This document shows positions 1 to 64,000 of a DNA stretch of 64,000 nt, piece after piece. Below the pieces are notes generated by a model. The model ran no database searches. It saw only the letters and a program-made list of their open reading frames with translations, and was not told the origin of the DNA. Numbering within the stretch: position 1 is the stretch's first letter; every line of letters begins with the position of its first letter. Both the position numbers and the translations under genes were made by a program. The DNA lies in the IMG/VR virus record IMGVR_UViG_3300020084_000003, positions 220,777-284,776 of that record, one strand, 5' to 3'.

Positions 1-21
1 CATATATCTATGCATCATCAT

Positions 22-29
22 TATTTATA
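22..29 (-). promoter_or_regulatory. T4-type late promoter TATAAATA
   Basis: Exact TATAAATA on minus strand just after the gp59 stop. Confidence 0.6.
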
Positions 30-31
30 CT

Positions 32-631
32 TTAATCAAAGTAGTTTTCTAATGTGAGCATAATTTTATTTTTATCATACTTTAGGAACGGATGGTATTT
101 TTCGGCCATCTTAATCACTTTCGGTGTTAACACCGGATCGGATATGGTATCAAGCCAGTAATGACCCACCTTTGATATATCCAATAATATTGAAAATGTC
201 TCTAGAGATATCTTCTTAGACAAGTATAACGAAAGAACCAGAGGTTTGTTCCCGTTTGTTACGCGGAAATTGCTCTCGAATGAAACATCATTTAAATGTT
301 TAATTTCAGATTGAAAGTTATACTCTATGGCACTGGTGATTTTCACCCATTGACGATAGACGGTCATGCCATCACTTTCGTCAACTATATCACCTATCCA
401 TTTTTGGGGATTTCTAGAAAGATTGGCAATTAAGATACCTTCATAGTCTCTCATCTTGCTCAATTTTACAAAACTAAATTTGTCTCTTCTAGTTTTAAAC
501 GAATCAAACTTCGCTCTTACTTTACCGTTATACCTGAAAAAGTCGTAGTTGTCAAGAGTGAAGTGCTGCTTTAGTGCCACATAAGTTTGATATACTGAAA
601 ACGCCTGTTGATCGAAATCATCATATACCAT
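32..631 (-). CDS. 59: T4-like helicase loader gp59
   Basis: VYQTYVALKQHF..YDFFRYNGK..F..RRDKFSF resembles the gp59 N-terminus; adjacent to gp33 as in T4. Confidence 0.85.
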   Translation of the reverse strand: MVYDDFDQQAFSVYQTYVALKQHFTLDNYDFFRYNGKVRAKFDSFKTRRDKFSFVKLSKMRDYEGILIANLSRNPQKWIGDIVDESDGMTVYRQWVKITSAIEYNFQSEIKHLNDVSFESNFRVTNGNKPLVLSLYLSKKISLETFSILLDISKVGHYWLDTISDPVLTPKVIKMAEKYHPFLKYDKNKIMLTLENYFD

Positions 632-851
632 TAGTCTCGCCTTTAATCATAAGAAGAATTTTAGCTTCTCTCTTAATCTTTTCTTTTAAAATTGGGCTTT
701 TCTTTAGTATCTCACCGACGCTCTCAAGCTCTAAATTATTTTTTTCACAATAATCTACAATTGCATCCAAATAAGAATTTCCACCCTTTATTTGTCTTTC
801 TATTTCTTTAATTATTGTATCCTGATTTAATATTCTTCTCACAGTTTGCAT
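621..851 (-). CDS. 33: T4-like late transcription co-activator gp33
   Basis: 76 aa, YLDAIVDYCEKNNLELESVGEIL..LKEKIKREA; synteny with gp59. Confidence 0.85.
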   Translation of the reverse strand: MQTVRRILNQDTIIKEIERQIKGGNSYLDAIVDYCEKNNLELESVGEILKKSPILKEKIKREAKILLMIKGETNGI

Positions 852-1045
852 TCCTTTATTTTAAACACGTTATATGCCATACTGCTTATGAATACATTAT
901 CATTTGATTTGATCGGAGGTATGGTCAATCTTTCATCAAAAACACCATCAACAAATACATCCATGAATGTGCTTTCCCCGAAATTAAGCACATCTATTTT
1001 AATAATCTTTCCTTTAATTTCAGACATATAAGTGTCTACTAGCAT
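839..1045 (-). CDS. hypothetical protein
   Basis: RBS GGAG upstream, overlaps gp33 start. Confidence 0.6.
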   Translation of the reverse strand: MLVDTYMSEIKGKIIKIDVLNFGESTFMDVFVDGVFDERLTIPPIKSNDNVFISSMAYNVFKIKECKL

Positions 1046-1059
1046 GTTATCTCCTTCGG

Positions 1060-1079
1060 AAAGGGGAGAACCCCCTTTC
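1060..1079 (-). terminator. intrinsic terminator-like hairpin
   Basis: AAAGGGG-AGAA-CCCCCTTT at the end of the 1080 ORF. Confidence 0.5.
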
Positions 1080-1412
1080 TTATCTTTTATTTTTTATAAA
1101 TTCGTATAGCTTGTTAGCAGTATTTATAACATCATCCTCATCATATCCTTGTTTAGACGCAGTTTCCGCAATATTACTTGTAACAGAATTTGAATTTATT
1201 GAAAATGGTGTGGCGTTGTAACCCACAGAAGACGCTGATATAGTTCTATTTGTAGCCAATTTTCCGCCTTCAATAACATTATTCTCTACTATAATATCGG
1301 ACGCCAACTTTGCGGCGTCCAACTTGTTGTCTTCTTTTGATTGAAGAATGGTTTGTGCTAACTTTAGGACTTCCAATCTAATTTGGAATGGTGAACTATC
1401 TGTATTACTCAT
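1080..1412 (-). CDS. hypothetical protein (start re-called at MSNTDSSPF)
   Basis: ATG overlaps the vWA stop, consistent with translational coupling. Confidence 0.65.
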   Translation of the reverse strand: MSNTDSSPFQIRLEVLKLAQTILQSKEDNKLDAAKLASDIIVENNVIEGGKLATNRTISASSVGYNATPFSINSNSVTSNIAETASKQGYDEDDVINTANKLYEFIKNKR

Positions 1413-2235
1413 CTTTTTTACTTCCCATTGCGCTTGCTCTTTCCTCATCAGTAAAAGCAGTTTTAGCATAAGCTTCTGTTAAAGAAGCACTTGAACCGCT
1501 AACCATCTCAGCTTTAAGGCTATTAACCATACGTGTCGCGGCCATGCTGGTAGCAGTAACGCCAGCAGAATCATGCGCGTATTGAATGGTGTTATTTACA
1601 TTAAAACCTAATTGTGATCCAACTGAAAATGCATCAATGTTTGCCCCCATGAACATAAATGCCCAATTGGATTCATTACATTTAGAATACATTTTTTGGA
1701 TATCTGCCATACTAAATGTTTTTGAAGCATTTTCAAGACCATCTGTGATTATTGTTATGATAACACTTGGTCTTTCTTTCTTCTTGGCAGAAGCCAGTTT
1801 TTGATTTACTGTAGCAATAACAGAACCCATACCATCATATAGATTAGTCATACCGATTGGGTTATAATCTTCATTGGTAATTTCTCTTACTTCTTCAACA
1901 TTGACATTATCTCTTATAGCCTTGACGTGATTTCCGTCAAAGGTGTAAACTGATATAAATGTTTTAATGTTATTTGTCTTGGCGTCTTCTCTTTGAGATG
2001 CTATAAACTCGTTTGCAGAAGAAACGGTTGTATCTCTCAATCTTCCCATAGACCCTGATTCGTCTATCAATAGAACTACGTGAGCGCCATTCTTACCAGC
2101 TTTTTTTGCTTTAAAAGCTTCGCCAATTTGACCTAGCGGTTTTTGCACTGGCATGTAAGTTGTAGGAATAGTCAATTTGCCCCACTGGTAATTTGCATTT
2201 AATGGCGGCAATGCGTTTGGATCGTATAATGACAT
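1405..2235 (-). CDS. von Willebrand factor A (vWA) domain protein
   Basis: MIDAS motif LLIDESGSM, T-LYDG and IITDGLEN; AGGAGA RBS supports a start at 2235 (MSLYDP). Confidence 0.85.
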   Translation of the reverse strand: MSLYDPNALPPLNANYQWGKLTIPTTYMPVQKPLGQIGEAFKAKKAGKNGAHVVLLIDESGSMGRLRDTTVSSANEFIASQREDAKTNNIKTFISVYTFDGNHVKAIRDNVNVEEVREITNEDYNPIGMTNLYDGMGSVIATVNQKLASAKKKERPSVIITIITDGLENASKTFSMADIQKMYSKCNESNWAFMFMGANIDAFSVGSQLGFNVNNTIQYAHDSAGVTATSMAATRMVNSLKAEMVSGSSASLTEAYAKTAFTDEERASAMGSKKDE

Positions 2236-2288
2236 GTTATGTCTCCTATGTGTTGTGATGTGTGTGATGCAACGGATGCTGCATTTTT

Positions 2289-2319
2289 TATTTATACCAC
2301 ATAACAACGCATAAGTCAA
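2289..2319 (-). promoter_or_regulatory. composite sigma70-like (TTGACT-17-TATAAA) and late (TATAAATA) promoter
   Basis: TTGACTtatgcgttgttatgtggTATAAATA upstream of the vWA gene. Confidence 0.6.
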
Positions 2320-2329
2320 GCAAAAGTTC

Positions 2330-2337
2330 TATAAATA
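2330..2337 (+). promoter_or_regulatory. late promoter of the GIY-YIG gene
   Basis: Exact TATAAATA 30 nt before the ATG. Confidence 0.65.
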
Positions 2338-2367
2338 AAGTTACACATTAACATCAAGGATTTTAAC

Positions 2368-3093
2368 ATGACAACTTATTACGTATATAGAATTACCAAT
2401 AATAAACCGAATAGCATTCCAAAATACTACTACGGTTTCAGAAAATGCAACACAAGCCCATCATTAGATACAAAATATATGGGAAGTTCTAAATATCTCA
2501 AACAAGACATAAAGAACATTGGCATAGAATATTTCTCAAAGAAAATAATAAAAACATTTAATAATAAAGAATCTGCGATTGACTACGAAATCATGTTGCA
2601 TCTAAAATTTAATGTTGATAAAAACGTCATGTTTTATAACAGATGTAAAGCGAATAAATTTGGGTATAAATGCACAGGAGATGTTCTTAAAGGTAAAAGT
2701 TATACCGACATACACGGCGAAGAAAAAGCCATTAAATTAAAAGAAGAAAGATCAAGAAAAATTAAAGAAATCTCTTCTAACCGTAATTATATAGGCGATA
2801 AAAATCCAAATTATGGCAATAAATGGAGTGAAGCCATGAAAGAAAAAATGTCAGAAATGAAATCGGGTCAAAATAATCCTATATATGGCAAAATCATAAT
2901 AAATAACGGTATAAAAGAAAAAAGAATATCTAAAGATTCAAATATTCCAGAAGATTATGTTATAGGCAGAATCAGAAAAGATGTTTCTGGTATAGTAGAA
3001 GATTTTTTGAATTCTGGTCTTAGTAGAAAAGAATTTTCATTATTAAGAAACATAAACTACAACACTCTAAAGAAATATTTAAAGGGGGTTTAA
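2368..3093 (+). CDS. GIY-YIG homing endonuclease (Seg-like, NUMOD3-type repeats, C-terminal HTH)
   Basis: YYVYRITN..YYYG-R..YMGSS..E..N..FYN; NPNYG/NPIYG repeats; free-standing and opposite in strand to its neighbours. Confidence 0.85.
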   Translation: MTTYYVYRITNNKPNSIPKYYYGFRKCNTSPSLDTKYMGSSKYLKQDIKNIGIEYFSKKIIKTFNNKESAIDYEIMLHLKFNVDKNVMFYNRCKANKFGYKCTGDVLKGKSYTDIHGEEKAIKLKEERSRKIKEISSNRNYIGDKNPNYGNKWSEAMKEKMSEMKSGQNNPIYGKIIINNGIKEKRISKDSNIPEDYVIGRIRKDVSGIVEDFLNSGLSRKEFSLLRNINYNTLKKYLKGV

Positions 3094-3103
3094 ACCCCCT
3101 TTA
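3081..3103. terminator. bidirectional terminator between convergent genes
   Basis: AAAGGGGGTTT/AAACCCCCTTT inverted repeat. Confidence 0.65.
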
Positions 3104-3580
3104 AACGAATTCACTAGATTTATTTGCAACTCTATCCGCACCAAATGATGCAGCAAATGCATCTGGTTTTAATTTAGGAGAAATTCCTGTTACACCCAAA
3201 ATATATCCCGCAGCTTGTGAAGCAACGCAATTTGAACCATTCATAGGGTCTGTAGATATATCACAATGAATCTCTACATCAAATTCATCAATGAACCCTA
3301 CCAATTGTGTATATAGTTCGCAAACTTTTTGGACTTCATTCATAAGTCTAATGCTTGGTCTATTCTTCTTAACATCATAATCAGCTTCTACTGATCTGTT
3401 AGAGAATACTCTACATCCGTGTCTTCCATTAATGTGAACAACACATACGGTCGCATACTTGGCAAACCATCTTCCATCCTTCTTAAAGCGAACAGAATCA
3501 CATCCTAAGTAAATTTTTGTGTCTGGACCCACAGTTAATAGTAAGTCTACTAATTCTTCGATTTGTGATTGGGTGAACAT
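3101..3580 (-). CDS. RNase H-like YkuK family protein
   Basis: KIYLGCDS..YATVCVVH..G..E..EIHCDI..S motif pattern. Confidence 0.75.
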   Translation of the reverse strand: MFTQSQIEELVDLLLTVGPDTKIYLGCDSVRFKKDGRWFAKYATVCVVHINGRHGCRVFSNRSVEADYDVKKNRPSIRLMNEVQKVCELYTQLVGFIDEFDVEIHCDISTDPMNGSNCVASQAAGYILGVTGISPKLKPDAFAASFGADRVANKSSEFV

Positions 3581-3597
3581 GTCATTTTCCTTCTATA

Positions 3598-4296
3598 TCA
3601 TTTTACTATCTTAAACCTTTTCTCTTTGTCAAGTTCTTTTTGAACAAGAGCCTCGATTTCCTTAGCTTGTTTTTCAATACCTTGAATTATTGCATTCCAA
3701 GTCTCTATTCTCGGAGCATCTGGATTTGCAGTGACATAGTAAACCAAATTACCATAAATTCTCAGCAAATTCTGATGGACCTTGAATAGTATGTTTTTGT
3801 CAACTTCAATTTCATAGAGGTTTTCTATTTCATCCATCAAGTTGACAAAATTTTGCTTACGCTTATTGTTGTCAGCAAAACCGTATAGGTCTAATAGAAC
3901 TAATTCTTGTCCTTCATTAGACATTGGTGCATGATTTATAGTTGTTAAAATATAATCTGCAACTTTCTCAGGCTGGATCACACCGAACGGCATGAATACC
4001 TTTTCTGGAATTGCAGAAAGATTGCCGATGACATTTTTAACAACACCATAAAAATCATATGCACTTCTAATTTCTTTATTATCTTCCTTGTCATAAACAA
4101 TGTCATGGAAAAGAATTGCAACATCCAAATTAATATCATAAGGAATTTTCAATTCTTGAGCGTAACTATACAAGTCTACAATGTGCTGCATGTTGTGATA
4201 TGTGCGGCCTGTAGGGTTCATGTATTTCATTGCTGCGTGATTCCATATACCATCTTTATTTAGTTTAGTCCAAGGTATATTGTCAATTATTTTCAT
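3598..4296 (-). CDS. HD-domain metal-dependent phosphohydrolase
   Basis: RTYHNMQHI..AILFHDIVYD..NKEIRSA. Confidence 0.75.
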   Translation of the reverse strand: MKIIDNIPWTKLNKDGIWNHAAMKYMNPTGRTYHNMQHIVDLYSYAQELKIPYDINLDVAILFHDIVYDKEDNKEIRSAYDFYGVVKNVIGNLSAIPEKVFMPFGVIQPEKVADYILTTINHAPMSNEGQELVLLDLYGFADNNKRKQNFVNLMDEIENLYEIEVDKNILFKVHQNLLRIYGNLVYYVTANPDAPRIETWNAIIQGIEKQAKEIEALVQKELDKEKRFKIVK

Positions 4297-4583
4297 TTTT
4301 TACTCTTTTCATAATCAGCTATAAAACTCTTTAGTTTCTCTACATTTTTATCGTTTAGTAATACTTCTGTGTAATCATGTTGGCTGTCACCAATGACAAA
4401 TATGTAACGCAAACCGTTTATAATACGTTTCCAAAAAGGTAGATAGGGATTTTTGGAAACTCCTATTGAAAACATAGGATAGTCTTCATCGTCTTCTTTT
4501 ACCAGAATAATATTATGCTCCATTGAATGACAATCACATATCATAACAACGGAATAGTCATCATACTGCATCTTTTTGCTCAT
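4293..4583 (-). CDS. hypothetical protein
   Basis: Overlapping stop/start in operon; CDCHS motif. Confidence 0.6.
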   Translation of the reverse strand: MSKKMQYDDYSVVMICDCHSMEHNIILVKEDDEDYPMFSIGVSKNPYLPFWKRIINGLRYIFVIGDSQHDYTEVLLNDKNVEKLKSFIADYEKSKK

Positions 4584-4788
4584 TCTTATTCATCCATCTT
4601 TCAATAACTTCATCAAATTGATCGCCTTCCAAATCTTCCAGTAGACGGAAAACATTTGGGTCGTGCTGCTTAGTAAACAACTGAGTTCTAGTAACCCCAT
4701 TTATAGAAGACAAGTCTACATAATTATTATAATCCAAAACATGAGTTCTATAAATGCTCAATGCTATATTTTCTGCATTTTTTTCCAT
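4561..4788 (-). CDS. hypothetical protein
   Basis: Operon packing. Confidence 0.55.
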   Translation of the reverse strand: MEKNAENIALSIYRTHVLDYNNYVDLSSINGVTRTQLFTKQHDPNVFRLLEDLEGDQFDEVIERWMNKNEQKDAV

Positions 4789-4794
4789 ATTAGT

Positions 4795-5076
4795 CTATCC
4801 AAACAATCTATTCTCATTTAATATTCTTGCGTAAACATCGCCATGACACAGCTTTGGTTTGCACCAACATGCCAGTGTCTTATCTTGAAGTTCTGCTAGA
4901 ACACTATCATACAACTCAGGGGTTGTCAAGAGATAGTTTTCGAATTTTTTCAAAACTAATTCTCTGTCATTATTGAAATCTATCAACTTAAATGGATTTC
5001 CCCATTTTGTAGTTCTGTCTATCAAAACAACATTATCATACAAATGTCTATGTTTTACATGTATAACTCTAATCAT
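4795..5076 (-). CDS. DUF4326 family protein
   Basis: IDRTTKWGNPF..LACWCKPKLCHGDV. Confidence 0.85.
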   Translation of the reverse strand: MIRVIHVKHRHLYDNVVLIDRTTKWGNPFKLIDFNNDRELVLKKFENYLLTTPELYDSVLAELQDKTLACWCKPKLCHGDVYARILNENRLFG

Positions 5077-5636
5077 AAGTTGTCATACCATTCTTTCCAA
5101 GTCTTTCTGGAAACAGAAGAATATTTCTCTTCAAATCCTACATCCGCGTCTGTGTTGTCCAAGTCTGTATGTTTGATATGGAAGAATGCGGATGCACCTT
5201 TCTCTATATTGCATAGATTTTCTATGGGATGTAATTCATCTGCGATCTTCATTAGCTCACCAGAACCTTCAAAAAATTCGCCTCTCCAATCAATTCTTAG
5301 ACCAAAACACATTACCGATATGTTCCAATTATCAACCAAAAATGCCAAGTCCCATATTTGTTCTTTGGTAAAGAATTGTGCTTCATCGCAAAGAATATAA
5401 TCGGGTTTCTTCTTCCTAGATTTCAATACTTTATCACTAATCTTTTCATCTGATTTCAGAGAAATGCAATCCACCGATAGCCCAAGTCTAGTTTCTATTT
5501 TGTTTGATCTTGTATCTATCGCAGGCTTCACTGCGACAACATTAAATCCTCTTTCTTTTAACATGTAATGCTTTGTTATCAAAGAAAGAGATTTGCCACT
5601 ATTCATAGAGGCGTAGTAAAAAGATAATTTTGCCAT
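5073..5636 (-). CDS. tk: thymidine kinase
   Basis: YASMNSGKS P-loop, CDEAQF, FGLRIDWRGEFFEGS. Confidence 0.95.
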   Translation of the reverse strand: MAKLSFYYASMNSGKSLSLITKHYMLKERGFNVVAVKPAIDTRSNKIETRLGLSVDCISLKSDEKISDKVLKSRKKKPDYILCDEAQFFTKEQIWDLAFLVDNWNISVMCFGLRIDWRGEFFEGSGELMKIADELHPIENLCNIEKGASAFFHIKHTDLDNTDADVGFEEKYSSVSRKTWKEWYDNL

Positions 5637-5638
5637 TT

Positions 5639-6037
5639 TCAGTCCATAATAAGAGGGATGATGTATTTAAGATTAGAAACACATCTTTCCCAATCTATGT
5701 TTTCCAAATCTACTATGAAAAGTTCTTCTGCGTTCGGATCATCAGAAGTGAAAATTATACTGTCGTAAAAATCTTCATCTACATTAGTAAAGAATATATG
5801 TAGTATTGCATTCGGATATTTTATAACGGCAAACTCATACCACTCAATATCTCTAGAATCACCAGTTTCTTCAAGGTATTCCCTGCACATTGCTCTTTTT
5901 GGTGTCAAGTCTATAGGTTCAATTTTACCACCCAATCCATTGAGCTTGTTTTCTAAGTATTTTCCGCCTCGATTTTTCTTTTGCAGCAGTATTTTGTTCC
6001 CCTTTAAGAAGACAAATCCTAAAACATATTCCTTCAT
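5639..6037 (-). CDS. Nudix hydrolase
   Basis: Nudix box GGKIE..AMCREYLEETG. Confidence 0.9.
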   Translation of the reverse strand: MKEYVLGFVFLKGNKILLQKKNRGGKYLENKLNGLGGKIEPIDLTPKRAMCREYLEETGDSRDIEWYEFAVIKYPNAILHIFFTNVDEDFYDSIIFTSDDPNAEELFIVDLENIDWERCVSNLKYIIPLIMD

Positions 6038-6068
6038 GTTCGAACTCCATAATATTTCATATGATTTG

Positions 6069-6098
6069 GATCATACCATAGCAGATTGCCGTAGTCAA
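6069..6098 (-). promoter_or_regulatory. sigma70-type early promoter
   Basis: TTGACT-17 nt-TATGAT upstream of the Nudix/tk operon. Confidence 0.7.
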
Positions 6099-6118
6099 GC
6101 TTGATGATTTTTAAAATA

Positions 6119-6146
6119 AAAATGGTGGGCATTGCCCACCATTTTC
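6119..6146. terminator. intrinsic terminator
   Basis: AAAATGGTGGGC/GCCCACCATTTT inverted repeat after the 1302-aa ORF. Confidence 0.8.
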
Positions 6147-6149
6147 TTC

Positions 6150-9100
6150 TTATACTGTTGTTCCTAGAGGATACATGCGGTCTGCCCTGAAATTTCTTAT
6201 CCAAGCTGAATTCAATTCAACTCTTGAAGATGCTTTCAAACCAACTCTAGTTCCCATTGGAGCATTTGCCGGAAGTTGATATAGACCATGATCTGACATT
6301 GATGTGTTTTCTATTAAACCAAAGGTATTGGTTCCATTAACTCTCAGAACGTAAGGATCAGGGTTGACACTCACAAGCTTTATTGTTCTGCCATCTAGAT
6401 GTATGTCAATTCTGTTTGTTGTATTTTGGAACATTCCAAGAGTAGTCCAAACACCATTAACTACCATCATTATAAAACTTCCTGTTGGGTTAGGGTGATC
6501 CCTTCTTCCCCATACCATGTAGTTGTTTTCATCAACAATTCTGAATGCAAGACCACCAGCATCACCCCAACCACTTAGATTACAAGAAATAATCATATCA
6601 GGAGAACCAAGATCAACTCTAGAATAAAGCGCCCTTTGTGATGTTCCCACGGCTGAACGAGTGGTGTTTGATGTTACTTGAATAGACCCTGCTGTTCCAC
6701 TTCCAACAATTGACCAGTTTGGATTGCTTTCTAGTGGACCGTCAGCCATTTCAAAATTATCATAAACGCTTGAAACCACGTTTGTTGTAGAACGAACAAT
6801 AACTTGATGCTCTCTGGTTACGGTATTACCCCAACAATCAGTTGCTCTAATGTTAACTGTATATGTTCCAACAGGTCTTGTTCCATTATTTGCGAAACGC
6901 AATATTCTTCCCATTGAAGCAAGTTGGAACATGTCTGAGTTTGCACCCGGAACAATTTCAATGCTAACATTTGGCTCATTAATCAAAATATCATGAGACA
7001 AAGTGCGTCCAGCATTTGCGTTAACCACGGTATGAGACAAAAATTCTAGTTGTTTTACAACTGGTTTCAAAGGCGGCGCATTACCATCAATTAATTCAGG
7101 TTCATCAGCCCATCTTGCCAATGGTGGAGGGCCACCACGATCATAGAATTGCAAGAATTCCAATGCACTACTGCCTGTAGGAGTAGTAATTGTAAAATCA
7201 ATCCATGTGACTGCACGGGCATGTGTAACTCGGTCAGCATTGAACATATGAACGCGAGTTCTCCAAACACCGTTATCCAACCAGCAACCATTACGTCTAA
7301 TGATATCATCACCGTGAACTTTGAACAATGTTCTTTTTGGCGTTCTAGAGTTATAACCATTAGGGAATGTTTCTGGTGAATGGAAGCTTGGGAATAGATA
7401 AGGTCCAGCGCAGTCAATCCAAACACCACTAATTGATATTCCACCACGACTTCCTAATGTAATATTTGTGCTAACATCAGAATCCAGAACAAATACCGGC
7501 GCGGCTCCAACTGCAATAGCACTATGGCCTGCTGGATAACCTGTGCCTAGTGGTTGTCTGTTAGGATCGGTTGGTTGAATTAATAGTGGATAATTCAGTG
7601 GCAATGCAGAAAGAGGTTGCGAATCATATGAACGCAAAATCCATGAATCGGCATTGGTTGGGTGTCTTGTCCACGGTCCCATAATTCCAAATATACCTAA
7701 TTCTCTGGCTCTTGTTTCTGTTATAGTTCTATATGAAGTGCTTTCTCTTGCAGTGACATTTTCAAAAGTGCATTGAACAGTAACGCCTTTCCAGTTAAGT
7801 CCCATACCAGAATCTACAAATGCTCTATAATAGTTTTTCATATGCAAGAAGCTGAATGAGAAACCTTGAGACACAGTTCCCATTGTGACAACACGTGAAG
7901 TGTGCATCATATTCAATGGACCGACATATAGAGATTTTGTAAACATATATTCACTGGAATACTGAGGAACCTCTATCGGATAAGGAACATCAATCATGTG
8001 GCATTTTTCAAATAATCCCGGTGTGGCATCATATTTTCTAACATCGCCGCCACGGTGAATAACAGAAATGCCGTGTGTGCAGGCATGACCTTCTACACCA
8101 AATACAGGCGGAATTTGAGGGCTTGTAACGGTAATATCTTCTTCAACCCAGACAGATTTGTATTCAGAGTTATCTCTGCTCCACCAAGATTGAATATCAG
8201 AAGAAATAAATCCGTCTGCCATTCTGATATCTTGCCAGCGAATCTGCCGAGTATTTCTTATCGGTTTTTGAGAATGCCATAGTGCAACATACTGACAACC
8301 AACACCGACACAATTTTTAAGTAAAATCATTCTTGATTGCAATTCGAATCCTACACCAGCATGTCCATTATGTCCAGTATAAAATTCTGCTCTGTCACCC
8401 CAAGATACACCTTCACCATTTCCTATGCCGCCCATTGCCACACAGTTAATTGCTTGACCAATTTCATTGCCCAATTCCCAAACAAATCCTGCGCCTCTAA
8501 AATGAGAAACAAAACAATCTTCCATTGCGCTTCTGGTTCCGTGAGCAACCAAAGCCCAACCCGGAATCGGAGGCGCACTTAATGGTGCATAAACACGAAC
8601 GCCAACCACATCAACCATTCGTGATGATTTATATGGACCACCTGACCAGTGTAAGTGGAAAGCCCATTTTCCTGTTACGTTTAATGGATCGGTAAGCTCT
8701 GTTCCACCTTGAACATCATATAGTGGATTTACTGTAACTACACCACCAGCTAATTCTACTCTATATGGAAATACTGTGTGTGGTGTATTTAATGTTGGAT
8801 TAGTATCAGAACGACCAAAGTTTTTAAAAGCTGCATAACGAATTGAAACGTCATCGGTTCCCATTGGCATGAAATGCGGTCTTTTTTGCAAGTTAGTCAA
8901 ATCTGCGGTCGGATCAATGGCACCGTCTTCTTCTTGTGAAGCCGCTCTAAATAAAATTGATGCATAATTGTTGCTGACGCAAGGCGCTACGGTTACGACT
9001 TCTGAGTTAGGTAATGTTGAAGTTTCCCCAAAATGGTTTCTTGACAATGGTCGGTTTATTCTAACCATATCATTTGCCATGACTTCGGTTACAGTCACTT

Positions 9101-10058
9101 CTTCATTGTAATTAAGTTGGAATTTATTTAGAACTACAGAACCAATTCTTGCCAAAGAACTCCAATAACGAGATGGGCCGGTATATGTTGGATCATTTGC
9201 AGCTAGTGGTCTATATTCACGTGAACCTATTGTCAAGACATGGCCGACTGCCCCACCACCAGCAGCAAAGCCGGGTATGTGTATTACAGTAGCATTTTGT
9301 GGTGCGCCGGGAAGTGTTTGTGGAGATATAACACCAAGACGATAATTGGCACGAATTTTTGCACCAACAATACGGGTTGGACCCATCGGCATCATTCCCA
9401 ATTTACCTGTATCTAAAGGTAATTCAACCGGATGAACAATAAATTCATGTTTTGGTCTTCCGGCAACTTCGCTTAAACCTTCATCCCATATATTTGTAAT
9501 ACCCATCCACATATATGTGCAAAAACGAATTCTTGTGTGAGTATTTGGATCGACGGTTAAAGTTGCGTCAACTGGACCACCAATCCAGTTCAATATTACA
9601 TCTGATTGTTCATCTAATATTAATCTCATGTTGCTTCCACCCCAAACCGAATCACCAGTTTGTGGTTTTGTTCCAACATCCCATATTGAAGGGTCTGACC
9701 ATCTACCAGATTTAATCTGCCTGTGAGTTATTTGTCCCATTGCAGGCATTGGGTGAGTTTTGGTATTGATAAACTCCGCTCTTCTATTTTTATAATATTC
9801 TTTAGGAGTAAATGTAGTTTTACCATTTCCTGTAATTCTAATTTCAGGAATTCTACCTGTTACCGTAACACTTGGTTTTGTTCTAACCGCTGTCCACGGT
9901 CCTGTGGCAGAAGTCTTTGACCATTCTACTAGAGTATTTGGCGGAAGATTGGCAATTGTTCCCCATTTTCCATTTCGTTTTACTTCTAGCTCAATCTCAG
10001 TGACTGTGCCAGCAGGATTGCCGTTTTGTGCGGCAATTCGCCACCATATCTTAGCCAT
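6150..10058 (-). CDS. large virion-associated protein: G8 + parallel beta-helix (CEMIP/PKHD1-like), cadherin-like and lectin-like C-terminus
   Basis: SGRWSDPSIWDVGTKPQTGDSV (G8 start), RPHFM..YAAFKNFGR, GKWAFHLH; late promoter at 10089-10096. Confidence 0.6.
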   Translation of the reverse strand: MAKIWWRIAAQNGNPAGTVTEIELEVKRNGKWGTIANLPPNTLVEWSKTSATGPWTAVRTKPSVTVTGRIPEIRITGNGKTTFTPKEYYKNRRAEFINTKTHPMPAMGQITHRQIKSGRWSDPSIWDVGTKPQTGDSVWGGSNMRLILDEQSDVILNWIGGPVDATLTVDPNTHTRIRFCTYMWMGITNIWDEGLSEVAGRPKHEFIVHPVELPLDTGKLGMMPMGPTRIVGAKIRANYRLGVISPQTLPGAPQNATVIHIPGFAAGGGAVGHVLTIGSREYRPLAANDPTYTGPSRYWSSLARIGSVVLNKFQLNYNEEVTVTEVMANDMVRINRPLSRNHFGETSTLPNSEVVTVAPCVSNNYASILFRAASQEEDGAIDPTADLTNLQKRPHFMPMGTDDVSIRYAAFKNFGRSDTNPTLNTPHTVFPYRVELAGGVVTVNPLYDVQGGTELTDPLNVTGKWAFHLHWSGGPYKSSRMVDVVGVRVYAPLSAPPIPGWALVAHGTRSAMEDCFVSHFRGAGFVWELGNEIGQAINCVAMGGIGNGEGVSWGDRAEFYTGHNGHAGVGFELQSRMILLKNCVGVGCQYVALWHSQKPIRNTRQIRWQDIRMADGFISSDIQSWWSRDNSEYKSVWVEEDITVTSPQIPPVFGVEGHACTHGISVIHRGGDVRKYDATPGLFEKCHMIDVPYPIEVPQYSSEYMFTKSLYVGPLNMMHTSRVVTMGTVSQGFSFSFLHMKNYYRAFVDSGMGLNWKGVTVQCTFENVTARESTSYRTITETRARELGIFGIMGPWTRHPTNADSWILRSYDSQPLSALPLNYPLLIQPTDPNRQPLGTGYPAGHSAIAVGAAPVFVLDSDVSTNITLGSRGGISISGVWIDCAGPYLFPSFHSPETFPNGYNSRTPKRTLFKVHGDDIIRRNGCWLDNGVWRTRVHMFNADRVTHARAVTWIDFTITTPTGSSALEFLQFYDRGGPPPLARWADEPELIDGNAPPLKPVVKQLEFLSHTVVNANAGRTLSHDILINEPNVSIEIVPGANSDMFQLASMGRILRFANNGTRPVGTYTVNIRATDCWGNTVTREHQVIVRSTTNVVSSVYDNFEMADGPLESNPNWSIVGSGTAGSIQVTSNTTRSAVGTSQRALYSRVDLGSPDMIISCNLSGWGDAGGLAFRIVDENNYMVWGRRDHPNPTGSFIMMVVNGVWTTLGMFQNTTNRIDIHLDGRTIKLVSVNPDPYVLRVNGTNTFGLIENTSMSDHGLYQLPANAPMGTRVGLKASSRVELNSAWIRNFRADRMYPLGTTV

Positions 10059-10117
10059 CTATATACTCCTTTGTTTTTATTTCTTTTATATTTATATAAT
10101 GATGGCGAGTAATTTTA

Positions 10118-11671
10118 TTACCAAACTCTAATGTTATCAAACTCATTGTAGTTGCCTGTTTGATCGGCACCGGCCATTATTACCAAATAATGGGTTGTCT
10201 GTGTGGCAACAAAAGTATTTGTTATTGTTCCTATTGTCATAACATCATTCACACGGAATCTCTCTCCCGAATATGAAGTTCCGCCAGTGTTAAACACCCC
10301 AATCATGGCACCAAATCTGTTTAATGCTGTTTGATCCACGCTGACGTTATAAGTTCTACCAACTGTCAACCCGGAAAGAGTTCTAACAACATAAGGATAA
10401 ACTCTGTTTGCTGATGAAGTCAATCTCATGCGTCCTAACACAAGGCTAAGTCTCGCTGCGTCTACGCTAACTGCCCATCCGTTATTGGTATCTGGTGAAT
10501 ATGCTGTATATCCGTTGGTGTTTGAGTCAAAGGTATCATTTATAACATAAACAATAGGCGCTGTTGTGACGCGGAATGTTGATGCTACACCACCTATTGT
10601 CAAAACACCATTGGTTTCTGTATTTGCTGTAGATGAAGACATTACTCTCATACGAACCAAATCATAAGGCAAAACTGAACCAGCAGTGTTTACAAATGTT
10701 CCTCCATTTATAGAATAACTACCACCGGTCACACTAATAGGTGTTGGTCCATTTATTCCAGTAATTTCAACGTTACTTGAACTTGTATCTGTTGATAATG
10801 ATGCACCAGTTATATTTGTAAATGTAAACGCATTAGGAACAGTATCAACTACAAGGTTTACACCAGAAGCTACGCGAACTGCACTTGCCAAAAGATTGAA
10901 ACCGCGTCTTGTTAAATGCAAACCATCTGTAAAATAAACTGTGTTTAATGGATCAGAAAACTCACTTATAGCTTCAAAATCTACTACAGTATATTCTAGA
11001 TTTGATGCGTTTGATCTTATCCAGTTATTGAAACCAACTCTCAAAGTTTCACGTGCAGTAGTGAAGTTGGCAACTCTAAGTAGAGTTCCAACCAAGACTT
11101 TATATCCTGCGGCTTTTGCTTTGTTTATATATGAAGTCATCGAGTTTCTAAGTGCAGTTTCAGTAATACCAGAAGTATTCATGATATCGTTAATTCCGCC
11201 AAGGATCACTAATGTATTTCTTCCACTTGAGCTATATTGTGTAGGAACGTTTCTAGACGCAAATGTGCTGTCCATTTCTGCTAATGTTCTTCCACTCACG
11301 CCCAGATTTGTCATAGGTAATCCGGTGATAGTAGCAAGCTGCGAAGGATAAGACGGAGTAACGCCATATCCTTCTGTTATGCTATCGCCGTCCAACACAT
11401 AACCAAGAGTAGCAACTAATCCTATTCTTAAACTTCTAGTTATTGTTGCCGGTGTTGCTGATCCGTTTTGTGCGACCCATACTGCACTGTAAAGACCCTC
11501 TGGCGCATTATTATAATTTCCGCCTACAACAGTCCCAGAAACGCTATCTGTTATTGGGGATGAAATTGATGTAAGATTGACAGGTGATCCATTAAAGGAT
11601 AAGGTCAAAGTTAGACTAGGGTCTGGAATCCCTGCTATCTTTGTTGGCGGTGTTATTATAAGATTTGCCAT
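10118..11671 (-). CDS. SGNH/GDSL hydrolase flanked by Ig-like domains
   Basis: Blocks GDSITEG, NLGVSG, GGIND, DGLH. Confidence 0.8.
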   Translation of the reverse strand: MANLIITPPTKIAGIPDPSLTLTLSFNGSPVNLTSISSPITDSVSGTVVGGNYNNAPEGLYSAVWVAQNGSATPATITRSLRIGLVATLGYVLDGDSITEGYGVTPSYPSQLATITGLPMTNLGVSGRTLAEMDSTFASRNVPTQYSSSGRNTLVILGGINDIMNTSGITETALRNSMTSYINKAKAAGYKVLVGTLLRVANFTTARETLRVGFNNWIRSNASNLEYTVVDFEAISEFSDPLNTVYFTDGLHLTRRGFNLLASAVRVASGVNLVVDTVPNAFTFTNITGASLSTDTSSSNVEITGINGPTPISVTGGSYSINGGTFVNTAGSVLPYDLVRMRVMSSSTANTETNGVLTIGGVASTFRVTTAPIVYVINDTFDSNTNGYTAYSPDTNNGWAVSVDAARLSLVLGRMRLTSSANRVYPYVVRTLSGLTVGRTYNVSVDQTALNRFGAMIGVFNTGGTSYSGERFRVNDVMTIGTITNTFVATQTTHYLVIMAGADQTGNYNEFDNIRVW

Positions 11672-11692
11672 AGATCAATCCTCCAAAATCTA

Positions 11693-14263
11693 TTAACTTA
11701 TAGTTGGGTCTGTAGAATGTATAACAATTTCGGATTCGTTGGCAGTTACACTATATTCATCCAAATCATTATTGGTTTCTTCTATTTGTAAACTACCACC
11801 AGAAAGTTCCGGGTCTGTAATAGCTGTATTTATGGTAGCACTTGCTGTCTGAGAAACATTTGTTGCAACAATATTAGATGCTCTTTCAGTCCATACCATC
11901 TGTCCATGTGTTACAGGAACATATGTGAAAGGATCACCGTTATCTCTAGTCACTACAACTTCGCCAGCAACAGATAATGTTCTGGTATATGTTATTGGTG
12001 TAGCACCTGTGAATGTTCCCGGTGTTATAGTAAATGTTTCTCCAACTGTCGCTGTAGATGGAGTTATTTGTGGTTGTGTCGCAGGGGTCGGCGGCTGTAT
12101 GGCTTCACCGTCAGGATTCATTCCAAAAACAGGTATGTTCCACTTAACCGCAATATCTCTCATCGCCTTTGTTATATTGGCTGGTGATTTTGCTGTATTT
12201 TGAACCAACAGTTCATAAAAATCTAAATTGCCTTGCTCACCAAGTTGAGGCTCACTGCCTGTTTGTATACCTCTATCAGAAAATAGGCTAAACATTACGT
12301 TTGATCCTATAACATCTGTTTGTTGTGTAACAAGGTTTGCAACAGGCTCAGAAACATTTGTATCCCATACAGTAACTCGCATACCATCATATCTGACTGC
12401 AACAATTCTAGGGACGTTTACTGAGTTTGCATGGTTCCAGTTAACGTCATTTCCAAAAGTTCTATCAATTGATCTTCTCATGGTCGATTGTGTTGAACCA
12501 TTTACCAAACCGGTTGTGTGAATGCCAGAGTTAATCTGACCACTAAGCGCCCAAACATAACTTGATCTTGTATCAGTTGGCTTATACGCCATGATGATAG
12601 TGTATGGTCTGTTTAATCCTCTAATAATATCTAAAAGGGAAGCTGTAGAATTTTCAAATCTGCTTCTGTCATTAGTGTTTATTCCCGTTGAAGTTATCCT
12701 CAATGCTTGCAAACCATTTTGGGCATTTGTAACCAATGTTCTTCCTGATTCGGCCCCTGCCCCTGTGAAGTTTCCGCCACTAGATGCTCTTTTGTTTATA
12801 ATAGTTGCAACCGCCTCTGGTGTGGTGACGCTCATGGTAATTCTTGTTTGGTCGGACATATCCAGCCAAACAGAAGAATCATTCCATGTTGAATAGTCTG
12901 AAACCTCTTCATGAGCAACGTTTACTGTTGTAGTTATAACTAAAGGTTGCCCCACGCCATTATCTACAGTAACTATAAAATCTAGTGGACCCGCAACTGT
13001 GCTTCTAAATGTTCTATTTCCATAGTTGAATCTATCGGTAACATCAACACCATTTTGAACAATTCTTCTGCTAACTTTAATGGGCGCTGTTCCACCGAAT
13101 TCTCCACTATTAAAAGTAAATGTAGTTCCAACTGCACCAGATGATGGCGTTATAGACGGTTGTGTGGTCACGGTAGGTGCGGTAGGAGTAGAAGGCGCTG
13201 CAATGGTGTTATTTGAACCAATTATCATTGGAGGCATGTTTCTAAACGGATGGTCAATTGGCAATGCTTCTCTTCCGCCGTAAAGCCAAGCTGCATATCC
13301 AGAAAGCAATGTTTTTTCTTCTAGAGTCAATAATCTAGTAAATACTAACACTTGGCATCCATGACCACCCCAAGATGAAATGCTTCCAGCTTTACCCCAC
13401 ATGGATAGACCAAAATCTCTAAAAATGTTGGTTCTCCATTCTATCAATTTTGTTGGAAATAGAATGCCGGGAGAATGATCCCTGTCACTATTACCAGCAT
13501 AATCAAATGCGCTACCTTGGCCTTGCGTATTCCATCCGAATTCATTTGAATACATCGCCAACTGTCTCCAATCGTTGGAAGTATTTGAGACAGAAGCCAA
13601 AATATTTGTAGCTGACGGCAAGCTGTTGTCTTGCGCTCTTGCTATTATAAATGCAGTTGCAGCATTTGGAATGTTAGGAGCCATTAATCTACGTCTACTA
13701 ACACTGTCAACTGGTGAATAAATTGTTCTTTGTCCTTCCAATGTTCCAACTCTAGGAATATCATTTGAGGCTGTTGGAACTGTAGCAACTATATTATTCC
13801 ACCTATCTGTGACGCCTGTTGTTAAAGTTGGATCATTTGCGTCCAAAACAGCATGGCGCATATCGAACCATGCTGCACGTGCAGTTGGATCAATTGCGTT
13901 TGGTGTCCACATTTGAATTGAATTACTATCGCCACATTTAATTTCTGCACCTTCATGCTGCATGGTTAATACAAAAGTATTTCCTGTAGCATTAGGTATA
14001 GCAACACCGTTTGCAGTCCATTGTCCCGCAATTGTTGAAGAGTAAGTAGAGCCTGCATAACCACTACCAGAGGATATTGAAATGACCGGTGCTTCAACAT
14101 TTTCTATATCTAATGTTGTTCTTTCAATATATTCACCGACAGTTCTAATTTGCAAGTTAACGCCAGAAGGATAACTACTTACAGAAAAGTTTGTTGTGCC
14201 GGGATAATAAGTCCATTCACCATCTGGTCCAACTCGGACTAGCACACCTGATATATTAGGCAT
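11693..14263 (-). CDS. structural/fibre protein with Ig-like and LamG-like domains
   Basis: AAWFDM and VWLDMSD LamG-type starts; PTVTTQPSIT Ig repeats. Confidence 0.55.
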   Translation of the reverse strand: MPNISGVLVRVGPDGEWTYYPGTTNFSVSSYPSGVNLQIRTVGEYIERTTLDIENVEAPVISISSGSGYAGSTYSSTIAGQWTANGVAIPNATGNTFVLTMQHEGAEIKCGDSNSIQMWTPNAIDPTARAAWFDMRHAVLDANDPTLTTGVTDRWNNIVATVPTASNDIPRVGTLEGQRTIYSPVDSVSRRRLMAPNIPNAATAFIIARAQDNSLPSATNILASVSNTSNDWRQLAMYSNEFGWNTQGQGSAFDYAGNSDRDHSPGILFPTKLIEWRTNIFRDFGLSMWGKAGSISSWGGHGCQVLVFTRLLTLEEKTLLSGYAAWLYGGREALPIDHPFRNMPPMIIGSNNTIAAPSTPTAPTVTTQPSITPSSGAVGTTFTFNSGEFGGTAPIKVSRRIVQNGVDVTDRFNYGNRTFRSTVAGPLDFIVTVDNGVGQPLVITTTVNVAHEEVSDYSTWNDSSVWLDMSDQTRITMSVTTPEAVATIINKRASSGGNFTGAGAESGRTLVTNAQNGLQALRITSTGINTNDRSRFENSTASLLDIIRGLNRPYTIIMAYKPTDTRSSYVWALSGQINSGIHTTGLVNGSTQSTMRRSIDRTFGNDVNWNHANSVNVPRIVAVRYDGMRVTVWDTNVSEPVANLVTQQTDVIGSNVMFSLFSDRGIQTGSEPQLGEQGNLDFYELLVQNTAKSPANITKAMRDIAVKWNIPVFGMNPDGEAIQPPTPATQPQITPSTATVGETFTITPGTFTGATPITYTRTLSVAGEVVVTRDNGDPFTYVPVTHGQMVWTERASNIVATNVSQTASATINTAITDPELSGGSLQIEETNNDLDEYSVTANESEIVIHSTDPTIS

Positions 14264-14284
14264 TATATGCTCCTTTATTATTCA

Positions 14285-15823
14285 TTATGGTAGAGTTCCT
14301 TCTGGAATATCAGTAAGAGTAAATCCACTTGGATAATACCCAATATCTCTTATAAACATGTCACCGTGGTTTCCACGACCTTCATCTGTGTTATATTGGT
14401 CTGCTGTATATGTAGATGATGATCTAACAGCAACGTTTGCCATTGGAAAATATTGTCTTCTAGTTTGCATGTCTTGGTGACGTGCATAAAGAATTGATTC
14501 ATATATTTCAATATCGTCATAGAAATAAACAACTTTTGATCTACGGGTGTCAACGTCATCCCATATAACAGCACAAGCATAACTATGATAATCTTGGTCC
14601 CATCCTGTGGTTGCGCCAGTTACCAAGTTTGCTTCAATATGTGTCCCATGCGCTCCAACTCTTACGCTTGAACCAAAGTTACCATAATGCTGACCACAAT
14701 GTGTAGTATATCCTGTTATTGTATCATTGTTATATATCTGATTGAATTGCTCCATAATATCAATTTCAGGAGGCCATTGACCCCAAGGTGAAGTCGCACC
14801 CTCAAGTGATCTACCAATTAACCAAAATGCGGGCCATGTGTAACGACGACGAGGGGTTTTGGCAACCATTCTCCACACACCAGCGTTTCCACAAACAGAA
14901 TCAAGTCTTTGTCCATTCATCATCACGGCCTGATGCTTGTATGTTCTTCCGTTATATGAATAAGGAGCATTATCTGGAAAAGCCTCAGTATGTAATCTCA
15001 AAGCCTGTTCAGTTGAACTATAGCTAAATGGGTTCAAATGTCCCGGCATATAATTGTTTAAATAAACTCCGGTTTCGCCGTTACCGTCTTGTGAGTGTCC
15101 ATGAGCAGGACGACCGCGCCATGTTCCAGTAGCAGCGGTTCCGGTTGATGCATTGTTTAAATAACCAGTTTCAGTTGGGTCTATTGTAGCAGGGTTGAAT
15201 GTATTATTTCTTACTGCACCTGTAAGGTTTAGACGTTTCATTGGTCTGTGGAATTGTGTTGGCATTGTTGGATGGGTTGCACCATTTCTAAAAGTAATTG
15301 TGCATGACCCAGAAGCGCCAGTAGAACCTCTAAAAGTAAAGTTTACTCTTACACTGTTTCCGTCAGAATAAGAAGCATTTGGAAATTGAAGTCTAACCCA
15401 ATGAATAAGATCATCGCCTATTGACCAACGATATGTTCTAGGAGTATAATAGTTTAATTGGTTTGCGGAGCTACCTACGTTGATAGTTCCGCCTGTCACG
15501 TTACTCAAACCGCTGATATAAGCTATCATTGAATGTGTATTTGTATGAGTTGCTGTTATTGGAATCCAGACAACGTTTTGTCCAGATGGAACATCCAAAG
15601 TCGATGGAACAGTCAAATTTGATCTAGTTGCGGTTGTCCATATCGCAGGAATATTTTCTGGAACTGGTGTTAAAGTCAATAACTGGTAAATATCAGTTAC
15701 GGTTAAAATTTCCAATTCTGTTAATGGTCCAAGACCGACCACTGCGTATTCTGGTGTTCCCGCGTGAAAAACCCACGGGCCACCAGATTTTGGACGAACA
15801 ACAATACCAATAGCATCTGCCAT
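14285..15823 (-). CDS. glycoside hydrolase family 16 protein
   Basis: WPAFWL..WPPEIDIMEQ (ExDxxE catalytic motif). Confidence 0.85.
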   Translation of the reverse strand: MADAIGIVVRPKSGGPWVFHAGTPEYAVVGLGPLTELEILTVTDIYQLLTLTPVPENIPAIWTTATRSNLTVPSTLDVPSGQNVVWIPITATHTNTHSMIAYISGLSNVTGGTINVGSSANQLNYYTPRTYRWSIGDDLIHWVRLQFPNASYSDGNSVRVNFTFRGSTGASGSCTITFRNGATHPTMPTQFHRPMKRLNLTGAVRNNTFNPATIDPTETGYLNNASTGTAATGTWRGRPAHGHSQDGNGETGVYLNNYMPGHLNPFSYSSTEQALRLHTEAFPDNAPYSYNGRTYKHQAVMMNGQRLDSVCGNAGVWRMVAKTPRRRYTWPAFWLIGRSLEGATSPWGQWPPEIDIMEQFNQIYNNDTITGYTTHCGQHYGNFGSSVRVGAHGTHIEANLVTGATTGWDQDYHSYACAVIWDDVDTRRSKVVYFYDDIEIYESILYARHQDMQTRRQYFPMANVAVRSSSTYTADQYNTDEGRGNHGDMFIRDIGYYPSGFTLTDIPEGTLP

Positions 15824-15836
15824 AATAAACTCCTAA

Positions 15837-18800
15837 TTAATTTGTTGGAAACTGAACTGTGAAACCAGAAACAGTTGGCGTGAATGTAGCATCACCTATA
15901 GGGGATAATGTTACTATATTTATACCGTCAGGAATAGATTCTATTTGACTAGGTTCTGGCGGCGGCAATGCTATTGTGTGTGGGGCTGGCGACCCATCGA
16001 CGCCAACTCCAAATTTAAAGTATGTCGCTGCTGGACGAGATAGCGCAGAGAATACACCGGCATAAATTGTTCCAGTGAAAGGTGCTGGATCGGTATAATC
16101 AATTTGCCATCCTGTAGGTTCAGGTGTTCCAACGTTCCACATTTTTGCGCGAATTCTCCCAGAAGTCCATCTTGCTCTAATAGCAACAGGTTGGTCAACC
16201 ACAACATCTTGGTTCAAAGTGACAGATGCGGCTTCTGGATGAGTGCCGTTAGTAGTTCTACGACGCAAACGGAATATTTCAGTAGCAGGGTTTATATCCA
16301 AACGATACAATCCACCACCGCTAGATACAGTATCAGTAGCAAAAATGAATTCCAATGAAGAACTGTTATTGTTTGAAGTTTGACCTTCTGAATAGAATTC
16401 AATATCTGTTGAACTTGACAATCCGGTATACAATACGCCAGCGTCACCACTAGCAGCACTAGTAACCTGTTGCAGAACTGTTCTACCATTCATTGTGCCA
16501 AATGTGAAGTTTGGCAGGTTGGTTGACAGATGCGCCCAAGGTGCAACTATAGGTCCAGCGGTATTCTCAGAGAAATTGGTGTAATACTGAGTTACTACTG
16601 GCTCTGGTTCTGGTTCTGGATCAGGTTCTACTACTACAGGTGTAAATCTTCTTATAGATAGACCGCTTAGATATGCATAAGTGCTACCAGTTTTTGGTCT
16701 AACAGTTAAAGTAATAACACCAGAAGAGTTTGCAACTACATCCATATTGACTTCAACTGGCGGAACAGTAGATGTGTTTAATTCAACTATCTGTCCAGCC
16801 GGTCCCACATATTCGCTGTATCTTGGCTCTGCAAGCTCACGACTTGCTACAATTCCCAATCTATAATTGGCATTAGGAACTGCGCCAGATATAGTCAATA
16901 TCATGGTAACAGATTGTGAAACATATATATTCTCTCTAACAATTTCAGCAGAAAGAAGCTGACCATTATATGCAGGAAGTGATCCAATTACACCGTTCGC
17001 GTTAGTCATACGACCCGGATTTGTTGCGCCCAATGATGGGTTTCCAGTAAATGATGAAGTCATAGACATGCCAGATGATGCACCATCAATATATCTAATA
17101 TTTGCTACTGTAGGAGTTTGTGTCTCGTTACCATAAGCATTATTATATACGTTAGCAGGCGCAGGAGGATGCTGTGAACCAGTGAAGTTTATTATCGCCA
17201 AAGATGTTGACTCTGGATCGACAACTGGTGGAACATATACTCTTTCTTCCAATTCTACCGGCACTTGATCGTTTAGGACTTCTACGACTTTATCAAGTAT
17301 CCATGTTTTAAATGATGTATATCCAGAAGCAGTCAAGTGGACATTATCAGAACTTAACCATGTGTCATGATCTTGCAAAACTTTACGATAAAAATCAAAC
17401 TTAGGTCTTCCATAAGGCGCTATGGCATGAGGGAAGTTGGTTTGAATCCAAGGTTGGATTATATTTTCGTTATAGGGTTTTGTGCCACGGGATGGGTCTT
17501 GGAATGCCATACCATCATAATTTCTAAAAGTAAGGTTTGCTGGATAGTATCTATCGTCATCCCTTGCTGCGTTTAGAAGGTTTGAAAGGCGAGTATTGAA
17601 TGTTGATTCTCCACCCGGATATGGTCTGTTATTTGTAACATCATTTCCGCCAAAGTGAGAAATAATCAAAGCATTAGGATGCGCTGCTCTTGCTGCGTTA
17701 TAATACGTAGGAGCCGCTTCCAATGTTGCACCACCGACTGCATGACCATAAACAGGAATTGATTGTCCATTATATTCAACTGTTGTGTTTGGAGTTGTCA
17801 AACTATTTCCAAACATTGAATTCATTAAGCTTGCGCCTATGACTACGACTGAATCAATTTCAGCAGGAGTTGGTTCTACTGGTGTAGATGCTTGGCTACC
17901 AACCCAAATTCTGGCAGCTTCTCTTTCTGCATCACTTGGAATGGATGTTGACAAAACGTATCCAGAAACATCAATGATAATATCTTGTGCCCAAGACATT
18001 AAATACATTGAAGTGGAATTGTTCATTGTTCCAGCAGCATTATTTTCAACTTCTAGAACGCCGTTCTTCCACATACGCAAGGTTGTTCCAAATCTTTCAA
18101 CTTCATAGGTATCCCATTGATCGCGAGAACCATTTACAGTATGACTTGGCAAGCTTGAAGTAGTTGCTACGTTTCCGCTTGCTGCAATTTGTATAACTTC
18201 ATATGGAGTAGGTTCAGTATAAATTATGCTTATATGACCGTCAACGCCACCTGTAACTCTTGCTCTCCAACAGACATAGAATCCATCCATTGATATTCCA
18301 CTAACTGAGTTTTGGAAACCAGTAAATCTTAGTGCATTATCAACTATTGTAGGGCTAGGACCATTTTTACTTGGACCATTATAGCCGTTTGCATTCCAGC
18401 TAATTAATGTATTTGCTGGAAGACCATCAACTGGTTCAGTTTCAGCTATAGTTATAGTGTTTGTCACACTGGTTGCATTTGGAGAAATACCATTTGACCA
18501 TGTTACAACTGCACTATATTCACCTTCGCCCATAATTGATTTATCAAGTGTCAAGCCATTTGCACCATCAATGTCTGTTCCATTATAACGCCATTGTTGA
18601 GTTGCAGTTGGTGTTGGAGTTCCACTTGCTGCACCTATATTAAGTGTCAACATTCCGCTAACGGAGGTTGAACCAATAATTGTTGCTTGTGTTGTTACAA
18701 CAGGTGCGGTATCGGCTGGTGGAGTTACAACTTCACCATATGTTGGTAGTAGATCACCAAATTCTTCGAAAGTATATGTTGGAGTAGCATTTTCGGTTCC

Positions 18801-21800
18801 ACCCATACCAATTGATTCTTCTGAATTTGCAATTTCCCATGCAACTCTTTTAAAGTATGCGTCCAATTCCGCAGACATTATAGAAGTTGGCGGTGAATAG
18901 GTTGAATTTCTTTGGTCTGATTGATATAGACATGTGTGAACAAATACTGAAAGCGCATAAGAAGCTAGGTTTCCAGTATGAATATCATCAATGAAAAGTT
19001 GTCTATGATCGGTAATACCGGGAACAAGGCCAGCTTGAATATCGTCATAAACACGTATCATCCACGCATGACCGGGGAATGTCCATACTCTCCAATTTGC
19101 AGGAAGATTTGGATACATTTGTTTCATTTTCCATGTAACATACTCGGCCATGAAGCGGAAACTTCTTCCGTATTCTACGCAACTACCTCTAAATCCGCCA
19201 AATTGGCTCCATTCTGCTTCGTTATTTCCGCCAGCACCAATCCAGCCTTCTACGTTCGGCCAAATTGACCACAAAATAGTAGAAGCGCCGTTTGGACCCT
19301 TACCATTAAGATAAGAGTTTTGTGCATATCTTAGCAAATCTCTGCAAGAATCTGCCATCCAAGGTCCACCGACTCTAGATGGTGGACCACCCTCAGTAAT
19401 CATCAATACATCAAACAATGAAATATCTCTACGAGGATCATATGGTTCCGTTGGATTTTCCCAACGGAACCACATCGGAGAACCGGGTATTGTTGCTTTA
19501 GTGTGGTTTTCTGGTGTCCATTGGTAGGTATCAGGGAATTCGCCAATGTAAACATTTCTCATGTTACCCGGCCAACCATCTATTGAAGAGTTTACATAAG
19601 CATCGGTTAAGCTATGTCCGCTATGAATATGTAAAGTATTCGCAGTAGATGCAGTTCTAAGATTTTCTGAACCACCACCTGTATCGCCGCCGCCAGTGTC
19701 ACCACCACCGGGATTATTTGGAGCAACCCATGTATCACCTTCCATCCAACCAATGAAATCTCTGCCCTCATTTGGACCTTCATTTTGGTTATTATAGTTA
19801 ATAATTGCGGTATAGCGAGGGTTATAATCGCCAGCATAGCGCATGGCACCCCAGAAACCATGACGACCGGGCGCAGCGCATTCAACGAATACGTTAAATA
19901 GTAATCCACCTATATCGTAATATCTGGTGATAATGTTAGTATACAATTCGCCCATTTGTGAGCTATAGTGGAATCTAGCATAAAAATCTAGTAATGTTGG
20001 ATCAGCATCTAGTGCAGGGTGATGAACCACAATATGGCTTCCACCTTCATACATTATCAAATCAAGACCAGCAGCAGTTGCTTCTGTTTTATGATATTGT
20101 ATAGTTGCTATAACGTTATCAATTGAACCGTTAGCGCCTGATGGAATATGGCGACCGTCAAGCATTTGATCGCGCATACGATTGAATGCTTCGGTATCAC
20201 CCAAAGAACGCCATTCTTGAACAATTGGTATATTTTCTTCTCTTCCAAGGCCACCGTCAAAGTATCCTGTTACCGCATATCCGTGGCAGTAATTCTTAGG
20301 TGCCTGACGACCCTCTTGCATACCAACCCAACGTGGAGAATTCAAGCTGCCCCATTCTAGACCCATCCATCCAGTATGAACGGCCATGACGTTATAATGA
20401 CGATTAGTAGTTCCAGCATAAACAGCATTAATAAGCATTGACATTTCTGCCACTCTACCGCCATAAAACTGCATATATCCATCACCGCCAGCACTATCAG
20501 GCCACAATTCAGTAGCTTGTGCCAATGCATAATGAGCTTGTGAAAACTGCCAGTTCCAGACTTCGTTTGAATATTCGTAGTGCGCTTTAAGCTTTGGATT
20601 TAGATTGTTTCTTACATATGTTGCAAAATTTGTTATATATTCGTCAGTTGCCATATGAGGGAAACAGAACCAAGGATCAGAACCAATGGTATTTGCCAAT
20701 CTAACCATAATTTCCAATGGAACGCCACCAGCTTTGCTATAAGTGCAATGTGAAGGTAGAGTGCGCTCTGACCAATTAGAAATAATAGAATTGTTTGTGT
20801 CCATCCAATCCATGAAACGAACAACACGCATATTATTTATTGCATCCAACCAAACCGGTCTGAATATTTCACCGGAATTGAATATGCCCAAATGTTCGGT
20901 TTTAACACAAGTTATATTTTTGATAGGATTTGTTTCAACAATTGAAGTAATGTCAACAGAAACCAAACCTTGACCCGGAACGAAATCAAATTCTATCCAG
21001 TTTGTTCCATTAGTTCTAGATGAAACTCTACCATTTACAGCTATAGTCCCTGCACCTGTCCATGACAAGCGGTATCTACCAGCCATTGTAACATCATCTT
21101 CTTGTAAATCTACCAATATTAATGCGCTAAGTGAACTACAATCACTCGGCATAGCAATAGGCCAGCCATTTTCATCTAGATAACCATTTGCTCTTAGATT
21201 TGAGTTGGTTCTTTGTGTCCATTCGGTTGCAGAACGACCTTCCCAATTTCTGCTAGTTTTCATAACATCCAAAAATGGTTGGTTTGAACCCCAATCTGCT
21301 ATACCATTTAGACCCATAGCCAATGGTGGGTTTGTTCTAGCTGTAATTGTTCCGGTTGAACCTGTTGGTGCAGCAGTAATAGTTACAGAAGTAGGATTGG
21401 TAACACCATTAGATAGTGTTATTACACAAGATGGAACAGCATTTTCGCCTTCCGGTCTTACGAAAGTTGAACTAATTTGTCCTGCTACTGCAACGCCGTC
21501 AATAAACCACTGGTATGAAACCACTGGAATCGGTTTGCCCAAAAATGAACCTTGTGAACAAAATAGAGTATCGCCCGGCAAATTGCCGCCACTAATTGTA
21601 GGTTGAACCAAGAATGAAGGTTGAACATTTCTTGCAATAGTTTTTAAATTAATTCCACCCGCAGTGAATGTTGACACTTGATGCCAATCCGCAGGAATTG
21701 GATCATTTTCATTTATCAAAATCATTGTATTTTCAGGCAAATCGGCTGGACCGCCTTCGCTATTTCCGCTTGGACCTTGTGGGCCTACCGGACCTTGAAT

Positions 21801-22499
21801 ACCCTGTGGACCTACCGGACCAATTGGGCCTGCTGGACCTTGGATACCTTGTGGTCCAGTATTTCCAGTTAAACCAATTGGGCCTTGTGGTCCTTGTGGG
21901 CCAACCGGTCCCTCTGGACCTTGTTCGCCTCTAATGCCCTGTGGGCCTGTGTTTCCAGTTAAACCAATTGGCCCTTGTGGACCCATTGGACCCTCTATAC
22001 CATCTGCCCCTGCTGGACCTTGGATACCTTGTGGACCTGTGTTTCCAGTTAAACCTATTGGGCCTTGTGGTCCTATTGGACCGGCTGGACCTGACGGGCC
22101 TGCGATACTTCCACCACTTACATATTCCTGACCATCATAGAACCACAAATTAGTTCCTACAATGTAAGTGTCGCCTATTTCTGGTTCTGGATCAAGAGGA
22201 AGCTCTGATACACTTTCAAATAAACCAAGTATTGTAGAATTGCTTCTAGTTTTTCTTCTTGAAAATTCATCAAAATTTACTTCTGCTTCTACGCCTTCCT
22301 CATATGTTCTTAAACGAACATCCATGTTCGCAGGAATAACGGTAACGAATCCAGAACGAATTCTAGAATTAGTCTTAACCGATGAGCCACTAGGAGAAAA
22401 TTCTACTAATACAACATCCCCGGAGGATACATTGAATATAGTAGAACCTGTGGTTTTAATTACTTGTGACCACTGATTGTTTACCGTTATTAACGCCAT
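15837..22499 (-). CDS. 2220-aa multi-domain fibre: collagen, Ig, GH-A-like domain, two SGNH-like domains, lectin-like modules
   Basis: G-X-Y repeat; [13 protein letters not shown]; [12 protein letters not shown]; IGASLMN..GGND..DNVH. Confidence 0.7.
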
Positions 22500-22519
22500 A
22501 TCTTGCCTCTTAAATCAAA

Positions 22520-23644
22520 TTATACTTGTGGTCTTCTTAGACCCGCAGCCAACAATGGAAATGCCCCTGAATTTCTAAAAAATTCAGATGGGTATGTTGA
22601 AGGCCATGTTCTTTCTGTCCCTGCCGCACCTGTAATTGCACCAGCTTGTGTCATAAGAACTCCCGGTGGACTTCCAGTATTTAGAGGTTGACCCAAATCA
22701 ACACCAATTTCTGCTGATGCCATATGAGATACGCCTGTGGTTTGCCATTGGAAACCACCTGATGGTATATTCAAAGAAAATCCTAGCCATACTTTATCAC
22801 TGTGTTGATTGTGCAAAATAGGAGTTGCCAAATCTACTGCGCCAGAGTTTGTGTTAACAACTGGTGTTTGAACTTTAACCAAAAGTTGTCCCGGCAATCC
22901 ATTTGAGTTACTATCATAAATTCCCATTTCTATTATGGCACCGGCTGTGATTGATCCTTGAATGCCCATGAATAAGCTGACAATATCATATCCTTCACAA
23001 TACAAAGGTCTTACTTTAACTCTATCTCCATGCCCTTCTGTAGTTGCTGAACCGTTACTCCATGCAGACCAATGGGATTGATGCCTATCAATGCTTGGAT
23101 ATGGTCTTACATATGGTTTGATTTTGTAAGTATCAAACATTTTGTTGCTACTTGTTGGCTGAGAAACTGAAATGTCTCCTGAACCCAAGATTGATTGACC
23201 ATTTATTGTTTTAAATTCAGTCTCGCCGGGTCTACCTTGAATACCTCTGATATTTCCGCCGTTTACATATTCTGTGCCATTATAGAACCAAAGATCACTT
23301 CCTACTATGTATGTATCTCCCAACTGTGGAGTTGGGGTTGTAGGCAAATCATCTGTAGAAACAAAAGAGCCTAGAATTGCAGTGCTGTGTCTGTTCTTTT
23401 CTCTAGTGAACTCATCCATAAATACATCGACTGTATAGCTTGGAGTAGTAGTTCTAAGTTGAAAATACATATTGCCCGGCAAAATGGTAGAAAAACCTGC
23501 CAGAATTCTTGATTCGTTTGAAAATTCATCTGCAACAGTAGAAAATCTTATCGAAATATGCTCACCAGAAGGAACATTAATTAATGTTGAACCTGTGGTT
23601 TTAATAACAGGTGTCCAACTATTACTTACATTTAACAATGGCAT
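22520..23644 (-). CDS. fibre/adaptor protein sharing its N-terminal module with ORFs 15837 and 24489
   Basis: [32 protein letters not shown]; late promoter at 23681-23688. Confidence 0.6.
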   Translation of the reverse strand: MPLLNVSNSWTPVIKTTGSTLINVPSGEHISIRFSTVADEFSNESRILAGFSTILPGNMYFQLRTTTPSYTVDVFMDEFTREKNRHSTAILGSFVSTDDLPTTPTPQLGDTYIVGSDLWFYNGTEYVNGGNIRGIQGRPGETEFKTINGQSILGSGDISVSQPTSSNKMFDTYKIKPYVRPYPSIDRHQSHWSAWSNGSATTEGHGDRVKVRPLYCEGYDIVSLFMGIQGSITAGAIIEMGIYDSNSNGLPGQLLVKVQTPVVNTNSGAVDLATPILHNQHSDKVWLGFSLNIPSGGFQWQTTGVSHMASAEIGVDLGQPLNTGSPPGVLMTQAGAITGAAGTERTWPSTYPSEFFRNSGAFPLLAAGLRRPQV

Positions 23645-23683
23645 CTATTCTGACCTCTTACACTTTGATTGTTATAACGTTAT

Positions 23684-24475
23684 TTATATGTCGTTAAGCC
23701 AGTTATTCACAACTATATTCTCTCCTTCGATATAAGATATAGCAGGTTTAAATGCTGCTCTGTAAACATCGAAGCTTCCGCCAGTTGCAGTAGTTCTTCC
23801 CATTGTAAACGCAGAGGTAGCAATGTTCGCGCCTCTTGTTAGATTGAAGTTGACCCTTTGACCATCAACTTCACAAAAACAGTCTACTGTAACATCTTGA
23901 CCACCAGAAGGGGTGTTGATTATAAGATTTCTAATAAATCCATCGTTAACCGAAACCGCTGGCGTAAAGCTTCCACTGCTACCTTGTTGAACTTCAAATG
24001 AAATAGAACCACTCGCGTTTTGAACATAACCAAATCTTCTATTTCCACCAATTCCGTTGTGTCTCCCCCAAATTTGACCACCAGTTCCAGCAGCATGTCT
24101 TATTTTCATAGCTTTTACTATGCTAGAATATGCTGTAAATGATGCCACACATCTTAAAAATACGTTTGTCTCCATAAACGAAACATATCTTTTTCCGTTA
24201 TTATCTACTCTTAAAGTCGGGACGGGGTGTGCAGGATCGCGAACCAAATCCCAAGCATTAGAACCTTGAGATTTCCAGCAATGAACAGGGCCATTAATTA
24301 CAGCAGGAATAGTGCCTGCGTCATCCGAGAAAACATCAACATTTGCGTCATACCATATGTAATCAGCAGGCAGACGTTTAGGCATGGGCCATACAAAGCC
24401 CATGCCTTTCATTTGTAAAACTTGATTGTTACCATATTTTATTTGAACGGCATTAACTAAATCTAACTTTGGCAT
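23684..24475 (-). CDS. LamG/ConA-like structural protein
   Basis: WYDA..GPVHCWKSQG motif typical of phage LamG-like modules. Confidence 0.5.
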   Translation of the reverse strand: MPKLDLVNAVQIKYGNNQVLQMKGMGFVWPMPKRLPADYIWYDANVDVFSDDAGTIPAVINGPVHCWKSQGSNAWDLVRDPAHPVPTLRVDNNGKRYVSFMETNVFLRCVASFTAYSSIVKAMKIRHAAGTGGQIWGRHNGIGGNRRFGYVQNASGSISFEVQQGSSGSFTPAVSVNDGFIRNLIINTPSGGQDVTVDCFCEVDGQRVNFNLTRGANIATSAFTMGRTTATGGSFDVYRAAFKPAISYIEGENIVVNNWLNDI

Positions 24476-24488
24476 AATAAATCCTAAT

Positions 24489-27400
24489 TTAAGCTATTCT
24501 TACTACTAATTCGAATGGACCCGGATTAGAAGCATCAAATGCGGCTTGAGTATTAACTGTGGTTATTATTATAGATTGCCCCGCTGGACCGGTGTTTCCA
24601 ACTGGACCTTGCGGGCCAGTGTTACCTACCGGACCTTGAATACCTTGTGGTCCAGTATTTCCTTGCGGCCCTTGTGGACCTTGGATGCCCTGTGGGCCGG
24701 TGTTGCCAACTCGACCTTGAGGGCCTATCGGACCACGTTCGCCTACTGGTGAAAACGCAAGAATATCCCAATTAGTTGAAATATTTTCAAATGGTGAAGA
24801 ATTTCCATCTGTTTGTGAAATCCAAACAAAAGATGCAACTGATCCGTTAAGAGGATCGCCATCACCATCTAGTATTTGGTAAACACCATCTCCTTCTGTA
24901 TAAACAGAATTTGGATTCCACAATCCTCTCCAATTTAAACCGGTTCCTACATCACCTTTTGGACCAACTGGACCTTGTGAGCCTTGCGGACCTATCGGGC
25001 CTTGTGGACCCTCTGGGCCTGTTGGGCCTACTGGACCAATATCACCTTGTGGACCTTGTTCGCCCACTGGTGAAAATACAAGAATGTCCCAATCAATACC
25101 CATGTTTTCAAAAGGATTGCTATTGCCGGGTTCTTCTGGTAGCCAGATATAAGATATAACTGAACCATTCAACGGTGAACCAGAACTTATATTTATTGTT
25201 TGATATACAACATCGTTTTTATTATATATCTCACTAGATAGCCATTCACCCTTCCATTCAATTCCAACTTCACCTTGTGGGCCTACTGGACCTTGCGGGC
25301 CAATCGGGCCTTGTGGTCCCGCAACACCTTGCGGTCCAGTATTTCCTTGTGGACCCTGAACACCTTGTGGTCCTGTTGGACCTGTCGGGCCAACATCACC
25401 AACATCACCTTTTTCGCCTCTTTGGCCTTGGACACCTTGGATACCTTGTGGGCCTTGTGGTCCAGCAGGGCCAACCGGACCTGTATCGCCAATGTCACCC
25501 TTTTCGCCTCTTGGGCCTTGTGGTCCAGTTTCTCCAACTAAACCTTGTGGTCCGGTTTCACCTTGTGGTCCAGTAAGTCCAATTGGACCTTGAGGGCCGG
25601 TTTCGCCTTGTGGACCTTGGATACCTTGTGGACCTGTGTTACCGACCGGACCTTGAGGGCCAACCGGACCCTCTGGACCTTGGACGCCTTGTGGACCTGT
25701 GTTACCTGTCGGACCTACTGGACCTTGAATACCTTGTGGTCCAGTATTTCCAGTTAAACCTATTGGACCTTGGATACCTTGTGGACCTGTGTTACCAACT
25801 GGACCTTGAATACCCTGAATACCTTGTGGTCCGGTATTTCCGACCGGGCCTTGTGGACCTTGGATACCTTGTGGACCAGTGTTGCCAACCGGACCTTGCG
25901 GGCCAGCTATACCTTGTGGACCAGTGTTACCGACCGGACCTTGAGGACCAGTTGGGCCTTGTGGCCCCTGTGGACCTTGGATACCTTGGATACCATTTTC
26001 TCCCTGAATACCTTGCGGCCCTTGTGGGCCAACTGGACCTTGCGGACCTACTGGACCCGCTGGACCTTGTTCACCCACTGGTGAAAATACAAGAATATCC
26101 CAATTTACGGAAATATTTTCAGATGGTATGGAGTTTCCAGATGTATTTGCAGTCCAAACAAAAGATGCAACAGAACCATTTAGAGCATTATTGCTTGAGC
26201 TTAATATTTGATAAACAGCGTCATCTTTTTCATATACAGAATTAGAACTCCACAATCCTCTCCAATTTATACCTTTAGGACCAACTGGACCAATAGGGCC
26301 AACTAAACCACGCGGGCCAACTGGACCTTGCGGACCTTGAATGTTTCCAACGTTATTCCATGAATCATCATTAATTGAGTAAACCCACAAGTTTCCGTCA
26401 ATTATGTATGAATCTCCATTTTCAGATGTTAATGGCAGATCATCTTCTGATTCGAGCGCACCAATAATATTTACGCCGGTTCCATCGTCACCTTTTTCGC
26501 CAATATCACCTTTTGGACCAACCGGACCTTGCGGACCTACTGGACCTTGAATACCTTGTGGACCTGTGTTACCTGTCGGGCCAACTGGACCTTGAATGCC
26601 TTGTGGTCCGGTGTTGCCTTGTGGCCCTTGTGGTCCTATCGGGCCACGCTCACCTGTTGGACCTTGCGGCCCTTCCGGTCCCTGAATACCTTGTGGGCCA
26701 GTATTTCCAACCGGTCCTTGAGGGCCAGTTTCACCTTGTGGTCCGGTGTTGCCTTGTGGCCCTTGTGGACCGGTATTACCAACTGGACCTTGCGGACCTT
26801 GAATACCCTGAATACCTTGTGGACCGGTGTTACCGGTTGGACCTGTAGCGCCTCTATTTGCCAAAATAGACCATGTAGAGGTAGTAGTTGGAACAACGTT
26901 AATTGCAGTATTTACTATTAAGATATAAGAAGTATTTGAAGAGTAAACAACATCATTTCTTGAATATGTTGCAGCAGCGTTATAGTTTCCTCTCCAAGTT
27001 ATACCAACTGGACCGGTATTACCAACTGGACCTTGCGGACCTGTGTCACCGACCGGGCCTTGTGGTCCGGTTTCACCCTGAATACCTTGCGGTCCAGTAT
27101 TTCCAGTTAAACCTTGAATACCCTGCGGGCCTTGAATACCTTGTGGGCCTGTGTTACCAATATCGCCTTTTGGACCAACCGGACCTTGCGGACCTACTGG
27201 ACCTTGAATACCTTGCGGTCCAGTATTTCCAGTTAAACCTTGTGGGCCTTGTGGTCCGGTTTCGCCTCTCTCGCCTCTTTGACCTTGCGGACCTGTTGGA
27301 CCTACCGGGCCTTGTGGACCTTGGATACCTTGTGGACCTTCATCACCCACATCACCTTTTGGTCCAACTGGACCAATTGGACCTTGAATACCTTGTGGGC

Positions 27401-28520
27401 CAGTATTTCCAGTTAAACCTTGGATACCTTGTGGGCCTTGTGGACCGGTATTGCCAACTGGACCCTGCGGACCAACTGGACCTTGTTCGCCTTGCGAACC
27501 TCTGTTTGCAAGAATTGACCATGTAGATGTAGTTGTTGGATTTATATTGACAGCATTGTTTGATATTAAAATATATGATGTATTTGAATAATAAACAACA
27601 TCATTTCTAACATATGTAGCTGACGTGTTATAGCTTCCCCTCCAAGTTATACCTTGTGGGCCTACTATACCTTGAATACCTTGTGGCCCTTGTGGACCGG
27701 TATTACCAACTGGACCTTGCGGACCTGTGGCACCCTGCGGTCCAACTGGACCTTGCGGACCTATTGGACCAACTGGACCTTGAATGCCTTGTGGACCGGT
27801 GTTTCCAGTTAAACCTATTGGGCCTTGTGGTCCTATTGGACCTACCGGGCCACGCTCACCTGTTGGTCCTAATGGGCCTTGTGGTCCTATTGGACCCTCT
27901 GGGCCTATTGGACCTTGCGGACCAACATCACCAGTATCACCTTTAATTTTACCAATATTTTCCCAATTGCCTGAACCTTGGCTAAACCACAAATCTCCAT
28001 TAATAATATAACAGTCGCCTCTAGGAGCGTTTACTGGCAATAATGTTGGATTGTCTACAGTTCCTCTAATGTTAACACCGGTTCCTCTTGGACCTTGCGG
28101 ACCTGCTGGACCACGATCACCTTTCAGAGAACCACCATCAACAAATTCCAAACCATTATAATACCATAGATGCTCATCTATGATATACGCATCGCCTATC
28201 TCGGCAACTTCTGGCAAATTTATTACGCTTCCAAGATTACCTTTTATTAAGGTTCCTCTTGAAGTAATGTCGTTATTAAATTCTTTTATGAATATACGTG
28301 CGGTTTTATTTGCTGTTGCTACGGCTCTAAAGCGGACTGTAGTATTAGCTGGTATTGTTCCAATAAAACCCGGTCTAAGCAAAGCACCATTATTGTATGT
28401 TTCTGGTGCTTCAACCCCAAAACTCATTAAAACCGGTGCGCCTGTCTTTATGCTGACAAGCGACAAACCGGTTGTTACTATTGGTTCTGACCATGTGTTT
28501 CTAACTACCAAATCTGTCAT
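24489..28520 (-). CDS. collagen-like fibre protein
   Basis: Hundreds of G-P-Q/G-N-T/G-I-Q triplets interrupted by five W(R/K)G..Y...D.V.Y domains; late promoter at 28551-28558. Confidence 0.85.
24580..27940. repeat. collagen-coding tandem repeats
   Basis: Recurrent ggaccttg/tggtcc/gggcc units. Confidence 0.9.
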
Positions 28521-28585
28521 AACAGCCCTCTTATAAAATAAACATAGTGTTATTTATAAGAGAAAACCGTTATGACAGATATGTT

Positions 28586-28834
28586 TTATTCAGTTAGTAG
28601 AGATAATTGTCCTTCATGCTCTTCAATTATCTTAAATATAATATCGTCTTCCGAATACACATGAATTTCTTCATCGTTTTCATTAAACTTTGCATACACA
28701 GTTCCTTTTACAACGTGAACCGTATCGCCAACTTTAACATTAGAATTTGTGTATTTAGATGCGATGCTTTTTACAACTAGTTTGTCGGAGTCTACTTTTA
28801 AAAAAGCATATCCTGTAGTTGGCTTATGTATCAT
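28586..28834 (-). CDS. GroES-like small protein
   Basis: KPTTGYAFLK..VKVGDTV..EDDIIFKI. Confidence 0.45.
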   Translation of the reverse strand: MIHKPTTGYAFLKVDSDKLVVKSIASKYTNSNVKVGDTVHVVKGTVYAKFNENDEEIHVYSEDDIIFKIIEEHEGQLSLLTE

Positions 28835-29033
28835 TTTTCCTAGCCTTTTTCTTTTTCATTTTCATAATGTTTTCATGCTTTTTAAGAAGTTCTATTTCTT
28901 CTTTGACTTCTTTTCTTGCTTTCAGGGACTTTATATATCGCATCTCTTTTCGATGTTTTCTTGCCGCGTCAGAGCGCATCATTCTATCATCTTTATGTGA
29001 AACAACTGTTACTTCGATATTTTCATCAAACAT
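28824..29033 (-). CDS. basic hypothetical protein
   Basis: RBS GGAG, operon context. Confidence 0.55.
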   Translation of the reverse strand: MFDENIEVTVVSHKDDRMMRSDAARKHRKEMRYIKSLKARKEVKEEIELLKKHENIMKMKKKKARKNDT

Positions 29034-29055
29034 ATTAGTCTCCTTATATTATAAA

Positions 29056-29535
29056 TCACTCGTTCAATAGGTCTTGTTTAATCCTTTCAACACCTATGTT
29101 TTTAGTAAAATCACCATATCTGTCCGAATTTATTACTATGCCGACATAATGATCTACCGCACGATCCAAGCTAACATCGTGCTTCTTTGCATACGCCCTT
29201 GCGGACGCTGCATACCCACGTATATCTCTGTGATATACCCCAACATCTGTCCCATATAGAACAAATATTGCAAAGAAATAAATAGCCGCCATTAGCAACA
29301 TTAGGTATATGTTGATAAAGTAAGCCAACCCTATGACCAAAGCAGTCACAAGTGTCATTATGTAATTCATCTTTATAATTACTTTTTCATGTTCTATTTG
29401 AACTGTATCATTTATATCCTGAACAAAAGATACACATAGGAATCTGTTACAAGTTCTTTTTTCGCTGTTTATGTATTCTTTTTGCACTAAGATTACGGGC
29501 AGTATGCCCCACACAAATTCCCATTTCATTTTCAT
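29056..29535 (-). CDS. hypothetical membrane protein
   Basis: Two hydrophobic segments. Confidence 0.5.
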   Translation of the reverse strand: MKMKWEFVWGILPVILVQKEYINSEKRTCNRFLCVSFVQDINDTVQIEHEKVIIKMNYIMTLVTALVIGLAYFINIYLMLLMAAIYFFAIFVLYGTDVGVYHRDIRGYAASARAYAKKHDVSLDRAVDHYVGIVINSDRYGDFTKNIGVERIKQDLLNE

Positions 29536-29545
29536 CTCCGCGAGA

Positions 29546-29731
29546 TTATGCCGCCATTTTTTCGGCTGTTTCTTTTAACACCACTTCGGCACCGATTGAT
29601 TTTGCTATCTCATTCGCCTTTTTTTCATCACTAAAAACTAATTCTTGAATTGATTCTTCGAAAGACCATCTGCCGTTAGGTATTAACACAACCTGTTTAA
29701 GAGTGGTTCCGTTCCTTATTAAATTATACAT
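29546..29731 (-). CDS. hypothetical protein
   Basis: RBS AGGA upstream. Confidence 0.55.
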   Translation of the reverse strand: MYNLIRNGTTLKQVVLIPNGRWSFEESIQELVFSDEKKANEIAKSIGAEVVLKETAEKMAA

Positions 29732-29768
29732 ATTTGTGATCCTTTATTTAAAAGTTAATAGAGCAAAA

Positions 29769-30233
29769 TCACTCTAAAGATAAGTCATTCTCGGTTGGCA
29801 ATGTGCTTGGGTCATATGCCCAAGTGACCTCTCCTAGACTAGAATCATCTGTAATCATGCCATATTCTCGATGAATTGTCAAGCCCATTTTTTCGCAAAC
29901 GCTTTTAAAATGTCTCTTTCCCCACAGTATATCGCCATCCTTTGTCAAAACGTTTGGAGATATATCAATTAATATATTTTCTAAAAGAAGGTTTATATTT
30001 GGTATATTTCTAACTTGTATCGGCAATTCATCTCTCCCAAGAAACCAACCCCCAAATTTTTCATCATACTCTGATCTTAGTCCGAAAAAATGAATATTGA
30101 CGCCATCCATAGTTAGAGGAACGGTAAATGAACCGTCACCCCAACCCATAACTACTCCCAATTGATTGCACAATTCAATGAAAGGTGCTGGTATTATTAT
30201 GACTATAGAACCATTGTTGTTAGTAGTTTGCAT
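29769..30233 (-). CDS. hypothetical protein
   Basis: Follows the 832-aa ORF in operon. Confidence 0.6.
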   Translation of the reverse strand: MQTTNNNGSIVIIIPAPFIELCNQLGVVMGWGDGSFTVPLTMDGVNIHFFGLRSEYDEKFGGWFLGRDELPIQVRNIPNINLLLENILIDISPNVLTKDGDILWGKRHFKSVCEKMGLTIHREYGMITDDSSLGEVTWAYDPSTLPTENDLSLE

Positions 30234-30237
30234 GGAA

Positions 30238-32736
30238 TTAAACCTTAATATTAGTATTCAATTGATTTTCGACATTTTCAACAACAGTGATTGGAACAGA
30301 AGCAGTCCCTTTAGTTAGAACTAACGAAGAAACATCACCCTTGAAATAGCCAGCCATATGCGGACCAGCACTTCCAACATAAACTTTATCTGTTGTCATT
30401 CCGCCAGCAGTAAATGAAAGCGATCTTGTTGCTCTCTCTGTTCTATTAACTCTAAGATTCATAGTTCTAGTGGTCATATCAACAGAAGAAGTCAATATGT
30501 ATTTATTTGGACTAGCATATGCTGCACTGGTTGAATCTGATCGGTTTGCAGTGTTTGATTTTGTGGTTCTAACGCTATACATGGAATCGTTATCACTAGG
30601 TGCCAACATGGCAAAGTGGTTTGTGGTATTACCAATGAATACCAAGTTGCCGGGTAAAGAGTTTCCGATTGTTTTAATTCCACTTGTCGATACAGTAAAT
30701 CTAGTATCAGTTGAGAAATTGAAAGACTGTGTGGATACCATGAAGTCATTCACACCATCAAATCTGGCAAACCAAACACTCTCTTTATCTTTTTCTATAA
30801 CTTCATACTCACTTATTACATATTGATATTTAGTAGAAGCAGAACCAACTTCAAGCTGAACATTAGTCATATAAAACTCTGCAAAGTGAGATGTATTTGG
30901 GTCGGCTCTAATTATCAACAAATCTACAGAAGTGTTGGCCGTTTTGGTAAATGTCAAATTAAATTTCTGCCAGTAATCTCTCATCTGAATATAAGAAGGT
31001 GCGGGGTCATCTACTGTTCTTCTTAATACCAGATTTGGTTGTGTTTCTTGATAAGCACTCTTACCCATAAAACTTAAAGTATAGGTAACTCCATCAGTAA
31101 GAGTAGCAGTGTTTAATCTCACTCCGCTATAACTTGTCATTCTGTTTATATTCTGGTTTCTTCTAAAAGACATGTAAAAAACGTCATATTCGTTGTCATA
31201 CTTTATATTATTTTTATTAATATTAGGTCTATCGGAAGATGTTTCACTAATGATAGTGAAATGAGATAACACATCTTGACCCACCAACATGTTTCTTCTA
31301 GTAGAACCTACAGGCAACTTGACTGCTCTAGGCGCATAATTTTGGTCAGTCTGTGTTAAAGTCATGTTTCCATTTGAACTTTTCCAAGCTCTTATATGCT
31401 CTCCCGCCTGATAAATGTGAGTTGTAGCGGCAGTGTCAGAATACCAATAATGAGGATGGCCCCAAAAAACTGTGCTTTGAGTGTTTGCAACTGGCGCTAG
31501 TAGAGTATTTACATTTTGAACAATCATGTATTTGTAATCAGTTGATCCGCCTCTTTTCTTGTAATAAGAAAATAGCTTATCTGCCTCGGCCTTGCTTACA
31601 ATTTTATTTACAAATCCCCAACCAACTACACCACCAGTTTCAGTCACTACATCTTTAGGGCCATTTGTAAAACTGTCTGAACCCATGTTAAAGGTTGCAG
31701 TTTTAATTTCATAAGGCAAAATGAAAGACTTTTCCACGCCTGCTATAAAGAGGGTGCCAGACTGTCCAATTAGATTTGATGTGTCTGTAGTTAAAGTGTC
31801 GTCTATAGAATCAAATTTTATATATTCGTAAACAGGCATTTTAGAATCGTTTACATATATGTTATTTCTAACATCTTGATATCTTGTGGCTTCTCTTCCC
31901 ATTTCGATTTGTGGGGATGAAACATCCAATCTAGAAGCACCATCTATCACTACCATATCGCTAATGGCCCCAAATTGGATCATGGGAATTTCTATGTCAT
32001 ATAGGCAAAGGAAAGTTATGGAAACTCTAGCCCATTCTTCATCAACATAAAATATCGTAGTAGACGCATTGCTTATGCCATATTCATATATGTAATTTAC
32101 TGCCATAGTATCTAAATTTACGTTAACAATAATATCAACTTGCTCAGAACCCATTCTCATTGAGAAATATTCTTTGAATTTTCCAAATGAATTTTTTCTG
32201 TTTACATATATGGAAAAAGTAACGTATTTATTTTTTGCTGGAATAGTATGGAAACCCAAGTTTTGTGCTAGAACTACAAAGTCTGACGGATCATCATCCA
32301 CTTCTTTAGACAATATAAAAATCGGATTCCCATTCAAAGTAGAATCAGATGATTGATAAATTGTTGTTCTAGGATCGCCCCATCCAGAATTTATAAACCA
32401 AGGAAAAGCGTTTAACTTGTTTGAGTAAGGAATAATATTTCTAACACCAGTTATAGGTCTTGAACCCATAACTGGCATTCGGGATAAAGTAGATTGATAT
32501 GCATTTCTAGGATTTGTTAGAGAAATCTTACCTGTATGGCTATCCAGTATAGCACCAACAGGCTCACCATACTCACTTTTTATTGAAAAATTTGATTGAG
32601 CATATGTGTTATTCTTATCTACAGTGTAAAGAAACCCACGTTGTGCTGGATAGAAAATATCTTCTGGTGAAAATGAACCAAGGGTGTCTATCCCTTCCAA
32701 AAGATCAGCACTAAAATTATTCTCTACTTTTGGCAT
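30238..32736 (-). CDS. structural protein with carbohydrate-binding and ConA-like domains
   Basis: Repeated PQIE.G.EAT.YQ / VQLEVGSASTKYQ and FDGVNDFM motifs. Confidence 0.6.
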   Translation of the reverse strand: MPKVENNFSADLLEGIDTLGSFSPEDIFYPAQRGFLYTVDKNNTYAQSNFSIKSEYGEPVGAILDSHTGKISLTNPRNAYQSTLSRMPVMGSRPITGVRNIIPYSNKLNAFPWFINSGWGDPRTTIYQSSDSTLNGNPIFILSKEVDDDPSDFVVLAQNLGFHTIPAKNKYVTFSIYVNRKNSFGKFKEYFSMRMGSEQVDIIVNVNLDTMAVNYIYEYGISNASTTIFYVDEEWARVSITFLCLYDIEIPMIQFGAISDMVVIDGASRLDVSSPQIEMGREATRYQDVRNNIYVNDSKMPVYEYIKFDSIDDTLTTDTSNLIGQSGTLFIAGVEKSFILPYEIKTATFNMGSDSFTNGPKDVVTETGGVVGWGFVNKIVSKAEADKLFSYYKKRGGSTDYKYMIVQNVNTLLAPVANTQSTVFWGHPHYWYSDTAATTHIYQAGEHIRAWKSSNGNMTLTQTDQNYAPRAVKLPVGSTRRNMLVGQDVLSHFTIISETSSDRPNINKNNIKYDNEYDVFYMSFRRNQNINRMTSYSGVRLNTATLTDGVTYTLSFMGKSAYQETQPNLVLRRTVDDPAPSYIQMRDYWQKFNLTFTKTANTSVDLLIIRADPNTSHFAEFYMTNVQLEVGSASTKYQYVISEYEVIEKDKESVWFARFDGVNDFMVSTQSFNFSTDTRFTVSTSGIKTIGNSLPGNLVFIGNTTNHFAMLAPSDNDSMYSVRTTKSNTANRSDSTSAAYASPNKYILTSSVDMTTRTMNLRVNRTERATRSLSFTAGGMTTDKVYVGSAGPHMAGYFKGDVSSLVLTKGTASVPITVVENVENQLNTNIKV

Positions 32737-32745
32737 ATTAATTCC

Positions 32746-33015
32746 TTAAACTACTTGACCGTCTTCTGACGAAACCTCGAATGAACAAGATGTAATAAAT
32801 TTGTGACCTGCATACATCTCTCTAAAAATAGTCTTGGCATTTTCAACTTGTGCTGCTGATAGGCCATTGAACGTTAAAACTCTTTTATTTGGCGGCGCAA
32901 AAGCATTCCAAAACTCGTGTCTGTAATTGATCTTCATTAAAAATGAGTTGAGTTTTTCGTCATACTCATCATTAATACTTGGAACAGTAACCTTCAATTG
33001 GTATTTATCATACAT
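32746..33015 (-). CDS. hypothetical protein
   Basis: RBS AGGGA. Confidence 0.55.
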   Translation of the reverse strand: MYDKYQLKVTVPSINDEYDEKLNSFLMKINYRHEFWNAFAPPNKRVLTFNGLSAAQVENAKTIFREMYAGHKFITSCSFEVSSEDGQVV

Positions 33016-33041
33016 TTTTGTATTCCCTTATGAAAAAAGCC

Positions 33042-33066
33042 CACTGATAATTAATCAGTGGGCTTT
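33042..33066 (-). terminator. terminator after the tRNA-Arg/Ala pair
   Basis: AAAGCCCACTGAT/ATCAGTGGGCTTT inverted repeat followed by a T run on minus. Confidence 0.7.
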
Positions 33067-33075
33067 GTGAAAAAT

Positions 33076-33151
33076 TGGTGGAGTATGTCGGTTTCGAACC
33101 GACTACCTCCTGCTTGCAAAGCAGGCGCTCTACCCATTGAGCTAATACCCC
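33076..33151 (-). tRNA. tRNA-Ala(TGC)
   Basis: Cloverleaf, CCTGC-TTTGCAA-GCAGG, G3:U70, CCA. Confidence 0.95.
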
Positions 33152-33161
33152 AATTAAAATA

Positions 33162-33237
33162 TGGACCACTTAGAGGGAGTCGAACCCCCAACTCGACGTT
33201 CGTAGCATCGTGTTATCTCCGGTTTCACTATAAGTGG
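33162..33237 (-). tRNA. tRNA-Arg(ACG)
   Basis: CGATG-CTACGAA-CGTCG, T arm, CCA. Confidence 0.9.
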
Positions 33238-33248
33238 ATATGTATTAT

Positions 33249-33479
33249 TTATGCAAATTCTCTTTGATAAATCTCATATCTTTTCTTTTTACCAAGAATT
33301 CTATGATAATTTCTAGTTGCATATACTAAATGGTTGTATGAAAAAGACCCGTAATATGCACTCTCTCTTCTTGACAATACATAGTTTCTGGCGTTTTCAA
33401 ATTCGTTTTTTGCTAGTTCAACGTCTAGCTCTGATACAGGCTTGGGCGGAAAATATTTCCAGATAAAGTTTCTTAACAT
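33249..33479 (-). CDS. hypothetical protein
   Basis: RBS AGGAGA. Confidence 0.55.
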   Translation of the reverse strand: MLRNFIWKYFPPKPVSELDVELAKNEFENARNYVLSRRESAYYGSFSYNHLVYATRNYHRILGKKKRYEIYQREFA

Positions 33480-33576
33480 AAGTGTCTCCTTTTCTTTTAC
33501 ACGTGTGCATTATAACACACTACAAAAGAAATGAGTAGACCCTTTATCGGTAAAGCCGATATGCACTCAGTGCAAC

Positions 33577-34014
33577 TTACTTTAGAACCTTACCATTTCT
33601 GATAGAAAATTCTGTTACAGATTTCCATGTAAAGTGACAGTCATGATAAACCTTAACATCAACGTTTTGCAATTCTTCAATATTTGCGTTTATTGACCAA
33701 GGTCCAGCAAAATGAATTCCAGCATATCGTGTGGTTTCTCTTCCTCTATAGACACTTCTGATTTTAGGTTTCTGGATGGTATCTAGATTTTCCTCTACCA
33801 TGTAGAATTCTATATCATAAAATGAACAAGAGCTTCTTTTTTTATCAAAGGACAAAAACATATCTGTCTCATAATCTTCATTGTCAGATTCCTTTAGCAC
33901 ATACTCAAAGTTTGTGACTATAGGAAACAATTTAGTTTCTATTTTGCCGGGAAGCTCACTAATCAATAGTAGAAACATCCATATAACAAATATTAATTTT
34001 AGATTTTGCGACAT
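33577..34014 (-). CDS. single-TM periplasmic protein, late regulated (paralogue of 38562)
   Basis: N-terminal hydrophobic helix, conserved C..GPW..H.CH pattern. Confidence 0.6.
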   Translation of the reverse strand: MSQNLKLIFVIWMFLLLISELPGKIETKLFPIVTNFEYVLKESDNEDYETDMFLSFDKKRSSCSFYDIEFYMVEENLDTIQKPKIRSVYRGRETTRYAGIHFAGPWSINANIEELQNVDVKVYHDCHFTWKSVTEFSIRNGKVLK

Positions 34015-34019
34015 TAGTT

Positions 34020-34072
34020 TCTCCTAAACGCATAAAGTTCCATTATATTTATAATTACTTGCGTTTAGGAGA
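34020..34072 (-). promoter_or_regulatory. RBS-sequestering hairpin enclosing a late promoter
   Basis: 13-bp TCTCCTAAACGCA/TGCGTTTAGGAGA stem with TATAAATA (34046-34053) in the loop. Confidence 0.8.
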
Positions 34073-34135
34073 TTAATTTTTCGTTACTTATTCAATAGAT
34101 AGACAAATTTATTTACCTATCTTTTTGTATAGGTT

Positions 34136-34489
34136 TTATCGAACCGATGTTGCTCTAGTTGCTGAAACTAGTGTCCATAGCATAGCTAGAACAGAACCGG
34201 CACCACCAATGATTAGCATGATTGTGCTGTTGTCAGCATAACCAAAAGCTAGAAGAATGGTTGAAAGAGCAGCTAGTGCCATTTTAATCCATTCATTTTG
34301 AGCTTCGCTCATGGTGTTGGTTGTGTATGCATCATATAGTTTCCAGAATGCTACGCCAAATGACATAGCGGCACCGATAACAAGTTGTGCTGTAGCAGCA
34401 GTTAGCCAACCTAGAGTTACTAGGAAACCAGCTATAGCGGTAAGCAAAACCTTAGCAAATGGTGCATACGGTCTTAAAGCTTCTTTCAT
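34136..34489 (-). CDS. putative holin (tandem two-TM repeat)
   Basis: Four hydrophobic helices in two similar halves. Confidence 0.5.
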   Translation of the reverse strand: MKEALRPYAPFAKVLLTAIAGFLVTLGWLTAATAQLVIGAAMSFGVAFWKLYDAYTTNTMSEAQNEWIKMALAALSTILLAFGYADNSTIMLIIGGAGSVLAMLWTLVSATRATSVR

Positions 34490-34503
34490 TTATATATCCT
34501 CAT

Positions 34504-35043
34504 TTAATATCTGTTTAATGTTCTACCTTTAAAATATCCATCTGGTATCTCATCACATTCTTTAATTTTAATGTTATCTACACCATTGGTATACCAAGAA
34601 GAACCATATTGTGAATTTTTAGTTCCCTTATAAGAAGGGTGTTTTAGATTTTCTTTTTTAGCTTCATTAAGAGAAGCATTTTCTTTTCTTCTATCGACAT
34701 AATCAGACCACTTTTTTGATCTTAGCAATCCTAATTTTTTACTTTCAGGTGTAGCCTTTTTGATGTTTTCAACAGATGCCTTTATCATCATCTCAGATGT
34801 TTTTCTTTCTGCGATATTTTCTTCCATAGATATAAATCTACAATTACCATAGATATAATCTCCGGTATCATTATATCTAGCTAAATGATATCCATCGTTA
34901 GACCAATGCGAAGATTTAATCCCCGCATCTTCCAAAAGTTTTATAATATCATCAAAAGAAAGTTCAAATCTTATATTTTCTTTTGATGCATTTACTTTTT
35001 TGTTTTTAAACTTTTGTTTTAGTTTTCTATCGTCATCTATCAT
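34504..35043 (-). CDS. HNH-like homing endonuclease (start re-called at MIDDDRK)
   Basis: YHLARYNDTGDYIYGNCRFISMEENI; C-terminal WYTNG..IPDGYFKGR module; starts 17 nt after tRNA-Ser. Confidence 0.65.
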   Translation of the reverse strand: MIDDDRKLKQKFKNKKVNASKENIRFELSFDDIIKLLEDAGIKSSHWSNDGYHLARYNDTGDYIYGNCRFISMEENIAERKTSEMMIKASVENIKKATPESKKLGLLRSKKWSDYVDRRKENASLNEAKKENLKHPSYKGTKNSQYGSSWYTNGVDNIKIKECDEIPDGYFKGRTLNRY

Positions 35044-35059
35044 GCCAATTTCCGAATAA

Positions 35060-35149
35060 TGGCGGATGGTGTGAGATTCGAACTCACGGGACGCTTTTAC
35101 ACGTCCATAGATTAGCAATCTACTGCAATAACCGCTCTGCCAACCATCC
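35060..35149 (-). tRNA. tRNA-Ser(GCT)
   Basis: Class II cloverleaf, GTAGA-TTGCTAA-TCTAT, G73, CCA. Confidence 0.95.
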
Positions 35150-35155
35150 AATTCT

Positions 35156-35467
35156 TTAATACTTATATGCTTTCATAATAACAGGTTCTTCATAGCTAAA
35201 GTTGATAAATTTAACAATGTTATCTCTTTCATCATCTTCAATCTTAACCTCGGCAGCAACCAAATGTCTAATGACAAGATCATAGTCAATATGACCTCCC
35301 ACACTAAAAGCATTAATTACTACATTTTCAAGCATGTCTTCAAACTTTATTTTCGAATTGACTACACAACATTTACCTACACCCTTTAAAGTATACAAAA
35401 TAATAGTATTACCTCTATCAATATACATGTAAATGTCTCCTATCAATTCATTCTTGCAATGTAACAC
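35156..35467 (-). CDS. hypothetical protein
   Basis: Minus-strand ORF; start may be the downstream ATG after AGGAGA. Confidence 0.5.
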   Translation of the reverse strand: MLHCKNELIGDIYMYIDRGNTIILYTLKGVGKCCVVNSKIKFEDMLENVVINAFSVGGHIDYDLVIRHLVAAEVKIEDDERDNIVKFINFSYEEPVIMKAYKY

Positions 35468-35482
35468 AATTCTTTTACTATG

Positions 35483-35773
35483 TCAAGCAAAAATTAGTGT
35501 ATAAACCTCAGAATCTTCAACTTCTGCATCAGCGGCTAGGGCTTTTAGTTCTGACCCGGTTCTGGTAAAATGGAAAGTAAAATACTTACCTGCGATACCT
35601 TTGACGGCCAAATCCATTTCTTCTGTTCTGTCTTCAACATCGTCACCATTTTCAAAAATGGCAAATCCTATTAGTGCCTCATCTCTACCTGCTAGATTAT
35701 TGGCAAGTTGCACAACCCATTCTTCGGTATTTTTTAATTTGCCTACTAACATTTTATTCCTTTTTACTTTCAA
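35483..35773 (-). CDS. hypothetical protein
   Basis: Operon packing. Confidence 0.55.
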   Translation of the reverse strand: MKVKRNKMLVGKLKNTEEWVVQLANNLAGRDEALIGFAIFENGDDVEDRTEEMDLAVKGIAGKYFTFHFTRTGSELKALAADAEVEDSEVYTLIFA

Positions 35774-35960
35774 TATGTTCTATTCTATCTTCCAAAATAT
35801 AAAGATATTTAATCATAACCAACTCTTGCTCTCGCAACAAATCTCTACTAATTTCATCCAGATTAGCGAACGTTTCAGTATCAAAAAAGTCTTTCAGCTT
35901 TTCTATTTTGTCTTTAAGATCGTTTTTCTCGGCTATAAGCCTTGTCATAAAATTTGGCAT
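35754..35960 (-). CDS. small coiled-coil phage protein (crAss001_48-like)
   Basis: RLIAEKNDLKDKIEKL..LLREQ..M..Y..ILEDRI. Confidence 0.6.
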   Translation of the reverse strand: MPNFMTRLIAEKNDLKDKIEKLKDFFDTETFANLDEISRDLLREQELVMIKYLYILEDRIEHIESKKE

Positions 35961-35962
35961 TT

Positions 35963-36316
35963 TTAAACCTTATATGATATGTAAATTTCAGCTACTATTT
36001 CTTCATTTGCATCTGGGTCATAATCACTTCTAGTAGAAACAGTGTATCCAAGAATTTCGAAAAATTTCTTTATGATACTTATTCTTTTTTCTTCTACCAT
36101 ACCATAACTAAGCTTATCAAAGTCAGATACTTCTGATTTCTCTTCTAGAGAAATAGACTCTTCGAGTGAAAATGCCCAAGGCATCCTATAAAAAGTTGGT
36201 ATAATTGTCTCAACCCTTTCATACAAAAAGTCTATCATTTTTTTGGTTTCTTCGTCGGCGCGATTGTAAATGACCATCGCACTTTCTTTTCTCATCTCAT
36301 CCGCTGTCTTAAACAT
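35963..36316 (-). CDS. hypothetical protein
   Basis: Operon packing. Confidence 0.55.
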   Translation of the reverse strand: MFKTADEMRKESAMVIYNRADEETKKMIDFLYERVETIIPTFYRMPWAFSLEESISLEEKSEVSDFDKLSYGMVEEKRISIIKKFFEILGYTVSTRSDYDPDANEEIVAEIYISYKV

Positions 36317-36325
36317 ATGTAATCC

Positions 36326-36655
36326 TTATTCAATCACTTTTTGTTCTTCTCGGTCCCAAACACAGTAGTCTTTATAAAATCTGCCTCCATAGATCATAAA
36401 ACCTTCATTGGACTTATAAAGCACTTCTCTAGAACCTTCCAACCAATCGTTAATCTTAAAATTAAAATCGTAAACATCTGCTTTAAAATCTATAACATTG
36501 TTTCCATCTTCATCTAAACTTTTTGCGACAGGAGTTTTAACAATGCTCATGCACATCATGCCCATATCGGTTTCATAGAATTTATCGCCAACACGCATTT
36601 CAGAAAGGTCTTTGAAGCTCATGCTCTCATCAACCATAACCAAATATCTACCCAT
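36326..36655 (-). CDS. hypothetical protein
   Basis: Operon packing. Confidence 0.55.
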   Translation of the reverse strand: MGRYLVMVDESMSFKDLSEMRVGDKFYETDMGMMCMSIVKTPVAKSLDEDGNNVIDFKADVYDFNFKINDWLEGSREVLYKSNEGFMIYGGRFYKDYCVWDREEQKVIE

Positions 36656-36672
36656 AATATAAACCTTTTTAT

Positions 36673-36746
36673 TGGAGTCCTGTAAGGGAGTCGAACCCCT
36701 CTATCGTGAGTTGCAGTCACGCGCCTAACCGCTCGGCCAACAGGAC
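36673..36746 (-). tRNA. tRNA-Cys(GCA)
   Basis: CGTGA-CTGCAAC-TCACG, U73, CCA. Confidence 0.92.
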
Positions 36747-36747
36747 A

Positions 36748-37167
36748 TTATTTCGTCAATAGAGATACTATCTTCATTTCTCTGTTTATAATGGAATATA
36801 TAATTCCGCTTTCTTGCATCTTTCTCCAAAACTTATCAACAGATACTTCATCAAGATATACAAAATCAAATGTATTCCGACGACCTCTGAACCTATCAAA
36901 ATTGGCCTCTATAGAATAAGCTCTTCCGTCGAAATTATAATGCGCCATCTTTTCATTGGCAACGAATACTGTGGCGTTTCTTTCTTCCATGAAAGTTCTA
37001 ATATATTCTGTCTTACCACAAAATCTTGGTAAGGAAATTTCTAAAGTATTAAATTCTTTTATATGGCTCAAGACCTCAAAATTATTTTTATGTTGATTTA
37101 GTGCTTCTTTTGAATGATTAAGAAATGCTCTCTCCATATAGAAGATTTCATTTGTCATTTTTACCAT
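36748..37167 (-). CDS. small P-loop-like protein
   Basis: PRFCGKT and FVYLDE resemble Walker A/B. Confidence 0.45.
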   Translation of the reverse strand: MVKMTNEIFYMERAFLNHSKEALNQHKNNFEVLSHIKEFNTLEISLPRFCGKTEYIRTFMEERNATVFVANEKMAHYNFDGRAYSIEANFDRFRGRRNTFDFVYLDEVSVDKFWRKMQESGIIYSIINREMKIVSLLTK

Positions 37168-37436
37168 TGCAGCCCTACATTAACATCATCTGAATGTTTA
37201 AAACCTGCACGAATAGTATCTTTGTAATATAGATTATTGTAGATAAAGGGAAACACAATCCAAGATAGACCGCCAGTTAACGATGCCAAAATGAATTGAA
37301 TTAGCGCCCATTTATAATCACCACGAATAAGTGCAGGGAAGCACCCAAAAAACAGTGTAGTCCAAGAAAATCCAATTGGCACATCTCGCCTCTCATCCGT
37401 TCTGGGATGCGTCATATACTCAATTTTGTGTGCCAT
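37161..37436 (-). CDS. membrane protein (HrgC/DUF2628-like)
   Basis: VPIGFSWTTLFFGCFPALIRGD..YN..Y. Confidence 0.65.
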   Translation of the reverse strand: MAHKIEYMTHPRTDERRDVPIGFSWTTLFFGCFPALIRGDYKWALIQFILASLTGGLSWIVFPFIYNNLYYKDTIRAGFKHSDDVNVGLQW

Positions 37437-37472
37437 AACATTTCTCCATAATCTAATAACAACTACACTCTA

Positions 37473-37691
37473 TCACATTGTAGTTGACATGTCAAGATAA
37501 TAATCTATCTCAACATCTCTTGGCATTATATACATTTTAATATTTTCATAAACATAATAGTAATTCCAAAACACTATGGTCTTGTCATACATTTTGGTTG
37601 GTAGATATGCAAATTTTCTTTTTACATTTCGACAAAATTCTTCTCTTCTGAATATTTTATCTTTATTCTTCTTGCAGTTTTTGCTCGACAT
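37473..37691 (-). CDS. hypothetical protein
   Basis: Overlaps the upstream ORF stop. Confidence 0.45.
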   Translation of the reverse strand: MSSKNCKKNKDKIFRREEFCRNVKRKFAYLPTKMYDKTIVFWNYYYVYENIKMYIMPRDVEIDYYLDMSTTM

Positions 37692-37971
37692 TTGTATAAT
37701 TCCTGATCCATTTAGAATACTTCTTGTGCATAACTTGCTCCAAGACTTCCATATTTATATCAGGATCGTGCATTGCTATGATATCTAACATGCACAAAAT
37801 AACGTCAACTGCTTCACCTACAACACCATCGTCGCCTTCACCAAAACCTTCTTCAAGGTTGAAGATTTCTTCGTCCAGTTCATCCATTTCAAAATTAGCA
37901 TGTTGGAAAATGTCTTTAATTTTACGTTTGTTCTCAACTTGCCGACACAGGGCAATCCAATCAGTGTTCAT
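37663..37971 (-). CDS. MazG-like pyrophosphatase
   Basis: E..E..GEAVDVILCMLD. Confidence 0.55.
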   Translation of the reverse strand: MNTDWIALCRQVENKRKIKDIFQHANFEMDELDEEIFNLEEGFGEGDDGVVGEAVDVILCMLDIIAMHDPDINMEVLEQVMHKKYSKWIRNYTNVEQKLQEE

Positions 37972-37990
37972 AATATACCTCTAAAATTAA

Positions 37991-38064
37991 TGGCAGGGGC
38001 GGCAGGAATCAAACCCGCGCTAAATGGTTTGGAATCACTTGTGCTATCATTACACCACACCCCC
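37991..38064 (-). tRNA. tRNA-Trp(CCA)
   Basis: AGTGA-TTCCAAA-CCATT, G73, CCA; T loop TTTGATT. Confidence 0.85.
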
Positions 38065-38070
38065 AAATTT

Positions 38071-38310
38071 TTACTGTAAACTGCGTATTGCCTTAGCTAC
38101 ATCTGCCGGTGTAACTCTTATGACATACGCATCATGGTTTTCACCATATAATGCGCTGTATGCTTCACCGCAACATTCACATGTCATTTCATGTTCGCTA
38201 CCAATTTTTTCATTTTCAAAAACTTTTTTATAGCCATGAATTTTAGTATGAGTCTTACCCACAACATATTTATACTTAACACCGTCTACTGTAATATTTC
38301 TATATCCCAC
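38071..38310 (-). CDS. hypothetical protein with CECC motif
   Basis: RBS AGGAGA (GTG start). Confidence 0.55.
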   Translation of the reverse strand: MGYRNITVDGVKYKYVVGKTHTKIHGYKKVFENEKIGSEHEMTCECCGEAYSALYGENHDAYVIRVTPADVAKAIRSLQ

Positions 38311-38353
38311 AACAATCTCCTATATCTAGGGTTAACGGCCAAAATGGCCTAAA

Positions 38354-38440
38354 ATTATACCTTGGCAGGATTCGAACCTGCGCTAGACCCACCCTTTCGG
38401 GACTCGATACCAACTTCTCATTACGGCAACAAGGTATAAT
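38354..38440 (-). ncRNA. anticodon-less tRNA-like RNA
   Basis: 11-bp terminal stem, GCAGG-TTCGAAT-CCTGC T arm, CCC-GAAA-GGG instead of an anticodon arm, no CCA; own promoter at 38444-38472. Confidence 0.6.
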
Positions 38441-38482
38441 GCCTTATAACACTCGAATCTATGTGTGTCAAGTGTAAAATAA

Positions 38483-38557
38483 TGGTAGAGGATACAGGAA
38501 TCGAACCTGTTCTTCGAAGGGTGTAAACCTCCTGCCTTCCCATCTGGCTCATCCTCC
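38483..38557 (-). tRNA. tRNA-Val(TAC)
   Basis: GGAGG-TTTACAC-CCTTC, CCA. Confidence 0.9.
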
Positions 38558-38561
38558 AAAC

Positions 38562-39020
38562 TTAACTTTCGTAAGCACTTATGCGTCTTATGACGCCATC
38601 TCTGATTCTTACTCTGGTTATAGTTTCGTAATAAATATGGCATTTATGTCTCAAAACAATTGACATGTTTGCCAAATCTTCTTTAGATGCTCTGACATAC
38701 CACGGCCCAACCCCGTCATATCTTCCAGCAAATCTAACTTGCTCATAGCCCATGAATCTTGCGTCCATCAAGGCAAACTGAGAATATTCTTCTTCGTTTA
38801 CATCATAGAGATAAAATCTTGTGGTTCTCAGCGCACAGCTATCTCTTTCCTTATTAAAGTTAAGGAATATATTAGTTGTATTTGGATCGCCGTCACCATC
38901 TTCTTCCAATGTAACTGATATATCGGTTAAAACCGGAAAGTATTGACCTTCTAATCTACCCGGAACTTGGGCAAATGCGAATAATAAAACCCATAAAATC
39001 AATATATACCTGAAATCCAT
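38562..39020 (-). CDS. single-TM periplasmic protein (paralogue of 33577)
   Basis: W..L....PG.LE...FP..T; F.KER.SC; GPW; H.CH shared with 33577. Confidence 0.6.
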   Translation of the reverse strand: MDFRYILILWVLLFAFAQVPGRLEGQYFPVLTDISVTLEEDGDGDPNTTNIFLNFNKERDSCALRTTRFYLYDVNEEEYSQFALMDARFMGYEQVRFAGRYDGVGPWYVRASKEDLANMSIVLRHKCHIYYETITRVRIRDGVIRRISAYES

Positions 39021-39098
39021 TTTATTAGCCTCTTATTATGTTGTCTCTATATTTATCTTCATAAGATATACAAAAGTTAATAAGAAGCCGATATCCGC

Positions 39099-39656
39099 TC
39101 ATAATAAATCCAAGAAACGATCTACATCCACCGTTTTGTCTTTATAATTAAACCAATCTGGTTTTTCTCTTTTGGTCCATCGCATTTTAAACCGGTCTTG
39201 CTTTGTCTGATAAAATCTTCTATAAGTCTCAACCATGTCGTCTGCAACAATCTCATCTGGTTCAAGATGCATACCTAGCTTAAATGGCGTCAATCCAATG
39301 TCTGGAATATTAGCTGGCCTGTTTTTAAGTGCATCTCTCAGCTTTGTGTCAGTAAGATGTTTTTTACCATAACGATACGTATATTCATCACAAAGAGCAA
39401 CGAAATGATTGTAGTGCCAATCATAGTTGTCGCCACTTTCCATCGTCCATTTTGCAGAAGGATGGTTGGCATGTGTCGCACGATATAGGACAGGATGCAA
39501 GGGATGAAACTCATCAATATTATCTACTATTCTATGCGTCACAGAAAGAAGCTGCCCGCTCTCTACAACCATTTTCGTTATATGCTTATCACATTGAAAT
39601 TGTGCAGCTTTTACAGGATCGTTGTCTAAGAAAAATAAGTTAATTTTATCCTCCAT
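39099..39656 (-). CDS. pyrimidine-dimer DNA glycosylase-like protein
   Basis: NLFFLDNDP..AA...CDKH..KM..E..QLLS; H.NHPSAKW. Confidence 0.55.
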   Translation of the reverse strand: MEDKINLFFLDNDPVKAAQFQCDKHITKMVVESGQLLSVTHRIVDNIDEFHPLHPVLYRATHANHPSAKWTMESGDNYDWHYNHFVALCDEYTYRYGKKHLTDTKLRDALKNRPANIPDIGLTPFKLGMHLEPDEIVADDMVETYRRFYQTKQDRFKMRWTKREKPDWFNYKDKTVDVDRFLDLL

Positions 39657-39707
39657 GAATATCTTTCGATGTATAAATAATATTGATTAATCATACATGA
39701 GGTTGAC

Positions 39708-40325
39708 ATGAGCAATATACATTCAGAACGTTACAAAAAATTAATAAATTATTATAAAAATACTATAGTTGAAGGATATGTTGAAAAGCATCATATAATG
39801 CCTAAATGCTTAGGCGGTTCTAATGACATATCGAACTTGGTGGCATTGCCGCCACGCGCACACTATATAGCACATTATTTACTATGGAAAATGTATCCTG
39901 AAAATAAGAAGATAGCACAAGCGTTTGGTATGATGGCAGTAAACAATCCGTATCAACATAGAGTTATAAATTCTAGATTTTATGAATTGGGTAAAATTGC
40001 CAGATCAAAAGCACTTAAAGGTGAAAAGTTCAGCGAGGAAAGAAAGCAAAAGATGCGTGTTCCTAAAAAATCTACCGATGCATACAAAAAAATGAAAAAT
40101 GGTGCAGGAAATAAAGGCAAAAAATATAGACCACGAGAAAAAGAACATATAGATAATCTTAGATCAGCAGCGTCATGGTATTACGAAAAAAGAAAGAATG
40201 ATACTAAAGAAAAAATGAAGATATATAGAGAAGAATTTATAAACTCTGGGATGACTAGGAAAGAATTTGCTGAATTAAAAGATGTAAACTACGTAACTAT
40301 GAAAAGATATCTGAAAGGTTTGTAG
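39708..40325 (+). CDS. HNH homing endonuclease (Mob-like)
   Basis: EKHHIMPKCLGGSNDISNLVALPPRAHYIAH; late promoter at 39672-39679. Confidence 0.85.
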   Translation: MSNIHSERYKKLINYYKNTIVEGYVEKHHIMPKCLGGSNDISNLVALPPRAHYIAHYLLWKMYPENKKIAQAFGMMAVNNPYQHRVINSRFYELGKIARSKALKGEKFSEERKQKMRVPKKSTDAYKKMKNGAGNKGKKYRPREKEHIDNLRSAASWYYEKRKNDTKEKMKIYREEFINSGMTRKEFAELKDVNYVTMKRYLKGL

Positions 40326-40327
40326 TT

Positions 40328-40402
40328 TGGTAGCCCCTAGTGGAATCGAACCACTTCTTGCCGCCATGCCAAGGCGGTGCCGTCCCATCTGGCTCAGGGG
40401 CC
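40328..40402 (-). tRNA. tRNA-Ala(GGC)
   Basis: CCGCC-TTGGCAT-GGCGG, CCA; note C3:G70 rather than G3:U70. Confidence 0.8.
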
Positions 40403-40528
40403 ATCATACCAAGGCATCACTCTTGGATGACGACAATAGGGAATTCGTATTTGCACATAAAGTTTAAACCGGCCTCACTAGATGCATGGACCTTCAATAT
40501 GTGATTTATCAAATGCGACCTATTGTCT

Positions 40529-40729
40529 CTATTCTTTATACGGCAAAATATCCTGAATATAATCATCATAGAAATAATGAGGTTCATCTTTCCACGATGC
40601 CAAGGTAACTTCTGCTATCTTTTCCTTTATATCAGAGATTTGTTCCTCTGTCAAGTCGGAAACGCTGTATCCGGCACGGTTCATAACCATGTATAAAAAG
40701 CTATCGGGAATTTCAATTTCAACTTTCAT
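40529..40729 (-). CDS. hypothetical protein
   Basis: Operon packing. Confidence 0.5.
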   Translation of the reverse strand: MKVEIEIPDSFLYMVMNRAGYSVSDLTEEQISDIKEKIAEVTLASWKDEPHYFYDDYIQDILPYKE

Positions 40730-40730
40730 A

Positions 40731-41009
40731 CTATGACACTTTTAAAGAAAAATCTGGCTCTTCACCTTTAGGTGTATTTCTCAAAACTTGAGAACGGTGT
40801 TGAAATTCTAGATGTGCATGATTTCCAGCCAATATCATTGGCTCCACACGATTGCAATCCTCATGCGCCAGACCACGCATTACTCGGCAAAATTCATTGC
40901 GCGATACGCTATTTCTAACATTTCGCAAGGTTTCCAATGCTTCCCTTGCAGCTACAATATAATCAATATCGTCAGACATATCATACTCGTCATTCCAATC
41001 AATGTTCAT
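40731..41009 (-). CDS. hypothetical protein (start re-called at MNIDWND)
   Basis: Longer ORF overlaps tRNA-His; AGGA RBS precedes 41009. Confidence 0.55.
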   Translation of the reverse strand: MNIDWNDEYDMSDDIDYIVAAREALETLRNVRNSVSRNEFCRVMRGLAHEDCNRVEPMILAGNHAHLEFQHRSQVLRNTPKGEEPDFSLKVS

Positions 41010-41047
41010 AATAAAATCCTTTGACAAATCAAAATAAAAATTATATT

Positions 41048-41123
41048 TGGTCCCTGCGGGTTGAATCGAACAACCCCTACGTGGTCCACAGCCACGTGTG
41101 CTAACCGCTATCACTACACAGGG
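41048..41123 (-). tRNA. tRNA-His(GTG), A73 and no G-1
   Basis: CGTGG-CTGTGGA-CCACG; acceptor CCCTGTG/CGCAGGG-A-CCA, preceded by T. Confidence 0.9.
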
Positions 41124-41129
41124 AAAACT

Positions 41130-41423
41130 TTATTCTTTTACAAAATGATAATGCATTCTTGAATAATCTCTGATAGAAACGTGCCAAAACTCATAGGAAA
41201 GATCATCGTCAAGTTTAGTATTGCCCCAAACACTCAATCCATTTTCATTCAATTCATAAAAATTTGACTTATACTTAACATGCTCTCCAATCGGGAATTT
41301 AAATTTTCTATAGTGTTCGTTTCCGCTAATCATATAATATACAGTCATACAAAAATATTCAATTTTTTCTTCCGGTTCAATTTCTATAATATTTGCGTAA
41401 TCATCAAATTCAACTGCACTCAT
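41130..41423 (-). CDS. hypothetical protein
   Basis: RBS GGGGA. Confidence 0.5.
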   Translation of the reverse strand: MSAVEFDDYANIIEIEPEEKIEYFCMTVYYMISGNEHYRKFKFPIGEHVKYKSNFYELNENGLSVWGNTKLDDDLSYEFWHVSIRDYSRMHYHFVKE

Positions 41424-41442
41424 GATTTAATATCCCCACTAC

Positions 41443-41679
41443 CTAGTCTTCATCCTCAATTCCAAGCTCATCTTTCAAATCTTCAATGCTTGCATCTGTA
41501 AGAGGAACCCAACCAATAATCTTACCGGTTTCATTATCAATATCCAATTCGATATAGTCATCTCCACCAATAGATTTTATTGAAGGCATATAACCATGAT
41601 GGTCTATAACAGGAACGCCATCTTTTGTGACATTGAACCATGCCATGTCAGAACATTTTCCACCGACTGTAATTTTCAT
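41443..41679 (-). CDS. hypothetical protein
   Basis: RBS GAGG; GYMP..GGDDYIEL.ID..TGKI.GW. Confidence 0.6.
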   Translation of the reverse strand: MKITVGGKCSDMAWFNVTKDGVPVIDHHGYMPSIKSIGGDDYIELDIDNETGKIIGWVPLTDASIEDLKDELGIEDED

Positions 41680-41697
41680 TATATATACCTCGTCAAA

Positions 41698-42111
41698 TTA
41701 TAAATGCTTTCTGAGTGTTTTGATATTTTCAGCAACCCATTTCTTAGCTTCTCTAGAACGCTTTTTCATTTCACTTTCGATTTGCTCGACTGTAAGGTGA
41801 TCGAATAGACCTTTATATCCTCTTTGCAACATCTCTGCTTCCATACGGCGATATGATCTTTCATCTTCTCCATACAATTCTACAGCGGCAGCAACTTCAA
41901 CTTCATGGCCCATATATTCCATCTCTCGACGTTTATTTTTGCTAGATAAAACTTTCACAAGATTTACCGGATTTGTTTTATGACGGGATTCCCAAATCTC
42001 TTGGGCAGCAATTGCCGCAGGAAACTCAAGCTCTTTATTGAGAACAACTAGAAACGGCCAATTTGTAGCATTTTTACCAGTCAATCTTTTCGTAATTACT
42101 ATTGGAAACAT
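41698..42111 (-). CDS. hypothetical protein
   Basis: Operon packing. Confidence 0.55.
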   Translation of the reverse strand: MFPIVITKRLTGKNATNWPFLVVLNKELEFPAAIAAQEIWESRHKTNPVNLVKVLSSKNKRREMEYMGHEVEVAAAVELYGEDERSYRRMEAEMLQRGYKGLFDHLTVEQIESEMKKRSREAKKWVAENIKTLRKHL

Positions 42112-42112
42112 G

Positions 42113-42394
42113 TTAAATTCCTTTCATGAATAATTTATCTTGTAATTCGTAGGCTTCTTCGCATCCACAAACAGAACCATCTGCTAACACTCCGGTTCCA
42201 CCATTACAACAATTATTTCCGCATATGGCGCATCTTATATGTGCGCCACACAATTCACAAAGCTCAACTGTCGGCCTAGTTTCCATATCTTCTATCAATG
42301 ATTTTAGAAGATCATCGTCCATAATTCCGTTATGCTTTCCAAGTAAAGATTTACCTTTGACAGCTTTTAATCCTTTAATTCCTTTATGACTCAT
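42113..42394 (-). CDS. Cys-rich (possible Zn-binding) hypothetical protein
   Basis: CELC..C.IC.NNCC..C.C. Confidence 0.55.
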   Translation of the reverse strand: MSHKGIKGLKAVKGKSLLGKHNGIMDDDLLKSLIEDMETRPTVELCELCGAHIRCAICGNNCCNGGTGVLADGSVCGCEEAYELQDKLFMKGI

Positions 42395-42512
42395 TTAAGT
42401 CTCAGTGATTTACAATAGAAAATGCCGTCTACTATTCGGTCATAGTAAATCCAGCGATCATCTTCACTAGTTTTAATTAACTCGACTTTCATTTTGAAAC
42501 CTTTCTATTTAA

Positions 42513-42604
42513 TGGCGGATGGTGTGGGATTCGAACCCACGGGGCGCTTTGACACGCCCACGGCATTTCCAGTGCCGCGCCTTAGACCACTCGGCCAACC
42601 ATCC
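42513..42604 (-). tRNA. tRNA-Ser(GGA)
   Basis: Class II, CGGCA-CTGGAAA-TGCCG, G73, CCA. Confidence 0.95.
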
Positions 42605-42609
42605 GTATT

Positions 42610-42966
42610 TCATTTAAAGAGTGCTATTGCACCTTTAATCAATTTTAACGTTGCTTTTGGCGTTTCTTTAGCAACATAAATTGAGTGAAAAAATAGTTTT
42701 CTTCTATTGAAGAACTTTTTACCACTATCACTCAATCCTATACCAGCAGGCTTAGAAATAATATGACCTTTATTCATACCATAATCTAAAAAAGTGTTAA
42801 ATAAATAATGGCTATTTGATTTCACTTCTTTACCGTTTATAATTTCATCTGCCAATGGATTTTTGAAATTGTATGAAAGACACAAACAATTCCTGTGATG
42901 TTTATATATGCATTGTAATATCTTCATGTAATCATAAAATTTATAAAAATCTTGTTTACTAGACAT
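42610..42966 (-). CDS. hypothetical protein
   Basis: RBS GGGAG. Confidence 0.5.
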   Translation of the reverse strand: MSSKQDFYKFYDYMKILQCIYKHHRNCLCLSYNFKNPLADEIINGKEVKSNSHYLFNTFLDYGMNKGHIISKPAGIGLSDSGKKFFNRRKLFFHSIYVAKETPKATLKLIKGAIALFK

Positions 42967-42986
42967 TTTTTCTCCCTAAATCACTC

Positions 42987-43030
42987 TCTCCTAGCTGTTA
43001 GGACTATAAATAATCCTAGTAGATAGGAGA
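42987..43030 (+). promoter_or_regulatory. late promoter inside an RBS-sequestering hairpin
   Basis: TCTCCTA..TATAAATA(43005-43012)..TAGGAGA upstream of the GIY-YIG ATG. Confidence 0.7.
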
Positions 43031-43036
43031 CTCATC

Positions 43037-43723
43037 ATGAAATACATAGTATACCAGATAACAAACAATGTCAACCACAAAATATATATCGGAGTTCACA
43101 AAACTCACAATGAGCATGACACTTACTATGGTAGTGGAAATGCAATCAAAAAAGCAATCACAAAATATGGAAAGCACAATTTCACTAAGGATATTTTATT
43201 CACTTTTGATAATCCTAAAGAGGCTTTCGAAAAAGAAGCTGAATTGGTGACTAAAGAATTTGTCAAGTCAAATAAAAACTATAATCTAAAAATAGGTGGG
43301 TGGCATCCAAACGACATTGAAAATTCATACAAAATGATATCCGAAACCAAATCAGGAGTTGCTACGACCAAACATACTGAGGATAGCAAAGAAAAGATAC
43401 GAAAATATAGAAAATCTGTTGTCACCATAAATGATGGTAATGTTGAAAAACGCCATCCTAAAGATTTAGATATACCTAAAGGTTGGAAATTAGGTAGACT
43501 TGATAAAAATAAACAACAAAGAACCCCAAGAACTTATCTTTACATTTCAGAAGAAGGTGAAACACAAAGAATAACCAACTTAAAGAAATGGTGTGACGAA
43601 AATAATCTTAATTATTATAATATAAATGACTGCATTGACAAAGGTATTATTAGACCATCTACTAATAAACAGTCACCTACCAGAATTTTCATGATAGGCA
43701 AAGAAATTAAACGTATTGATTAA
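43037..43723 (+). CDS. GIY-YIG homing endonuclease
   Basis: YIVYQITN..KIYIGVH..YYGSG..E..YN. Confidence 0.88.
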   Translation: MKYIVYQITNNVNHKIYIGVHKTHNEHDTYYGSGNAIKKAITKYGKHNFTKDILFTFDNPKEAFEKEAELVTKEFVKSNKNYNLKIGGWHPNDIENSYKMISETKSGVATTKHTEDSKEKIRKYRKSVVTINDGNVEKRHPKDLDIPKGWKLGRLDKNKQQRTPRTYLYISEEGETQRITNLKKWCDENNLNYYNINDCIDKGIIRPSTNKQSPTRIFMIGKEIKRID

Positions 43724-43724
43724 A

Positions 43725-43863
43725 CAGGAACAACTTTTTGCTTTAACGGCGTTCTAACTTCTAAACTAACCCCCATCAATTTTATTTTTGGTTGGGGGTG
43801 TAGGATTTGCACCTACGTTTCCGGCTCCGAATGCATAGCTGATTGTTTGCTGAAATGTTCCTT
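43725..43863 (-). ncRNA. CAGCAA-handle RNA copy A with a circularly permuted tRNA
   Basis: GGAACA-TTTCAGCAA..3' tRNA half with CCA..13 nt..5' tRNA half..TGTTCC-TG. Confidence 0.75.
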
Positions 43864-44001
43864 AGAAGCCATACTAATCGGTCAGCGATTTAATATGACC
43901 TCTGAGAAACACTATAGTAGTGCCAATGCCCGAAGGCATTGGCTAGTTATGTCTCTAACGCCTTACCGTGATATACAGACCATTTCTGGTGCGCCATACG
44001 T

Positions 44002-44030
44002 ATCATACAACACGCTTGCAAGCTTGTCAA
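44002..44030 (-). promoter_or_regulatory. sigma70-type promoter
   Basis: TTGACA-17 nt-TATGAT. Confidence 0.8.
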
Positions 44031-44102
44031 TAGACAACCGAGACTGTCTTGCATTATATTTACAAGCTATGGTATTATTCATACCACAGCCTGTTCCTTA
44101 TG

Positions 44103-44501
44103 TCAAGCTTCAATCCATTCTTGAAGCCCTTCTTTGGTAAGATTTCCATGTTGGGAACCACCATACTTCTGAATCATCTTCAAAACGCGAGGAAGAATAT
44201 AGTAATAAAACTCATGTTCTCTCTCTGGTTTTCTTTTAGATTCAACTTTCTTGTAAGACTTACCTTCGATGAAGGCTCTTGCAATATAGGTTGCTCTGTT
44301 TTCATTTCTAACATCTTCTCTTCTATGAGATTTGAGATTCATGAAACTATTGTGTTTTTGGGCATACTCCGTATGGCCTTGATCCATTCCATTATCTTTT
44401 AGCCAATCTAGTTGTCTACGAAGCTTGTTCTCTTCAAAACGAATGATACGAGCTTCTTCTGAAAGATGTTTATTTTTGATTTTTAGTTCTAATGATTTCA
44501 T
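44103..44501 (-). CDS. hypothetical protein
   Basis: RBS AGGA, coherent ORF. Confidence 0.6.
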   Translation of the reverse strand: MKSLELKIKNKHLSEEARIIRFEENKLRRQLDWLKDNGMDQGHTEYAQKHNSFMNLKSHRREDVRNENRATYIARAFIEGKSYKKVESKRKPEREHEFYYYILPRVLKMIQKYGGSQHGNLTKEGLQEWIEA

Positions 44502-44650
44502 TGTTATAATCCTTTTATAATGTTACAGTTAAGCTTGTTAAAAGTAACAAAGGACTACGGTGGTTTTAAGATATCAATCTACATGTTAATTCTCCATTTT
44601 AAGATGCCAGTTTCAACGGGATTTCTGGTTTCCCTTCCCTTTCGGGATTA

Positions 44651-44726
44651 TGGAGCCTCGTGCGGGAATTGAACCCGCTTACATCCAGATTAGGGGCCGG
44701 GTGCATTACCATAATGCTAACGAAGC
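44651..44726 (-). tRNA. tRNA-Arg(CCT)-like, atypical anticodon arm
   Basis: Good acceptor, D and T arms and CCA; anticodon arm CCCGG-CCCCTAA-TCTGG is imperfect and lacks U33. Confidence 0.55.
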
Positions 44727-44732
44727 AATTAG

Positions 44733-44828
44733 TTCAGGAATATATTTGTGCCCACCATCGGGCGATTCGCAAAATGCTGCAAATATAGGAGTCGAACCTA
44801 TAAGTTTTGTTTGCTGTAATATTCCTTT
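44733..44828 (-). ncRNA. CAGCAA-handle RNA copy B (T-arm cargo)
   Basis: GGAATAT-TACAGCAA..ATAGG-TTCGACT-CCTAT..ATATTCC-TGAA. Confidence 0.7.
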
Positions 44829-44888
44829 ATAACAACACATCAGCGCGAACGAGGTTTGTGCTTGGCCGAAAGGAAGCCGATGTGTTGA

Positions 44889-45138
44889 TATAAAGAAACA
44901 AGTTCTTTAATTTATTCAGTAATACGCGCTTTAGACATTTGCGTTTACCATTCCGCCATTTCAGGATTTCTCCTAAAAGTGGGATTCGAACCCACAATCC
45001 GATGTTTTTGCTGTATATTGCTGTAGTATTCCTTTATAATAACATACCAGTTCTTATGTATAATGGGATTTCTCCCTTGATCTAATATATTTTTTCAGGT
45101 ATGTTATTATAAAGAAACAAGTTCTTTAATTTATTCAG
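44889..45138. repeat. 31-bp perfect direct repeat (44889-44919 and 45108-45138)
   Basis: tataaagaaacaagttctttaatttattcag occurs twice, 219 bp apart. Confidence 0.9.
44915..45035 (-). ncRNA. CAGCAA-handle RNA copy C (permuted T-acceptor-D cargo)
   Basis: T arm GTGGG-TTCGAAT-CCCAC, acceptor TTTTAGGA-GAAA-TCCTGAAA, D arm GCG-GAATGGTAAA-CGC. Confidence 0.75.
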
Positions 45139-45255
45139 GATTGATTTGCATACATGTTACCATTACACCACAAGTAGTTTTACCTACCAGCAGGGATTCG
45201 AACCCTGATCTTCCTTGTCGAAAAAGATTTGCTAAAAATTGCTGAAACAATCCTT
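45134..45255 (-). ncRNA. CAGCAA-handle RNA copy D (permuted T-acceptor-D cargo)
   Basis: CAGGG-TTCGAAT-CCCTG, CTGGTAG..CTACTTG, GTG-TAATGGTAA-CAT; handle GGATTG/CAATCC. Confidence 0.75.
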
Positions 45256-45313
45256 GTAAGATAACCATGCCACAGAAAGGATAAAAGACTTGGTTATCTC
45301 AGAAAAATTGTTA

Positions 45314-45389
<76 letters not shown>

Positions 45390-45400
45390 ATTATTTTATA

Positions 45401-45462
45401 TTCAGGGTTACATGCTTGATTCTGAGTTAGAGAATTTTTGCTTGTTTGCTGGAATAACCCTT
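45401..45462 (-). ncRNA. CAGCAA-handle RNA copy E (anticodon-arm-like hairpin)
   Basis: GGGTTA-TTCCAGCAA..ATTCT-CTAACTC-AGAAT..TAACCC-TGAA. Confidence 0.7.
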
Positions 45463-45561
45463 ATAAGGTAAGACGATAGGTTCAATATGAGGAACCAAAT
45501 ATCTCACGCACTCCCGCAGGATTACTATCTTGACATTATCATCTTACCTTAAAAAAGTTAT

Positions 45562-45638
45562 TGGTAGTCCGAGTAGGGATCGAACCTACAACCGTTCCGT
45601 TATGAGCGGAAAGCTCTAACCAATTGAGCTATCGGACC
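45562..45638 (-). tRNA. tRNA(CAT), Ile2- or elongator-Met-like
   Basis: TTCCG-CTCATAA-CGGAA, CCA. Confidence 0.85.
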
Positions 45639-45749
45639 ATTCTTTCTTTCTATCCGTCTATCTTAACACAGCCTTGCAGCAGTGTCAAGAAGTTTTTTAC
45701 AATGCCTAACCCTTATAGGTGATTCTCTAGCGACTGTCAAGAAAGATTT

Positions 45750-45835
45750 TGGCGGTTCAGGCAGGACTTGAACCTGCACCCTTTTCGGACACCGGGCTTT
45801 TTACCCGGCGATGGCTACCATTTCATCACCGAACC
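45750..45835 (-). tRNA. class II tRNA-like gene with a non-canonical loop (UAAAAAG)
   Basis: Leu-like D arm, variable arm, T arm, G73-CCA; CCGGG-TAAAAAG-CCCGG. Confidence 0.55.
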
Positions 45836-45881
45836 GTTATTATCATAAATAGTATTATTAACTTATAACAGGAAATAACAG

Positions 45882-46238
45882 ATGAAACTTTATACATACA
45901 AAATATCAGTAGAACGTGTTGTCGATGGTGACACTATCGTTGCCATGATTGATCTAGGATTTCACACTTTTATTAAAGAACATGTGAGATTGTATGATGT
46001 TGACACACCAGAAGTATTCGGCAGATATGCAGAACCAAGAGGAAAACTTGCTACTGAATTCACCGACACATGGCTTCGCGGGGATGACCCGGACGCACCA
46101 TTTTTAAAAGGTCTTATCATGGACTCTAGAAAATATGATGCCCGTGAGAAATACGGTCGTAGTCTTGGAGAAATTTTCCGTCCAAACGATCCTATCAGTC
46201 TAAATCAAGCTCTTAAAAATGCAGGACACGAAAAATAA
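45882..46238 (+). CDS. staphylococcal-nuclease (thermonuclease) family protein
   Basis: RVVDGDT..VRLYDVDTPE..KYGRSLG. Confidence 0.85.
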   Translation: MKLYTYKISVERVVDGDTIVAMIDLGFHTFIKEHVRLYDVDTPEVFGRYAEPRGKLATEFTDTWLRGDDPDAPFLKGLIMDSRKYDAREKYGRSLGEIFRPNDPISLNQALKNAGHEK

Positions 46239-46241
46239 TAT

Positions 46242-46484
46242 TTAACAAATAATATTATTTACTTCCATGCCGTATTCTTTAAAATCTTCGAACGTTGTAG
46301 CTTCACTTTGGATGTTCATTATAAACATTTTCTCGCCAATAGTTCTACCGTGATTGTCTTTCATTACAATATATATGGTAGGACAATGGCTGTCATCTAA
46401 TGAATTATTCAAGGCTAAATCTGTAGCCCATGTTTCTAAATCAAAAACTAGCTTGTCGGCTTTAATATTCATATTCATATTCAA
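46242..46484 (-). CDS. hypothetical protein
   Basis: Overlaps the upstream stop. Confidence 0.45.
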   Translation of the reverse strand: MNMNMNIKADKLVFDLETWATDLALNNSLDDSHCPTIYIVMKDNHGRTIGEKMFIMNIQSEATTFEDFKEYGMEVNNIIC

Positions 46485-46885
46485 CCCTCTTTTACCTCTT
46501 CCAGCATATCATCTGGGAAATATTCATCCTGTCTTACATCATCTTTATCAAACCACGTGCATCGCATTGTCGTTCCATATGACGCTGTTATGCCTTCTGC
46601 ACCAGTTCTAGGATATACCATCATTACAGGACCACCAGATTTTAAACGGGCTTTAATCGGTTCTTTAATATCTTTGATACGCATTTCAACACTCTTAGAC
46701 TCTAATTTTTTAGGTTGTAACATAGATTTCATTTCACTTCCAATAAATTCCAAAGCATGTTCTATAGTTGGCCTTTCACCGTCAGGAAATTGAAAGTAAA
46801 AGCTATAGTCGTTTATTTTTAAAAATGCGTCAGAATCAAGATAGTCTACATCAACTATTTCATAGTAAAGTATCGTATTGCTCAT
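46481..46885 (-). CDS. protein with a C-terminal DUF2158/YodC-like domain
   Basis: LKSGGPVMMV..CTWFD....F....L. Confidence 0.65.
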   Translation of the reverse strand: MSNTILYYEIVDVDYLDSDAFLKINDYSFYFQFPDGERPTIEHALEFIGSEMKSMLQPKKLESKSVEMRIKDIKEPIKARLKSGGPVMMVYPRTGAEGITASYGTTMRCTWFDKDDVRQDEYFPDDMLEEVKEG

Positions 46886-46951
46886 TTGATTTCCTTCACT
46901 GTTAAATCAGGCTTTTCATTTCAGTCATCATGTTTTTGTCTACACCAAATC

Positions 46952-47173
46952 TCATGGTTTGTTATCTAAAAGATATTTTTTACCAGCTTCACTTACAATA
47001 ATCTCTTTTTCAGAGTTTATCTCCATGAGTCCGCGTTCTACTAAACCTGCAATTCTTGGACCTCGGATATCACCATTATTTTTCAAAGTGAAACCTTTTG
47101 GTCCAAATAATTCTTCGTATCTCAGAACTCCACTCAAAAACCAATATTCTTTAAGTTCTTTCTTACTCAGCAT
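46952..47173 (-). CDS. hypothetical protein
   Basis: Operon packing. Confidence 0.5.
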   Translation of the reverse strand: MLSKKELKEYWFLSGVLRYEELFGPKGFTLKNNGDIRGPRIAGLVERGLMEINSEKEIIVSEAGKKYLLDNKP

Positions 47174-47564
47174 CAGTCTCGCCTAATTCTTTTTTCAATT
47201 TCTCAAGCTGCTTTAGCTTCTTTTCTCTAGCCTTTGCCTCACGGGCTTCTTTTGCTTTTCTGGCTGCATTTTCACGCTCTTGTTTGGCTTTTTCTTCTTT
47301 TTCTAGATACTTCTCATAGTCGTCAAATATTTCTTTTACTTCTTCATCTTCGACTTCTCTGATTATTACTATCTGAGTTTCACCATATTTTTTCTTTTCA
47401 TTGTAAATTCTAACCGCAGTTTGAAGTCTATTTAACTCTTCCCAATTCAATTCCATAGTTTTAAAATCAGATAGCAAGGCTACGAAAACACTGGAATAGT
47501 CGTCGTAGTAATCTCCGTTAAATTTTTGAGATAGAGATACTAATTTTATCTTAAATTTTTCCAT
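47163..47564 (-). CDS. hypothetical protein with coiled-coil C-terminus
   Basis: RBS GGGAG. Confidence 0.6.
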   Translation of the reverse strand: MEKFKIKLVSLSQKFNGDYYDDYSSVFVALLSDFKTMELNWEELNRLQTAVRIYNEKKKYGETQIVIIREVEDEEVKEIFDDYEKYLEKEEKAKQERENAARKAKEAREAKAREKKLKQLEKLKKELGETDAE

Positions 47565-47817
47565 AATTAATCTCCCACTGTATTTCAGATAAGAACTATC
47601 TGTTATACCACATCATCCCTTTCCATCATAATCCACAAGAAAAGGTTTTAATCTTTCAGCCAACTCTCGCAGAGGAATTTCTACCTTGGAAATGTCAGCA
47701 TAAATCTGCCCTTCTTCTTGAACAGACAAACAAATTTGAAGTGCAGGCTCTTTGGACCATTCAGAAATTACAAAGTTATAGTTCAGGTCTTGCCAACTCA
47801 TATTTCTACCTTTCTTA

Positions 47818-48189
47818 TCACAACACCCTCTCAAATTGAGATGTTCCCATTCTAATATAGTATTCACCATTAATCTCAGAAATATAATAAAGAGCGTCAT
47901 ATTGTGGCTTTATAATCAGATCATCATCTAATTTCTTTCTGTAACAAAGAAACACTTCTCTATCCATTTTCTTTTTTTCTTTATCCAAGAAGAAAGAAAG
48001 TCCAGTAGGACTAGTAGCAAAAAACTTAAATTTTTCAATTACAGGGTGATCCATCACCAATTTTTCCTCTCCACTATTGATATATTCAGAATTTTTCTCT
48101 ATCATATATCTCCAAGAATCATATGTATTGATATGTGTTCTAATATCTTGTATCGCTTCAAGACTAATATCAAAATTTTGATGAAACAC
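47818..48189 (-). CDS. hypothetical protein
   Basis: RBS AGGAG (GTG start). Confidence 0.5.
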   Translation of the reverse strand: MFHQNFDISLEAIQDIRTHINTYDSWRYMIEKNSEYINSGEEKLVMDHPVIEKFKFFATSPTGLSFFLDKEKKKMDREVFLCYRKKLDDDLIIKPQYDALYYISEINGEYYIRMGTSQFERVL

Positions 48190-48208
48190 TAGAAATCTCC
48201 TTAAATAT

Positions 48209-48298
48209 TGGCGGATACAGAGGGAGTCGAACCCCCACGAGTCGTTAGCTCCTAACGCATTTCAAGTGCGCGGCCACCGCCAGTTGGCTTGTGTATCC
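48209..48298 (-). tRNA. tRNA-Ser(TGA)
   Basis: Class II, GCGCA-CTTGAAA-TGCGT, G73, CCA. Confidence 0.93.
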
Positions 48299-48304
48299 GT
48301 AAAA

Positions 48305-48450
48305 TCTTCGACTGATACCACGCTTCTATCTTGACTGCCCGCCGCAGGCATCTCCCCATCCGAGGTCCGGTGCGTTTTTCTGTGTAAATAACCACACTTC
48401 AATCGTCGGGGCGCAACCCACTGACTAGCGGCTTATCATTTCCGCGCGTT
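48305..48450 (-). ncRNA. GC-rich structured RNA of unknown family
   Basis: ORF-free, follows TTGACA-17-TATAAG (48456-48484), several hairpins. Confidence 0.45.
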
Positions 48451-48495
48451 CTTATCTTATAGCACTGATTCGTGCCTGTGTCAATAAGTAAATAA

Positions 48496-48570
48496 TGGAG
48501 CGGGTAGTGAGAAATCGAACCCACTTCTTATGATTGGCAATCATATGTAATACCTATATACGATACCCGC
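48496..48570 (-). tRNA. tRNA-Gly(GCC)
   Basis: TATGA-TTGCCAA-TCATA, U73, CCA, 8-nt T loop. Confidence 0.9.
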
Positions 48571-48576
48571 AAAAAA

Positions 48577-49080
48577 TTATTCATTATAGCTAAATTTTCT
48601 AGCTGCTTTAGAAATGTTAGTATGATGGACATTGAACATTTCTCCTAATTCTCTTGAAGAATATTTTCCACCATTTTTCTTTGCATTTTTAATTATAAAC
48701 TCAACTTGTTCTTCTGTTAGCTTAGAACCAGAATTTTTTATTCGTTTTTTAGCTTTATTTAACCCCATCTTAAAAGCGTGTTGAACATTTTCTTTCCCTG
48801 TAACCCATTCTAGATTAGAAACAATATTATTATTCTTATTCCCATCTTTATGATTTACCTCTGGTAAGTCATTTAAATTATCAATGAACGCCATTGCAAC
48901 TAAACGATGTATTCTAAAACATTTACATACTCCCTCTACTCTAGTAGATAATACAGAATATCCAGACTTAACCTTACCTTGTTTTAAAATCTTATTCGTT
49001 CTTTTAGAAAATACTCGCCCCATATTGGAAATTATGAATATGGTTTCATAACCAACAACATCTTTCCAAATTTCTTTCAT
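48577..49080 (-). CDS. NUMOD4-HNH homing endonuclease
   Basis: EIWKDVVGYE..ISNMGRV; IHRLVAMAF..EVNHKDGNKNNN..NLEW. Confidence 0.9.
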   Translation of the reverse strand: MKEIWKDVVGYETIFIISNMGRVFSKRTNKILKQGKVKSGYSVLSTRVEGVCKCFRIHRLVAMAFIDNLNDLPEVNHKDGNKNNNIVSNLEWVTGKENVQHAFKMGLNKAKKRIKNSGSKLTEEQVEFIIKNAKKNGGKYSSRELGEMFNVHHTNISKAARKFSYNE

Positions 49081-49098
49081 TTCATCTTCCTTTTTATT

Positions 49099-49188
49099 TT
49101 CAGGATGTTATAATTTACGGAATCGAACCGTTTCGTTTTGATTTGAAGTCAAAATTTTATCCAAAGATAAATTGCTGCAAACATCCTA
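49099..49188 (-). ncRNA. CAGCAA-handle RNA copy F (D-like hairpin + UCA anticodon arm + T arm)
   Basis: GGATGTT-TGCAGCAA..TTTGA-CTTCAAA-TCAAA..ACGG-TTCGATT-CCGT..AACATCC-TGAA. Confidence 0.75.
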
Positions 49189-49190
49189 TT

Positions 49191-49412
49191 TTATTCTACG
49201 ATAACAACTTCTTTTACACCGCCAAGAATATCATCTCTTTTATTGAAATCTTGGATTACACTTTCATAATTTTCAACCCTTAAAATCTTGCTTTTCTGGA
49301 TATAATGTTTACCATCAACAATTTTTCCACCCGGTGAGTAGTATTCAAGAGCATTATAAAGTTGTCCAAAGTAAGTTTTCTCCGGTTTAGGATAATCAGT
49401 TTCATACCCCAT
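49191..49412 (-). CDS. hypothetical protein
   Basis: Minus-strand ORF. Confidence 0.5.
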   Translation of the reverse strand: MGYETDYPKPEKTYFGQLYNALEYYSPGGKIVDGKHYIQKSKILRVENYESVIQDFNKRDDILGGVKEVVIVE

Positions 49413-49670
49413 AGTTATTCACCGTAAAGCTCTTTTTCATATGCTTCCCAATCAAACTTTCCTTCTTCATAATAAATCTCCTTGTAAGAAAACATAAGCT
49501 TTATACACCAAACTGCTTTCAATACAGCTTCGGACAACCAACCGATCCTCTAGCTTCTCAGGCTAGTGTGCGTTTATGCTATTAGGGTAGCATGGTCCAT
49601 ATTCGCTTGTCAAGTGTCATTTTGAACCCTAACTCAAAACGAACTCTATATGTTTTCTTATAAAGAGATT

Positions 49671-49865
49671 TCACTCTTCATAGTCTAATCTATACATTTT
49701 TATACTTTCATCTGTATTTCTAATGAAATTTACAGTAGGTCCAAGGTTTCTCTTCCTATCCATATTGTTTTCTTCATTGTGATTATACAAATCTTGTTCT
49801 ATAGATTTTGCTATTTTTCTAATTTCTCTTAGCTTTCTATCTACTTGCTTTGGAACATTAGGCAT
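49671..49865 (-). CDS. hypothetical protein
   Basis: Operon packing. Confidence 0.5.
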   Translation of the reverse strand: MPNVPKQVDRKLREIRKIAKSIEQDLYNHNEENNMDRKRNLGPTVNFIRNTDESIKMYRLDYEE

Positions 49866-49867
49866 AT

Positions 49868-50074
49868 CTATTCTCTATTTTTAATACTCTTTTCAATTTC
49901 CAAAAATATTTCTTTTCGTATTTCTTCGTGTAAAGTTTGCATAAGAAGATCATTATTATAAGCTTGTATCATGGCATCATATTCTTCATGAGTATAATCT
50001 TTATAAAACCTTCCAGTATGATCCTCATAAACTCTTATCATACCATTTTCTAATTCTTCCATGATAAACCTCAT
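49868..50074 (-). CDS. hypothetical protein
   Basis: Operon packing. Confidence 0.5.
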   Translation of the reverse strand: MRFIMEELENGMIRVYEDHTGRFYKDYTHEEYDAMIQAYNNDLLMQTLHEEIRKEIFLEIEKSIKNRE

Positions 50075-50111
50075 AATATATAGCTAACGATAAAAAATTG
50101 TTTAAAATCAA

Positions 50112-50189
50112 TGGTCTGGGCGGCTGGATTCGAACCAGCGTTTTCTTGTTTCCAAAACAAGCGGATTAACCAGACTTTCCCACGCCCAG
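50112..50189 (-). tRNA. tRNA-Pro(TGG)
   Basis: CTTGT-TTTGGAA-ACAAG, C1:G72, A73, CCA. Confidence 0.92.
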
Positions 50190-50308
50190 ATTAATAGTCT
50201 ATGTGCAGAATAAATCCGTCATTTCTATCGGTTTCCAAATGGACTATATTCATTTGGCCTATCCTTTTCTGTGAAAACTCGCTACCCACGTAAGGATGTG
50301 GACGATAT

Positions 50309-50383
50309 TGGAGCGGGTAGCGGGAAATCGAACCCGCACATTCTGATTGGAAATCAGACAGGCTACCACTACATCATACCCGC
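50309..50383 (-). tRNA. tRNA-Gly(TCC)
   Basis: TCTGA-TTTCCAA-TCAGA, U73, CCA, 8-nt T loop. Confidence 0.9.
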
Positions 50384-50397
50384 ATATGAGCAATTAT

Positions 50398-50628
50398 TTA
50401 CTCAATTTTATTATCAATGGCTTCTATAATATCTTCATTGGAAGGTTTATAGTCCCATTCAACCCTGTAACTTGTTACAGTATTTGCATTTCTTTCTTCC
50501 CATTCCAAAATGTATGGTCCAAAGAACACATATTTGCGTCTAACGCTTTTCTTCAAATAGTCTAACGCCATATCTTTAGGGTCAGGAAGTTCATTATATG
50601 TGATAAACTTTTTCATATCAGACCTCAA
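50398..50628 (-). CDS. hypothetical protein
   Basis: Operon packing. Confidence 0.5.
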   Translation of the reverse strand: MRSDMKKFITYNELPDPKDMALDYLKKSVRRKYVFFGPYILEWEERNANTVTSYRVEWDYKPSNEDIIEAIDNKIE

Positions 50629-51026
50629 ACTATTGGTTGTGGAATTGGATCGCCTTTGTTGATTATTGCGAAACTTTTCTTTTCACCCTTAAAGTTATAG
50701 TAATAACATTTATATTTGTTTTCACCATCGTCTTCGACATAAACAAGAATTTTTCTTGGCGAACCAAGATCAAATTCACTGTGATATTCAAATTCTACCG
50801 GAAGTGGCTTATTCTCGACTTTTCTAATAGCTTCTTCTATTTCATGAATATACATTTTGAATATAGCCTGATATATACTATCATCAGTTATCATTTCCAG
50901 TTTAACTGGATCAATGATATCAACTTCACATTCAATAGACTTGTCTTCTGGTCCAGATATTTTTAATTTGTGACTTTCCTTATCCAGAACCATTTCATAA
51001 TTTTTACGCATTAATCTATATATCAT
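50625..51026 (-). CDS. hypothetical protein
   Basis: RBS GAGG. Confidence 0.55.
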   Translation of the reverse strand: MIYRLMRKNYEMVLDKESHKLKISGPEDKSIECEVDIIDPVKLEMITDDSIYQAIFKMYIHEIEEAIRKVENKPLPVEFEYHSEFDLGSPRKILVYVEDDGENKYKCYYYNFKGEKKSFAIINKGDPIPQPIV

Positions 51027-51044
51027 ATATAAAACCTCATTTAA

Positions 51045-51173
51045 TGGTGTCTAGGGTTGGACTTGAACCAACATCTACTCTAAAAGCCTTGCTGCTTTAT
51101 AATGGAGCGATACAACCATATTGTTTCAATGGTAGGGCTTACCTTTCGCCCAATTTTACGTATACACCCAGAC
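51045..51173 (-). ncRNA. 129-nt tRNA-like RNA with an expanded core
   Basis: Acceptor GTCTGGG/CCTAGAC-A-CCA and T arm GTTGG-TTCAAGT-CCAAC flank an oversized interior. Confidence 0.6.
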
Positions 51174-51203
51174 TTATTTAATGCACCCACTATACTGCAT
51201 GTC

Positions 51204-51737
51204 TCATAGGTTGTCAAGAAGTTTTTCAGGCTCTTTTTCAAGATCATCAAATTTATGATAAACTCCTTTTACATACATACCATCACATGAGCTAACTTTA
51301 TAAGACACAGATTTGACTTCTTTTCTAGTCATGTATTTAGGTTTACCGTAGACTTCGTAAACAAAATCATAAATCTCTTCGTCAGATGGTTTGTGGTCCC
51401 ATTCTCTTTTGTGATTGTGTGTCACTCTGAAAATTTCTCCAAAAATCTCCCAACCGCCACGACCGTCAAGAGGATTGAAGCCTTTCACATTAACGTCTAT
51501 AGCATATTTTACTTTTCTAAAAATACCACCACTCTTTTTGACACTAGATTTAAAGTCTTTAAAATAAACTTCATACCGACCACGTTCTATTTCATCCACT
51601 TTATCATTACTGGCTTTCATCCTGTCTGCCATGTCTTGGCAAACCTGTTTAAGCTCTTCTCTTTTTTTATCGTTTTTTGATTGTCTTTTATTTAATTTAG
51701 AATTTAGTCTTTGTAGTCTTTCTTCACTTAAACTCAT
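51204..51737 (-). CDS. hypothetical protein
   Basis: RBS GGAG. Confidence 0.6.
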   Translation of the reverse strand: MSLSEERLQRLNSKLNKRQSKNDKKREELKQVCQDMADRMKASNDKVDEIERGRYEVYFKDFKSSVKKSGGIFRKVKYAIDVNVKGFNPLDGRGGWEIFGEIFRVTHNHKREWDHKPSDEEIYDFVYEVYGKPKYMTRKEVKSVSYKVSSCDGMYVKGVYHKFDDLEKEPEKLLDNL

Positions 51738-51757
51738 GACATATCTCCAATATTATT

Positions 51758-51818
51758 TACAGGGTTATCTTGATTTTCAAATCCAAATTGAAATTGTTTA
51801 GTTGCGGAACTAACCCTT
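51758..51818 (-). ncRNA. CAGCAA-handle RNA copy G (CCGCAA variant)
   Basis: GGGTTA-GTTCCGCAA..TTGGA-TTTGAAA-ATCAA..TAACCC-TG. Confidence 0.65.
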
Positions 51819-51898
51819 ATTTTTGAACCCAACCAGTGCGCCGTAGCTGACTATAATGTTGGGGCGTCCCGCTATTAAGCTAGGACTTTTTTAATTAA

Positions 51899-51974
51899 TG
51901 GTGGGTAGGGAGAGAATCGAACTCTCATTTGTGGGACTTCAATCCACCGTGGGCACCAGCATCACCACCTACCC
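51899..51974 (-). tRNA. tRNA-Phe(GAA)
   Basis: GTGGA-TTGAAGT-CCCAC, A73, CCA. Confidence 0.85.
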
Positions 51975-52029
51975 ATTTAAAAAGAGGCTATAAAAGCCCC
52001 TTTCCAAATTTCTAAAATTTATTCTAGTA

Positions 52030-52698
52030 TTAGTTTCTAACTACAGCATTCAACTCTAGTTTTCCACAACTTCCCAAATCAACTGTCACTGGAACATGTT
52101 GACCATTTTCCAATTCACCACTGGCTTCGACTACAAAAATGTCAGTCAAATCAGTATCAATGATATGCTCTTGACCGGCAGCTAGAACATACTCTTGTTC
52201 TACCTCAGTATGGTCATTAACACCATGTGTAGTAGTTACAGTTGTGTCATTTGTAGCAACTTGTGCATTTGTTGCTTCTGTTTCATTATTACCATTTCCA
52301 AATATGTTTGCAAAGAAACCGCCTTCATCATCAGATGATGACTCACTTGAAACCCTTTTTATTCTACATTCTTCGTCACCATTATTTCTGATAATCAAGA
52401 CAGGTTCATTTTCATCCACAGCTTCATCAGTAATAACTGTAGGCTCTGTCACGGCAGTTCCAACTGTTCCTGTTGTATCAACAGGTCCACCACCCAATGT
52501 GGTAGTTGCATTTGCGTCTGCATTAGTATCAGTATTCATATTATCGGCAGAATTTACTTCATTTGTAGTATCAACATCTGTCGTTTCCATTTGTTGTTCT
52601 ACTGTATAATCGGGATTATTTGTAGTTGATGCATCTTGCGCTATAGCACTTGTGGTTAGCAGCAATGATGCTCCCATAGCTATCATAATCTTATTCAT
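52030..52698 (-). CDS. secreted/periplasmic acidic low-complexity protein
   Basis: Signal peptide MNKIMIAMGASLLLTTSAIA-QD; two Cys. Confidence 0.7.
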   Translation of the reverse strand: MNKIMIAMGASLLLTTSAIAQDASTTNNPDYTVEQQMETTDVDTTNEVNSADNMNTDTNADANATTTLGGGPVDTTGTVGTAVTEPTVITDEAVDENEPVLIIRNNGDEECRIKRVSSESSSDDEGGFFANIFGNGNNETEATNAQVATNDTTVTTTHGVNDHTEVEQEYVLAAGQEHIIDTDLTDIFVVEASGELENGQHVPVTVDLGSCGKLELNAVVRN

Positions 52699-52885
52699 CT
52701 AATTCTCCATTACTTTCTATATATCATCTTTTCTATGTTAGTCTTCATCGACTATAAGATAACACATACAAAGCAACAAAGTTCCTTATGTATTCAATTA
52801 TTTGGCCCTCGACTTCTTTTTAGAAACCGAGGGCCAGTGAAAACTAATCCTTGCGTCTTATAGCGCAGAGGGACTAGCCATATCC

Positions 52886-53488
52886 TTAGAATTTGTAGAT
52901 AGCGCGAACACCAACAGTTTCTACGTCAGCAGTAAAGCCTTCGGCACCTTCAAACACGTTCTGATTAAAACCAGAATTGCCTAGATCGGTGCGGCTGTAT
53001 TTACCACCAACAACTAGATTGTCGGTAACTGCATAGTCAATACCTACGCCATATGTTGAAGAATCTTCTCCGTCAACTTTGGCATATCCTGCGGAAATGT
53101 ATGGCAGGACGCGATTGAATGCGTAACCGGCTTGTGCTTCTGCGGTATAAGTCTCAGCACCACCACTTTCAAATAGGCTTTCAGTTTTTTGATAACCTAG
53201 CTCACCACCCAGAACAAAGTTGTTCTCGAATTGATGACGATAACCAGCTACAACACCATAGGTAGTTGCGGTATCATCGCGGCTCTCAAACTCAAAATCT
53301 TCTGCAAAATCTAGATCAACAGCGGTGCGGGCGACTGTGCCACCAACATATGCACCTGACCATGAAAATTGTGGTGCGGTCACAACGGCAACTGGTTCAA
53401 CTTCAACCACCGAAGAAGTGTATCCACCAGCGACAGCGCCGGTAGCTAGAAAAGCTGAAAGACCAGCAGCAATAACAAATTTGTTCAT
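52886..53488 (-). CDS. outer-membrane beta-barrel protein (Omp25/Omp31/RopB-like)
   Basis: Signal peptide, WSGAYVGG, GYRHQF..FVLGGE, PYISAGYA, C-terminal YKF. Confidence 0.85.
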   Translation of the reverse strand: MNKFVIAAGLSAFLATGAVAGGYTSSVVEVEPVAVVTAPQFSWSGAYVGGTVARTAVDLDFAEDFEFESRDDTATTYGVVAGYRHQFENNFVLGGELGYQKTESLFESGGAETYTAEAQAGYAFNRVLPYISAGYAKVDGEDSSTYGVGIDYAVTDNLVVGGKYSRTDLGNSGFNQNVFEGAEGFTADVETVGVRAIYKF

Positions 53489-53709
53489 ATTATAACCTCT
53501 TTATTGTTTACAAAAAAGATGACGAAACACGCCCCATTCGCTTCACGTCACCATTTATCATATGGGGAAATATAACTTGGCAGTCACACATGCATTCTTT
53601 TCATCTACCCGCCCTATGTCCTTTTATTTGACGCTGATAGATACCAAGTTTAGAAAGTCTCAATCATGTCTTACGGTTTCATCAACCCGCACGATCACTT
53701 AGTAAAACT

Positions 53710-53738
53710 CTTGTAGCATGGACAAGGTTCCCTGTCAA
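53710..53738 (-). promoter_or_regulatory. sigma70-type promoter of the OMP gene (about 210-nt leader)
   Basis: TTGACA-17 nt-TACAAG. Confidence 0.55.
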
Positions 53739-53749
53739 CAGCTAAATTT

Positions 53750-53824
53750 TGGTAGTGCTAGTAGGATTTGAACCTACGACATATCGGATATGAGCCGATT
53801 TTTCTACCCCTGAAATATAGCACC
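53750..53824 (-). tRNA. tRNA-Met(CAT)
   Basis: ATCGG-CTCATAT-CCGAT, CCA. Confidence 0.85.
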
Positions 53825-54367
53825 CTACTTATTCCTATTTTTATTTTTTAAAGTTTCTGAAATCTTTCTTTTGGTTTCTTCTGAAAGAATTCTTTTTGGT
53901 CTTTTCTTTGCCGAATCAGATAATTTTTGTCTATATTCATCTGATATGATCCCCCTTTTCCCTTTATTCCAAGGTTCAATTTCACCATTAGCAATTCTTC
54001 TTTTTAAGGTCTGATTTCTTCGCATCTTTGCGTTTTCATCATTCCTAATAAGTTCTTTAGTTTTCTCTGAATGTGTTTTACCTTTAAAATGTGGGCCACC
54101 CTCACCACCAACACCCAGATTGTATGTATCTTCTCTCAAACAGAAATCCTCTGTTATGAGTTTTTTCTCCATTAAGTTCATTTCTTCTTCATTATCAAAA
54201 ACAAATAAAACTTCTTTGGTGAAATTATTTTTACCATACTTCTTTATAGCATTAACAATCAATCTGCCTGAACCCATGTAAGAGTCATCGGGCTTCATGG
54301 TTTGATGTTTCCCAATATAAATTTTACCGTTAACATTGTTAGTTATTTTGTATATAGTATAGAACAA
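53825..54367 (-). CDS. GIY-YIG homing endonuclease (SegB-like; TTG/GTG start re-called)
   Basis: YTIYKITN..KIYIGKH..YMGSG; NUMOD3 motifs; the longer track ORF overlaps the upstream gene. Confidence 0.85.
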   Translation of the reverse strand: MFYTIYKITNNVNGKIYIGKHQTMKPDDSYMGSGRLIVNAIKKYGKNNFTKEVLFVFDNEEEMNLMEKKLITEDFCLREDTYNLGVGGEGGPHFKGKTHSEKTKELIRNDENAKMRRNQTLKRRIANGEIEPWNKGKRGIISDEYRQKLSDSAKKRPKRILSEETKRKISETLKNKNRNK

Positions 54368-54434
54368 TTGCACCTTCCTCTTATAGATAATATCTCTATT
54401 ATTTATAATCAGAGGAAGGTGCGTTAGACTACTT

Positions 54435-55025
54435 TCACCAATAGTCCCAGATTCGGGCTTTACCGTTTTTGTTATCTTGCCACACCATATCATCTGCGGC
54501 ATCAATGTCAAGCATGATCTTTTGGATGTTCTTTTTGTCAGAATTTCTACGGTCACGCTTGGCCGCGTTTTTAAAACCAGTGCTGCGACCTGTTTCAGAC
54601 ATTTTACCATCACGGCTCATGCTATCAAAGTAATCAGAATGTTCTTTGTAGTTTTCTTTAAAGAAGCGATCATAATCACCGTGAAATGGGACTTTACGAA
54701 TTTTACCCGGAAAATAACCGTATGGTTTTATTGGGTGGGCATAATAAAAATGAAACAGCCTGTCATTACCGTAGCTTGCCATCCATGTAGCACGATTCAT
54801 TTGATAATCGAAAAGCTGCTTATTATACTCTTTCATTTTAGCATCGTATTCGGCTTTTCTGGCTTTATATATTGCCTCATATTCGGCTTTAGGAATTTTT
54901 TCCCACACAAAACCATATTTTATGGCACGAGTAAAATCTCTATCAATCATTTTCTTGATATATTTTTCTTTGATGCCATTTTCGAACCAGTAAAGGCTCT
55001 TTTTGTTTCTATAGGTTTTACCCAA
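54435..55025 (-). CDS. hypothetical protein
   Basis: RBS AGGAGA. Confidence 0.6.
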   Translation of the reverse strand: MGKTYRNKKSLYWFENGIKEKYIKKMIDRDFTRAIKYGFVWEKIPKAEYEAIYKARKAEYDAKMKEYNKQLFDYQMNRATWMASYGNDRLFHFYYAHPIKPYGYFPGKIRKVPFHGDYDRFFKENYKEHSDYFDSMSRDGKMSETGRSTGFKNAAKRDRRNSDKKNIQKIMLDIDAADDMVWQDNKNGKARIWDYW

Positions 55026-55141
55026 TTTATTTCTCCTTCTAAGTTAATACCTTAGAAGTCGTCGTAAAATTTCCTTGTTCTAGTCAAGTTTAGTCTCCTT
55101 TAATGATGGGAGTGACGAAAAAACTCAATCTGTTGTCTTTC

Positions 55142-55228
55142 TTCTGGGTTACACCACATCATGCGGTTTAACGCCACTTTACCCCATTCCCTGATAATCG
55201 TTATATATTAGTTGCTGAACTAACCCTC
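55142..55228 (-). ncRNA. CAGCAA-handle RNA copy H
   Basis: GGGTTA-GTTCAGCAA..TGTGGTG-TAACCC-AGAA. Confidence 0.65.
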
Positions 55229-55340
55229 AATCCATATTCACAAGGTGTATCGTTATGGATGACGACCAATGATAGGAATTATCATTGTTAAAATTATGGC
55301 GTGAGGCGAAGACATTTGAATGTAAAAACTGCTGTTTTTT

Positions 55341-55432
55341 ATCTGGGTTACACCACAGAATTTACAATTCAAAGCTCCCTCACTATCGCTGGAAGTATCT
55401 TTCGATACGGCTTGGTTGCTGAATTAACCCTA
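55341..55432 (-). ncRNA. CAGCAA-handle RNA copy I
   Basis: GGGTTA-ATTCAGCAA..GTATC-GAAA-GATAC..GAA-TTGTAAA-TTC-TGTGGTG-TAACCC-AG. Confidence 0.65.
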
Positions 55433-55549
55433 ATCTTGTTCACAGAACAAGCACTGTATGACATAAATTATCATAAAAAAGCAACTTAATCCATTTGGCG
55501 ATCAACCCAAACTTCATGTTTCTATTAGGGGATCAATCCTATGAAGAAA

Positions 55550-55617
55550 CTGCCCTTGCGACTTGAACGCTATCTCGGCACGGTAGGCCGCGTCTTATCC
55601 GATTAGACCAGTATGCT
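55550..55617 (-). pseudogene. degenerate tRNA (loop CTACCGT)
   Basis: D arm GTCT..AGAC, CGGC/GCCG stem and TTCAAGT loop, but acceptor unpaired and no CCA. Confidence 0.4.
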
Positions 55618-55645
55618 ATAGTTGCTTGTTTATAACAATTGTTAA

Positions 55646-55721
55646 TGGCGGGAATGACGAGATTCGAACTCGCGTTGCACGGATCGACAATCCGGCGTAA
55701 TCACCACTATACCACATCCCC
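55646..55721 (-). tRNA. tRNA-Asp(GTC)
   Basis: CCGGA-TTGTCGA-TCCGT, G73, CCA. Confidence 0.92.
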
Positions 55722-55724
55722 ACA

Positions 55725-56270
55725 ATGAGTGTCAATACCGCGTCGTATTTATTTCATACGCCCGACTCCAATCGTCACCAAAAGGCTAGGTCGGAAGATA
55801 CACTCATTCAATAAAATGCCCATTACACGGTGATGAACCGTCATATGTCTGGTGATGGATAGTAAGCTTGCGGCGTTACTATTTGTTCCCATCAAGCCTC
55901 CCAGAAAGGTCAAACGTCAAGCATTTTATATTCGAATTTCTACGGTTTGTCGCAGACACCGAAAAACTGCTTCCGAATACCTAGACCCACAGCACAACCT
56001 GTGTAGTGTCATTTCACCGCATCAGCCATCGCGTATTCTTCTAAAAATGCGCCCCGTTCGCGTATCACTACCAACGAGTCTCAAGACTTACGGTCATAGA
56101 GCAACTTCTAGCATCAAGATAATCAATCTAATTATGGACATGCCCTTGCCCAGAGTAGGTTTTTATGGAACTCAACCTTTCACTTAAACCACCCGTATCT
56201 CACAACGGGAGGGCGGACAGTTTTAACTTCACTGACAAGTAAGTGAATAAAAGATTGATTAATTCCTCTA
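55725..56270 (-). ncRNA. candidate large structured ncRNA (about 540 nt)
   Basis: No credible ORF, many hairpins, lies between a promoter and tRNA-Asp. Confidence 0.5.
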
Positions 56271-56277
56271 TTCAAAT

Positions 56278-56335
56278 TGGTCGCATGGAATTGTCGGTAA
56301 TGAGCCGACACCTATAGGTTTTCTGCGCTCCATGC
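56278..56335 (-). ncRNA. T-armless tRNA-like RNA with CAU loop and CCA end
   Basis: GCATGGA/TCCATGC stem, GTCGG-CTCATTA-CCGAC, ends GACCA; promoter at 56344-56372. Confidence 0.6.
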
Positions 56336-56426
56336 TAAGGCCACTTATACACTTCCTAATATGACATGTCAAGTTAAAAGTTGTCTAGGAATTAAATTGT
56401 GTAAAAGCTTTGCCTATTCTTAAAAT

Positions 56427-56531
56427 TGGTATTTGGGGTAGGACTTGAACCTACTTCGCCGCAATGCGGTTTACCGAGTATGTTGCAACTCTGCATTTCC
56501 TGATACTAGCCTGAATAGCATCAGCCCAAAT
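56427..56531 (-). ncRNA. 105-nt atypical class-II tRNA-like RNA
   Basis: ATTTGGG/CCCAAAT-A-CCA, 7-bp D stem, GAGT-TGCAACAT-ACTC, variable arm, T arm. Confidence 0.6.
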
Positions 56532-56533
56532 TC

Positions 56534-56610
56534 TGGTTGCGGTGGGTTGGATTTGCACCAACGACCTCTGGCATATGAAACCAGCAAGCTAACTACTGCT
56601 CTACCCCGCA
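56534..56610 (-). tRNA. tRNA-fMet-like (CAT)
   Basis: TGCGGGG-TAGAGCAG 5' end, CTGGT-TTCATAT-GCCAG, T loop TGCAAAT, bulged acceptor; lacks the three G-C initiator pairs. Confidence 0.75.
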
Positions 56611-56616
56611 AAATCT

Positions 56617-56829
56617 TTATTGATAAAAATTTGAAGATTGCATAATGAATATGATATCTTTGTTCTTGAAGGCACTACCTGTCATTAACAATTCTATCGC
56701 ATTTTCATCTGTCAACCCAAACAATGTCTTCAATTTTTCTTTGTTTGGAAGTTCTTCAAACACGCCCCTAATGGCAAAGTATTCTCTGTTGTTAACGGCA
56801 GTTTCGTATAAAACCCAAACAAATCTCAT
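56617..56829 (-). CDS. hypothetical protein
   Basis: RBS AGGAG. Confidence 0.55.
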   Translation of the reverse strand: MRFVWVLYETAVNNREYFAIRGVFEELPNKEKLKTLFGLTDENAIELLMTGSAFKNKDIIFIMQSSNFYQ

Positions 56830-56849
56830 GATATGCTCCTTTAAAATTA

Positions 56850-57079
56850 ATATGATGGTGTGCTGCTACGCCAAAGATTCTAAGGGTCTATTATGACATT
56901 GCTACCTATCATGTCCAAACTTTCGGTAGGTTAAATCTGAGGCTTCGCCCTCAAATCGTATCATAATAACTGCACTTATCCTTCCCCTACACGCCTAATG
57001 TGAAAATAGGACTTTTCACACGTATCATGTTCATCACTCATTATAAGATGGCTGCTCTTAGGCCGACTTCCCAACATAT
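56850..57079 (-). ncRNA. 23S rRNA L11-binding/GTPase-centre mimic with a 175-nt insertion
   Basis: GGAAGTCGGCCTAAGAGCAGCCATC ... GCGTAGCAGCACAC, closed by ATATGTTGG/CCATCATAT. Confidence 0.75.
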
Positions 57080-57083
57080 ATTC

Positions 57084-57239
57084 TTACTTTGATATAAAAC
57101 GATAAGGTGGAATTAAACCAAAGAGTTTCCACGTTCAGATTACCGCATCAGTCGGGTCCGAACCTCTTCTTTACCCATTCACAACGCTGGAAATTCTGTG
57201 TGAGTTGCATACAATCAGCATCGTTTTATATCAAAGTAA
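57084..57239. repeat. 156-bp element with perfect 20-bp terminal inverted repeats
   Basis: TTACTTTGATATAAAACGAT (57084-57103) / ATCGTTTTATATCAAAGTAA (57220-57239). Confidence 0.8.
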
Positions 57240-57380
57240 ATTACCTTTTAACAATCTTCTCGATTGAAGTGGTTAACTGCACCGCAATCTATGATTCGCT
57301 TATACCATTTATATAATAATATTGATCCGTCGAACAATATTGACACAAACCGTCGAATGTGCTAGGTATTGATAATCATA

Positions 57381-57451
57381 TGCTCAATTGGATTCGAACC
57401 AATGTCTCCTACTTCTCACGTAGGCGCATTCTTCCAGTATGCGATCTTGCA
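57381..57451 (-). pseudogene. degenerate class I tRNA with GAG anticodon
   Basis: CCTAC-GTGAGAA-GTAGG, D and T arms present, acceptor mismatched, no CCA. Confidence 0.5.
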
Positions 57452-57471
57452 GAAGATTGATAAAAAGTAAT

Positions 57472-57557
57472 TGGAAGTCCCGGTCGGACTTGAACCGACA
57501 AACCGTTAGGCGCTGTCTTATGAGGACAGAGTGTTTAACCAATTCCACCACGGGACC
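57472..57557 (-). tRNA. class II (Leu-like body) tRNA with CAT anticodon, U73
   Basis: GTG-GAATTGGTTAAA-CAC, CTGTC-CTCATAA-GACAG, variable arm GCC-TAAC-GGT, CCA. Confidence 0.8.
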
Positions 57558-57563
57558 AAAGTA

Positions 57564-57629
57564 TTCAGGGTTAACTTTTTGCTAGTTTTTCCAAATAAAA
57601 ATGCATGATTTTTTGCTGAAATAACCCTT
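57564..57629 (-). ncRNA. CAGCAA-handle RNA copy J
   Basis: GGGTTA-TTTCAGCAA..ATGCAT..AGCAAAAAGT-TAACCC-TGAA. Confidence 0.7.
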
Positions 57630-57771
57630 TTAAGACATATCCAAGGAATTCCATTAATGCTGGCTCACATGCAAGATATGTCGTAAAAAGATTATATTGG
57701 TAGTTGACTTCTTCGTAAAGGTATGCTATAAATTGTGTATACGCATGTCAACCTAAAAATGAGGATACCAA

Positions 57772-58194
57772 ATGAAATACACTAGATGGACCAAAGAAAT
57801 GTTAGAACCAATTGTTGCATCTTCAATGTCTTATGCAGAATGTTTGCGTAAGATGGATAGAAAACCCGTAGGATCAAACTACAAAAACTTACAAAAGAAC
57901 ATCAAAAAGTTTGGACTAGATACATCACACATGCTTCACCAAGCTTGGAACTCTGGGAGAGAATTTAAAGCACTAGATGAATTGATAGGAACCACACAAA
58001 TAAAGAAAAGAATTGTTAAAGAGATGGGACATAAATGCTCTAGTTGTAATCTAACAGAATGGAAGGGAAAGCCCATACCTTTAGAATTAGAACACATAGA
58101 TGGCGATAACCAAAATAACTCTAGAGAAAATCTAACCTTATTATGTTGTAACTGTCATGCATTAACTCCAACTTGGCGCAGAAGGAATAAGTAA
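57772..58194 (+). CDS. HNH endonuclease
   Basis: CSSC..LELEHIDGDNQNNSRENLTLLCCNCH. Confidence 0.85.
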   Translation: MKYTRWTKEMLEPIVASSMSYAECLRKMDRKPVGSNYKNLQKNIKKFGLDTSHMLHQAWNSGREFKALDELIGTTQIKKRIVKEMGHKCSSCNLTEWKGKPIPLELEHIDGDNQNNSRENLTLLCCNCHALTPTWRRRNK

Positions 58195-58200
58195 TTAATT

Positions 58201-58276
58201 TGGTAGCCCCTGTCGGATTCGAACCGACACTGAAAGGTGTTTAAGACCTCTTCCTCTGCCTTTGGGATAAGGGGCC
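58201..58276 (-). tRNA. tRNA-Leu(TAA) with a class I body
   Basis: GAGGT-CTTAAAC-ACCTT, short variable loop, A73, CCA. Confidence 0.8.
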
Positions 58277-58336
58277 ATTCTGTAGTTCATATTCAAACAC
58301 TACACTATCGTAATGCCGTAGTCAAGCGAAAAGTTA

Positions 58337-58421
58337 TGGTGGGCATGGTCGGACTTGAACCGACAAGGATTTCTCCACTGGTTTCTAAGACCAGCGCGTT
58401 TACCAATTTCACCACACGCCC
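58337..58421 (-). tRNA. tRNA-Leu(TAG)
   Basis: Class II, CTGGT-CTTAGAA-ACCAG, CCA. Confidence 0.95.
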
Positions 58422-58602
58422 ATGTGGAGACAGAAATTCATGCAGGATCAATTGACTGTGCATGACACCGATTTCCCTTGCGGGCAGGAACTCTCTTTAT
58501 CCTCTTTTTTGCCTAAATCGCTTGCGTAACGCATTGGGGATTTTCGGCTCATTATGCAGGATTTCCACCTAACTGTCAACCATCATTTAAGGTTGTCAAA
58601 AC

Positions 58603-58673
58603 TGGCTGCTGTGGTAGGAATTAAACCTACATTAAACAATATTACCGACAACGTTGACTCGGCAAACACAGCA
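58603..58673 (-). ncRNA. anticodon-less tRNA-like RNA with CCA
   Basis: TGCTGTG/CACAGCA-G-CCA, long D-like arm TGCCGA/TCGGTA, T arm GTAGG-TTTAATT-CCTAC. Confidence 0.65.
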
Positions 58674-58680
58674 AAATATA

Positions 58681-58887
58681 TTACCATAAATCAGTATCAG
58701 TAATATCAATTTGAAAAACTCTAGTTGGTTTTTTGAACCCTGAAATAACTTCTCTGTAAAAATGTGCAAAGGTATCCGGTCCAATACCAGAACCGTTGGG
58801 TTCATCTTTAACGATAACTAGATTTGCTTCTGGATTTTCTTGAAAGGCTTTAGACAGCTTTTCAACTTGTTTTCTTGTTAAAAACAT
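58681..58887 (-). CDS. hypothetical protein
   Basis: Contains SGIG motif; coherent ORF. Confidence 0.55.
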   Translation of the reverse strand: MFLTRKQVEKLSKAFQENPEANLVIVKDEPNGSGIGPDTFAHFYREVISGFKKPTRVFQIDITDTDLW

Positions 58888-59016
58888 CTCATCACCCTTT
58901 CATAATAAAATTAAATCTTGTGTGTTGTAACGCTCACCAGCGGGTAATGGCTACCACCCCGTAAGCCTGCGCCATCGTTATCCCCATGATAACTAGTTAC
59001 CAGACTCCATACCTCT

Positions 59017-59379
59017 TTAAACACAATTACTGTATTTATTTTTCTCCCACTGTCTGAACCCAGAAATGGAATACTTATCGCCACCATCTTCTAGATATTC
59101 AGCCATTCGTTTTCTATGTTCTATAACAGAAGGAATCTTACCTAAGAATTTTTCTCTTTTTATTTCTCTGAAACGTTCTCTGCCCTTAAACCACATTTTA
59201 AGATATGCGTTTGTAAACTCAAACACTTCATCTTCTGTCAAAACAATATCCATTTCAGACTCAAAGATCATTGATTTAAAGTCACTAGTTATATTTTCAT
59301 TATAACCCAATCTAGCGTATCTTTTGCCATCCACATTCTCAATAATTACATCTTCTGGATAGATATATGTAGTTCTCAT
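59017..59379 (-). CDS. hypothetical protein (start re-called at MRTTYIY)
   Basis: RBS AGGA; the longer ORF overlaps an ncRNA. Confidence 0.55.
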   Translation of the reverse strand: MRTTYIYPEDVIIENVDGKRYARLGYNENITSDFKSMIFESEMDIVLTEDEVFEFTNAYLKMWFKGRERFREIKREKFLGKIPSVIEHRKRMAEYLEDGGDKYSISGFRQWEKNKYSNCV

Positions 59380-59395
59380 AATATGTTCCTTATAT

Positions 59396-59577
59396 CGGTA
59401 TCGCGGCAGGATTCGAACCTGCATCTAAAGGCATAAGACGCCAATTGCGTTTGAATTATCATCTACTCCACTATAATGACGTTTCGAACCATCACACAAT
59501 CTTCAATGAAATTAAGTTATAACACAAAATGTTCTCAACACACCTGTTTATAACAGCCAAATTTACACCACGCGAAT
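59396..59577 (-). ncRNA. 182-nt RNA with tRNA-like ends
   Basis: TTCGCG-TGGTGTAAATTTGG 5' end; GCAGG-TTCGAAT-CCTGC-CGCGATACCG 3' end. Confidence 0.5.
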
Positions 59578-59602
59578 TCTTAGGATCATATTGATCCTTT
59601 AA

Positions 59603-59679
59603 TGGCGATCCCTGTAGGATTCGAACCTACGACCTAGTGCTTAGAAGGCACTTGCTCTAATCCACTGAGCTAAGGAACC
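59603..59679 (-). tRNA. tRNA-Arg(TCT)
   Basis: AGTGC-CTTCTAA-GCACT, CCA. Confidence 0.95.
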
Positions 59680-59762
59680 AAAACTTTCCGATTTATGGGT
59701 GATATCGGGAACCACTTCTACTGTCTACACTACTATGAAAGCCGTGTCAACAGGTTATTTTC

Positions 59763-59836
59763 TGGATGCCCCTCGTGGATTCGAACCACGGTTTACATAC
59801 TCAAAATATGTCGTCCTGCCGCTAGACGAAGGGGCA
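59763..59836 (-). tRNA. tRNA-Gln(TTG)
   Basis: ACATA-TTTTGAG-TATGT, CCA. Confidence 0.9.
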
Positions 59837-59841
59837 ATATT

Positions 59842-60360
59842 TCATTTAGGTTTAGACCAATATCCTCTCGGTGGTTTAACTATACCCAATGAAACACATC
59901 TTTTAGAGATAGCTTTATCAGAAACATTGTATCTTTTTGCGATTTCAGTTGTAGGAATTTCCCACACTAATTTCTCAAGTTCTTCTTTACTTATCTCAAA
60001 CTTTCTTTTCTTCATAGCACTACAAGCTACCGAACAGCATTTTCTAGGGCTACTTTTTCTATACTCGAAATTTGTTCCACACAATTCACAAGTATATGTA
60101 ACAATCATTCCACCACGATCTTCAAGCATATGAAGTCTAGCATGTTCAGATTTAGTCATAACTTGCAAATTATCAATCTTGTTATTTGCTTTGTCTCTAT
60201 CTTTATGGTGAACTACCTCATCTTCATTAAGAAGTCTACCAGTTTCTTCATACACTACATAATGGTGTTCATTCACTTTACCGTATTTATCCGCGCAAGG
60301 ATGGTCAGGTATTATAGCATACATATATCCTCGGGACTTATCTAAAGTAAATTCTACCAT
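59842..60360 (-). CDS. HNH homing endonuclease with Zn ribbon (start re-called at MVEFTL)
   Basis: EHHYV..EVVHHKDRDKANNKIDNLQVMTKSEHARLH; CELC..CCS..C. Confidence 0.85.
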   Translation of the reverse strand: MVEFTLDKSRGYMYAIIPDHPCADKYGKVNEHHYVVYEETGRLLNEDEVVHHKDRDKANNKIDNLQVMTKSEHARLHMLEDRGGMIVTYTCELCGTNFEYRKSSPRKCCSVACSAMKKRKFEISKEELEKLVWEIPTTEIAKRYNVSDKAISKRCVSLGIVKPPRGYWSKPK

Positions 60361-60384
60361 ATCATTTCTCTCATTATATAAAAT

Positions 60385-60465
60385 TGGCACTCCCGACAGG
60401 ATTCGAACCTGCATCTGCCATCCAGTTACGCTATATAGTTTAGAAGACTACCACGATACGGGAGC
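60385..60465 (-). tRNA. D-armless tRNA-Arg(TCT)-like RNA
   Basis: GCTCCCG/CGGGAGT-G-CCA; anticodon arm GTAGT-CTTCTAA-ACTAT only 7 nt after the acceptor; D-loop-like AACTGGAT in the variable region. Confidence 0.65.
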
Positions 60466-60476
60466 AAAGTAATTAA

Positions 60477-60760
60477 TTCCGATTTATAGATAATCGGGAA
60501 CTGCGCGAATAATCGGGCACCAGAGGACAATTTGTTTTATGCATTTGCTACTATCAGCTTGTCACGACTGACAATGCACATTAACCACATGGGCGGATAA
60601 CTGTCAAGTTCCAATGAGTTCCGATTTAAGGATAATCGGGAACCGACCGTGAGGTTTAATACTCACCGACCACCAGAGGACAATTTGTTTTAAGTGTTTG
60701 TTACTACTGAACTGCCAAATCCAGCAACACTCATTAACCATATAGGTAGATAATTGTCAA
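60477..60760 (-). repeat. tandem duplicated promoter + structured RNA unit (60477-60607, 60619-60760)
   Basis: Shared TTGACA..TGGTTAATG, TAGTA, AAAACAAATTGTCCTCTGGTG, TTCCCGATTATC..AAATCGGAA. Confidence 0.8.
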
Positions 60761-61087
60761 TTTCTAAAACGTCGCACCTGACACAATTTTAAGGATGTAA
60801 AGCCATCCACCATCTAGATATGATTAAATCGCTTTGCATTGCGATAAACTCTTGGCTCATATACTAGTGGCCTCTTCCTTCCTTGTCAAGTAGGATTTTG
60901 CGGTCTTTTGCTTTATACGACGAATTCTAATAATTGTTGTGACTTTCTAGAGGGTATGTTGACTTTCCTCTAACGCTTTTCTCCCATTCACAAACGATCC
61001 GGCTGGCCCAACAAGAAACTTATGTCTCCAATGAGACTGCTTGAAAAGCCCTAAGTCAACGGCCCGGATTCTTTAAAAAGTATTTTG

Positions 61088-61205
61088 CTCGGGCGGCAGG
61101 GTTCGAACCTGCGACCACCTGATTACTTTTGAAGCTTCCCGAATCGAACGGGTATTTACCTTTAGCTTCCACAGTCAGGCGCTCTACCAACTGAGCTACA
61201 CCCGA
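61088..61205 (-). tRNA. tRNA-Asn(GTT) interrupted by a 45-nt insert in the anticodon
   Basis: CCTGA-CTGT|45 nt|TAA-TCAGG; 118 nt = 73 + 45; G73; CCA not encoded. Confidence 0.8.
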
Positions 61206-61228
61206 GCAAAATACTCTTATTTAATTTT

Positions 61229-61313
61229 TGGTAGGCATGGTCGGACTCGAACCGACACGGATTTCTCCACAGCATTTTGAGTGCTGCGCGGCTACCAATT
61301 TCACCACACGCCC
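61229..61313 (-). tRNA. tRNA-Leu(CAA)
   Basis: Class II, CAGCA-CTCAAAA-TGCTG, CCA; paralogue of Leu(TAG). Confidence 0.95.
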
Positions 61314-61379
61314 ACGATAGATGAACTATATCATCTTTCAAAAGCCTTGTCAACAACAAAGTTTTTGAAAGATGATCTT

Positions 61380-61655
61380 TGGTCGGCCAGTGTTATCTTT
61401 GCTTTCGCGTTGACAACTTCGGCGTATCCAAGGATCATCTATACGATATCTGCCCGACGATTTCTAGTTCATACGACCTATCTTGGGTTATTTCTAAGCC
61501 AAGATACTAACCGTATGAACATCTGTGCGCCTTTCCATCATGACAAACGTAGTTTATCATGCGGTCCAGACTCTCTGGCAGATACTTTGCAGGGTCATCG
61601 GACTAACCTATCCTGCGTTACTAAATTTTCAAAAAGCTGGTTTCGTCTTACGTTG
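61380..61655 (-). ncRNA. candidate structured ncRNA (about 275 nt) ending in ACCA
   Basis: Follows TTGACA-17-TATAAA (61661-61689); long hairpin GTTCATACG..CGTATGAAC. Confidence 0.45.
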
Positions 61656-61809
61656 AAACCTTTATAACACTGTTCGCTTTCGCTGTCAAGTGCTATTTCA
61701 TCTTGGGAAGTGTTTCTTTCCAGTGTCGCGTCTGCAACCGTTGGTTTCTTGCTTCTTCCGTTCGATGAGGACGTTATAGCCGATTCGCATCTGGAAGTCA
61801 ACTACTAAA

Positions 61810-61884
61810 TGGTGCTGATAGTGAGGATTGAACTCACGACCTCTTCCTTACCAAGAAAGCGCACTACCACTGTGCTATATCAGC
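61810..61884 (-). tRNA. tRNA-Thr(GGT)
   Basis: CTTTC-TTGGTAA-GGAAG, CCA; late promoter TATAAATA at 61909-61916. Confidence 0.92.
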
Positions 61885-61974
61885 GTAAATTGTCATTGGG
61901 ATAACTATTATTTATATGCAAAGTTGCACAAATTTTACATCTGTGCAACTTTTTTGTTTGAATTTTAATCTAAA

Positions 61975-64000
61975 TCAGGTTGTTTTTGTTACCCAATTTC
62001 TGATATTGGTTCTTTCTGCGTTGGTTGGAACTCTCTTCATTACAACCAACCCCCTTACATTTAGTTCCATGTTAGGTGCAACTCCGCTGAACATTACAGC
62101 TTTAGACGGTTTTCTAATTCTGAAATGTTGTGCCGGAATGGTTCTTTGGTTTACAACTTCACCATTGATTGCATGATATATAACATCATTTCTAATCCAA
62201 CTTTCTACTGTAACCCATACACGATTGTTAGTTGTGCCACCAGTTACATCCAAGCGATCCAACCAGTTACTTGTTGGGTTGTAGCTAATCAAAGGAGAAC
62301 TTACATGACCATTTACACCACACAATACCAAGTTGTCCCAAGAGTTGTTTCCATAGTTTAGACCAAATACAGTTGGAATAGAATTTTCTGTTCCATTTCT
62401 TATTAGCTGGACTTGATATGCAACATAGATATCGCTCTCATCTGTATAGTTGAAAGATGGTGGATTTTGATCCATTGCAGATGTTGCTCTCAAATATCCA
62501 TTTACAACTGTAGGATTATTACCTGTTTTTGTTGGACCTTGATAACCAGTGGAATCCCAACGAATGAAAGTGTCATTTGGCAAAGTTGTATCTGTTCCGC
62601 CAGATGGTGGTGTTTCAGGTGTTGGGGTCGGTGTAGGAGTTGGTGTTGGTGGTGGAGTTACAGGGTTAGAATTTCCGCTAGGTCTAACACCGTCTGTATG
62701 TCTACCATTATTCCAAGCTGAAACTGTATTCAGTGTTGGGAACCAATCACCATCTTCCGGTTTCCAGTAAACTTCATTACCTTGTGAACCGCCCATACCT
62801 GCTGGACCATATTCATTCATAATTTCCCATGAAATTCTACGGAAATAATCGGCTTGTGCCTCAGTTACGTAGTCAGGGCGATGCGGTCTACTAAGTGTTC
62901 TTTGATCTACCTGATATAGCATTGTTGTTATGAATATGGTTGTTCCGAAACATATAACATCATTTGGATGTATTTTGTCCGAACCTGTTCCATCGCCAAA
63001 TAGTGTAGTCAAAGGCATTCTAAATGGTGATGTTCCATTTATAGTATCTTGCCATACACGAAGCATGAAACGATGACCCGGTGCTATCCATACGCGCCAA
63101 TCATCCGGCAAATCTGGGAACAATTGATGCATTTTCCAAGTAATGTAGTCTGCTCTATATTTAAATCTACGCTCATAATCCATAAGCAATGGAAGTGGAT
63201 TGTTATTATTCATATCCAAAGCAGGCCATATACTCCATAGAATGTATTCAGTAGGTCTAAGGTCTTTTTTGCCATCTCTCCATGCTGCTATGGCGAATTT
63301 CATTTCGTAGAACAAGTCTTCAAAAAATACGTCATGATCCGGTGGAGCAACGCCAACATCATTTAGTCCACGCTCAGTAATAACAAGACCATCATATTGA
63401 TTCATATTATCACGTGCGTTCACATCTGCACTGTTATAGTGAAGCCAACGCCACATTGTAGCTGAACCGGGCATTGTTGACTTATAATGCGTAGCCTGTG
63501 GTTCAAATGCAGCACGTGTTCCTCCAACAGCATTAGGATGTATGCTTGTAGTCACACGCATCATACCGCCCGGCCATTCACCGCCACGATGGAAATAACT
63601 ATCCATCAAACTATGGCCTGAGTGAATATAACGCTGTCTGTCGGAAGATGCAACCCTTAACTGTCCAGTTGACGGATTTGTAGGTGGAGTTTCTGGCTCT
63701 TCTGGTTGTTCAGGTTCTTCCGGTAGTTCTGGCTCTTCTGGCAACTCTGGTTCTTCTGGTTCTTCGACTTCTTCAACCTCTGATACCACAATCGGTCCTG
63801 CAAGGCAAGAGAAAACTCTGTATGCAACTCCATTTTGTAGTCCGCTAAGGGTTGAACCGGGTTCCATATTAGTGTAGAAGGAAGCTCCATTCAAGCTATT
63901 TCCACTATTCATACTTGGGACGGCCAAGTATGAAAGTGTTTCGGATTGTGTAAAATCAACAATTACTGGTCTAGCATTTGCTGATGGTGTTATAGTTGGA
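61975..64000 (-). CDS. SGNH-like/lectin-like fibre protein, paralogue of part of ORF 15837 (5' end lies outside the window)
   Basis: Frame stays open to 64000; YIHSGHSLMDSY..PGSA.MWRW..DKIH and WDSTGYQGPTKTG match the 2220-aa protein. Confidence 0.75.
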   Translation of the reverse strand, partial: PTITPSANARPVIVDFTQSETLSYLAVPSMNSGNSLNGASFYTNMEPGSTLSGLQNGVAYRVFSCLAGPIVVSEVEEVEEPEEPELPEEPELPEEPEQPEEPETPPTNPSTGQLRVASSDRQRYIHSGHSLMDSYFHRGGEWPGGMMRVTTSIHPNAVGGTRAAFEPQATHYKSTMPGSATMWRWLHYNSADVNARDNMNQYDGLVITERGLNDVGVAPPDHDVFFEDLFYEMKFAIAAWRDGKKDLRPTEYILWSIWPALDMNNNNPLPLLMDYERRFKYRADYITWKMHQLFPDLPDDWRVWIAPGHRFMLRVWQDTINGTSPFRMPLTTLFGDGTGSDKIHPNDVICFGTTIFITTMLYQVDQRTLSRPHRPDYVTEAQADYFRRISWEIMNEYGPAGMGGSQGNEVYWKPEDGDWFPTLNTVSAWNNGRHTDGVRPSGNSNPVTPPPTPTPTPTPTPETPPSGGTDTTLPNDTFIRWDSTGYQGPTKTGNNPTVVNGYLRATSAMDQNPPSFNYTDESDIYVAYQVQLIRNGTENSIPTVFGLNYGNNSWDNLVLCGVNGHVSSPLISYNPTSNWLDRLDVTGGTTNNRVWVTVESWIRNDVIYHAINGEVVNQRTIPAQHFRIRKPSKAVMFSGVAPNMELNVRGLVVMKRVPTNAERTNIRNWVTKTT

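Follow-up and report, generated by a model that had tools for sequence, protein, structure and literature searches.

A guanosine at position -1 (G-1) is a near-universal identity mark of tRNA-His, and canonical histidyl-tRNA synthetase (HisRS) needs the -1 nucleotide along with its 5' phosphate. Histidine tRNAs without G-1 are exceptions that reveal how recognition between synthetase and tRNA can be rewired; those of the RRCH clade, and the divergent HisRS that goes with them, were reportedly the subject of work by Wang et al. in 2007. The clade, made up of Rhodobacteraceae, Rhizobiales, Caulobacterales and Hyphomonadaceae, has tRNA-His without G-1 and with A73 (PMC3937112, PMC3064791). Its conserved set of features was given as A73, a G1-U72 pair and a 9-nt D loop with U20a (Yuan et al., 2011; PMC3064791). 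Canonical HisRS is strongly dependent on the -1 nucleotide, and the Caulobacter enzyme relies mainly on the anticodon and tolerates the loss of G-1 (PMC3064791). For the Caulobacter enzyme U72 is a main identity element, with a 91-fold loss on U72C, while A73C costs only 3-fold and an added G-1 only 5-fold (PMC3064791).

Phages also encode tRNA-His without G-1. The (8/4) tRNA-His of alphaproteobacterial phages was described by Mukai et al., 2017, who read the feature as alphaproteobacterial (PMC5389517), a precedent for taking the absence of G-1 together with A73 as a marker of phage host. A second relevant system involves Thg1-like proteins (TLPs). Bacillus thuringiensis encodes G-1 in its tRNA-His gene, and post-transcriptional addition was judged 'not necessarily required' there (PMC3061083). 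For the addition of G-1 by its TLP, A73 is a roughly 50-fold poorer partner than C73; the enzyme also places U-1 on A73 tRNA-His, and it complements yeast thg1-delta when the only tRNA-His present is the A73 form (PMC3061083). In Bacillus phage Bc431v3 an annotated 'tRNA-His guanylyltransferase' was said only to be an enzyme that 'may modify' tRNAs (PMC3601020).

Results

A tRNA-His gene without G-1 in a large phage tRNA array

The window, by which we mean the whole 64-kb stretch of DNA that was analysed, is the final part of a 284,776-bp IMG/VR virus record (G000; CheckV 100%, 38% GC) whose metagenome source contig is Ga0194110_10000009. The phage is a jumbo phage, assigned to the T4 superfamily on PHROG matches to a T4-type large terminase, tail sheath, portal and rIIA. 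Lake-water metagenomes hold its DNA, with 32-96% of sampled words present in each of seven runs from seven studies; the matching runs are DNA only. The genome carries an array of about 34 tRNA genes, 32 of them called by ARAGORN, and 28 of these 32 lie inside the window, all on the minus strand. All but one of the ARAGORN calls (31/32) end in an encoded CCA. Encoding CCA is a bacterial and not a eukaryotic habit, eukaryotic tRNA genes being devoid of it. The set is nearly complete and includes a single tRNA-His (ARAGORN). A search of the phage genome for HisRS (PF13393) found none, so charging of this tRNA must use the host enzyme. The features considered here are as follows.

41048-41123, minus strand: tRNA-His(GUG) gene, 76 nt (ARAGORN; Rfam tRNA model, 47.5 bits; covariation in lineage homologs)
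41124, minus strand: T at position -1, no encoded G-1 (read from the sequence; t or a in lineage homologs)
41123, minus strand: C1, paired with G72 at 41052 (compared with 12 clade tRNAs and PMC3064791)
41051-41052, minus strand: G72 (41052) and discriminator A73 (41051), kept in 6/6 lineage sequences
41048-41050, minus strand: encoded 3' CCA (read from the sequence)
41087-41089, minus strand: anticodon GUG in the loop CUGUGGA (ARAGORN)
52886-53488, minus strand: OMP_b-brl outer-membrane beta-barrel gene inside the tRNA array (PF13505, 55.7 bits)

Read in the sense of the RNA, the gene runs 5'-CCCTGTG...CGCAGGG-A-CCA with a T before C1. It forms a regular cloverleaf with a 3-bp D stem and a 5-bp T stem (ARAGORN), and its 7-bp acceptor stem, CCCUGUG/CGCAGGG, includes one U.G pair. 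An Infernal search of the whole record recovered the gene at G000 261827-261899 (47.5 bits, E 5e-10); a default Rfam scan left it unlisted. We used the D-arm pattern to recover homologs in IMG/VR and in metagenome contigs, which yielded one IMG/VR genome of 282,855 bp (L269, the same as G142) and five metagenome contigs, and we aligned the phage's own sequence with five distinct homolog sequences. In this lineage alignment 120/120 stem cells are paired, with compensatory double changes at 10 of the 20 pairs. G72, A73, C2:G71 and CCA are invariant, position 1 is C in five of the six sequences and U in the sixth, and position -1 is t or a, never G.

As the fold is kept with compensatory changes in related contigs, the gene is real and not a chance match, selected as a tRNA and without encoded G-1. 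An earlier note on this DNA had reported the acceptor end CGCAGGG-A-CCA with a T 5' of C1, which the ARAGORN call and a reading of the reverse complement bear out, and its identification of a tRNA-His that lacks G-1 and carries A73 is confirmed by ARAGORN, Infernal and the lineage homologs. A conserved eighth pair, U-1:A73, was ruled out by the a found at -1 in two relatives. RNase P in general favours U at -1. No homolog of the tRNA-His emerged when 50,697 phage records were searched by BLAST.

The acceptor top differs from that of alphaproteobacterial tRNA-His

We sampled tRNA-His from 30 alphaproteobacterial genomes, with a Celeribacter genome as the centre of the sample. Eighteen have the canonical form (g at -1, G1:C72, C73), and the other 12 lack G-1, all 12 with G1:U72, C2:G71 and A73. 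Together with published work (PMC3937112, PMC3064791), these 12 uphold the background on which the earlier note had built, namely that a clade of Alphaproteobacteria lacks G-1 and uses A73. BLAST with the Celeribacter tRNA-His gave matches that were not isotype-specific, and a covariance model built from 25 alphaproteobacterial tRNA-His matched all isotypes and was used solely to locate tRNA clusters.

The phage gene shares with the RRCH type the absence of G-1, A73, C3:G70 and the GUG anticodon. Its D loop, UAGCGGUUA, ends in UUA as in the RRCH type and is 9 nt long if A13.G22 closes the stem, whereas ARAGORN draws a 3-bp stem and a longer loop; the relative L269 has one U fewer in this loop. 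It departs from the RRCH type in the 1:72 pair, which is C:G and not the clade's invariant G1:U72, in its D stem (GUG/CAC versus GCUC/GAGC), in its 4-nt variable loop and in being phage-encoded, unlike the cellular genes of the clade. It is equally distinct from canonical bacterial tRNA-His, which combines G-1:C73 with G1:C72 where the phage has T at -1, A73 and C1:G72. A pattern combining the His anticodon arm with G72, A73 and CCA found no true tRNA-His of this kind in 401 alphaproteobacterial genomes; two matches were rejected since ARAGORN did not call them as tRNA genes. The C1:G72 pair and this absence indicate that the phage gene is no copy of an RRCH host gene.

A recurrent class of phage tRNA-His

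IMG/VR was scanned with a pattern for tRNA-His ending in A73-CCA, and checking the matches by ARAGORN left 53 tRNA-His. Host-like genes for RRCH (G1:U72 with A73) make up 22 of the 53, and 20 of those 22 are without G at -1. Fourteen share the arrangement described here, with a pyrimidine at position 1 paired to G72 (Y1:G72; 13 C1:G72 and one U1:G72), and all of them have A73 and no G-1. Seven have A73 despite an encoded G-1 and G1:C72, and three are canonical.

Two cultured phages of RRCH hosts belong to the same Y1:G72 class, with A73 in both: Kabachok of Brevundimonas, where the pair is C1:G72, and phiM12 of Sinorhizobium, where it is U1:G72. Among other cultured phages, Caulobacter phage C1 combines G1:U72 with G73, the roseophages DSS3_MAL1 and MD18 have G1:U72 and U73 on an 8-bp acceptor stem, that is, the (8/4) type, and phages CBB, XbC2 and Vibrio D69 encode G-1. 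Genes of the C1:G72 class and G1:U72 tRNA-His occur together on three single IMG/VR contigs, L297 and L315, where the G1:U72 gene has A73, and G183, where it has U73. To this extent the distribution accords with the earlier note. The class is also found in Bacillus phages BC-T25, Bc431v3, BMBsp2 and BM15 (Herelleviridae) and Nate (Joanripponvirinae), all with C1:G72, A73 and c or a at -1. Because these include phages of the Bacillus cereus group, the signature extends beyond phages of RRCH hosts, and the present case thus qualifies its use as a host marker. From these comparisons the phage tRNA-His is assigned to a phage-specific class, defined by C or U at position 1, G72, A73 and no G-1, and copies none of the host tRNA-His that were sampled.

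Among described phage genes, the (8/4) type of Mukai et al. is similar in being phage-encoded, in lacking G-1, in having A73 (or, in their set, U73) and in lying in a large phage tRNA cluster. It differs in its branch: the present tRNA has a 7/5 arrangement, with no pairing possible between U8 and C65 and with a T stem, GGUUG/CAACC, of 5 bp. The tRNA-His of the Bacillus cereus-group phages matches in C1:G72, A73 and the lack of G at -1, and a TLP gene accompanies it in Bc431v3, BMBsp2, BM15 and BC-T25. Unlike the present gene, the Bacillus phage genes do not encode CCA and serve in a Firmicute host that has an encoded G-1, and the bodies of the two tRNAs cannot be aligned by BLAST.

The phage encodes a Thg1-like protein

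The phage carries an intact frame for a TLP of 267 aa (PF04446, 97-99 bits) elsewhere in its genome, outside the window (G000 191532-192335, minus strand). The motifs RIDGK and SDE are kept, and in alignments with 4kgk and 3wbz the residues D36, D80 and E81 fall in the catalytic motifs of those proteins. Of the solved structures the best match is the B. thuringiensis TLP (4kgk, E 1.5e-21). HINNLYN is absent, CKKNFVS standing where Candida Thg1 has CHINNLYN, so the enzyme is of TLP and not of Thg1 type. The next large gene upstream, with one 62-aa ORF between, encodes an RNA ligase (346 aa, PF09414, KLHGTN motif), and the pair (G000 191532-193600; L001 1150-3218, minus strand) looks like a tRNA-repair module. 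The phage resembles the eukaryotic cytoplasmic system of tRNA-His and Thg1 in that one genome holds both a Thg1-family gene and a tRNA-His with A73 and no encoded G-1; it differs from that system in its bacterial-type TLP without HINNLYN and in the CCA encoded by its tRNA gene. By analogy with the B. thuringiensis enzyme, addition of a -1 nucleotide to the phage tRNA-His would be biochemically possible.

Annotations of Thg1-like genes exist in 162 phage records, and at least 579 IMG/VR contigs carry such a gene; the papers found on them go no further than to say that the products 'may modify' tRNAs. Comparing lineages that had not been chosen via the TLP gene, we found it in 4/6 lineages of the Y1:G72 class and in 0/6 complete genomes that have another A73 class (one-sided Fisher p = 0.03); few lineages were compared, and differences in genome size and ancestry confound the test. 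The comparison suggests a weak link between TLP and the class. A strict link with G-1-less tRNA-His was rejected: two complete genomes of the class, G125 and Bacillus phage Nate, have no TLP, and 12 of 16 large TLP-bearing IMG/VR contigs with tRNA-His have canonical G-1:C73 genes.

Several related observations concern other genomes. Three TLP-bearing contigs, G179, G197 and G201 (L367, L401 and L373), have a canonical tRNA-His and extra copies with t at -1; these copies, without G-1, have C73 in G179 and G197 and U73 in G201, and for templated addition of G-1 the copies with C73 would make ideal substrates. L260 and L307 each hold a tRNA-His(GUG) that ends in A73-CCA and has a mismatched acceptor top (G1.G72, A2.C71). 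Such 5' acceptor mismatches are mended by TLPs in mitochondria. A TLP is absent from G165, the complete contig to which L307 belongs. A cellular Rhodobacterales protein, P0069 of Pseudosulfitobacter pseudonitzschiae (390 aa), is a fusion of Thg1-like and PTH2 peptidyl-tRNA hydrolase domains and is 41% identical to the phage TLP.

Clues to the host

The beta-barrel gene inside the tRNA array has named cellular homologs in Rhodobacterales only (Paracoccus, Celeribacter, Jannaschia), at 33-42% identity. Closer homologs (52-65%) lie on short metagenome contigs, one of which (P0004, 53%) was examined and is a related phage contig. The 'Omp25-like' clue of the earlier note thus stands insofar as all named cellular homologs are from Rhodobacterales and is tempered by their low identity and by the closer copies on related phage contigs. 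The portal protein is 49.7% identical to that of Sinorhizobium phages phiM12, phiM7, phiM19 and phiN3, with the next group at 46%, and among cultured phages the roseophages give the best matches to the TLP. The phage tRNA-Tyr carries A8, as do the roseophages and also Yersinia phage Yen9-04; R8 in tRNA-Tyr has been described as an RRCH-specific trait (PMC3937112). Two other RRCH traits, U15/G48 in tRNA-Glu and C7 in tRNA-Tyr, are absent from the phage tRNAs, and since known roseophages also lack them they are uninformative on the host.

These independent clues agree with one another and weakly favour an alphaproteobacterial host. The host inference of the earlier note, drawn from the tRNA-His, is in part sustained: the beta-barrel, the portal and A8 of tRNA-Tyr agree with it, and the missing G1:U72, the occurrence of the class in Bacillus phages and the phage's own Thg1-like enzyme weaken it. 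The tRNA-His plausibly fits an alphaproteobacterial host and does not by itself establish one.

Other tRNA genes of the array

A tRNA gene at 61088-61205 (minus strand; Rfam tRNA, 59 bits) is split by about 45 nt in its anticodon loop. Plain ARAGORN misses it and an intron search calls it tRNA-His, a candidate we rejected as a second tRNA-His: once the 45 nt are removed the loop is that of a tRNA-Asn (CUGUUAA, anticodon GUU), U1:A72 and G73 in the acceptor are likewise as in tRNA-Asn, and the G142 homolog is an uninterrupted tRNA-Asn. The phage has no other tRNA-Asn, and a search of its genome for a tRNA splicing endonuclease (PF01974) found none. The insert contains a T-arm-like hairpin, and pairing of the flanks adds 9 bp to the acceptor helix (MFE -58 kcal/mol, z -5.7). 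An interrupted tRNA-Val is also predicted by ARAGORN in G142.

Three tRNAs of 86-88 nt with long variable arms (45750-45835; 57472-57557, minus strand; and G000 26834-26921) have anticodons unexpected for class II, AAA ('Phe', G73), CAT ('Met', U73) and CTT ('Lys'), and may be allo-tRNA-like or mis-assigned. The initiator-like tRNA-Met at 56534-56610 (minus strand) has U1:A72 and not the bacterial C1xA72 mismatch, as does its counterpart in G142. A tRNA-Leu(gag) call at 57380-57451 (minus strand) lacks CCA and matches Rfam model positions 7-64 only; it is probably a truncated or decayed copy adjoining the gene at 57472-57557. Two homing-endonuclease-like genes lie on the opposite strand, at 2368-3093 and 43037-43723 (both plus), the second amid the tRNA genes; they match PHROG 314 and show DNA similarity to homing endonucleases of T4-like phages.

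Discussion

We favour, with a probability of roughly 0.5, the reading that this gene encodes a phage-specific variant of G-1-less tRNA-His that is charged directly by the G-1-independent HisRS of a freshwater alphaproteobacterial host. Host RNase P would most likely cut at C1, as nothing conserved at -1 pairs with A73, to leave a 7-bp acceptor stem, A73 and the encoded CCA. The likeliest user would be a HisRS that reads the anticodon and does not need G-1, such as the divergent RRCH enzyme of a freshwater host, and G72 and A73 would be the conserved acceptor marks of its substrate. The two phages of RRCH hosts within the class, the three contigs with both types of tRNA-His and the host clues would argue for direct charging by such an enzyme. 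Against it, the phage has G72 where 12/12 clade tRNAs have U72, a position at which U72C brings a 91-fold loss (PMC3064791); the class is also conserved in Bacillus phages, the host clues are weak and U15/G48 is missing, as it also is from known roseophages.

A possible but rather unlikely alternative is that the phage TLP adds the -1 nucleotide (G, or U templated by A73) after RNase P has acted, yielding a tRNA that would suit a canonical HisRS in any host. The Y1:G72, A73 arrangement without G-1 would then be a phage-specific, host-independent design, matured by phage (or host) TLPs. The frame is intact and RIDGK and SDE are kept, but the protein is of the TLP type without HINNLYN. Its closest solved relative does add G-1 or U-1 to A73 tRNA-His, though its addition of G-1 opposite A73 is some 50-fold poorer than opposite C73 (PMC3061083). 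Such maturation would account for the class in Bacillus phages, and the C73 copies without G-1 in G179 and G197 lie on TLP-bearing contigs; however, G125 and Nate have the class without a TLP, and most TLP-bearing contigs with a tRNA-His (12/16) are canonical in that gene. The excess of TLPs in the class (4/6 versus 0/6, p = 0.03) comes from a small comparison in which genome size and ancestry are confounders, and the neighbouring RNA ligase would suit general tRNA repair.

Somewhat less likely still, the host may lie outside the RRCH clade and its canonical HisRS may charge the tRNA inefficiently through the anticodon, offset by high copy number during infection. The phage comes from lake water, home of many non-alphaproteobacterial hosts, and Bacillus phage Nate has the class without a TLP. 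Canonical HisRS is, on the other hand, strongly dependent on the -1 nucleotide (PMC3064791), the strict conservation of G72 and A73 suggests specific recognition and not tolerated leakiness, and the host clues, weak as they are, all point toward Alphaproteobacteria.

That the RNA is not a histidine acceptor at all, being a decoy for host tRNA-targeting nucleases or a substrate of another synthetase, is improbable: its acceptor top is unlike that of the cellular tRNA-His examined (0/401 alphaproteobacterial genomes), and C1:G72 with A73 resembles the acceptor identity of E. coli tRNA-Pro and recurs in the phage's own tRNA-Pro, but the GUG loop and the cloverleaf are conserved with compensatory changes, the gene is the sole tRNA-His of a near-complete set, and the identity elements required by ProRS include G35 and G36.

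The finding sets apart a phage class of tRNA-His with G72 in place of U72, found in 0/401 alphaproteobacterial genomes and yet also present in Bacillus phages. Were maturation by TLPs the true explanation, phages whose hosts are as far apart as Bacillus and Alphaproteobacteria would share a eukaryote-like tRNA-His pathway, a natural substrate and a physiological role would be assigned to bacterial TLPs, and the phage tRNA-His would be uncoupled from the idiosyncrasies of host RNase P and HisRS. If, as we favour, an RRCH-type HisRS charges the tRNA directly, that enzyme would tolerate G72 where it does not tolerate C72, and the identity rules for tRNA-His would be refined.

What the first reader, a model, noticed from the sequence alone, without database searches (positions are those of the whole stretch)
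43725..43863. Circularly permuted tRNA with encoded CCA, in two-piece-tmRNA layout
Order on minus: handle, TCGGA-GCCGG-AAAC, T arm GTAGG-TGCAAAT-CCTAC, ACCCCCA-A-CCA, 13-nt linker AAAATAAAATTGA, then TGGGGGT (perfect acceptor partner), D arm GTTT/GAAC, CCG, handle. Known: alphaproteobacterial tmRNA genes are permuted the same way with a short intervening segment, and permuted tRNA genes occur in algae and archaea. There is no G3:U70 pair and no tag ORF, so this is not a tmRNA. Inference: RNase P cleavage plus 3' trimming could give a two-piece tRNA mimic with a chargeable end and no closed anticodon loop. A strong promoter (44002-44030) and a 130-nt structured leader with a 9-bp UUCG hairpin (43922-43943) precede it.
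Basis: partly seen in the sequence, partly recalled or inferred. Interest (0 to 1): 0.82.

Follow-up and report, generated by a model that had tools for sequence, protein, structure and literature searches.

The report
Permuted tRNA-like gene with handle
A giant T4-like phage carries a complete tRNA-Arg-shaped gene written back to front and fused to a conserved "handle"; it belongs to a family of at least 31 such genes that often sit beside a Ro60-like protein gene, so it is most likely a phage version of the tRNA-mimicking Y RNAs.

Summary
On the minus strand, 43861-43727 reads: T arm, acceptor 3' strand, A73-CCA, 13-nt linker, acceptor 5' strand, D arm, closed by a 6-bp handle (GGAACA/UGUUCC).

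C27-C28-G29 lies after the D arm and G30-C31 lies upstream. Together they pair with GCCGG around the loop AUUCGGA (anticodon UCG). With the order restored and the handle removed, ARAGORN calls a 75-nt tRNA-Arg.

The gene is not a chance layout and not a tmRNA. I found 31 distinct genes of this layout in phage and metagenome contigs. All helices covary, shuffled DNA gave none, and one pattern scan of 185,000 cellular genomes gave none. All share a handle followed by C(A/C)GCAA; most of the group nearest the window also carry GCAAAAAGU. One phage holds the same module unpermuted, as a hairpin inside the anticodon stem.

In at least 12 loci the element lies beside, sometimes about 21 nt after, a DUF2828/DUF7788 gene whose predicted fold matches Ro60.

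Best reading: a YrlA-like Y RNA with a real anticodon arm and encoded CCA. No Ro60-like gene was seen in this window. The rival is a decoding tRNA that needs an unknown excision step.

The parts
44002..44030 (-). Sigma-70-like promoter TTGACA-17-TATGAT upstream of the element
   Evidence: Matches 11 of 12 positions, the best site in 42400-44800. Not conserved in relatives, which are fed by upstream tRNAs or ORFs.
43922..43943 (-). Leader hairpin, 9 bp with a UUCG loop (specific to this window)
   Evidence: Absent from L049 and L170.
43855..43912 (-). Long leader hairpin (-27 kcal/mol). Its 3' strand contains the handle 5' strand, so it competes with the handle. It may be an RNase III-type processing site or a relic of an upstream module half.
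   Evidence: The suggested roles are inference only.
43856..43861 (-). Handle 5' strand GGAACA
   Evidence: Pairs with 43727-43732. The handle is paired 6 of 6 in all 31 members and all six positions covary.
43847..43852 (-). Conserved motif CAGCAA, 3 nt after the handle
   Evidence: C(A/C)GCAA lies 1-3 nt after the handle in all 31 members. The scanner required it, but it was first seen in members found only through the T arm.
43835..43846 (-). Rest of the 5' module arm (ACAAUCAGCUAU). Its GCU can pair with AGC of the 3' module arm next to the junction.
   Evidence: A short junction-proximal helix is possible in most members with different sequences (own reading).
43821..43834 (-). Anticodon hairpin: G30 C31, loop AUUCGGA (anticodon UCG), 3' strand GCCGG (39-43)
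   Evidence: U33 and a purine at 37 are present. The same loop occurs in 7 members with 4 different acceptor stems.
43817..43820 (-). Variable region AAAC
43800..43816 (-). T arm GTAGG-TGCAAAT-CCTAC
   Evidence: The stem covaries.
43789..43799 (-). Acceptor 3' strand ACCCCCA, discriminator A73, encoded CCA
   Evidence: The discriminator is A in 27 of 31 members. CCA was a requirement of the scanner; one L224-type member outside the 31 lacks it.
43776..43788 (-). Linker of 13 nt between CCA and nucleotide +1; presumed to be removed
   Evidence: Linker length is free in the family: 4-13 nt in 19 members and 68-135 nt in 12. One holds a tRNA and others hold structured inserts.
43769..43775 (-). 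Acceptor 5' strand TGGGGGT
   Evidence: Pairs 7 of 7 with 43793-43799. Six of the 7 pairs show compensatory changes in alignment A1.
43750..43768 (-). U8 A9, D arm GTTT-AGAAGTTA-GAAC, G26
43747..43749 (-). C27 C28 G29: the first three nucleotides of the anticodon-stem 5' strand, pairing with G43 G42 C41
   Evidence: In the family this piece supplies 0-5 nucleotides. All nucleotides it supplies are paired in the stem types that reach 5 of 5 pairs; three members reach 4 of 5.
43733..43746 (-). 3' module arm UUAAAGCAAAAAGU, containing the conserved GCAAAAAGU
   Evidence: GCAAAAA(A)GU lies directly before the handle in most of the group nearest the window.
43727..43732 (-). Handle 3' strand TGTTCC
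43037..43723 (+). GIY-YIG (SegE-like) homing endonuclease gene, convergent, ending 4 nt from the handle. A neighbour that may have shaped the locus; not part of the RNA.
   Evidence: Pfam PF19835, E = 1.7e-6.

Best explanation
The element is a circularly permuted gene for an RNA that folds as a complete tRNA-Arg(UCG) cloverleaf. A conserved extra module branches from the 5' strand of its anticodon stem. That module consists of a short junction helix, an internal loop carrying CAGCAA and GCAAAAAGU, and a 6-bp handle formed by the two ends of the transcript. I think it works as a phage Y RNA of the YrlA type. In that reading, the handle module is the docking site for a phage Ro60-like protein (DUF2828/DUF7788), and the tRNA body is the effector part that tRNA-binding enzymes recognise. 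RNase P would cut before U1 and exonucleases would trim the linker back to the encoded CCA. The result would be a two-piece RNA held together by the acceptor stem, the split anticodon stem and the handle. Shown here: the architecture, its conservation and covariation in 31 genes, the adjacency to the protein gene in other phages, and the Ro60-like predicted fold of that protein. Inferred: binding, processing at the linker, any aminoacylation, and the biological role (tRNA surveillance or repair, or a counter to tRNA-targeting host defences).
For: Anatomy and cloverleaf. Family: a scanner found 31 distinct members in 2.0 Mb of fetched DNA and none in 5 shuffles or in reversed sequence. After re-permutation, 29 of the 31 give a full-length ARAGORN tRNA call. 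Covariation: 97.6% of cells are paired, 14 of 24 pairs show compensatory changes, 0 of 500 shuffles reach that, and slid controls pair about 40%; nine complementary handle variants occur among the 31 members and every handle position covaries. The module is the same whatever the anticodon (Arg, Pro, Phe, Ile, Met, Glu, Tyr and others), as expected for a common binding partner. The same module occurs unpermuted as a closed hairpin in the anticodon stem (L137/L231). It also occurs alone. Partner: a 480-500-aa DUF2828+DUF7788/VWA gene lies on the same strand next to the elements in at least 12 loci. The gap is about 21 nt in L165 and L186 and 24 nt in L124, and the gene is flanked on both sides in L185. 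Its AlphaFold model matches Ro60/Rsr/TROVE structures over the full length (E 2.5e-7 to 8e-6, TM 0.47-0.57). The Arg-anticodon type, which is the window's type, is the one directly downstream of that gene in five loci, and within 1 kb in two more. YrlA RNAs are published as Ro60-bound mimics that 'resemble circularly permuted tRNAs', and M. smegmatis YrlA is cut by RNase P and receives CCA (PMC4201824; bioRxiv 10.1101/312249). A decoding role is unlikely: CGA plus CGG are 11 of 441 Arg codons in 14 large window ORFs, and relatives carry ordinary tRNAs with the same anticodons.
Against: No Ro60-like gene was found in the 64-kb window or in the roughly 19.5 kb to its left. The remaining 200 kb or so of the contig was not seen. 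Only about 40% of the elements have the gene within the fetched flank. The YrlA signature GNCGAAN0-1G is absent and Rfam YrlA gives no hit. The canonical anticodon loop, the retained Arg identity (C35, G36) across divergent members, and the encoded A73-CCA fit a chargeable or even decoding tRNA better than a pure mimic. In the window, a very stable leader hairpin competes for the handle 5' strand. Binding and processing are untested.
Confidence: 0.5

Rival explanations
1. It is a true permuted tRNA-Arg(UCG) gene. The handle module would be a new kind of small intron, about 45-60 nt, in the anticodon stem. After RNase P and 3' trimming open the acceptor end, both module arms would be removed and the nick in the anticodon stem sealed, for example by a phage RNA ligase. 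The product would be a decoding tRNA.
For: The re-permuted sequence is a perfect cloverleaf with U33, a purine at 37 and A73-CCA. The anticodon stem is always completed to 5 bp although the insertion point moves between 27/28 and 31/32, which is intron-like behaviour. An unpermuted, intron-like form exists. No unsplit tRNA with this anticodon arm exists in the viral collection. The window's ordinary tRNAs cover ACG, CCU and UCU but not UCG. Jumbo phages commonly carry Rnl1, Rnl2 or RtcB ligases (PMC7824862).
Against: The intron would be far too small for a group I intron, and no ribozyme family matches. I could not draw a bulge-helix-bulge motif. No ligase or splicing endonuclease appeared in the roughly 49 window ORFs scanned. 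CGA and CGG codons are almost unused by this phage. Relatives have ordinary tRNAs with the same anticodons. The strong sequence conservation of the module and its adjacency to a Ro60-like gene are not expected for a spacer that is simply discarded.
Confidence: 0.25
2. It is an inert relic. Tandem intron-bearing tRNA genes would have been rearranged by recombination or homing-endonuclease activity, leaving a 3' half followed by a 5' half that no longer does anything.
For: A GIY-YIG endonuclease gene ends 4 nt from the handle. The upstream GUGUUUC...GGAACAU hairpin looks like a decayed module half. Truncated 'solo' modules and two members without a tRNA call show that copies do decay. The family behaves like a mobile cassette in tRNA arrays.
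Against: In the window copy every helix is perfect (6, 5, 7, 4 and 5 bp) and both module motifs are intact. It also has its own near-consensus promoter. The same permuted order recurs in 31 distinct genes with compensatory changes, which requires selection on the folded RNA.
Confidence: 0.08
3. It is a two-piece (permuted) tmRNA or a reduced form of one, charged with alanine and used for ribosome rescue.
For: It has the same gene order as permuted tmRNA genes and an encoded CCA. Some huge phages carry tmRNAs, including the relatives L109 and L123.
Against: The acceptor has G3-C70, and G:U at 3:70 is not conserved in the family. There is no tag frame. ARAGORN and Rfam tmRNA and tmRNA_permuted give no hit. 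A full D arm and anticodon arm are present, unlike tmRNA. L109 and L123 have a normal one-piece tmRNA in addition to their element.
Confidence: 0.02

Closest known systems
YrlA-type bacterial Y RNAs (Rfam RF02553), partners of Ro60/Rsr
   Same: The order is 5' stem strand, short conserved motif, stem-loop, T arm, acceptor-like stem, D arm, 3' stem strand, so these are circularly permuted tRNA mimics. They are encoded beside a Ro60-type gene on the same strand. M. smegmatis YrlA has a 7-bp acceptor stem, is cut by RNase P and gains CCA, giving two pieces (PMC4201824; 10.1101/312249).
   Different: This family has a complete anticodon stem-loop with ordinary anticodons and an encoded A73-CCA. 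The docking module branches from the anticodon stem instead of replacing it. The motif is C(A/C)GCAA, not GNCGAAN0-1G, and there is no Rfam hit. The partner protein is DUF2828/DUF7788, Ro60-like by predicted fold only. Members sit in tRNA arrays of large phages, several per genome, and unpermuted forms exist.
Circularly permuted tRNA genes of Cyanidioschyzon merolae and other algae, and of Thermofilum (archaea)
   Same: The 3' half lies upstream of the 5' half with a short linker, and re-permutation gives a canonical tRNA. The likely origin is tandem duplication of an interrupted gene. (The comparison rests on my own knowledge of those systems.)
   Different: Those genes are matured by the bulge-helix-bulge splicing endonuclease and a ligase through a circular intermediate, in eukaryotes and archaea. 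Here the host is bacterial (T4-like phage), I could not draw a bulge-helix-bulge motif, the junction lies inside the anticodon stem, and the junction sequence is a conserved module.
Two-piece tmRNA (alpha-proteobacteria, some cyanobacteria and beta-proteobacteria)
   Same: Permuted gene order, with the CCA-bearing piece first, and processing at an intervening segment.
   Different: No G3:U70, no tag frame and no pseudoknots. A full D arm and anticodon arm are present. No ARAGORN or Rfam match.
Phage T4 stable RNAs C and D (species 1 and 2) in the tRNA cluster
   Same: Small non-tRNA genes of unknown function inside the tRNA array of a T4-type phage, next to a GIY-YIG homing endonuclease gene (segB). 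One has a T arm and one ends in CCA.
   Different: I saw no permuted acceptor arrangement on inspection, and there is no handle or CAGCAA module.

Membership tests
YrlA / bacterial Y RNA | tRNA-like domain in the order T arm, acceptor-like stem, D arm, closed by pairing of the RNA's 5' and 3' parts | tested here: met
YrlA / bacterial Y RNA | GNCGAAN0-1G motif near the 5' end (the proposed Ro60 contact) | tested here: not met
   The equivalent position holds C(A/C)GCAA in all members.
YrlA / bacterial Y RNA | Scores above the Rfam RF02553 gathering threshold | tested here: not met
   No hit on the element even at E<=10, in the window and in L049, L109 and L102. The YrlA hits in those loci fall on tRNA-tRNA junctions.
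YrlA / bacterial Y RNA | Encoded next to a Ro60/Rsr orthologue | tested here: inconclusive
   Across the family, at least 12 loci have a Ro60-like (by predicted fold) DUF2828/DUF7788 gene adjacent. For this window, none was found in 64 kb plus about 19.5 kb, and the rest of the contig was not seen.
YrlA / bacterial Y RNA | Bound by Ro60 in vivo | not testable with these tools
   Needs immunoprecipitation or a gel-shift assay.
Circularly permuted tRNA gene | The 3' half precedes the 5' half on one strand, and re-permutation gives a canonical tRNA | tested here: met
   ARAGORN calls tRNA-Arg(UCG), 75 nt, and the minimum-free-energy fold is a cloverleaf. The same holds for 29 of 31 members. The junctions were chosen to complete the stem, so the test is not fully independent.
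Circularly permuted tRNA gene | Bulge-helix-bulge motif at the junction of the termini, cut by the splicing endonuclease | tested here: not met
   Both junctions lie on the same strand of the anticodon stem at a three-way junction. I could not draw a helix of 4 bp flanked by 3-nt bulges (own reading).
Circularly permuted tRNA gene | Matures to a contiguous decoding tRNA | not testable with these tools
   Needs RNA sequencing. Codon usage argues against demand for it.
Two-piece tmRNA | G3:U70 alanine identity pair | tested here: not met
   The window has G3-C70. In the family, position 3 is G-C in 26 of 31 and G-U in 1.
Two-piece tmRNA | Tag reading frame and pseudoknots; detected by ARAGORN or Rfam tmRNA_permuted | tested here: not met
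Group I intron in a tRNA gene | Catalytic core of about 200 nt or more with P3-P8; Rfam Intron_gpI | tested here: not met
   The module is about 45-60 nt and gives no Rfam hit.
Ro60 / TROVE protein (the partner, in related loci) | Alpha-solenoid ring plus C-terminal vWA domain; Pfam TROVE | tested here: inconclusive
   Pfam gives DUF2828 + DUF7788/VWA, not TROVE. Sequence search of the PDB gives nothing. The predicted fold matches Ro60, Rsr and TROVE structures as the top five hits over the full length (model pLDDT 73).

The most novel reading that the evidence does not exclude
Bacterial viruses have their own system of interrupted and circularly permuted tRNA genes. The conserved handle module would be a new class of small tRNA intron inside the anticodon stem. 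It would be recognised by a Ro60-like ring protein and removed by trimming plus nick sealing with a phage RNA ligase, so that maturation of a set of tRNAs is under phage control.
Probability: 0.15. Interest if true: 0.95.

Novelty: new variant of a known kind. Interest (0 to 1): 0.78.

Why it matters
As far as I know, tRNA-shaped Y RNAs are described only for bacterial Ro60 operons (with phage candidates reported by homology), and permuted tRNA genes only for a few algae and archaea. This family joins the two ideas in large T4-like phages. These RNAs are real tRNA cloverleaves with ordinary anticodons and an encoded CCA, written permuted or interrupted, and carrying one conserved docking module. 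They frequently lie beside an abundant protein family (about 8,000 or more relatives) that is unannotated in the sources searched here and has a Ro60-like predicted fold.

If the link holds, it gives DUF2828/DUF7788 a function and a ligand. It also provides a natural set of two-piece tRNAs for testing what Ro60-type rings do with tRNA-like partners. It would add a new player to the phage-host conflict over tRNAs.

Standard tRNA finders miss all of these genes, so phage tRNA repertoires are being miscounted.

Tried and rejected
- **tmRNA.** ARAGORN and Rfam give no hit, the acceptor has G3-C70, and there is no tag frame.
- **Remnant of two tandem tRNA genes.** Rejected because the same order recurs with compensatory changes in 31 genes.
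- **Ribozyme or group I intron in the module.** No Rfam hit in the window, L049, L109, L102, L122 or L137 at E<=5-10.
- **GenBank phages.** No DNA match for the region. The upstream 132-aa protein has only hypothetical relatives.
- **Unsplit homologues of the Arg(UCG) anticodon arm.** The viral collection gave four chance hits in coding DNA.
- **Members in 185,579 bacterial and archaeal genomes.** One pattern scan gave 16 chance hits and none with the architecture.
- **A Ro60-like gene in the window.** The VWA protein at 1405-2319 shares only the MIDAS motif. ORFs 3598-4296, 3101-3580, 61975-63927 and 30238-32736 are unrelated. tblastn of four family proteins against the window was negative.
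- **Walking the source contig leftwards.** About 19.5 kb showed replication and nucleotide-metabolism genes only. I stopped because each step adds only about 10 kb.
- **RNA ligase or splicing endonuclease.** None among about 49 window ORFs scanned with Pfam.
- **T4 stable RNAs C and D as relatives.** They have no shared module.
- **Literature.** Searches for permuted tRNA genes in phages, phage tRNA introns and DUF2828 returned nothing relevant.
- **Operators' note on proteins read through a stop.** It did not come into play.

Full report
**1. What is in the sequence**

The window is the last 64 kb of a 284,776-bp phage contig, IMGVR_UViG_3300020084_000003 = Ga0194110_10000009. The phage is T4-like. 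It encodes gp59, gp32, UvsX, a DnaB-type helicase, thymidine kinase, collagen-repeat giant proteins, and many GIY-YIG and HNH homing endonucleases. Coordinates 33-62 kb hold an array of 28 or more tRNA genes on the minus strand.

- handle 5' strand GGAACA
- T arm
- ACCCCCA-A-CCA
- a 13-nt linker
- UGGGGGU
- a D arm
- CCG
- handle 3' strand UGUUCC

The promoter (11 of 12 positions) and the UUCG hairpin are also real. ARAGORN and Rfam call nothing there, even at E<=10. A purpose-written scan for this layout found this one clear case in the window; a second hit at the end of tRNA-His, with a 117-nt linker, I took as chance. Shuffles gave 0-1 weak hits.

**2.

The anticodon arm is complete but split between the two pieces. 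After the D arm come G26 and C27-C28-G29. Upstream, G30-C31 precede the loop AUUCGGA and the strand GCCGG. Together they form a 5-bp stem with a canonical 7-nt loop (U33, G37, anticodon UCG).

I put the 5' piece first and left out the sequence between G29 and G30. ARAGORN then calls a full-length 75-nt tRNA-Arg(UCG), and RNAfold returns a perfect cloverleaf at -28.2 kcal/mol. The proposed precursor fold lies within 2 kcal/mol of the minimum free energy of the 135-nt core. That minimum-energy fold itself contains the handle, T arm, acceptor stem and D arm.

**3. It is a family**

A scan of viral contigs with the T-arm 17-mer returned mostly ordinary phage tRNAs. It also returned L049, from a 283-kb phage, with the same permuted layout and compensatory changes in the acceptor stem and handle. 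L109 and L102 had a different handle. Further pattern scans of viral and metagenome contigs added many more.

An automatic parser required a 6/6 handle followed by C(A/C)GCAA, a T arm, CCA and a 7/7 acceptor partner. Its results:
- It finds 31 distinct genes in 2.0 Mb of fetched DNA, and none in five shuffles or in reversed sequence.
- Five of the 31 have ordinary UUCGAAU-type T loops. They were picked up only because they lie in the same loci, so the family is not an artefact of the search pattern.
- After in-silico re-permutation, 29 of 31 give full-length tRNA calls: Arg-UCG in 10, plus Arg-ACG, Phe, Pro, Ile, Met, Glu, Tyr, Val, Leu and Asp. I chose the junctions to complete the stem, so this test is supportive rather than independent.
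- Independent support comes from the nucleotides supplied by the 3'-side piece directly after N26 (CG, CCG, ACG, GGU, GU, CGU, CGA). Each set matches a different 3' strand.
- On a seven-sequence alignment, 97.6% of cells pair and 14 of 24 pairs show changes on both sides. No shuffle in 500 reaches this, and sliding the partners drops pairing to about 40%.
- Nine complementary handle variants occur among the 31 members, and every handle position covaries.
- The discriminator is A in 27 of 31.

Linkers fall into two classes, 4-13 nt in 19 genes and 68-135 nt in 12. The L123 linker is a tRNA gene, the L102 linker is tRNA-like, and the others are structured inserts closed by a long stem. A loop that tolerates this much variation while A73-CCA is kept argues that the linker is cut out.

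No member turned up in one pattern scan of 185,579 bacterial and archaeal genomes. No unsplit tRNA with the commonest anticodon arm exists in the viral collection.

**4. The conserved module**

Whatever the anticodon, the sequence between the two anticodon-stem segments is the same kind of thing. It runs: 5' strand of the handle, 1-3 nt, C(A/C)GCAA, about 10-15 nt ending near a GC, then the tRNA. After the tRNA come 2-6 nt, then GCAAAAA(A)GU (in most of the group nearest the window), then the 3' strand of the handle.

The point where this module leaves the anticodon stem moves from 27/28 to 31/32. In the 283-kb phage, which also holds two permuted copies, the same module occurs unpermuted. There it is a closed hairpin inside the anticodon stem of two adjacent tRNA-like genes (L137, L231, L176). 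'Solo' modules with little or no tRNA also exist. The permuted and unpermuted genes are therefore two openings of one circle. Tandem duplication with loss of the outer halves is the obvious origin. In the window, a decayed-looking handle partner upstream and a homing endonuclease gene 4 nt downstream fit that history.

**5. The partner protein**

Clustering ORFs from the element-bearing loci showed one family of 480-500 aa in 12 loci. Pfam assigns it DUF2828 plus DUF7788/VWA. It lies on the same strand as the elements:

| Locus | Position of the element(s) relative to the gene (same strand) |
|---|---|
| L165, L186 | about 21 nt downstream |
| L124 | 24 nt downstream |
| L185 | flanked on both sides (35 nt downstream, about 100 nt upstream) |
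| L180, L203, L188 | 0.16-0.9 kb downstream |
| L147 | about 0.14 kb upstream |
| L102 | about 1.3 kb upstream |
| L125, L176, L224 | within about 0.6 kb upstream (elements identified by hand) |

The family is very large (about 8,000 relatives scored) and unannotated in the sources searched. Sequence search of the PDB finds nothing. An AlphaFold model (pLDDT 73) has Ro60-type structures as its five best Foldseek hits, aligned over the full length at E 2.5e-7 to 8e-6 and TM 0.47-0.57: a TROVE-domain crystal structure (9kop), D. radiodurans Rsr and Xenopus Ro60.

The 283-kb phage encodes this protein (P0124). It lies about 300 nt downstream of the unpermuted elements, in a neighbourhood with a CCA-adding enzyme and a TilS-like protein. 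Five of the six loci where the gap is no more than about 340 nt carry the Arg-UCG type, which is the window's type.

**6. Comparison with what is known**

Ro60 proteins bind Y RNAs. Bacterial YrlA RNAs are encoded beside rsr and contain a T arm, an acceptor-like stem-loop and a D arm in exactly this order, closed by the RNA's ends. They are described as resembling circularly permuted tRNAs. M. smegmatis YrlA, which has a 7-bp acceptor stem, is cut by RNase P and receives CCA, giving two Ro60-bound pieces (PMC4201824; bioRxiv 10.1101/312249). A review of jumbo phages notes ROT/TROVE proteins in some of them and a tRNA-like partner in cells (PMC7824862).

The present family works like that but fails the membership tests. 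It lacks the GNCGAAN0-1G motif and gives no Rfam YrlA hit. It adds features YrlA lacks: a true anticodon stem-loop, encoded A73-CCA, a docking module that branches from the anticodon stem, a DUF2828-type partner, several copies per genome, and unpermuted forms.

Permuted tRNA genes of algae and archaea share the gene order but rely on a bulge-helix-bulge motif, which I could not draw here. Literature searches found no report of permuted tRNA genes or such interrupted tRNA genes in phages. The library is incomplete, so this is absence of evidence only.

**7. Function**

I favour a Y-RNA-like role (confidence 0.5). The handle module would dock the Ro60-like protein. The tRNA body, opened at its acceptor end by RNase P and 3' trimming, would be the effector.

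Three observations argue against a simple decoding role:
- CGA plus CGG make up 11 of 441 arginine codons in 14 large ORFs of the window.
- Relatives hold ordinary tRNAs with the same anticodons.
- No splicing enzyme is in view.

Three observations argue against my reading:
- No Ro60-like gene lies in the window or in the roughly 19.5 kb beside it.
- More than half of the elements are not next to one.
- The kept Arg identity and the CCA suggest that the RNA is charged.

The rival, a new phage system of interrupted and permuted tRNA genes matured by trimming and ligation, keeps about 0.25. An inert relic gets about 0.08 and a tmRNA about 0.02. The remaining probability, about 0.15, is left for explanations I have not thought of.

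**8. Verdict**

The finding opens onto a conserved RNA family, apparently undescribed in the literature searched, and a candidate ligand for a very large protein family of unknown function. I file it as a new variant of a known kind (YrlA-like permuted tRNA mimics).

Noticed in passing
window 61088-61205 (-): A 118-nt tRNA (Rfam 59 bits) that ARAGORN misses. It has a hairpin insert of about 45 nt in the anticodon loop, and the insert contains its own UUCGAUU T-like hairpin. This is a different kind of interruption from the handle module.
   Followed up: partly
window ~51040-51172 (-): A tRNA-like gene of about 135 nt (GTCTGGG ... CCTAGAC-A-CCA, with a good T arm) carrying large inserts, one of which contains GCAGCAAGG. 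No tool calls it.
   Followed up: no
window ~56425-56531 (-) and ~58580-58655 (-): Two more uncalled tRNA-like genes with matching acceptor strands and CCA. The first (ATTTGGG...CCCAAAT-A-CCA) follows tRNA-Met directly.
   Followed up: no
window 43037-43723 (+), 2368-3093 (+), 53825-54613 (-), 39708-40325 (+), 48577-49080 (-), 59842-60414 (-): Six homing endonuclease genes (three GIY-YIG/SegE-like and three HNH), five of them inside the tRNA array and one (2368-3093) outside it. The arrangement recalls segB in the T4 tRNA cluster.
   Followed up: partly
L149, L183, L193, L165, L180, L185 and others (linkers of family members): The 68-135-nt linkers are themselves structured RNAs: multi-branch folds closed by a 10-12-bp stem, most ending in UUGAU before nucleotide +1. 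L149, L183 and L193 share one conserved version. Their nature is unknown.
   Followed up: partly
L224-L227; L122 (minus strand, index 2638); L231 13684-13745: 'Solo' handle modules (handle, C(A/C)GCAA, partner motif, handle) enclosing no tRNA or only an anticodon-like hairpin. They could be decayed copies or a YrlB-like second RNA type.
   Followed up: partly
L109 7441-7791, L123 4350-4717; CTA-anticodon tRNAs in L003, L109, L123, L124: Related huge phages carry a one-piece tmRNA and one or two amber-suppressor (CTA) tRNAs, which hints at stop-codon recoding in this group.
   Followed up: no
L049 2564-2661 (-): A 98-nt stretch matches only the two ends of the Rfam tmRNA model (31.5 bits, below threshold). 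It may be a bare tRNA-like domain.
   Followed up: no
L231 5578-6822, 7990-8610, 18964-19437: In the 283-kb phage, the Ro60-like gene sits in a neighbourhood with a CCA-adding enzyme, a TilS-like PP-loop protein, a Macro domain protein and R2K ATP-grasp proteins.
   Followed up: no
window element and many loci: T loops reading UGCAAAU (G instead of U at position 55) go together with D loops that have AG instead of GG. This holds in these elements and in many ordinary phage tRNAs, and may be a covarying elbow contact.
   Followed up: no
window 52886-53488 (-): A phage-encoded outer-membrane beta-barrel protein (Pfam OMP_b-brl, E = 4e-15), which points to a Gram-negative host.
   Followed up: no

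What the first reader, a model, noticed from the sequence alone, without database searches (positions are those of the whole stretch)
44733..45255. Cassette-like array: fixed repeats alternate with variable structured inserts
Handle copies D, C and B are separated by an identical 31-bp repeat (44889-44919, 45108-45138). On the minus strand each repeat leads into a long closed stem with unrelated interiors (14-bp TATAATAACATACC/GGTATGTTATTATA; TATATCAACACATCGGC/GCTGATGTGTTGTTATA). Copies C and D carry different permuted tRNA bodies whose acceptor is capped by a short loop (GAAA in C). Scaffold conserved with cargo replaced looks like an array that captures or swaps tRNA pieces. Stem-closed elements also sit just 5' of copies D, E, G, H, I and J.
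Basis: partly seen in the sequence, partly recalled or inferred. Interest (0 to 1): 0.75.

Follow-up and report, generated by a model that had tools for sequence, protein, structure and literature searches.

The report
Phage Y-RNA-like tRNA mimics in tandem
The three repeated units are most likely tandem genes for small structured RNAs that mimic tRNA and resemble bacterial Y RNAs, members of a large unannotated phage RNA family that travels with a divergent Ro60-like protein.

Summary
It includes an exact 31-bp repeat, long closed stems, and three units (B, C, D) on the minus strand whose interiors are circularly permuted tRNA-like bodies.

The "handle" is the 5' half of a conserved RNA module that I call S. 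S has a 7-9 bp closing stem (P1) that covaries between copies. A UU(A)CAGCAA motif follows the 5' strand, then a variable interior, then an A-rich 3' strand, and the module ends in CCUGU.

The window holds ten S copies, all on the tRNA strand. At least 120 IMG/VR contigs carry S between tRNA genes.

S interiors range from a small hairpin to tRNA-like domains ordered T-arm, acceptor 3' strand, cap or CCA spacer, acceptor 5' strand, D-arm. This is the connectivity of YrlA-type bacterial Y RNAs.

The commonest neighbour of S is a DUF2828+DUF7788 protein of about 475 aa. Its predicted fold matches Ro60 (TROVE+vWA) over its full length.
- It is present in 17 of 20 large S-bearing contigs and in 1 of 18 random ones, and that one also has S beside the gene.
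- S ends within 150 nt upstream of the gene in 18 of 22 loci.
- This phage encodes one copy, elsewhere in the genome.

Best reading: these are Y-RNA-like partners of a phage Ro-like protein. They are not a DNA cassette-capture array. Expression and binding are untested.

The parts
45137..45254 (-). Unit B: S module with a permuted tRNA-like body. P1a AGGATTG 45254-45248; TTTCAGCAA motif; variable stem-loop; T-arm 45207-45191; acceptor 3' strand CTGGTAG; cap GTAAAA; acceptor 5' strand CTACTTG; TG; D-arm GTGTAATGGTAACAT; P1b CAATCCT 45143-45137.
   Evidence: CM R1 gives 15.3 bits, E=0.12. Same architecture and D-arm as L115:2345-2459, which lies upstream of a Ro-like gene.
45108..45138 (-). 31-bp repeat, copy 1. 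It covers the last 2 nt of P1b of B, the GAATAAATT tail, a small hairpin AAAGAAC-TTG-TTTCTTT, and the first bases of the next long stem.
   Evidence: Exact identity with 44889-44919. Logan contigs break here, as expected for k=31.
45035..45111 (-). Long hairpin between B and C. It has a 14-bp perfect stem, and its loop contains a GGGA-GAAA-TCCC hairpin.
   Evidence: MFE -19.5 kcal/mol, z -4.6.
44918..45033 (-). Unit C: S module with a permuted tRNA-like body. P1a AGGAATAC; TACAGCAA motif; T-arm 44995-44979; acceptor 3' strand TTTTAGG; cap AGAAAT (GAAA loop); acceptor 5' strand CCTGAAA; TG; D-arm GCGGAATGGTAAACGC; P1b GTATTACT 44925-44918.
   Evidence: CM R1 gives only 12.1 bits, E=0.9, because of the large insert.
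44889..44919 (-). 31-bp repeat, copy 2.
44828..44892 (-). Long hairpin between C and D. It is homologous to 45035-45111, with compensatory changes in the stem.
   Evidence: z -4.3.
44736..44826 (-). Unit D: S module with a permuted tRNA-like body. P1a AGGAATAT; TACAGCAA motif; T-arm 44801-44785; acceptor 3' strand ATTTGCA; cap GCATTT; acceptor 5' strand TGCGAAT; D-arm CCCGATGGTGGG; P1b ATATTCCT 44743-44736.
   Evidence: CM R1 gives 22.9 bits, E=1e-3, full length. z -2.8.
45404..45461 (-). Minimal S module (P1 AGGGTTA/TAACCCT), 14 nt upstream of tRNA-Thr.
   Evidence: CM R1 gives 40.4 bits, but this copy was in the training set.
43726..43862 (-). Unit E: S module with a permuted tRNA-like body that keeps an encoded ACCA end (ACCCCCA-ACCA), a 13-nt spacer, and acceptor 5' strand TGGGGGT.
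   Evidence: Orthologous to L089:11624-11760.
49102..49187 (-). S module whose interior holds D-like, anticodon-like (loop CUUCAAA) and T hairpins in normal order, without an acceptor stem.
   Evidence: CM R1 gives 26.5 bits, E=1e-4, not in training.
51761..51817 (-). Minimal S module upstream of an ORF.
55344..55431 (-). S module with another kind of interior.
   Evidence: CM R1 gives 21.1 bits, E=3e-3.
55145..55227 (-). S module with another kind of interior.
   Evidence: CM R1 gives 22.3 bits, E=1.4e-3.
57567..57628 (-). Minimal S module, 10 nt upstream of a tRNA.
45314..45389 (-). tRNA-Thr(UGU), flanking the array on its 5' side and on the same strand.
44651..44726 (-). tRNA called Arg(CCU), starting 10 nt after unit D. 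It aligns with the tRNA(CUA) genes of relatives.

Best explanation
B, C and D are three tandem genes for small non-coding RNAs of one family, which I call S. They are transcribed with the tRNA operon on the minus strand.

Each RNA is closed by a short stem formed by its 5' and 3' ends (P1). A single-stranded UU(A)CAGCAA motif follows the 5' strand, and the RNA ends in CCUG(U). The interior is a variable module. In B, C and D it is a tRNA-shaped domain wired in permuted order: variable arm, T-arm, capped acceptor stem, D-arm. P1 leaves from where the anticodon stem would be. This is the architecture of YrlA-type bacterial Y RNAs.

Inferred mechanism:
- Flanking tRNA-processing cuts release the RNAs. 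In this phage the long hairpins between units may also help.
- P1 plus the CAGCAA strand is the docking site for the phage's Ro60-like protein (DUF2828+DUF7788, G000:C1 about 17.2-18.7 kb).
- The tRNA-like module recruits or gates a tRNA-recognising or RNA-degrading partner, as Y RNAs do for Ro60 and PNPase.

Shown here: the sequence anatomy, covariation, family distribution, the link to the gene, and the Ro60 fold of the protein. Inferred: transcription, processing, protein binding and the downstream effector.
For: 1. P1 pairing. All 10 handle copies found by the 5' motif alone have the reverse complement of their first 7 nt 50-130 nt downstream: 8 exact and 2 with 1 mismatch. The same holds for 7 of 7 copies in relative L085. 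P1 sequences differ between copies with two-sided changes.

2. The permuted tRNA-like domain is real. Acceptor strands pair 6.7 of 7 within units against 3.7 of 7 between units, and 0 of 20000 permutations reach this. T-loop and D-loop GG are conserved. The Rfam YrlA model matches such a body next to a Ro-like gene at 46 bits, E=1.5e-7 (L222:446-511), and another at 30.8 bits.

3. The family is large and tRNA-linked. At least 120 IMG/VR contigs match the strict pattern, always between a tRNA CCA end and the next tRNA. 19 metagenome relatives carry many copies. In the own genome, CM hits occur only in the tRNA region.

4. Protein partner. The commonest neighbouring ORF is DUF2828+DUF7788 (32 of 120 loci). 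Its model matches Ro60/TROVE structures full length: the top 13 PDB hits, including phage phiLo Ro60, Rsr and Xenopus and human Ro60. Swiss-Prot models give the same result.

5. Co-occurrence. The gene is in 17 of 20 large S-bearing contigs, in the own genome and in the nearest relative, against 1 of 18 random large viral contigs. That single contig has a 44.8-bit S hit about 0.4 kb from the gene.

6. Adjacency. An S hit ends within 150 nt upstream on the same strand in 18 of 22 non-redundant loci, often as tandem arrays that include capped permuted tRNA-like units like B. This is the layout described for YrlA/YrlB upstream of rsr (PMC4201824) and for Yrl1/Yrl2 upstream of phage phiLo Ro60 (PMC12135203).
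Against: - No expression, RNA-end or binding data exist. No public RNA run holds the locus, and the protein-RNA complex prediction was not run by the tool.
- In this phage the Ro-like gene is not next to the array. It lies about 247 kb away on the linear record, and no S sits upstream of it.
- B and C score poorly with the minimal-S covariance model (E 0.12 and 0.9). Their folding energies are not unusual (z -1.4 and -1.1).
- Rfam YrlA and Y_RNA models do not hit B-D even at E<=10.
- Pfam TROVE does not hit the genome.
- The conserved motif (CAGCAA) differs from the GNCGAA or CGAA motif of known bacterial and phage Y RNAs.
- Many S copies sit between tRNAs far from any Ro-like gene, so a purely cis role in the tRNA operon is not excluded.
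Confidence: 0.6

Rival explanations
1. S modules are only cis-acting spacer or processing elements of polycistronic tRNA precursors. They would guide RNase E, RNase P or RNase III cuts, or insulate folding of neighbouring tRNAs. The tRNA-like interiors would be tolerated relics with no trans function.
For: Minimal S always lies 4-7 nt after a tRNA CCA end and 8-14 nt before the next tRNA. AU-rich single-stranded flanks are plausible RNase E sites (my inference). Long hairpins separate the units in this phage.
Against: Most adjacent tRNAs in these arrays have plain 5-10 nt spacers without S. S also precedes protein genes, and specifically the Ro-like gene, in tandem arrays without intervening tRNAs. 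Strong co-occurrence with the Ro-like gene has no explanation under this reading. The invariant CAGCAA motif and the maintained acceptor, T and D elements point to selection on more than a cut site.
Confidence: 0.15
2. The units are true circularly permuted tRNA genes. They would mature into working, aminoacylatable tRNAs or two-piece tRNAs through cuts at the acceptor spacer, with or without end-joining by the phage RNA ligases.
For: Several family members keep discriminator+CCA after the acceptor 3' strand, followed by a spacer and the 5' strand: unit E, L085:8787, L085:11809, L089:8351, L089:11624 and the long-hairpin type. The phage encodes two RNA-ligase-family proteins and a CCA-adding enzyme. 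M. smegmatis YrlA is cut by RNase P and CCA-added (PMC4201824).
Against: B, C and D have no CCA, and their acceptor stems are closed by 6-nt caps. No standard 7-nt anticodon loop can be rebuilt from the strands next to P1. Where anticodon-like loops exist, they vary among orthologues (UCA, UUA, UAU, and a 6-nt loop). No RtcB was found. No archaeal-type splicing endonuclease was searched for.
Confidence: 0.07
3. The tRNA-like RNAs act as decoys or sponges for host tRNA-targeting defence nucleases or tRNA-modifying toxins, independently of the Ro-like protein.
For: The tRNA elbow and acceptor mimicry is maintained. The phage carries a full tRNA set and RNA-repair enzymes, which suggests a conflict over tRNA.
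Against: There is no direct evidence. Anticodon nucleases need an anticodon loop, which B-D lack. This reading does not explain the conserved P1/CAGCAA scaffold of minimal S, or the link to the Ro-like gene.
Confidence: 0.08
4. One reading: a DNA-level cassette array, integron-like, in which fixed repeats are recombination sites that capture or exchange tRNA fragments.
For: The interiors differ between copies and between relatives at the same position. The exact 31-bp repeat lies beside diverged sequence.
Against: The closing arms covary, so they pair; they are not bound as a fixed site. The arm order (GGGTTA...TAACCC) is the reverse of attC R''/R' (my knowledge of attC). The cargo is not derived from the phages' own tRNAs. 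Every copy has one orientation, that of the tRNA genes. No cassette-deletion or cassette-insertion joints appeared in four metagenomes, although k=31 contigs could not show a deletion between the repeats. No search for an integrase was made.
Confidence: 0.03
5. The units are decaying debris of tandem tRNA gene duplications: the 3' half of one pseudogene followed by the 5' half of the next, with no function.
For: Chen et al. warn that dimeric tRNAs can mimic YrlA in searches (PMC4201824). A weak tRNA-model match spans the C 5' half plus the D 3' half (14.8 bits).
Against: The acceptor 3' and 5' strands within a unit are complementary, and those across units are not. P1 encloses each unit. The same architecture recurs with different sequences in many phages.
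Confidence: 0.05

Closest known systems
YrlA-type bacterial and phage Y RNAs (Rfam RF02553) with Ro60/Rsr; Yrl1/Yrl2 of Thermus phage phiLo
   Same: - The 5' and 3' ends form a stem.
- A conserved single-stranded motif follows the 5' strand.
- The interior is a tRNA-like domain ordered V, T, acceptor stem-loop, D.
- Several different copies lie in tandem immediately upstream of a Ro60-fold (TROVE+vWA) gene on the same strand (PMC4201824, PMC12135203).
- The YrlA model partly matches a relative's cargo at 46 bits.
   Different: - The motif is UU(A)CAGCAA, not GNCGAA or CGAA.
- The Rfam YrlA model does not reach threshold on any copy and does not hit B-D at all.
- The partner protein belongs to DUF2828/DUF7788 and is missed by Pfam TROVE.
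- Most copies are embedded in tRNA arrays.
- The interior is modular: a hairpin, permuted or normal-order tRNA-like domains, or other folds.
Dictyostelid Class I RNAs (Rfam RF01414)
   Same: - Length is about 50-65 nt.
- A 6-7 bp terminal stem has conserved pairing but not conserved sequence.
- A conserved motif lies directly 3' of the 5' stem strand (CCUUACAGCAA against GUU-CAGCAA or UUACAGCAA).
- The 3' part is A-rich.
- The termini are AG...CUGU.
- The rest is variable (PMC7919456; alignment).
   Different: - Rfam scores are 24-28 bits against a gathering score of 41.5, and only on some copies. There were none in four other loci and none in the window.
- The host is a phage, not an amoeba.
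- There is no DUSE promoter.
- The only Class I RNA partner named in the text I read is the RRM protein Rnp1A (three others are unnamed there).
- Class I RNAs were reported as unique to Dictyostelia.
Circularly permuted tRNA genes (red and green algae, some archaea) and two-piece tmRNA
   Same: The gene order is 3' half (T-arm, acceptor 3' strand, sometimes CCA), then spacer, then 5' half (acceptor 5' strand, D-arm). The ends are held by a helix.
   Different: - There is no bulge-helix-bulge motif.
- No anticodon loop can be reconstituted.
- B-D lack CCA.
- ARAGORN finds no permuted tmRNA.
- The tag-like reading frame from GCA is not closed consistently by a stop (my reading).

Membership tests
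YrlA / bacterial Y RNA (RF02553) | Reaches the Rfam gathering score of the YrlA covariance model (69 bits). | tested here: not met
   There is no YrlA match on 44727-45313 at E<=10. Relatives' cargo reaches 46 and 30.8 bits, below the cut-off.
YrlA / bacterial Y RNA (RF02553) | tRNA-like domain with T-arm, closed acceptor stem-loop and D-arm in that order, enclosed by a terminal stem. | tested here: met
   for B, C and D.
YrlA / bacterial Y RNA (RF02553) | GNCGAA(N0-1)G or CGAA motif near the 5' end. | tested here: not met
   The motif at that position is UU(A)CAGCAA in all copies.
YrlA / bacterial Y RNA (RF02553) | Encoded within a few kb of a Ro60 orthologue, on the same strand. | tested here: inconclusive
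   This is met for the family: 18 of 22 loci have S within 150 nt upstream of a Ro60-fold gene. It is not met for this window, where the gene lies about 247 kb away on the record. Pfam TROVE itself is absent.
YrlA / bacterial Y RNA (RF02553) | Bound by Ro60 in vivo or in vitro. | not testable with these tools
Dictyostelid Class I RNA (RF01414) | Reaches the Rfam gathering score (41.5 bits). | tested here: not met
   Some minimal S copies score 24.2-27.7 bits. There are none in the window.
Dictyostelid Class I RNA (RF01414) | Short covarying terminal stem, conserved motif next to the 5' stem strand, termini AG...CUGU, length about 60 nt. | tested here: met
   Minimal S copies meet this. B-D are longer because of their cargo.
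Dictyostelid Class I RNA (RF01414) | DUSE promoter about 60 nt upstream; found in Dictyostelia. | tested here: not met
   The loci are tailed-phage contigs. S starts 4-7 nt after a tRNA.
Circularly permuted tRNA gene | The 3' half lies upstream of the 5' half, with complementary acceptor strands. | tested here: met
Circularly permuted tRNA gene | The termini form a processing motif that, once joined, restores a normal anticodon loop. | tested here: not met
   No 7-nt loop with U33 can be rebuilt from the strands next to P1 in B-D or in relatives (my reading).
Integron-like cassette array | attC-type sites (RYYYAAC...GTTRRRY) and an integrase. | tested here: not met
   The arms read AGGNNNN...NNNNCCT and covary between copies. 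No integrase search was made.
Ro60 / TROVE+vWA protein (the proposed partner) | Ring of HEAT-like helices followed by a vWA domain, matching solved Ro60 structures over the full length. | tested here: met
   The model has pLDDT 74. The top 13 PDB hits are all Ro60/TROVE, with E from 1e-8 to 7e-5 and TM 0.41-0.58. Swiss-Prot Ro60 models are top hits. Pfam TROVE is not matched by sequence.

The most novel reading that the evidence does not exclude
The phage S scaffold and the dictyostelid Class I RNAs may be the same RNA family. Both have a terminal stem, a UUACAGCAA motif and a CUGU end. Both could be ligands of DUF2828/DUF7788-type Ro60 paralogues. This protein family also occurs in eukaryotes; most fold-cluster hits carry only the DUF7788 name, and one is named Plant/T31B5-30 protein. 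Class I RNAs would then be Y-type RNAs and would not be unique to social amoebae. DUF2828 proteins would be a second, widespread branch of Ro ribonucleoproteins.
Probability: 0.15. Interest if true: 0.9.

Novelty: new variant of a known kind. Interest (0 to 1): 0.72.

Why it matters
If correct, this would have four consequences.
- It defines a large family of Y-RNA-like molecules in environmental phages that Rfam 15 does not hold. At least 120 viral contigs match one strict pattern alone.
- It gives the family a candidate protein partner and assigns a Ro60-like role to the uncharacterised DUF2828/DUF7788 proteins, which also occur in eukaryotes.
- It shows that phages place tRNA mimics inside their tRNA operons, with a modular "scaffold plus cargo" design. 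This gives a natural series of variants for asking what the tRNA-like module of Y RNAs is for.
- It also explains stretches in phage tRNA arrays that tRNA finders leave blank.

Tried and rejected
- **Promoter reading of the handle or of the TGTTATAAT-like tail.** The tail lies too close to the tRNA 5' end to serve as its promoter. Real TTGACA-17-TAAGAT promoters exist elsewhere, for example at 45688-45660.
- **tmRNA-like tag frame starting at GCA of CAGCAA.** Stops in P1b close the frame in some copies but not others (45461 yes; 57628 and L095:4385 no).
- **Small self-cleaving ribozymes, group I intron.** There are no Rfam matches at E<=10. The unit between bodies is about 155 nt, and the acceptor strands do not pair across units.
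- **Intron-split tRNA (5' half of one unit plus 3' half of the next).** The acceptor strands are not complementary, and the tRNA model gives only 14.8 bits.
- **Canonical Ro.** Pfam TROVE is absent. The partner was found only through neighbourhood clustering.
- **RtcB.** Absent.
- **The exact 16-mer handle search in IMG/VR.** It returned about 84 single hits, consistent with chance (my estimate), and no clear S-bearing relatives among them on a quick filter.
- **ORF window:46481-46885.** It found no relatives.
- **RNA-seq.** Only 4-5% word matches in wastewater runs, so it is not informative.
- **Protein-RNA complex prediction.** The tool did not fold it, so it is not evidence.
- **Literature.** There are no papers on permuted tRNAs in phages. 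DUF2828 appears only in unrelated plant and tardigrade papers.
- **Dictyostelium and DUF2828.** Organism names are hidden, so I could not check whether Dictyostelium encodes DUF2828.
Full report
**Context.** The window is the last 64 kb of a 284,776-bp IMG/VR virus record. The virus is a tailed jumbo phage. It has a terminase large subunit, a sheath-like protein, tail-fibre-like proteins and homing endonucleases. ARAGORN and Rfam find about 30 tRNA genes, all on the minus strand, between 33 and 62 kb. The finding lies between tRNA-Thr (45314-45389) and a tRNA called Arg(CCU) (44651-44726).

**Checking the observation.**
- The 31-bp repeat is exact at the stated coordinates, has two copies only, and does not extend.
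- The two long stems are present, one with 14 of 14 pairs and one with 15 of 17. They fold much better than shuffles (z -4.6 and -4.3).
- These stems are not unrelated. They are homologous, with compensatory changes.
- Read on the minus strand, B, C and D each contain a T-arm, a 7-nt acceptor 3' strand, a 6-nt cap (GAAA closed by A-U in C), the complementary acceptor 5' strand, a U8-like TG or CG, and a D-arm with GG.
- Contigs of three independent lake-water DNA runs carry the same arrangement without differences.

**What the handle is.**
- A search for the handle by its 5' motif alone gives 10 copies in the whole genome. All are on the minus strand in the tRNA region.
- In every copy the first 7 nt have their reverse complement 50-130 nt downstream: 8 exact and 2 with one mismatch.
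- These arms differ between copies with matching changes: AGGGTTA/TAACCCT, AGGATTG/CAATCCT, AGGAATAT/ATATTCCT, AGGATGT/ACATCCT and AGGAACA/TGTTCCT.
- The handle is therefore the 5' half of a closed RNA module, S. The module runs P1a, UU(A)CAGCAA, variable interior, A-rich strand, P1b, then G(U/A).
- Thermodynamic folding recovers P1 plus the T, acceptor and D hairpins for B and D.

**Relatives.**
- A 132-aa ORF next to the array (44103-44501) led to a 318-kb IMG/VR contig (L085) and 19 metagenome loci.
- All carry tRNA arrays with many S modules in the tRNA orientation. Their P1 sequences are again different and complementary. In an alignment of 22 minimal modules, three of the seven P1 pairs show two-sided changes. 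The 100% pairing there is partly by selection.
The element always starts 4-7 nt after a tRNA CCA end and ends 8-14 nt before the next tRNA.
- A covariance model of minimal S (R1) finds untrained copies in the window at E of 1e-4 to 3e-3, including D. B and C, with their large inserts, score only E 0.12 and 0.9. In the whole genome only the tRNA region scores.

**Cargo.** S interiors fall into classes:
- a small hairpin (49-67 nt modules);
- permuted tRNA-like bodies with a capped acceptor (B, C, D, L085:13934, L088:1525, L115:2345 and others);
- permuted bodies that keep discriminator+CCA, a spacer or long hairpin, and then the 5' strand (unit E at 43726-43862, L085:8787, L089:8351 and others);
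- normal-order D, anticodon and T hairpins without an acceptor stem (49102-49187 and orthologues);
- other folds.

Across 13 permuted bodies the acceptor strands pair 6.7 of 7 within units and 3.7 of 7 between units, with 0 of 20000 permutations reaching this. The bodies match the phages' own tRNAs only in generic T- and D-arm stretches. They are old tRNA-like domains, not recent captures. At the position upstream of the 132-aa ORF, relatives carry S modules with different interiors, so the locus is not invariant.

**The partner.**
- I clustered ORFs from the 120 S-bearing loci. The commonest family (32 loci) is a protein of about 473 aa with DUF2828 and DUF7788.
- The own genome has one copy, and so does the nearest relative.
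- An AlphaFold model (pLDDT 74) shows helical repeats followed by an alpha/beta domain. It matches Ro60/TROVE structures over the full length: the top 13 PDB hits include phage phiLo Ro60, D. radiodurans Rsr, and Xenopus and human Ro60. Swiss-Prot Ro60 and telomerase TROVE proteins are also top hits.
- Pfam TROVE does not detect this protein.
- The gene is present in 17 of 20 large S-bearing contigs. The three without it are 22-40% complete. It is present in 1 of 18 random large viral contigs. That one contig turned out to have a 44.8-bit S hit about 0.4 kb from the gene.
- In 18 of 22 non-redundant loci an S hit ends within 150 nt upstream of the gene on the same strand. It is often the last of a tandem array that includes capped permuted tRNA-like units resembling B.
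- The Rfam YrlA model matches one such unit at 46 bits, E=1.5e-7, which is below its cut-off of 69.

**Interpretation.**
- The layout parallels what is published for Y RNAs. YrlA has a terminal stem, a short 5' motif, and a tRNA-like domain ordered V, T, acceptor stem-loop, D. It is encoded with YrlB just upstream of rsr (PMC4201824).
- Thermus phage phiLo Ro60 binds two Y-like RNAs encoded upstream of its gene and assembles with host PNPase (PMC12135203).
- Aravind's group noted TROVE proteins with a tRNA-like partner in a few jumbo phages (PMC7824862).
- I therefore read B, C and D as three tandem Y-RNA-like tRNA mimics of a new, widespread phage family. I read the 31-bp repeat and the long hairpins as the duplicated inter-unit spacer of a local tandem duplication whose parts have since diverged while keeping pairing.
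- Transcription, processing, binding and the effector are inferred, not shown. No RNA run holds the locus, and the protein-RNA complex tool did not run.
- Points against this reading: the Ro-like gene is far from the array in this phage. B and C are weak by the minimal-S model and by folding energy. The motif differs from GNCGAA. Rfam YrlA does not hit B-D.

**An unexpected resemblance.**
- Some minimal S copies give sub-threshold matches (24-28 bits, cut-off 41.5) to Rfam's Dictyostelium Class I RNA.
- The printed alignment shows the same layout: a 6-7 bp terminal stem, CCUUACAGCAA against GUU-CAGCAA next to the 5' strand, an A-rich 3' part and a CUG(U) end.
- Kjellin et al. describe these features as defining Class I RNAs and report the class as unique to Dictyostelia (PMC7919456).
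- Other S loci give no such match, so this is a lead only.
- I could not check whether dictyostelids encode DUF2828 proteins, because organism names are hidden.

**Rivals.** They are weighed in the Rival explanations section. The covariation of P1 and the acceptor stems, the single orientation, the lack of similarity to resident tRNAs, and the tight link to a Ro60-fold gene favour the Y-RNA-like reading.

**Verdict.** I classify this as a new variant of a known kind (Ro/Y-RNA ribonucleoproteins with tRNA-mimic RNAs). Confidence in the main reading is about 0.6.

Noticed in passing
window 44651-44726 (-): The tRNA called Arg(CCU) aligns with the tRNA(CUA) amber-suppressor-type genes that sit at the same place (upstream of the 132-aa ORF) in relatives. 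Its anticodon loop reads CCCUAAU, so it may be a CUA tRNA with C33. Many relatives (L085, L087, L088, L089, L092, L096, L098, L101, L102, L105) carry a tRNA(CUA).
   Followed up: partly
window 45750-45835 (-): An 86-nt tRNA-like gene called Phe(AAA) by ARAGORN has a long variable arm and an odd anticodon loop. Rfam gives only a weak tRNA-Sec match (26.5 bits).
   Followed up: no
window 61088-61205 (-); also 37994-38064 and 60388-60465: Rfam calls tRNAs here that ARAGORN misses. The first is 118 nt long, which suggests an insertion of about 45 nt inside the tRNA.
   Followed up: no
window 49102-49187 (-) and ORF 48577-49080 (-): An S module with normal-order tRNA-like hairpins and an anticodon-like loop CUUCAAA (UCA) lies directly upstream of an HNH endonuclease gene. 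Orthologues in relatives have UCA, UUA, UAU or a 6-nt loop.
   Followed up: partly
window 45470-45550, 45260-45300, 45035-45111, 44828-44892 (-): Long hairpins (9-17 bp stems with large loops) sit between a tRNA or S unit and the next S unit in this phage. They are absent at the equivalent places in relatives, where S follows the tRNA CCA directly. Possible processing sites; function unknown.
   Followed up: partly
window 45660-45688 and about 45715-45745 (-): Two sigma-70-type promoters (TTGACA-17-TAAGAT with TG; TTGACA-17-TATAAG) lie upstream of tRNA-Met. They are likely the start of the transcript that runs through tRNA-Thr and units B-D.
   Followed up: no
window 44783 (run X6): In one lake-water run a contig follows the window up to 44783 (inside unit D) and then continues with unrelated sequence. 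This points to a related strain with different content there.
   Followed up: no
window 44103-44501 (-): A 132-aa ORF with no family match is conserved (48-58% identity) next to the suppressor-type tRNA in all 20 related loci.
   Followed up: partly
window 63682-63780 (+ strand coordinates; ORF 61975-63927 on -): A 9-bp periodic repeat (TTCTGGNTC-like, 7 or more copies) lies inside a 650-aa ORF with no PHROG match.
   Followed up: no
L109 (JBBAJX010000055.1, Sediminibacterium MAG, 4978 bp): This is the only bacterial-genome contig with the strict S pattern. It is a short tRNA-array contig, so it is probably a phage fragment binned with the MAG or a hint to the host.
   Followed up: no
G000:C1 about 13.4-18.7 kb (outside the window; L108, L230-L232): The CCA-adding enzyme gene (PolyA_pol family) and the Ro60-like DUF2828/DUF7788 gene lie about 3 kb apart. 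Two RNA-ligase-family genes lie at about 35 kb and 193 kb.
   Followed up: partly

What the first reader, a model, noticed from the sequence alone, without database searches (positions are those of the whole stretch)
55725..56270. Candidate giant ornate ncRNA in the tRNA cluster
About 540 nt without a credible ORF, relatively GC-rich, with many hairpins (e.g. ATAGTAA-CGCCGCAAGC-TTACTAT; AATGAGTGT/ACACTCATT), flanked by tRNA genes. Known: the GOLLD and ROOL large RNAs occur in phage tRNA regions. Family assignment is not established by eye.
Basis: inference. Interest (0 to 1): 0.6.

Follow-up and report, generated by a model that had tools for sequence, protein, structure and literature searches.

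The report
Modular non-coding stretch in phage tRNA cluster
The ORF-free stretch is real and non-coding, but it is not a GOLLD or ROOL giant RNA: it looks like part of a tRNA-operon transcript in a lake T4-like jumbo phage, with two small conserved folded RNA modules either side of a non-conserved spacer.

Summary
The window is the last 64 kb of a 284,776-bp T4-like (gp23 capsid) lake-water phage. It carries about 31 tRNA genes, all on the minus strand.

The flagged stretch lies in an 812-nt gap with no credible ORF (55722-56533), between tRNA-Asp and tRNA-Met. GC is 43-44% against 38% for the genome.

**Family tests.** Rfam finds no GOLLD, ROOL or other large RNA, even at E<=10. The predicted folding energy of the whole stretch is no better than shuffled sequence (z -0.35 on the tRNA strand).

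**The one relative.** A single related phage (locus L093) holds the syntenic region. Only parts are conserved:
- a sigma70-like promoter (56372-56344);
- a 62-nt element starting at the predicted transcription start (56336-56275, 90% identical), with an acceptor-like stem and a look-alike of a tRNA(CAU) anticodon arm;
- a roughly 205-nt two-domain element (55929-55724, about 85% identical) that ends 2 nt before tRNA-Asp.

The 345 nt between these elements has an unrelated 100-nt counterpart in L093.

**Best reading.** This is a promoter-driven tRNA-operon segment carrying small structured RNAs, comparable to T4 rnaC/rnaD, rather than one giant ornate RNA. Transcription was not tested, and covariation rests on two sequences.

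The parts
56534..56610 (-). tRNA-Met (CAU), the upstream flank
   Evidence: ARAGORN; Rfam tRNA 48.5 bits
56428..56531 (-). Uncalled tRNA-like element (TLE). It has a 7-bp acceptor stem, a 9-bp hairpin, a hairpin with an 8-nt loop, a variable hairpin, a canonical T-arm and an ACCA tail.
   Evidence: MFE z -3.1. Against L093, 27 of 27 pairs are kept and 6 have changes on both sides. ARAGORN and Rfam do not call it.
56344..56372 (-). Sigma70-like promoter P1: TTGACA, 17 nt, TATAAG. The predicted start is about 56336.
   Evidence: Regex scan. Both hexamers are conserved in L093 (TTGACA-17-TATAAA). The same promoter type sits just upstream of tRNAs or tRNA-like RNAs at 38471, 45740, 48484 and 61353.
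56275..56336 (-). C element, 62 nt. An 8-bp stem begins 1 nt after the predicted start. It encloses a hairpin GUCGG-CUCAUUA-CCGAC and is followed by a tail ending in CCA.
   Evidence: 56 of 62 columns are identical to L093. MFE z -2.6. The hairpin nearly matches the anticodon arm AUCGG-CUCAUAU-CCGAU of the phage tRNA(CAU) at 53750-53824.
55930..56274 (-). Non-conserved middle (345 nt), read here as a spacer. It includes a domain closed by a 10-bp inverted repeat (56262-56252 with 56129-56120).
   Evidence: L093 has an unrelated 100 nt here. There is no paralogue in the genome. Tile z-scores are -2.4, 0.06 and -0.5.
55811..55929 (-). E1 domain.
Evidence: RNAalifold and pair counts.
55724..55808 (-). 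E2 domain. Its 3' end is 2 nt from the 5' end of tRNA-Asp.
   Evidence: About 85% identical to L093. The closing helix has 3 compensatory pairs, and every one-sided change keeps pairing. MFE z -2.3.
55646..55721 (-). tRNA-Asp (GUC), the downstream flank and probable co-transcript
   Evidence: ARAGORN; Rfam 59.4 bits. A homologous tRNA sits at L093 9386-9456.

Best explanation
The flagged stretch is a segment of a polycistronic tRNA-cluster transcript of a freshwater T4-like jumbo phage, not a single giant RNA.

**Proposed course of events**
1. Host sigma70 RNA polymerase starts at promoter P1 (56372-56344).
2. The transcript begins directly with a 62-nt stem-plus-hairpin element (C), which copies the acceptor stem and anticodon arm layout of a tRNA(CAU).
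3. It then runs through a 345-nt lineage-specific spacer.
4. Next comes a conserved two-domain RNA of about 205 nt (E1 and E2).
5. Two nucleotides later it reaches tRNA-Asp.
6. RNase P cleavage at the tRNA-Asp 5' end would set the 3' end of E. C and E would then persist as small structured by-product RNAs, in the way T4 makes the stable RNAs rnaC and rnaD from its tRNA cluster.

**Shown.** The stretch is non-coding. The promoter, C and E are conserved in the one relative. E2 and the neighbouring tRNA-like element keep pairing through compensatory changes. The middle is not conserved.

**Inferred.** Transcription, the start site, processing, stability and any function. Given the anticodon-arm mimicry, a tRNA-related role is the likeliest function, for example binding a tRNA-handling enzyme or acting as a decoy.
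For: - **Genome context.** The phage is T4-like: a Gp23 capsid hit at E = 6.7e-148 and a Terminase_6N hit. All tRNAs are on the minus strand.
- **Promoter.** P1 matches TTGACA-17-TATAAG. The same type precedes other tRNAs and tRNA-like RNAs in the cluster. It is conserved in L093.
- **Conservation against neighbours.** C is 90% identical and E about 85%. The flanking genes are 69-73% identical at nucleotide level (58-65% at protein level) and the tRNAs 78-98%.
- **Pairing in E.** All 96 cells form standard pairs. Four pairs change on both sides and four change on one side while keeping the pair. Sliding the partners by 1-3 columns drops pairing to 32-47%.
- **Strand.** Eight of the 48 pairs use G-U in at least one sequence. 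These would be A-C mismatches on the plus strand, so the minus strand is the RNA strand.
- **Position.** E2 ends 2 nt before tRNA-Asp.
- **Mimicry.** The C hairpin resembles the anticodon arm of the phage's own tRNA(CAU).
- **Precedent.** T4 annotates rnaC and rnaD as small stable RNAs, plus a GIY-YIG endonuclease, in its tRNA cluster.
- **Middle.** It is unalignable between the two phages, 345 nt against 100 nt.
Against: - No RNA data exist. No listed sequencing run that holds this DNA is an RNA run, and the runs laid on it are DNA contigs of the same strain with no variants.
- Only one homologue was found, so covariation rests on two sequences, and the structure was derived from those same two sequences.
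- The promoter and start site are consensus matches only.
- No terminator or processing site between C and E is shown, so one long functional RNA is not excluded.
- C has almost no informative substitutions: only one G-C to G-U change.
Confidence: 0.55

Rival explanations
1. The whole P1 transcript is one functional large non-coding RNA of a new class, 615 nt here and 350 nt in the relative. It would have a conserved 5' tRNA mimic and a conserved 3' core joined by an expandable variable domain, and would occupy the same niche as GOLLD and ROOL.
For: - The conserved promoter, 5' module and 3' module keep the same order in both phages.
- GOLLD itself is described as having a conserved 3' region, a less conserved 5' region and tRNAs nearby (paper 10.1101/2024.12.08.627333).
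- No terminator-like site lies inside the stretch on the minus strand.
- GC is above the intergenic norm.
Against: - No predicted pairing joins C to E.
- The whole-length MFE equals that of shuffles in both phages.
- The middle shares no sequence or length between the phages.
- C ends in a tRNA-like CCA tail, which suggests a separate 3' end.
Confidence: 0.2
2. The stretch is a non-functional spacer made of decayed tRNA duplicates and insertion scars. The conserved blocks persist only because they carry a promoter and processing signals for tRNA-Asp.
For: - The cluster is full of degenerate or odd tRNA-like pieces.
- The C hairpin looks like a tRNA(CAU) anticodon arm.
- Homing endonucleases sit nearby and lie at different places in the two phages.
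- The middle is not conserved, and there is no thermodynamic signal.
Against: - C and E are more conserved than the neighbouring protein genes, and the conservation reaches well beyond the promoter hexamers.
- The compensatory changes in E2 show selection for pairing, not just for sequence.
Confidence: 0.17
3. It is a divergent member of GOLLD or ROOL.
For: A lake-water phage, a position next to tRNA-Met inside a tRNA island, and an ORF-free stretch of several hundred nt.
Against: - No Rfam match at gathering thresholds or at E<=10 in 54500-57500.
- RF02032 (GOLLD) and RF03087 (ROOL) give no match at E<=10 anywhere in the genome.
- The length is not conserved, 615 nt against 350 nt.
Confidence: 0.03
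4. It holds an unrecognised small protein gene, or is a DNA-level element such as a replication origin.
For: A 111-aa ORF lies on the plus strand. A promoter followed by ORF-free DNA resembles T4 origins (from my own knowledge of T4; not tested here).
Against: - The ORFs have no family hits.
- Frames are not kept between the phages, because non-3n indels interrupt them.
- The 111-aa ORF runs against all neighbouring genes.
- The stretch is GC-rich rather than AT-rich.
- G-U pairs and compensatory changes point to RNA.
Confidence: 0.05

Closest known systems
Bacteriophage T4 small stable RNAs rnaC (species 1) and rnaD (species 2)
   Same: They are non-tRNA RNAs encoded on the tRNA strand inside the tRNA cluster of a T4-type phage, next to a GIY-YIG homing endonuclease, and their function is unknown. 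rnaC folds with an acceptor-like stem and a T-arm, like the neighbouring tRNA-like element here.
   Different: - There is no sequence similarity beyond the T-arm.
- The E model finds nothing in the T4 locus.
- The modules here are 62 and about 205 nt, against 139 and 119 nt in T4.
- The modules here are separated by a long spacer and have their own promoter.
- Stability here is untested.
GOLLD RNA (Rfam RF02032)
   Same: It occurs in phages next to tRNA islands, was first found in lake metagenomes, and has a conserved 3' part and a variable 5' part.
   Different: - There is no match to the covariance model at E<=10.
- The length is 350-615 nt, while many GOLLD members exceed 800 nt.
- There is no thermodynamic sign of extensive structure.
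ROOL RNA (Rfam RF03087)
   Same: It occurs in phages and prophages near tRNA islands. Its model length of 574 is close to the 615 nt seen here.
   Different: There is no match at E<=10. The relative's version is only 350 nt.
Transfer RNA (Rfam RF00005)
   Same: The C element has a 7-8 bp terminal stem, a 5-bp/7-nt hairpin with CAU at the anticodon position, and a CCA-containing tail. The flanking tRNA-like element has an acceptor stem and a T-arm.
   Different: - C has no T-arm or D-arm and carries U where position 37 should be a purine.
- Neither Rfam nor ARAGORN calls it, including ARAGORN's armless-tRNA mode.

Membership tests
GOLLD (RF02032) | Scores against the Rfam covariance model (gathering score 150 bits) | tested here: not met
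   No match at gathering thresholds, at E<=10 in 54500-57500, or at E<=10 in the whole genome.
GOLLD (RF02032) | Large size (many members above 800 nt) with a universally conserved 3' domain | tested here: not met
   The predicted transcript is about 615 nt here and 350 nt in L093. The conserved 3' module is about 205 nt.
GOLLD / ROOL | Encoded in a phage or prophage near a tRNA island | tested here: met
   The host genome is a T4-like phage and the stretch lies between tRNA-Met and tRNA-Asp.
GOLLD / ROOL | Homo-oligomeric RNA nanocage | not testable with these tools
   This needs cryo-EM or sizing of the transcript (the feature is described).
ROOL (RF03087) | Scores against the Rfam covariance model (gathering score 99.1 bits) | tested here: not met
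   No match. The control genomes also gave no hit, so the whole-genome result rests on the cmscan.
T4-type tRNA-cluster stable RNAs (rnaC/rnaD) | Non-tRNA RNA on the tRNA strand inside the tRNA cluster of a T4-like phage | tested here: met
T4-type tRNA-cluster stable RNAs (rnaC/rnaD) | Sequence or structure homology to T4 rnaC or rnaD | tested here: not met
   The alignment shows only T-arm similarity. Model R1 finds nothing in the T4 locus L099.
T4-type tRNA-cluster stable RNAs (rnaC/rnaD) | Accumulates as a stable processed RNA in infection | not testable with these tools
   No listed run that holds this DNA is an RNA run.
tRNA (RF00005) | Cloverleaf recognised by the Rfam model or ARAGORN | tested here: not met
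   C, E and the tRNA-like element are not reported at E<=10, nor by ARAGORN in standard, relaxed or mitochondrial mode.
Protein-coding gene | An open frame with family similarity, or a frame kept in a relative | tested here: not met
   No Pfam or PHROG hit. Non-3n indels fall inside the conserved blocks.

The most novel reading that the evidence does not exclude
The transcript from P1 is a single functional large RNA of a previously undescribed class, confined so far to one lineage of freshwater T4-like jumbo phages. It would be 350-615 nt long and combine a 5' tRNA(CAU) mimic, an expandable middle and a conserved 3' two-domain core abutting tRNA-Asp. It would be one piece of a 1.5-kb array of non-tRNA structured RNAs acting on the host tRNA or translation machinery, or on tRNA-targeting defences.
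Probability: 0.2. Interest if true: 0.65.

Novelty: new variant of a known kind. Interest (0 to 1): 0.4.

Why it matters
Phage tRNA islands are known to hold unexplained RNAs, such as T4 rnaC/rnaD, GOLLD and ROOL. This locus adds a lineage-specific set with no similarity to any of them.

A freshwater T4-like jumbo phage packs its tRNA cluster with conserved non-tRNA structured modules. One of them copies a tRNA(CAU) anticodon arm. If these RNAs are expressed, they give a small and tractable system (62-nt and 205-nt RNAs) for asking what such companions of phage tRNAs do.

For the scan itself, the useful result is negative. GC-rich, ORF-free DNA beside tRNAs is not enough to call a giant ornate RNA.

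Tried and rejected
- **Rfam.** Gathering and E<=10 scans found only tRNAs. My first guess at the GOLLD accession, RF01998, was wrong: it is a group II intron domain. I repeated the search with RF02032.
- **Nucleotide similarity.** blastn against 50,697 phage records found no match. blastn of the stretch against five related IMG/VR records gave only chance matches.
- **Paralogues.** None in the genome.
- **Neighbouring proteins in IMG/VR.** Relatives of ORF196 and of a tail-region protein: none.
- **Capsid-based relatives.** They exist (61-75% identity), but the E covariance model found nothing in 30 of their records.
- **Exact-pattern scans.** Patterns from the C block and from the repeat element were scanned in viral contigs, metagenome contigs (only the source contig) and genome contigs. 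No relatives were found.
- **Reads.** Four runs hold the same strain as DNA contigs with no differences in the region, so they give no microdiversity and no RNA evidence.
- **Third relative.** L097 ends 210 nt upstream of the ORF196 homologue and lacks the region.
- **Y-RNA/Ro idea.** The genome has no TROVE or RtcB gene.
- **Armless tRNA.** ARAGORN's armless-tRNA mode does not call C.
- **Late promoter.** The conserved ATATAAAATG block differs from the phage's TATAAATA late promoter at the last two of its eight bases, and is better explained as one strand of helix H1.
- **Promoter overlapping tRNA-Asp.** The promoter-like site at 55735-55706 has its -10 inside tRNA-Asp, so I treat it as spurious in this phage.
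- **Failed scripts.** Only the results that were printed are used.

Full report
**Setting**

The window is bases 220,777-284,776 of a 284,776-bp IMG/VR virus record. The phage is T4-like: it has a Gp23 major capsid match at E = 6.7e-148 and a Terminase_6N match. It uses the T4 late promoter TATAAATA; 26 of the 51 copies lie within 70 nt upstream of gene starts. Its DNA occurs in lake-water metagenomes.

ARAGORN finds 28 tRNA genes in the window and Rfam adds three. All are on the minus strand, between 33 and 62 kb.

**The observation**

The flagged stretch (55725-56270) lies in an 812-nt gap between tRNA-Asp (55646-55721) and tRNA-Met (56534-56610).

- No credible ORF is present. The longest are 111 aa on the plus strand and 54 aa on the minus strand. 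They have no Pfam or PHROG similarity, and a codon-usage gene caller trained on this genome does not select them.
- GC is 43.6%, against 38.2% for the genome and 36.4% for the median gap. That is the top tenth of gaps.
- Hairpin richness is not above chance. On the tRNA strand the folding energy of 55722-56340 has z = -0.35 against 100 dinucleotide shuffles; on the plus strand z = -1.8.

**Known families**

Rfam reports only tRNAs, at gathering thresholds for the whole window and at E<=10 for 54500-57500. GOLLD (RF02032) and ROOL (RF03087) have no match at E<=10 anywhere in the genome. There is no blastn match in 50,697 phage records and no second copy in the genome.

**A relative**

The 196-aa ORF downstream (54435-55025) has one relative in the large protein collection. 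It is 58% identical and lies on a 286,639-bp scaffold. Its surroundings (L093) are syntenic with the window's minus strand: the same outer-membrane barrel and PCuAC-like genes, and tRNAs in the same order. Comparing the two gives the anatomy below.

**Anatomy on the minus strand**

1. *tRNA-Met, then a tRNA-like element (56531-56428).* The 105-nt element follows tRNA-Met directly. All 27 predicted pairs are kept in L093, and six change on both sides. No tRNA finder calls it.
2. *Promoter.* TTGACA-17-TATAAG (56372-56344) has both hexamers conserved in L093. The same type sits just upstream of tRNAs or tRNA-like RNAs at 38471, 45740, 48484 and 61353.
3. *C element (56336-56275).* It begins at the predicted transcription start, and 56 of 62 columns are identical in L093.
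   - It folds as an 8-bp terminal stem around a 5-bp/7-nt hairpin, z = -2.6.
   - The hairpin GUCGG-CUCAUUA-CCGAC nearly matches the anticodon arm of the phage's own tRNA(CAU) at 53750-53824.
   - The element ends in a CCA-containing tail.
4. *Middle (56274-55930).* These 345 nt correspond to an unrelated 100 nt in L093. One sub-domain is closed by a 10-bp inverted repeat, z -2.4 on both strands. The rest folds no better than shuffles.
5. *E module (55929-55724), about 85% identical to L093.*
- Two invariant blocks form a 10-bp helix (E1) around a variable insert.
It shows three compensatory changes.
   - Across the module, all 96 cells form standard pairs. Four pairs change on both sides and four change on one side while keeping the pair. 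Slid controls pair at only 32-47%.
   - Eight pairs use G-U, which fits the minus strand only.
6. *tRNA-Asp.* E2 ends 2 nt before tRNA-Asp.

**Interpretation**

The neighbouring genes are 69-73% identical at the nucleotide level, while C and E are 85-90% identical. The conservation is therefore selective, and in E it is structural. The middle is not conserved in sequence or length, nothing predicted joins C to E, and the relative's whole 351-nt version has z = 0.07.

The simplest reading is a promoter-driven segment of a polycistronic tRNA transcript that carries two small structured RNAs and a spacer, with RNase P at tRNA-Asp defining the 3' end of E. T4 provides the precedent. Its tRNA cluster is annotated with two small stable RNAs of unknown function, rnaC and rnaD, and a GIY-YIG endonuclease, and rnaC is tRNA-like. 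There is no sequence homology between those RNAs and the modules here.

**Limits**

- No RNA run holds the sequence, and the DNA runs contain the same strain without variants.
- Only one homologue was found despite pattern scans of viral, metagenome and genome collections and a covariance-model search of 30 related phage records.
- Covariation rests on two sequences, and the structure was derived from them.
- Transcription, the start site, processing and function are inferences.

Read laying was given 5,001 letters. No alternative genetic code was used.

**Verdict**

The stretch is a real non-coding region containing conserved RNA structure. It is not GOLLD or ROOL and probably not one giant RNA. 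It is of moderate interest as a lineage-specific set of RNAs that accompany phage tRNAs.

Noticed in passing
window 56428-56531 (-): An uncalled 105-nt tRNA-like RNA lies directly after tRNA-Met. It has a 7-bp acceptor stem, a 9-bp hairpin, a hairpin with an 8-nt loop (UGCAACAU here, UGAAACAU in L093), a variable hairpin that is entirely replaced in L093, a canonical T-arm and an ACCA tail. Six of its 27 pairs are compensatory.
   Followed up: yes
window 55095-55500 (-): Two tandem structured repeats of about 200 nt lie downstream of tRNA-Asp. The region 55026-55645 folds with z -4.3 to -4.8, far stronger than the flagged stretch. Two more copies exist in L093 9556-9935. The long-range helix GGGUUA/UAACCC becomes GGAUUA/UAAUCC in one copy. 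No Rfam match and no hit in IMG/VR pattern scans.
   Followed up: partly
window 38354-38436, 44727-45313, 51045-51173, 58603-58673, 59395-59540 (-): Further elements with T-arms that tRNA finders do not call.
- A 129-nt tRNA-like RNA with an ACCA tail (51173-51045), conserved in L093.
- An 83-nt element starting at a promoter (38436).
- A 71-nt element that is 94% conserved in L093 (58673-58603).
- A tandem array of about 200-nt modules, each with a long near-perfect hairpin and a T-arm (44727-45313).

   Followed up: partly
window 55548-55612 (-): A degenerate tRNA-like piece lies just downstream of tRNA-Asp. ARAGORN calls it only at a relaxed threshold. In L093 this position holds an intact tRNA-Trp.
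   Followed up: no
window 57084-57241 (-): Another ORF-free block, 84% identical to L093 6764-6920. In L093 it begins at the last base of a tRNA-Leu; in the window it lies in the gap downstream of tRNA-Leu(GAG). It may be a further conserved non-coding RNA.
   Followed up: no
outside the window: genome 127,500-145,300 (locus L092 1500-19300): A 17-kb GC-rich island (0.43-0.59) where my gene caller finds almost no genes, with no Rfam hit or phage blastn hit. It carries many copies of a promoter TTGACA-N17-19-TGATATTCT (44 genome-wide, nearly all between 127 and 163 kb), at least 10 copies of the palindrome TGTTTCACGTGAAACA, and repeated terminator hairpins. It looks like many short early transcription units.
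   Followed up: partly
window 53825-54613 (-), 57772-58194 (+), 48577-49080 (-); L093 7748-8389: Homing endonucleases (GIY-YIG, HNH, and NUMOD4+HNH_3) are interspersed among the tRNAs. In L093 a SegE-like GIY-YIG gene sits between tRNA-Met and the tRNA-like element, a site that is empty in the window.
   Followed up: partly
window 52886-53488 (-), 52030-52698 (-): An outer-membrane beta-barrel protein gene and a gene weakly resembling the PCuAC copper chaperone (22.4 bits, below Pfam's cut-off) lie inside the tRNA cluster. The closest cellular relatives of the barrel protein are from Rhodobacterales (Paracoccus, Celeribacter, Jannaschia), a possible hint at the host.
   Followed up: no
window 61088-61205 (-): Rfam calls a 118-nt tRNA here, about 45 nt longer than normal, so it may carry an insertion or intron. 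ARAGORN does not report it.
   Followed up: no
window 24489-28520 (-): A 1,343-aa protein with at least 12 collagen triple-helix repeat matches (E = 2.8e-111) lies among tail-fibre-like genes.
   Followed up: no
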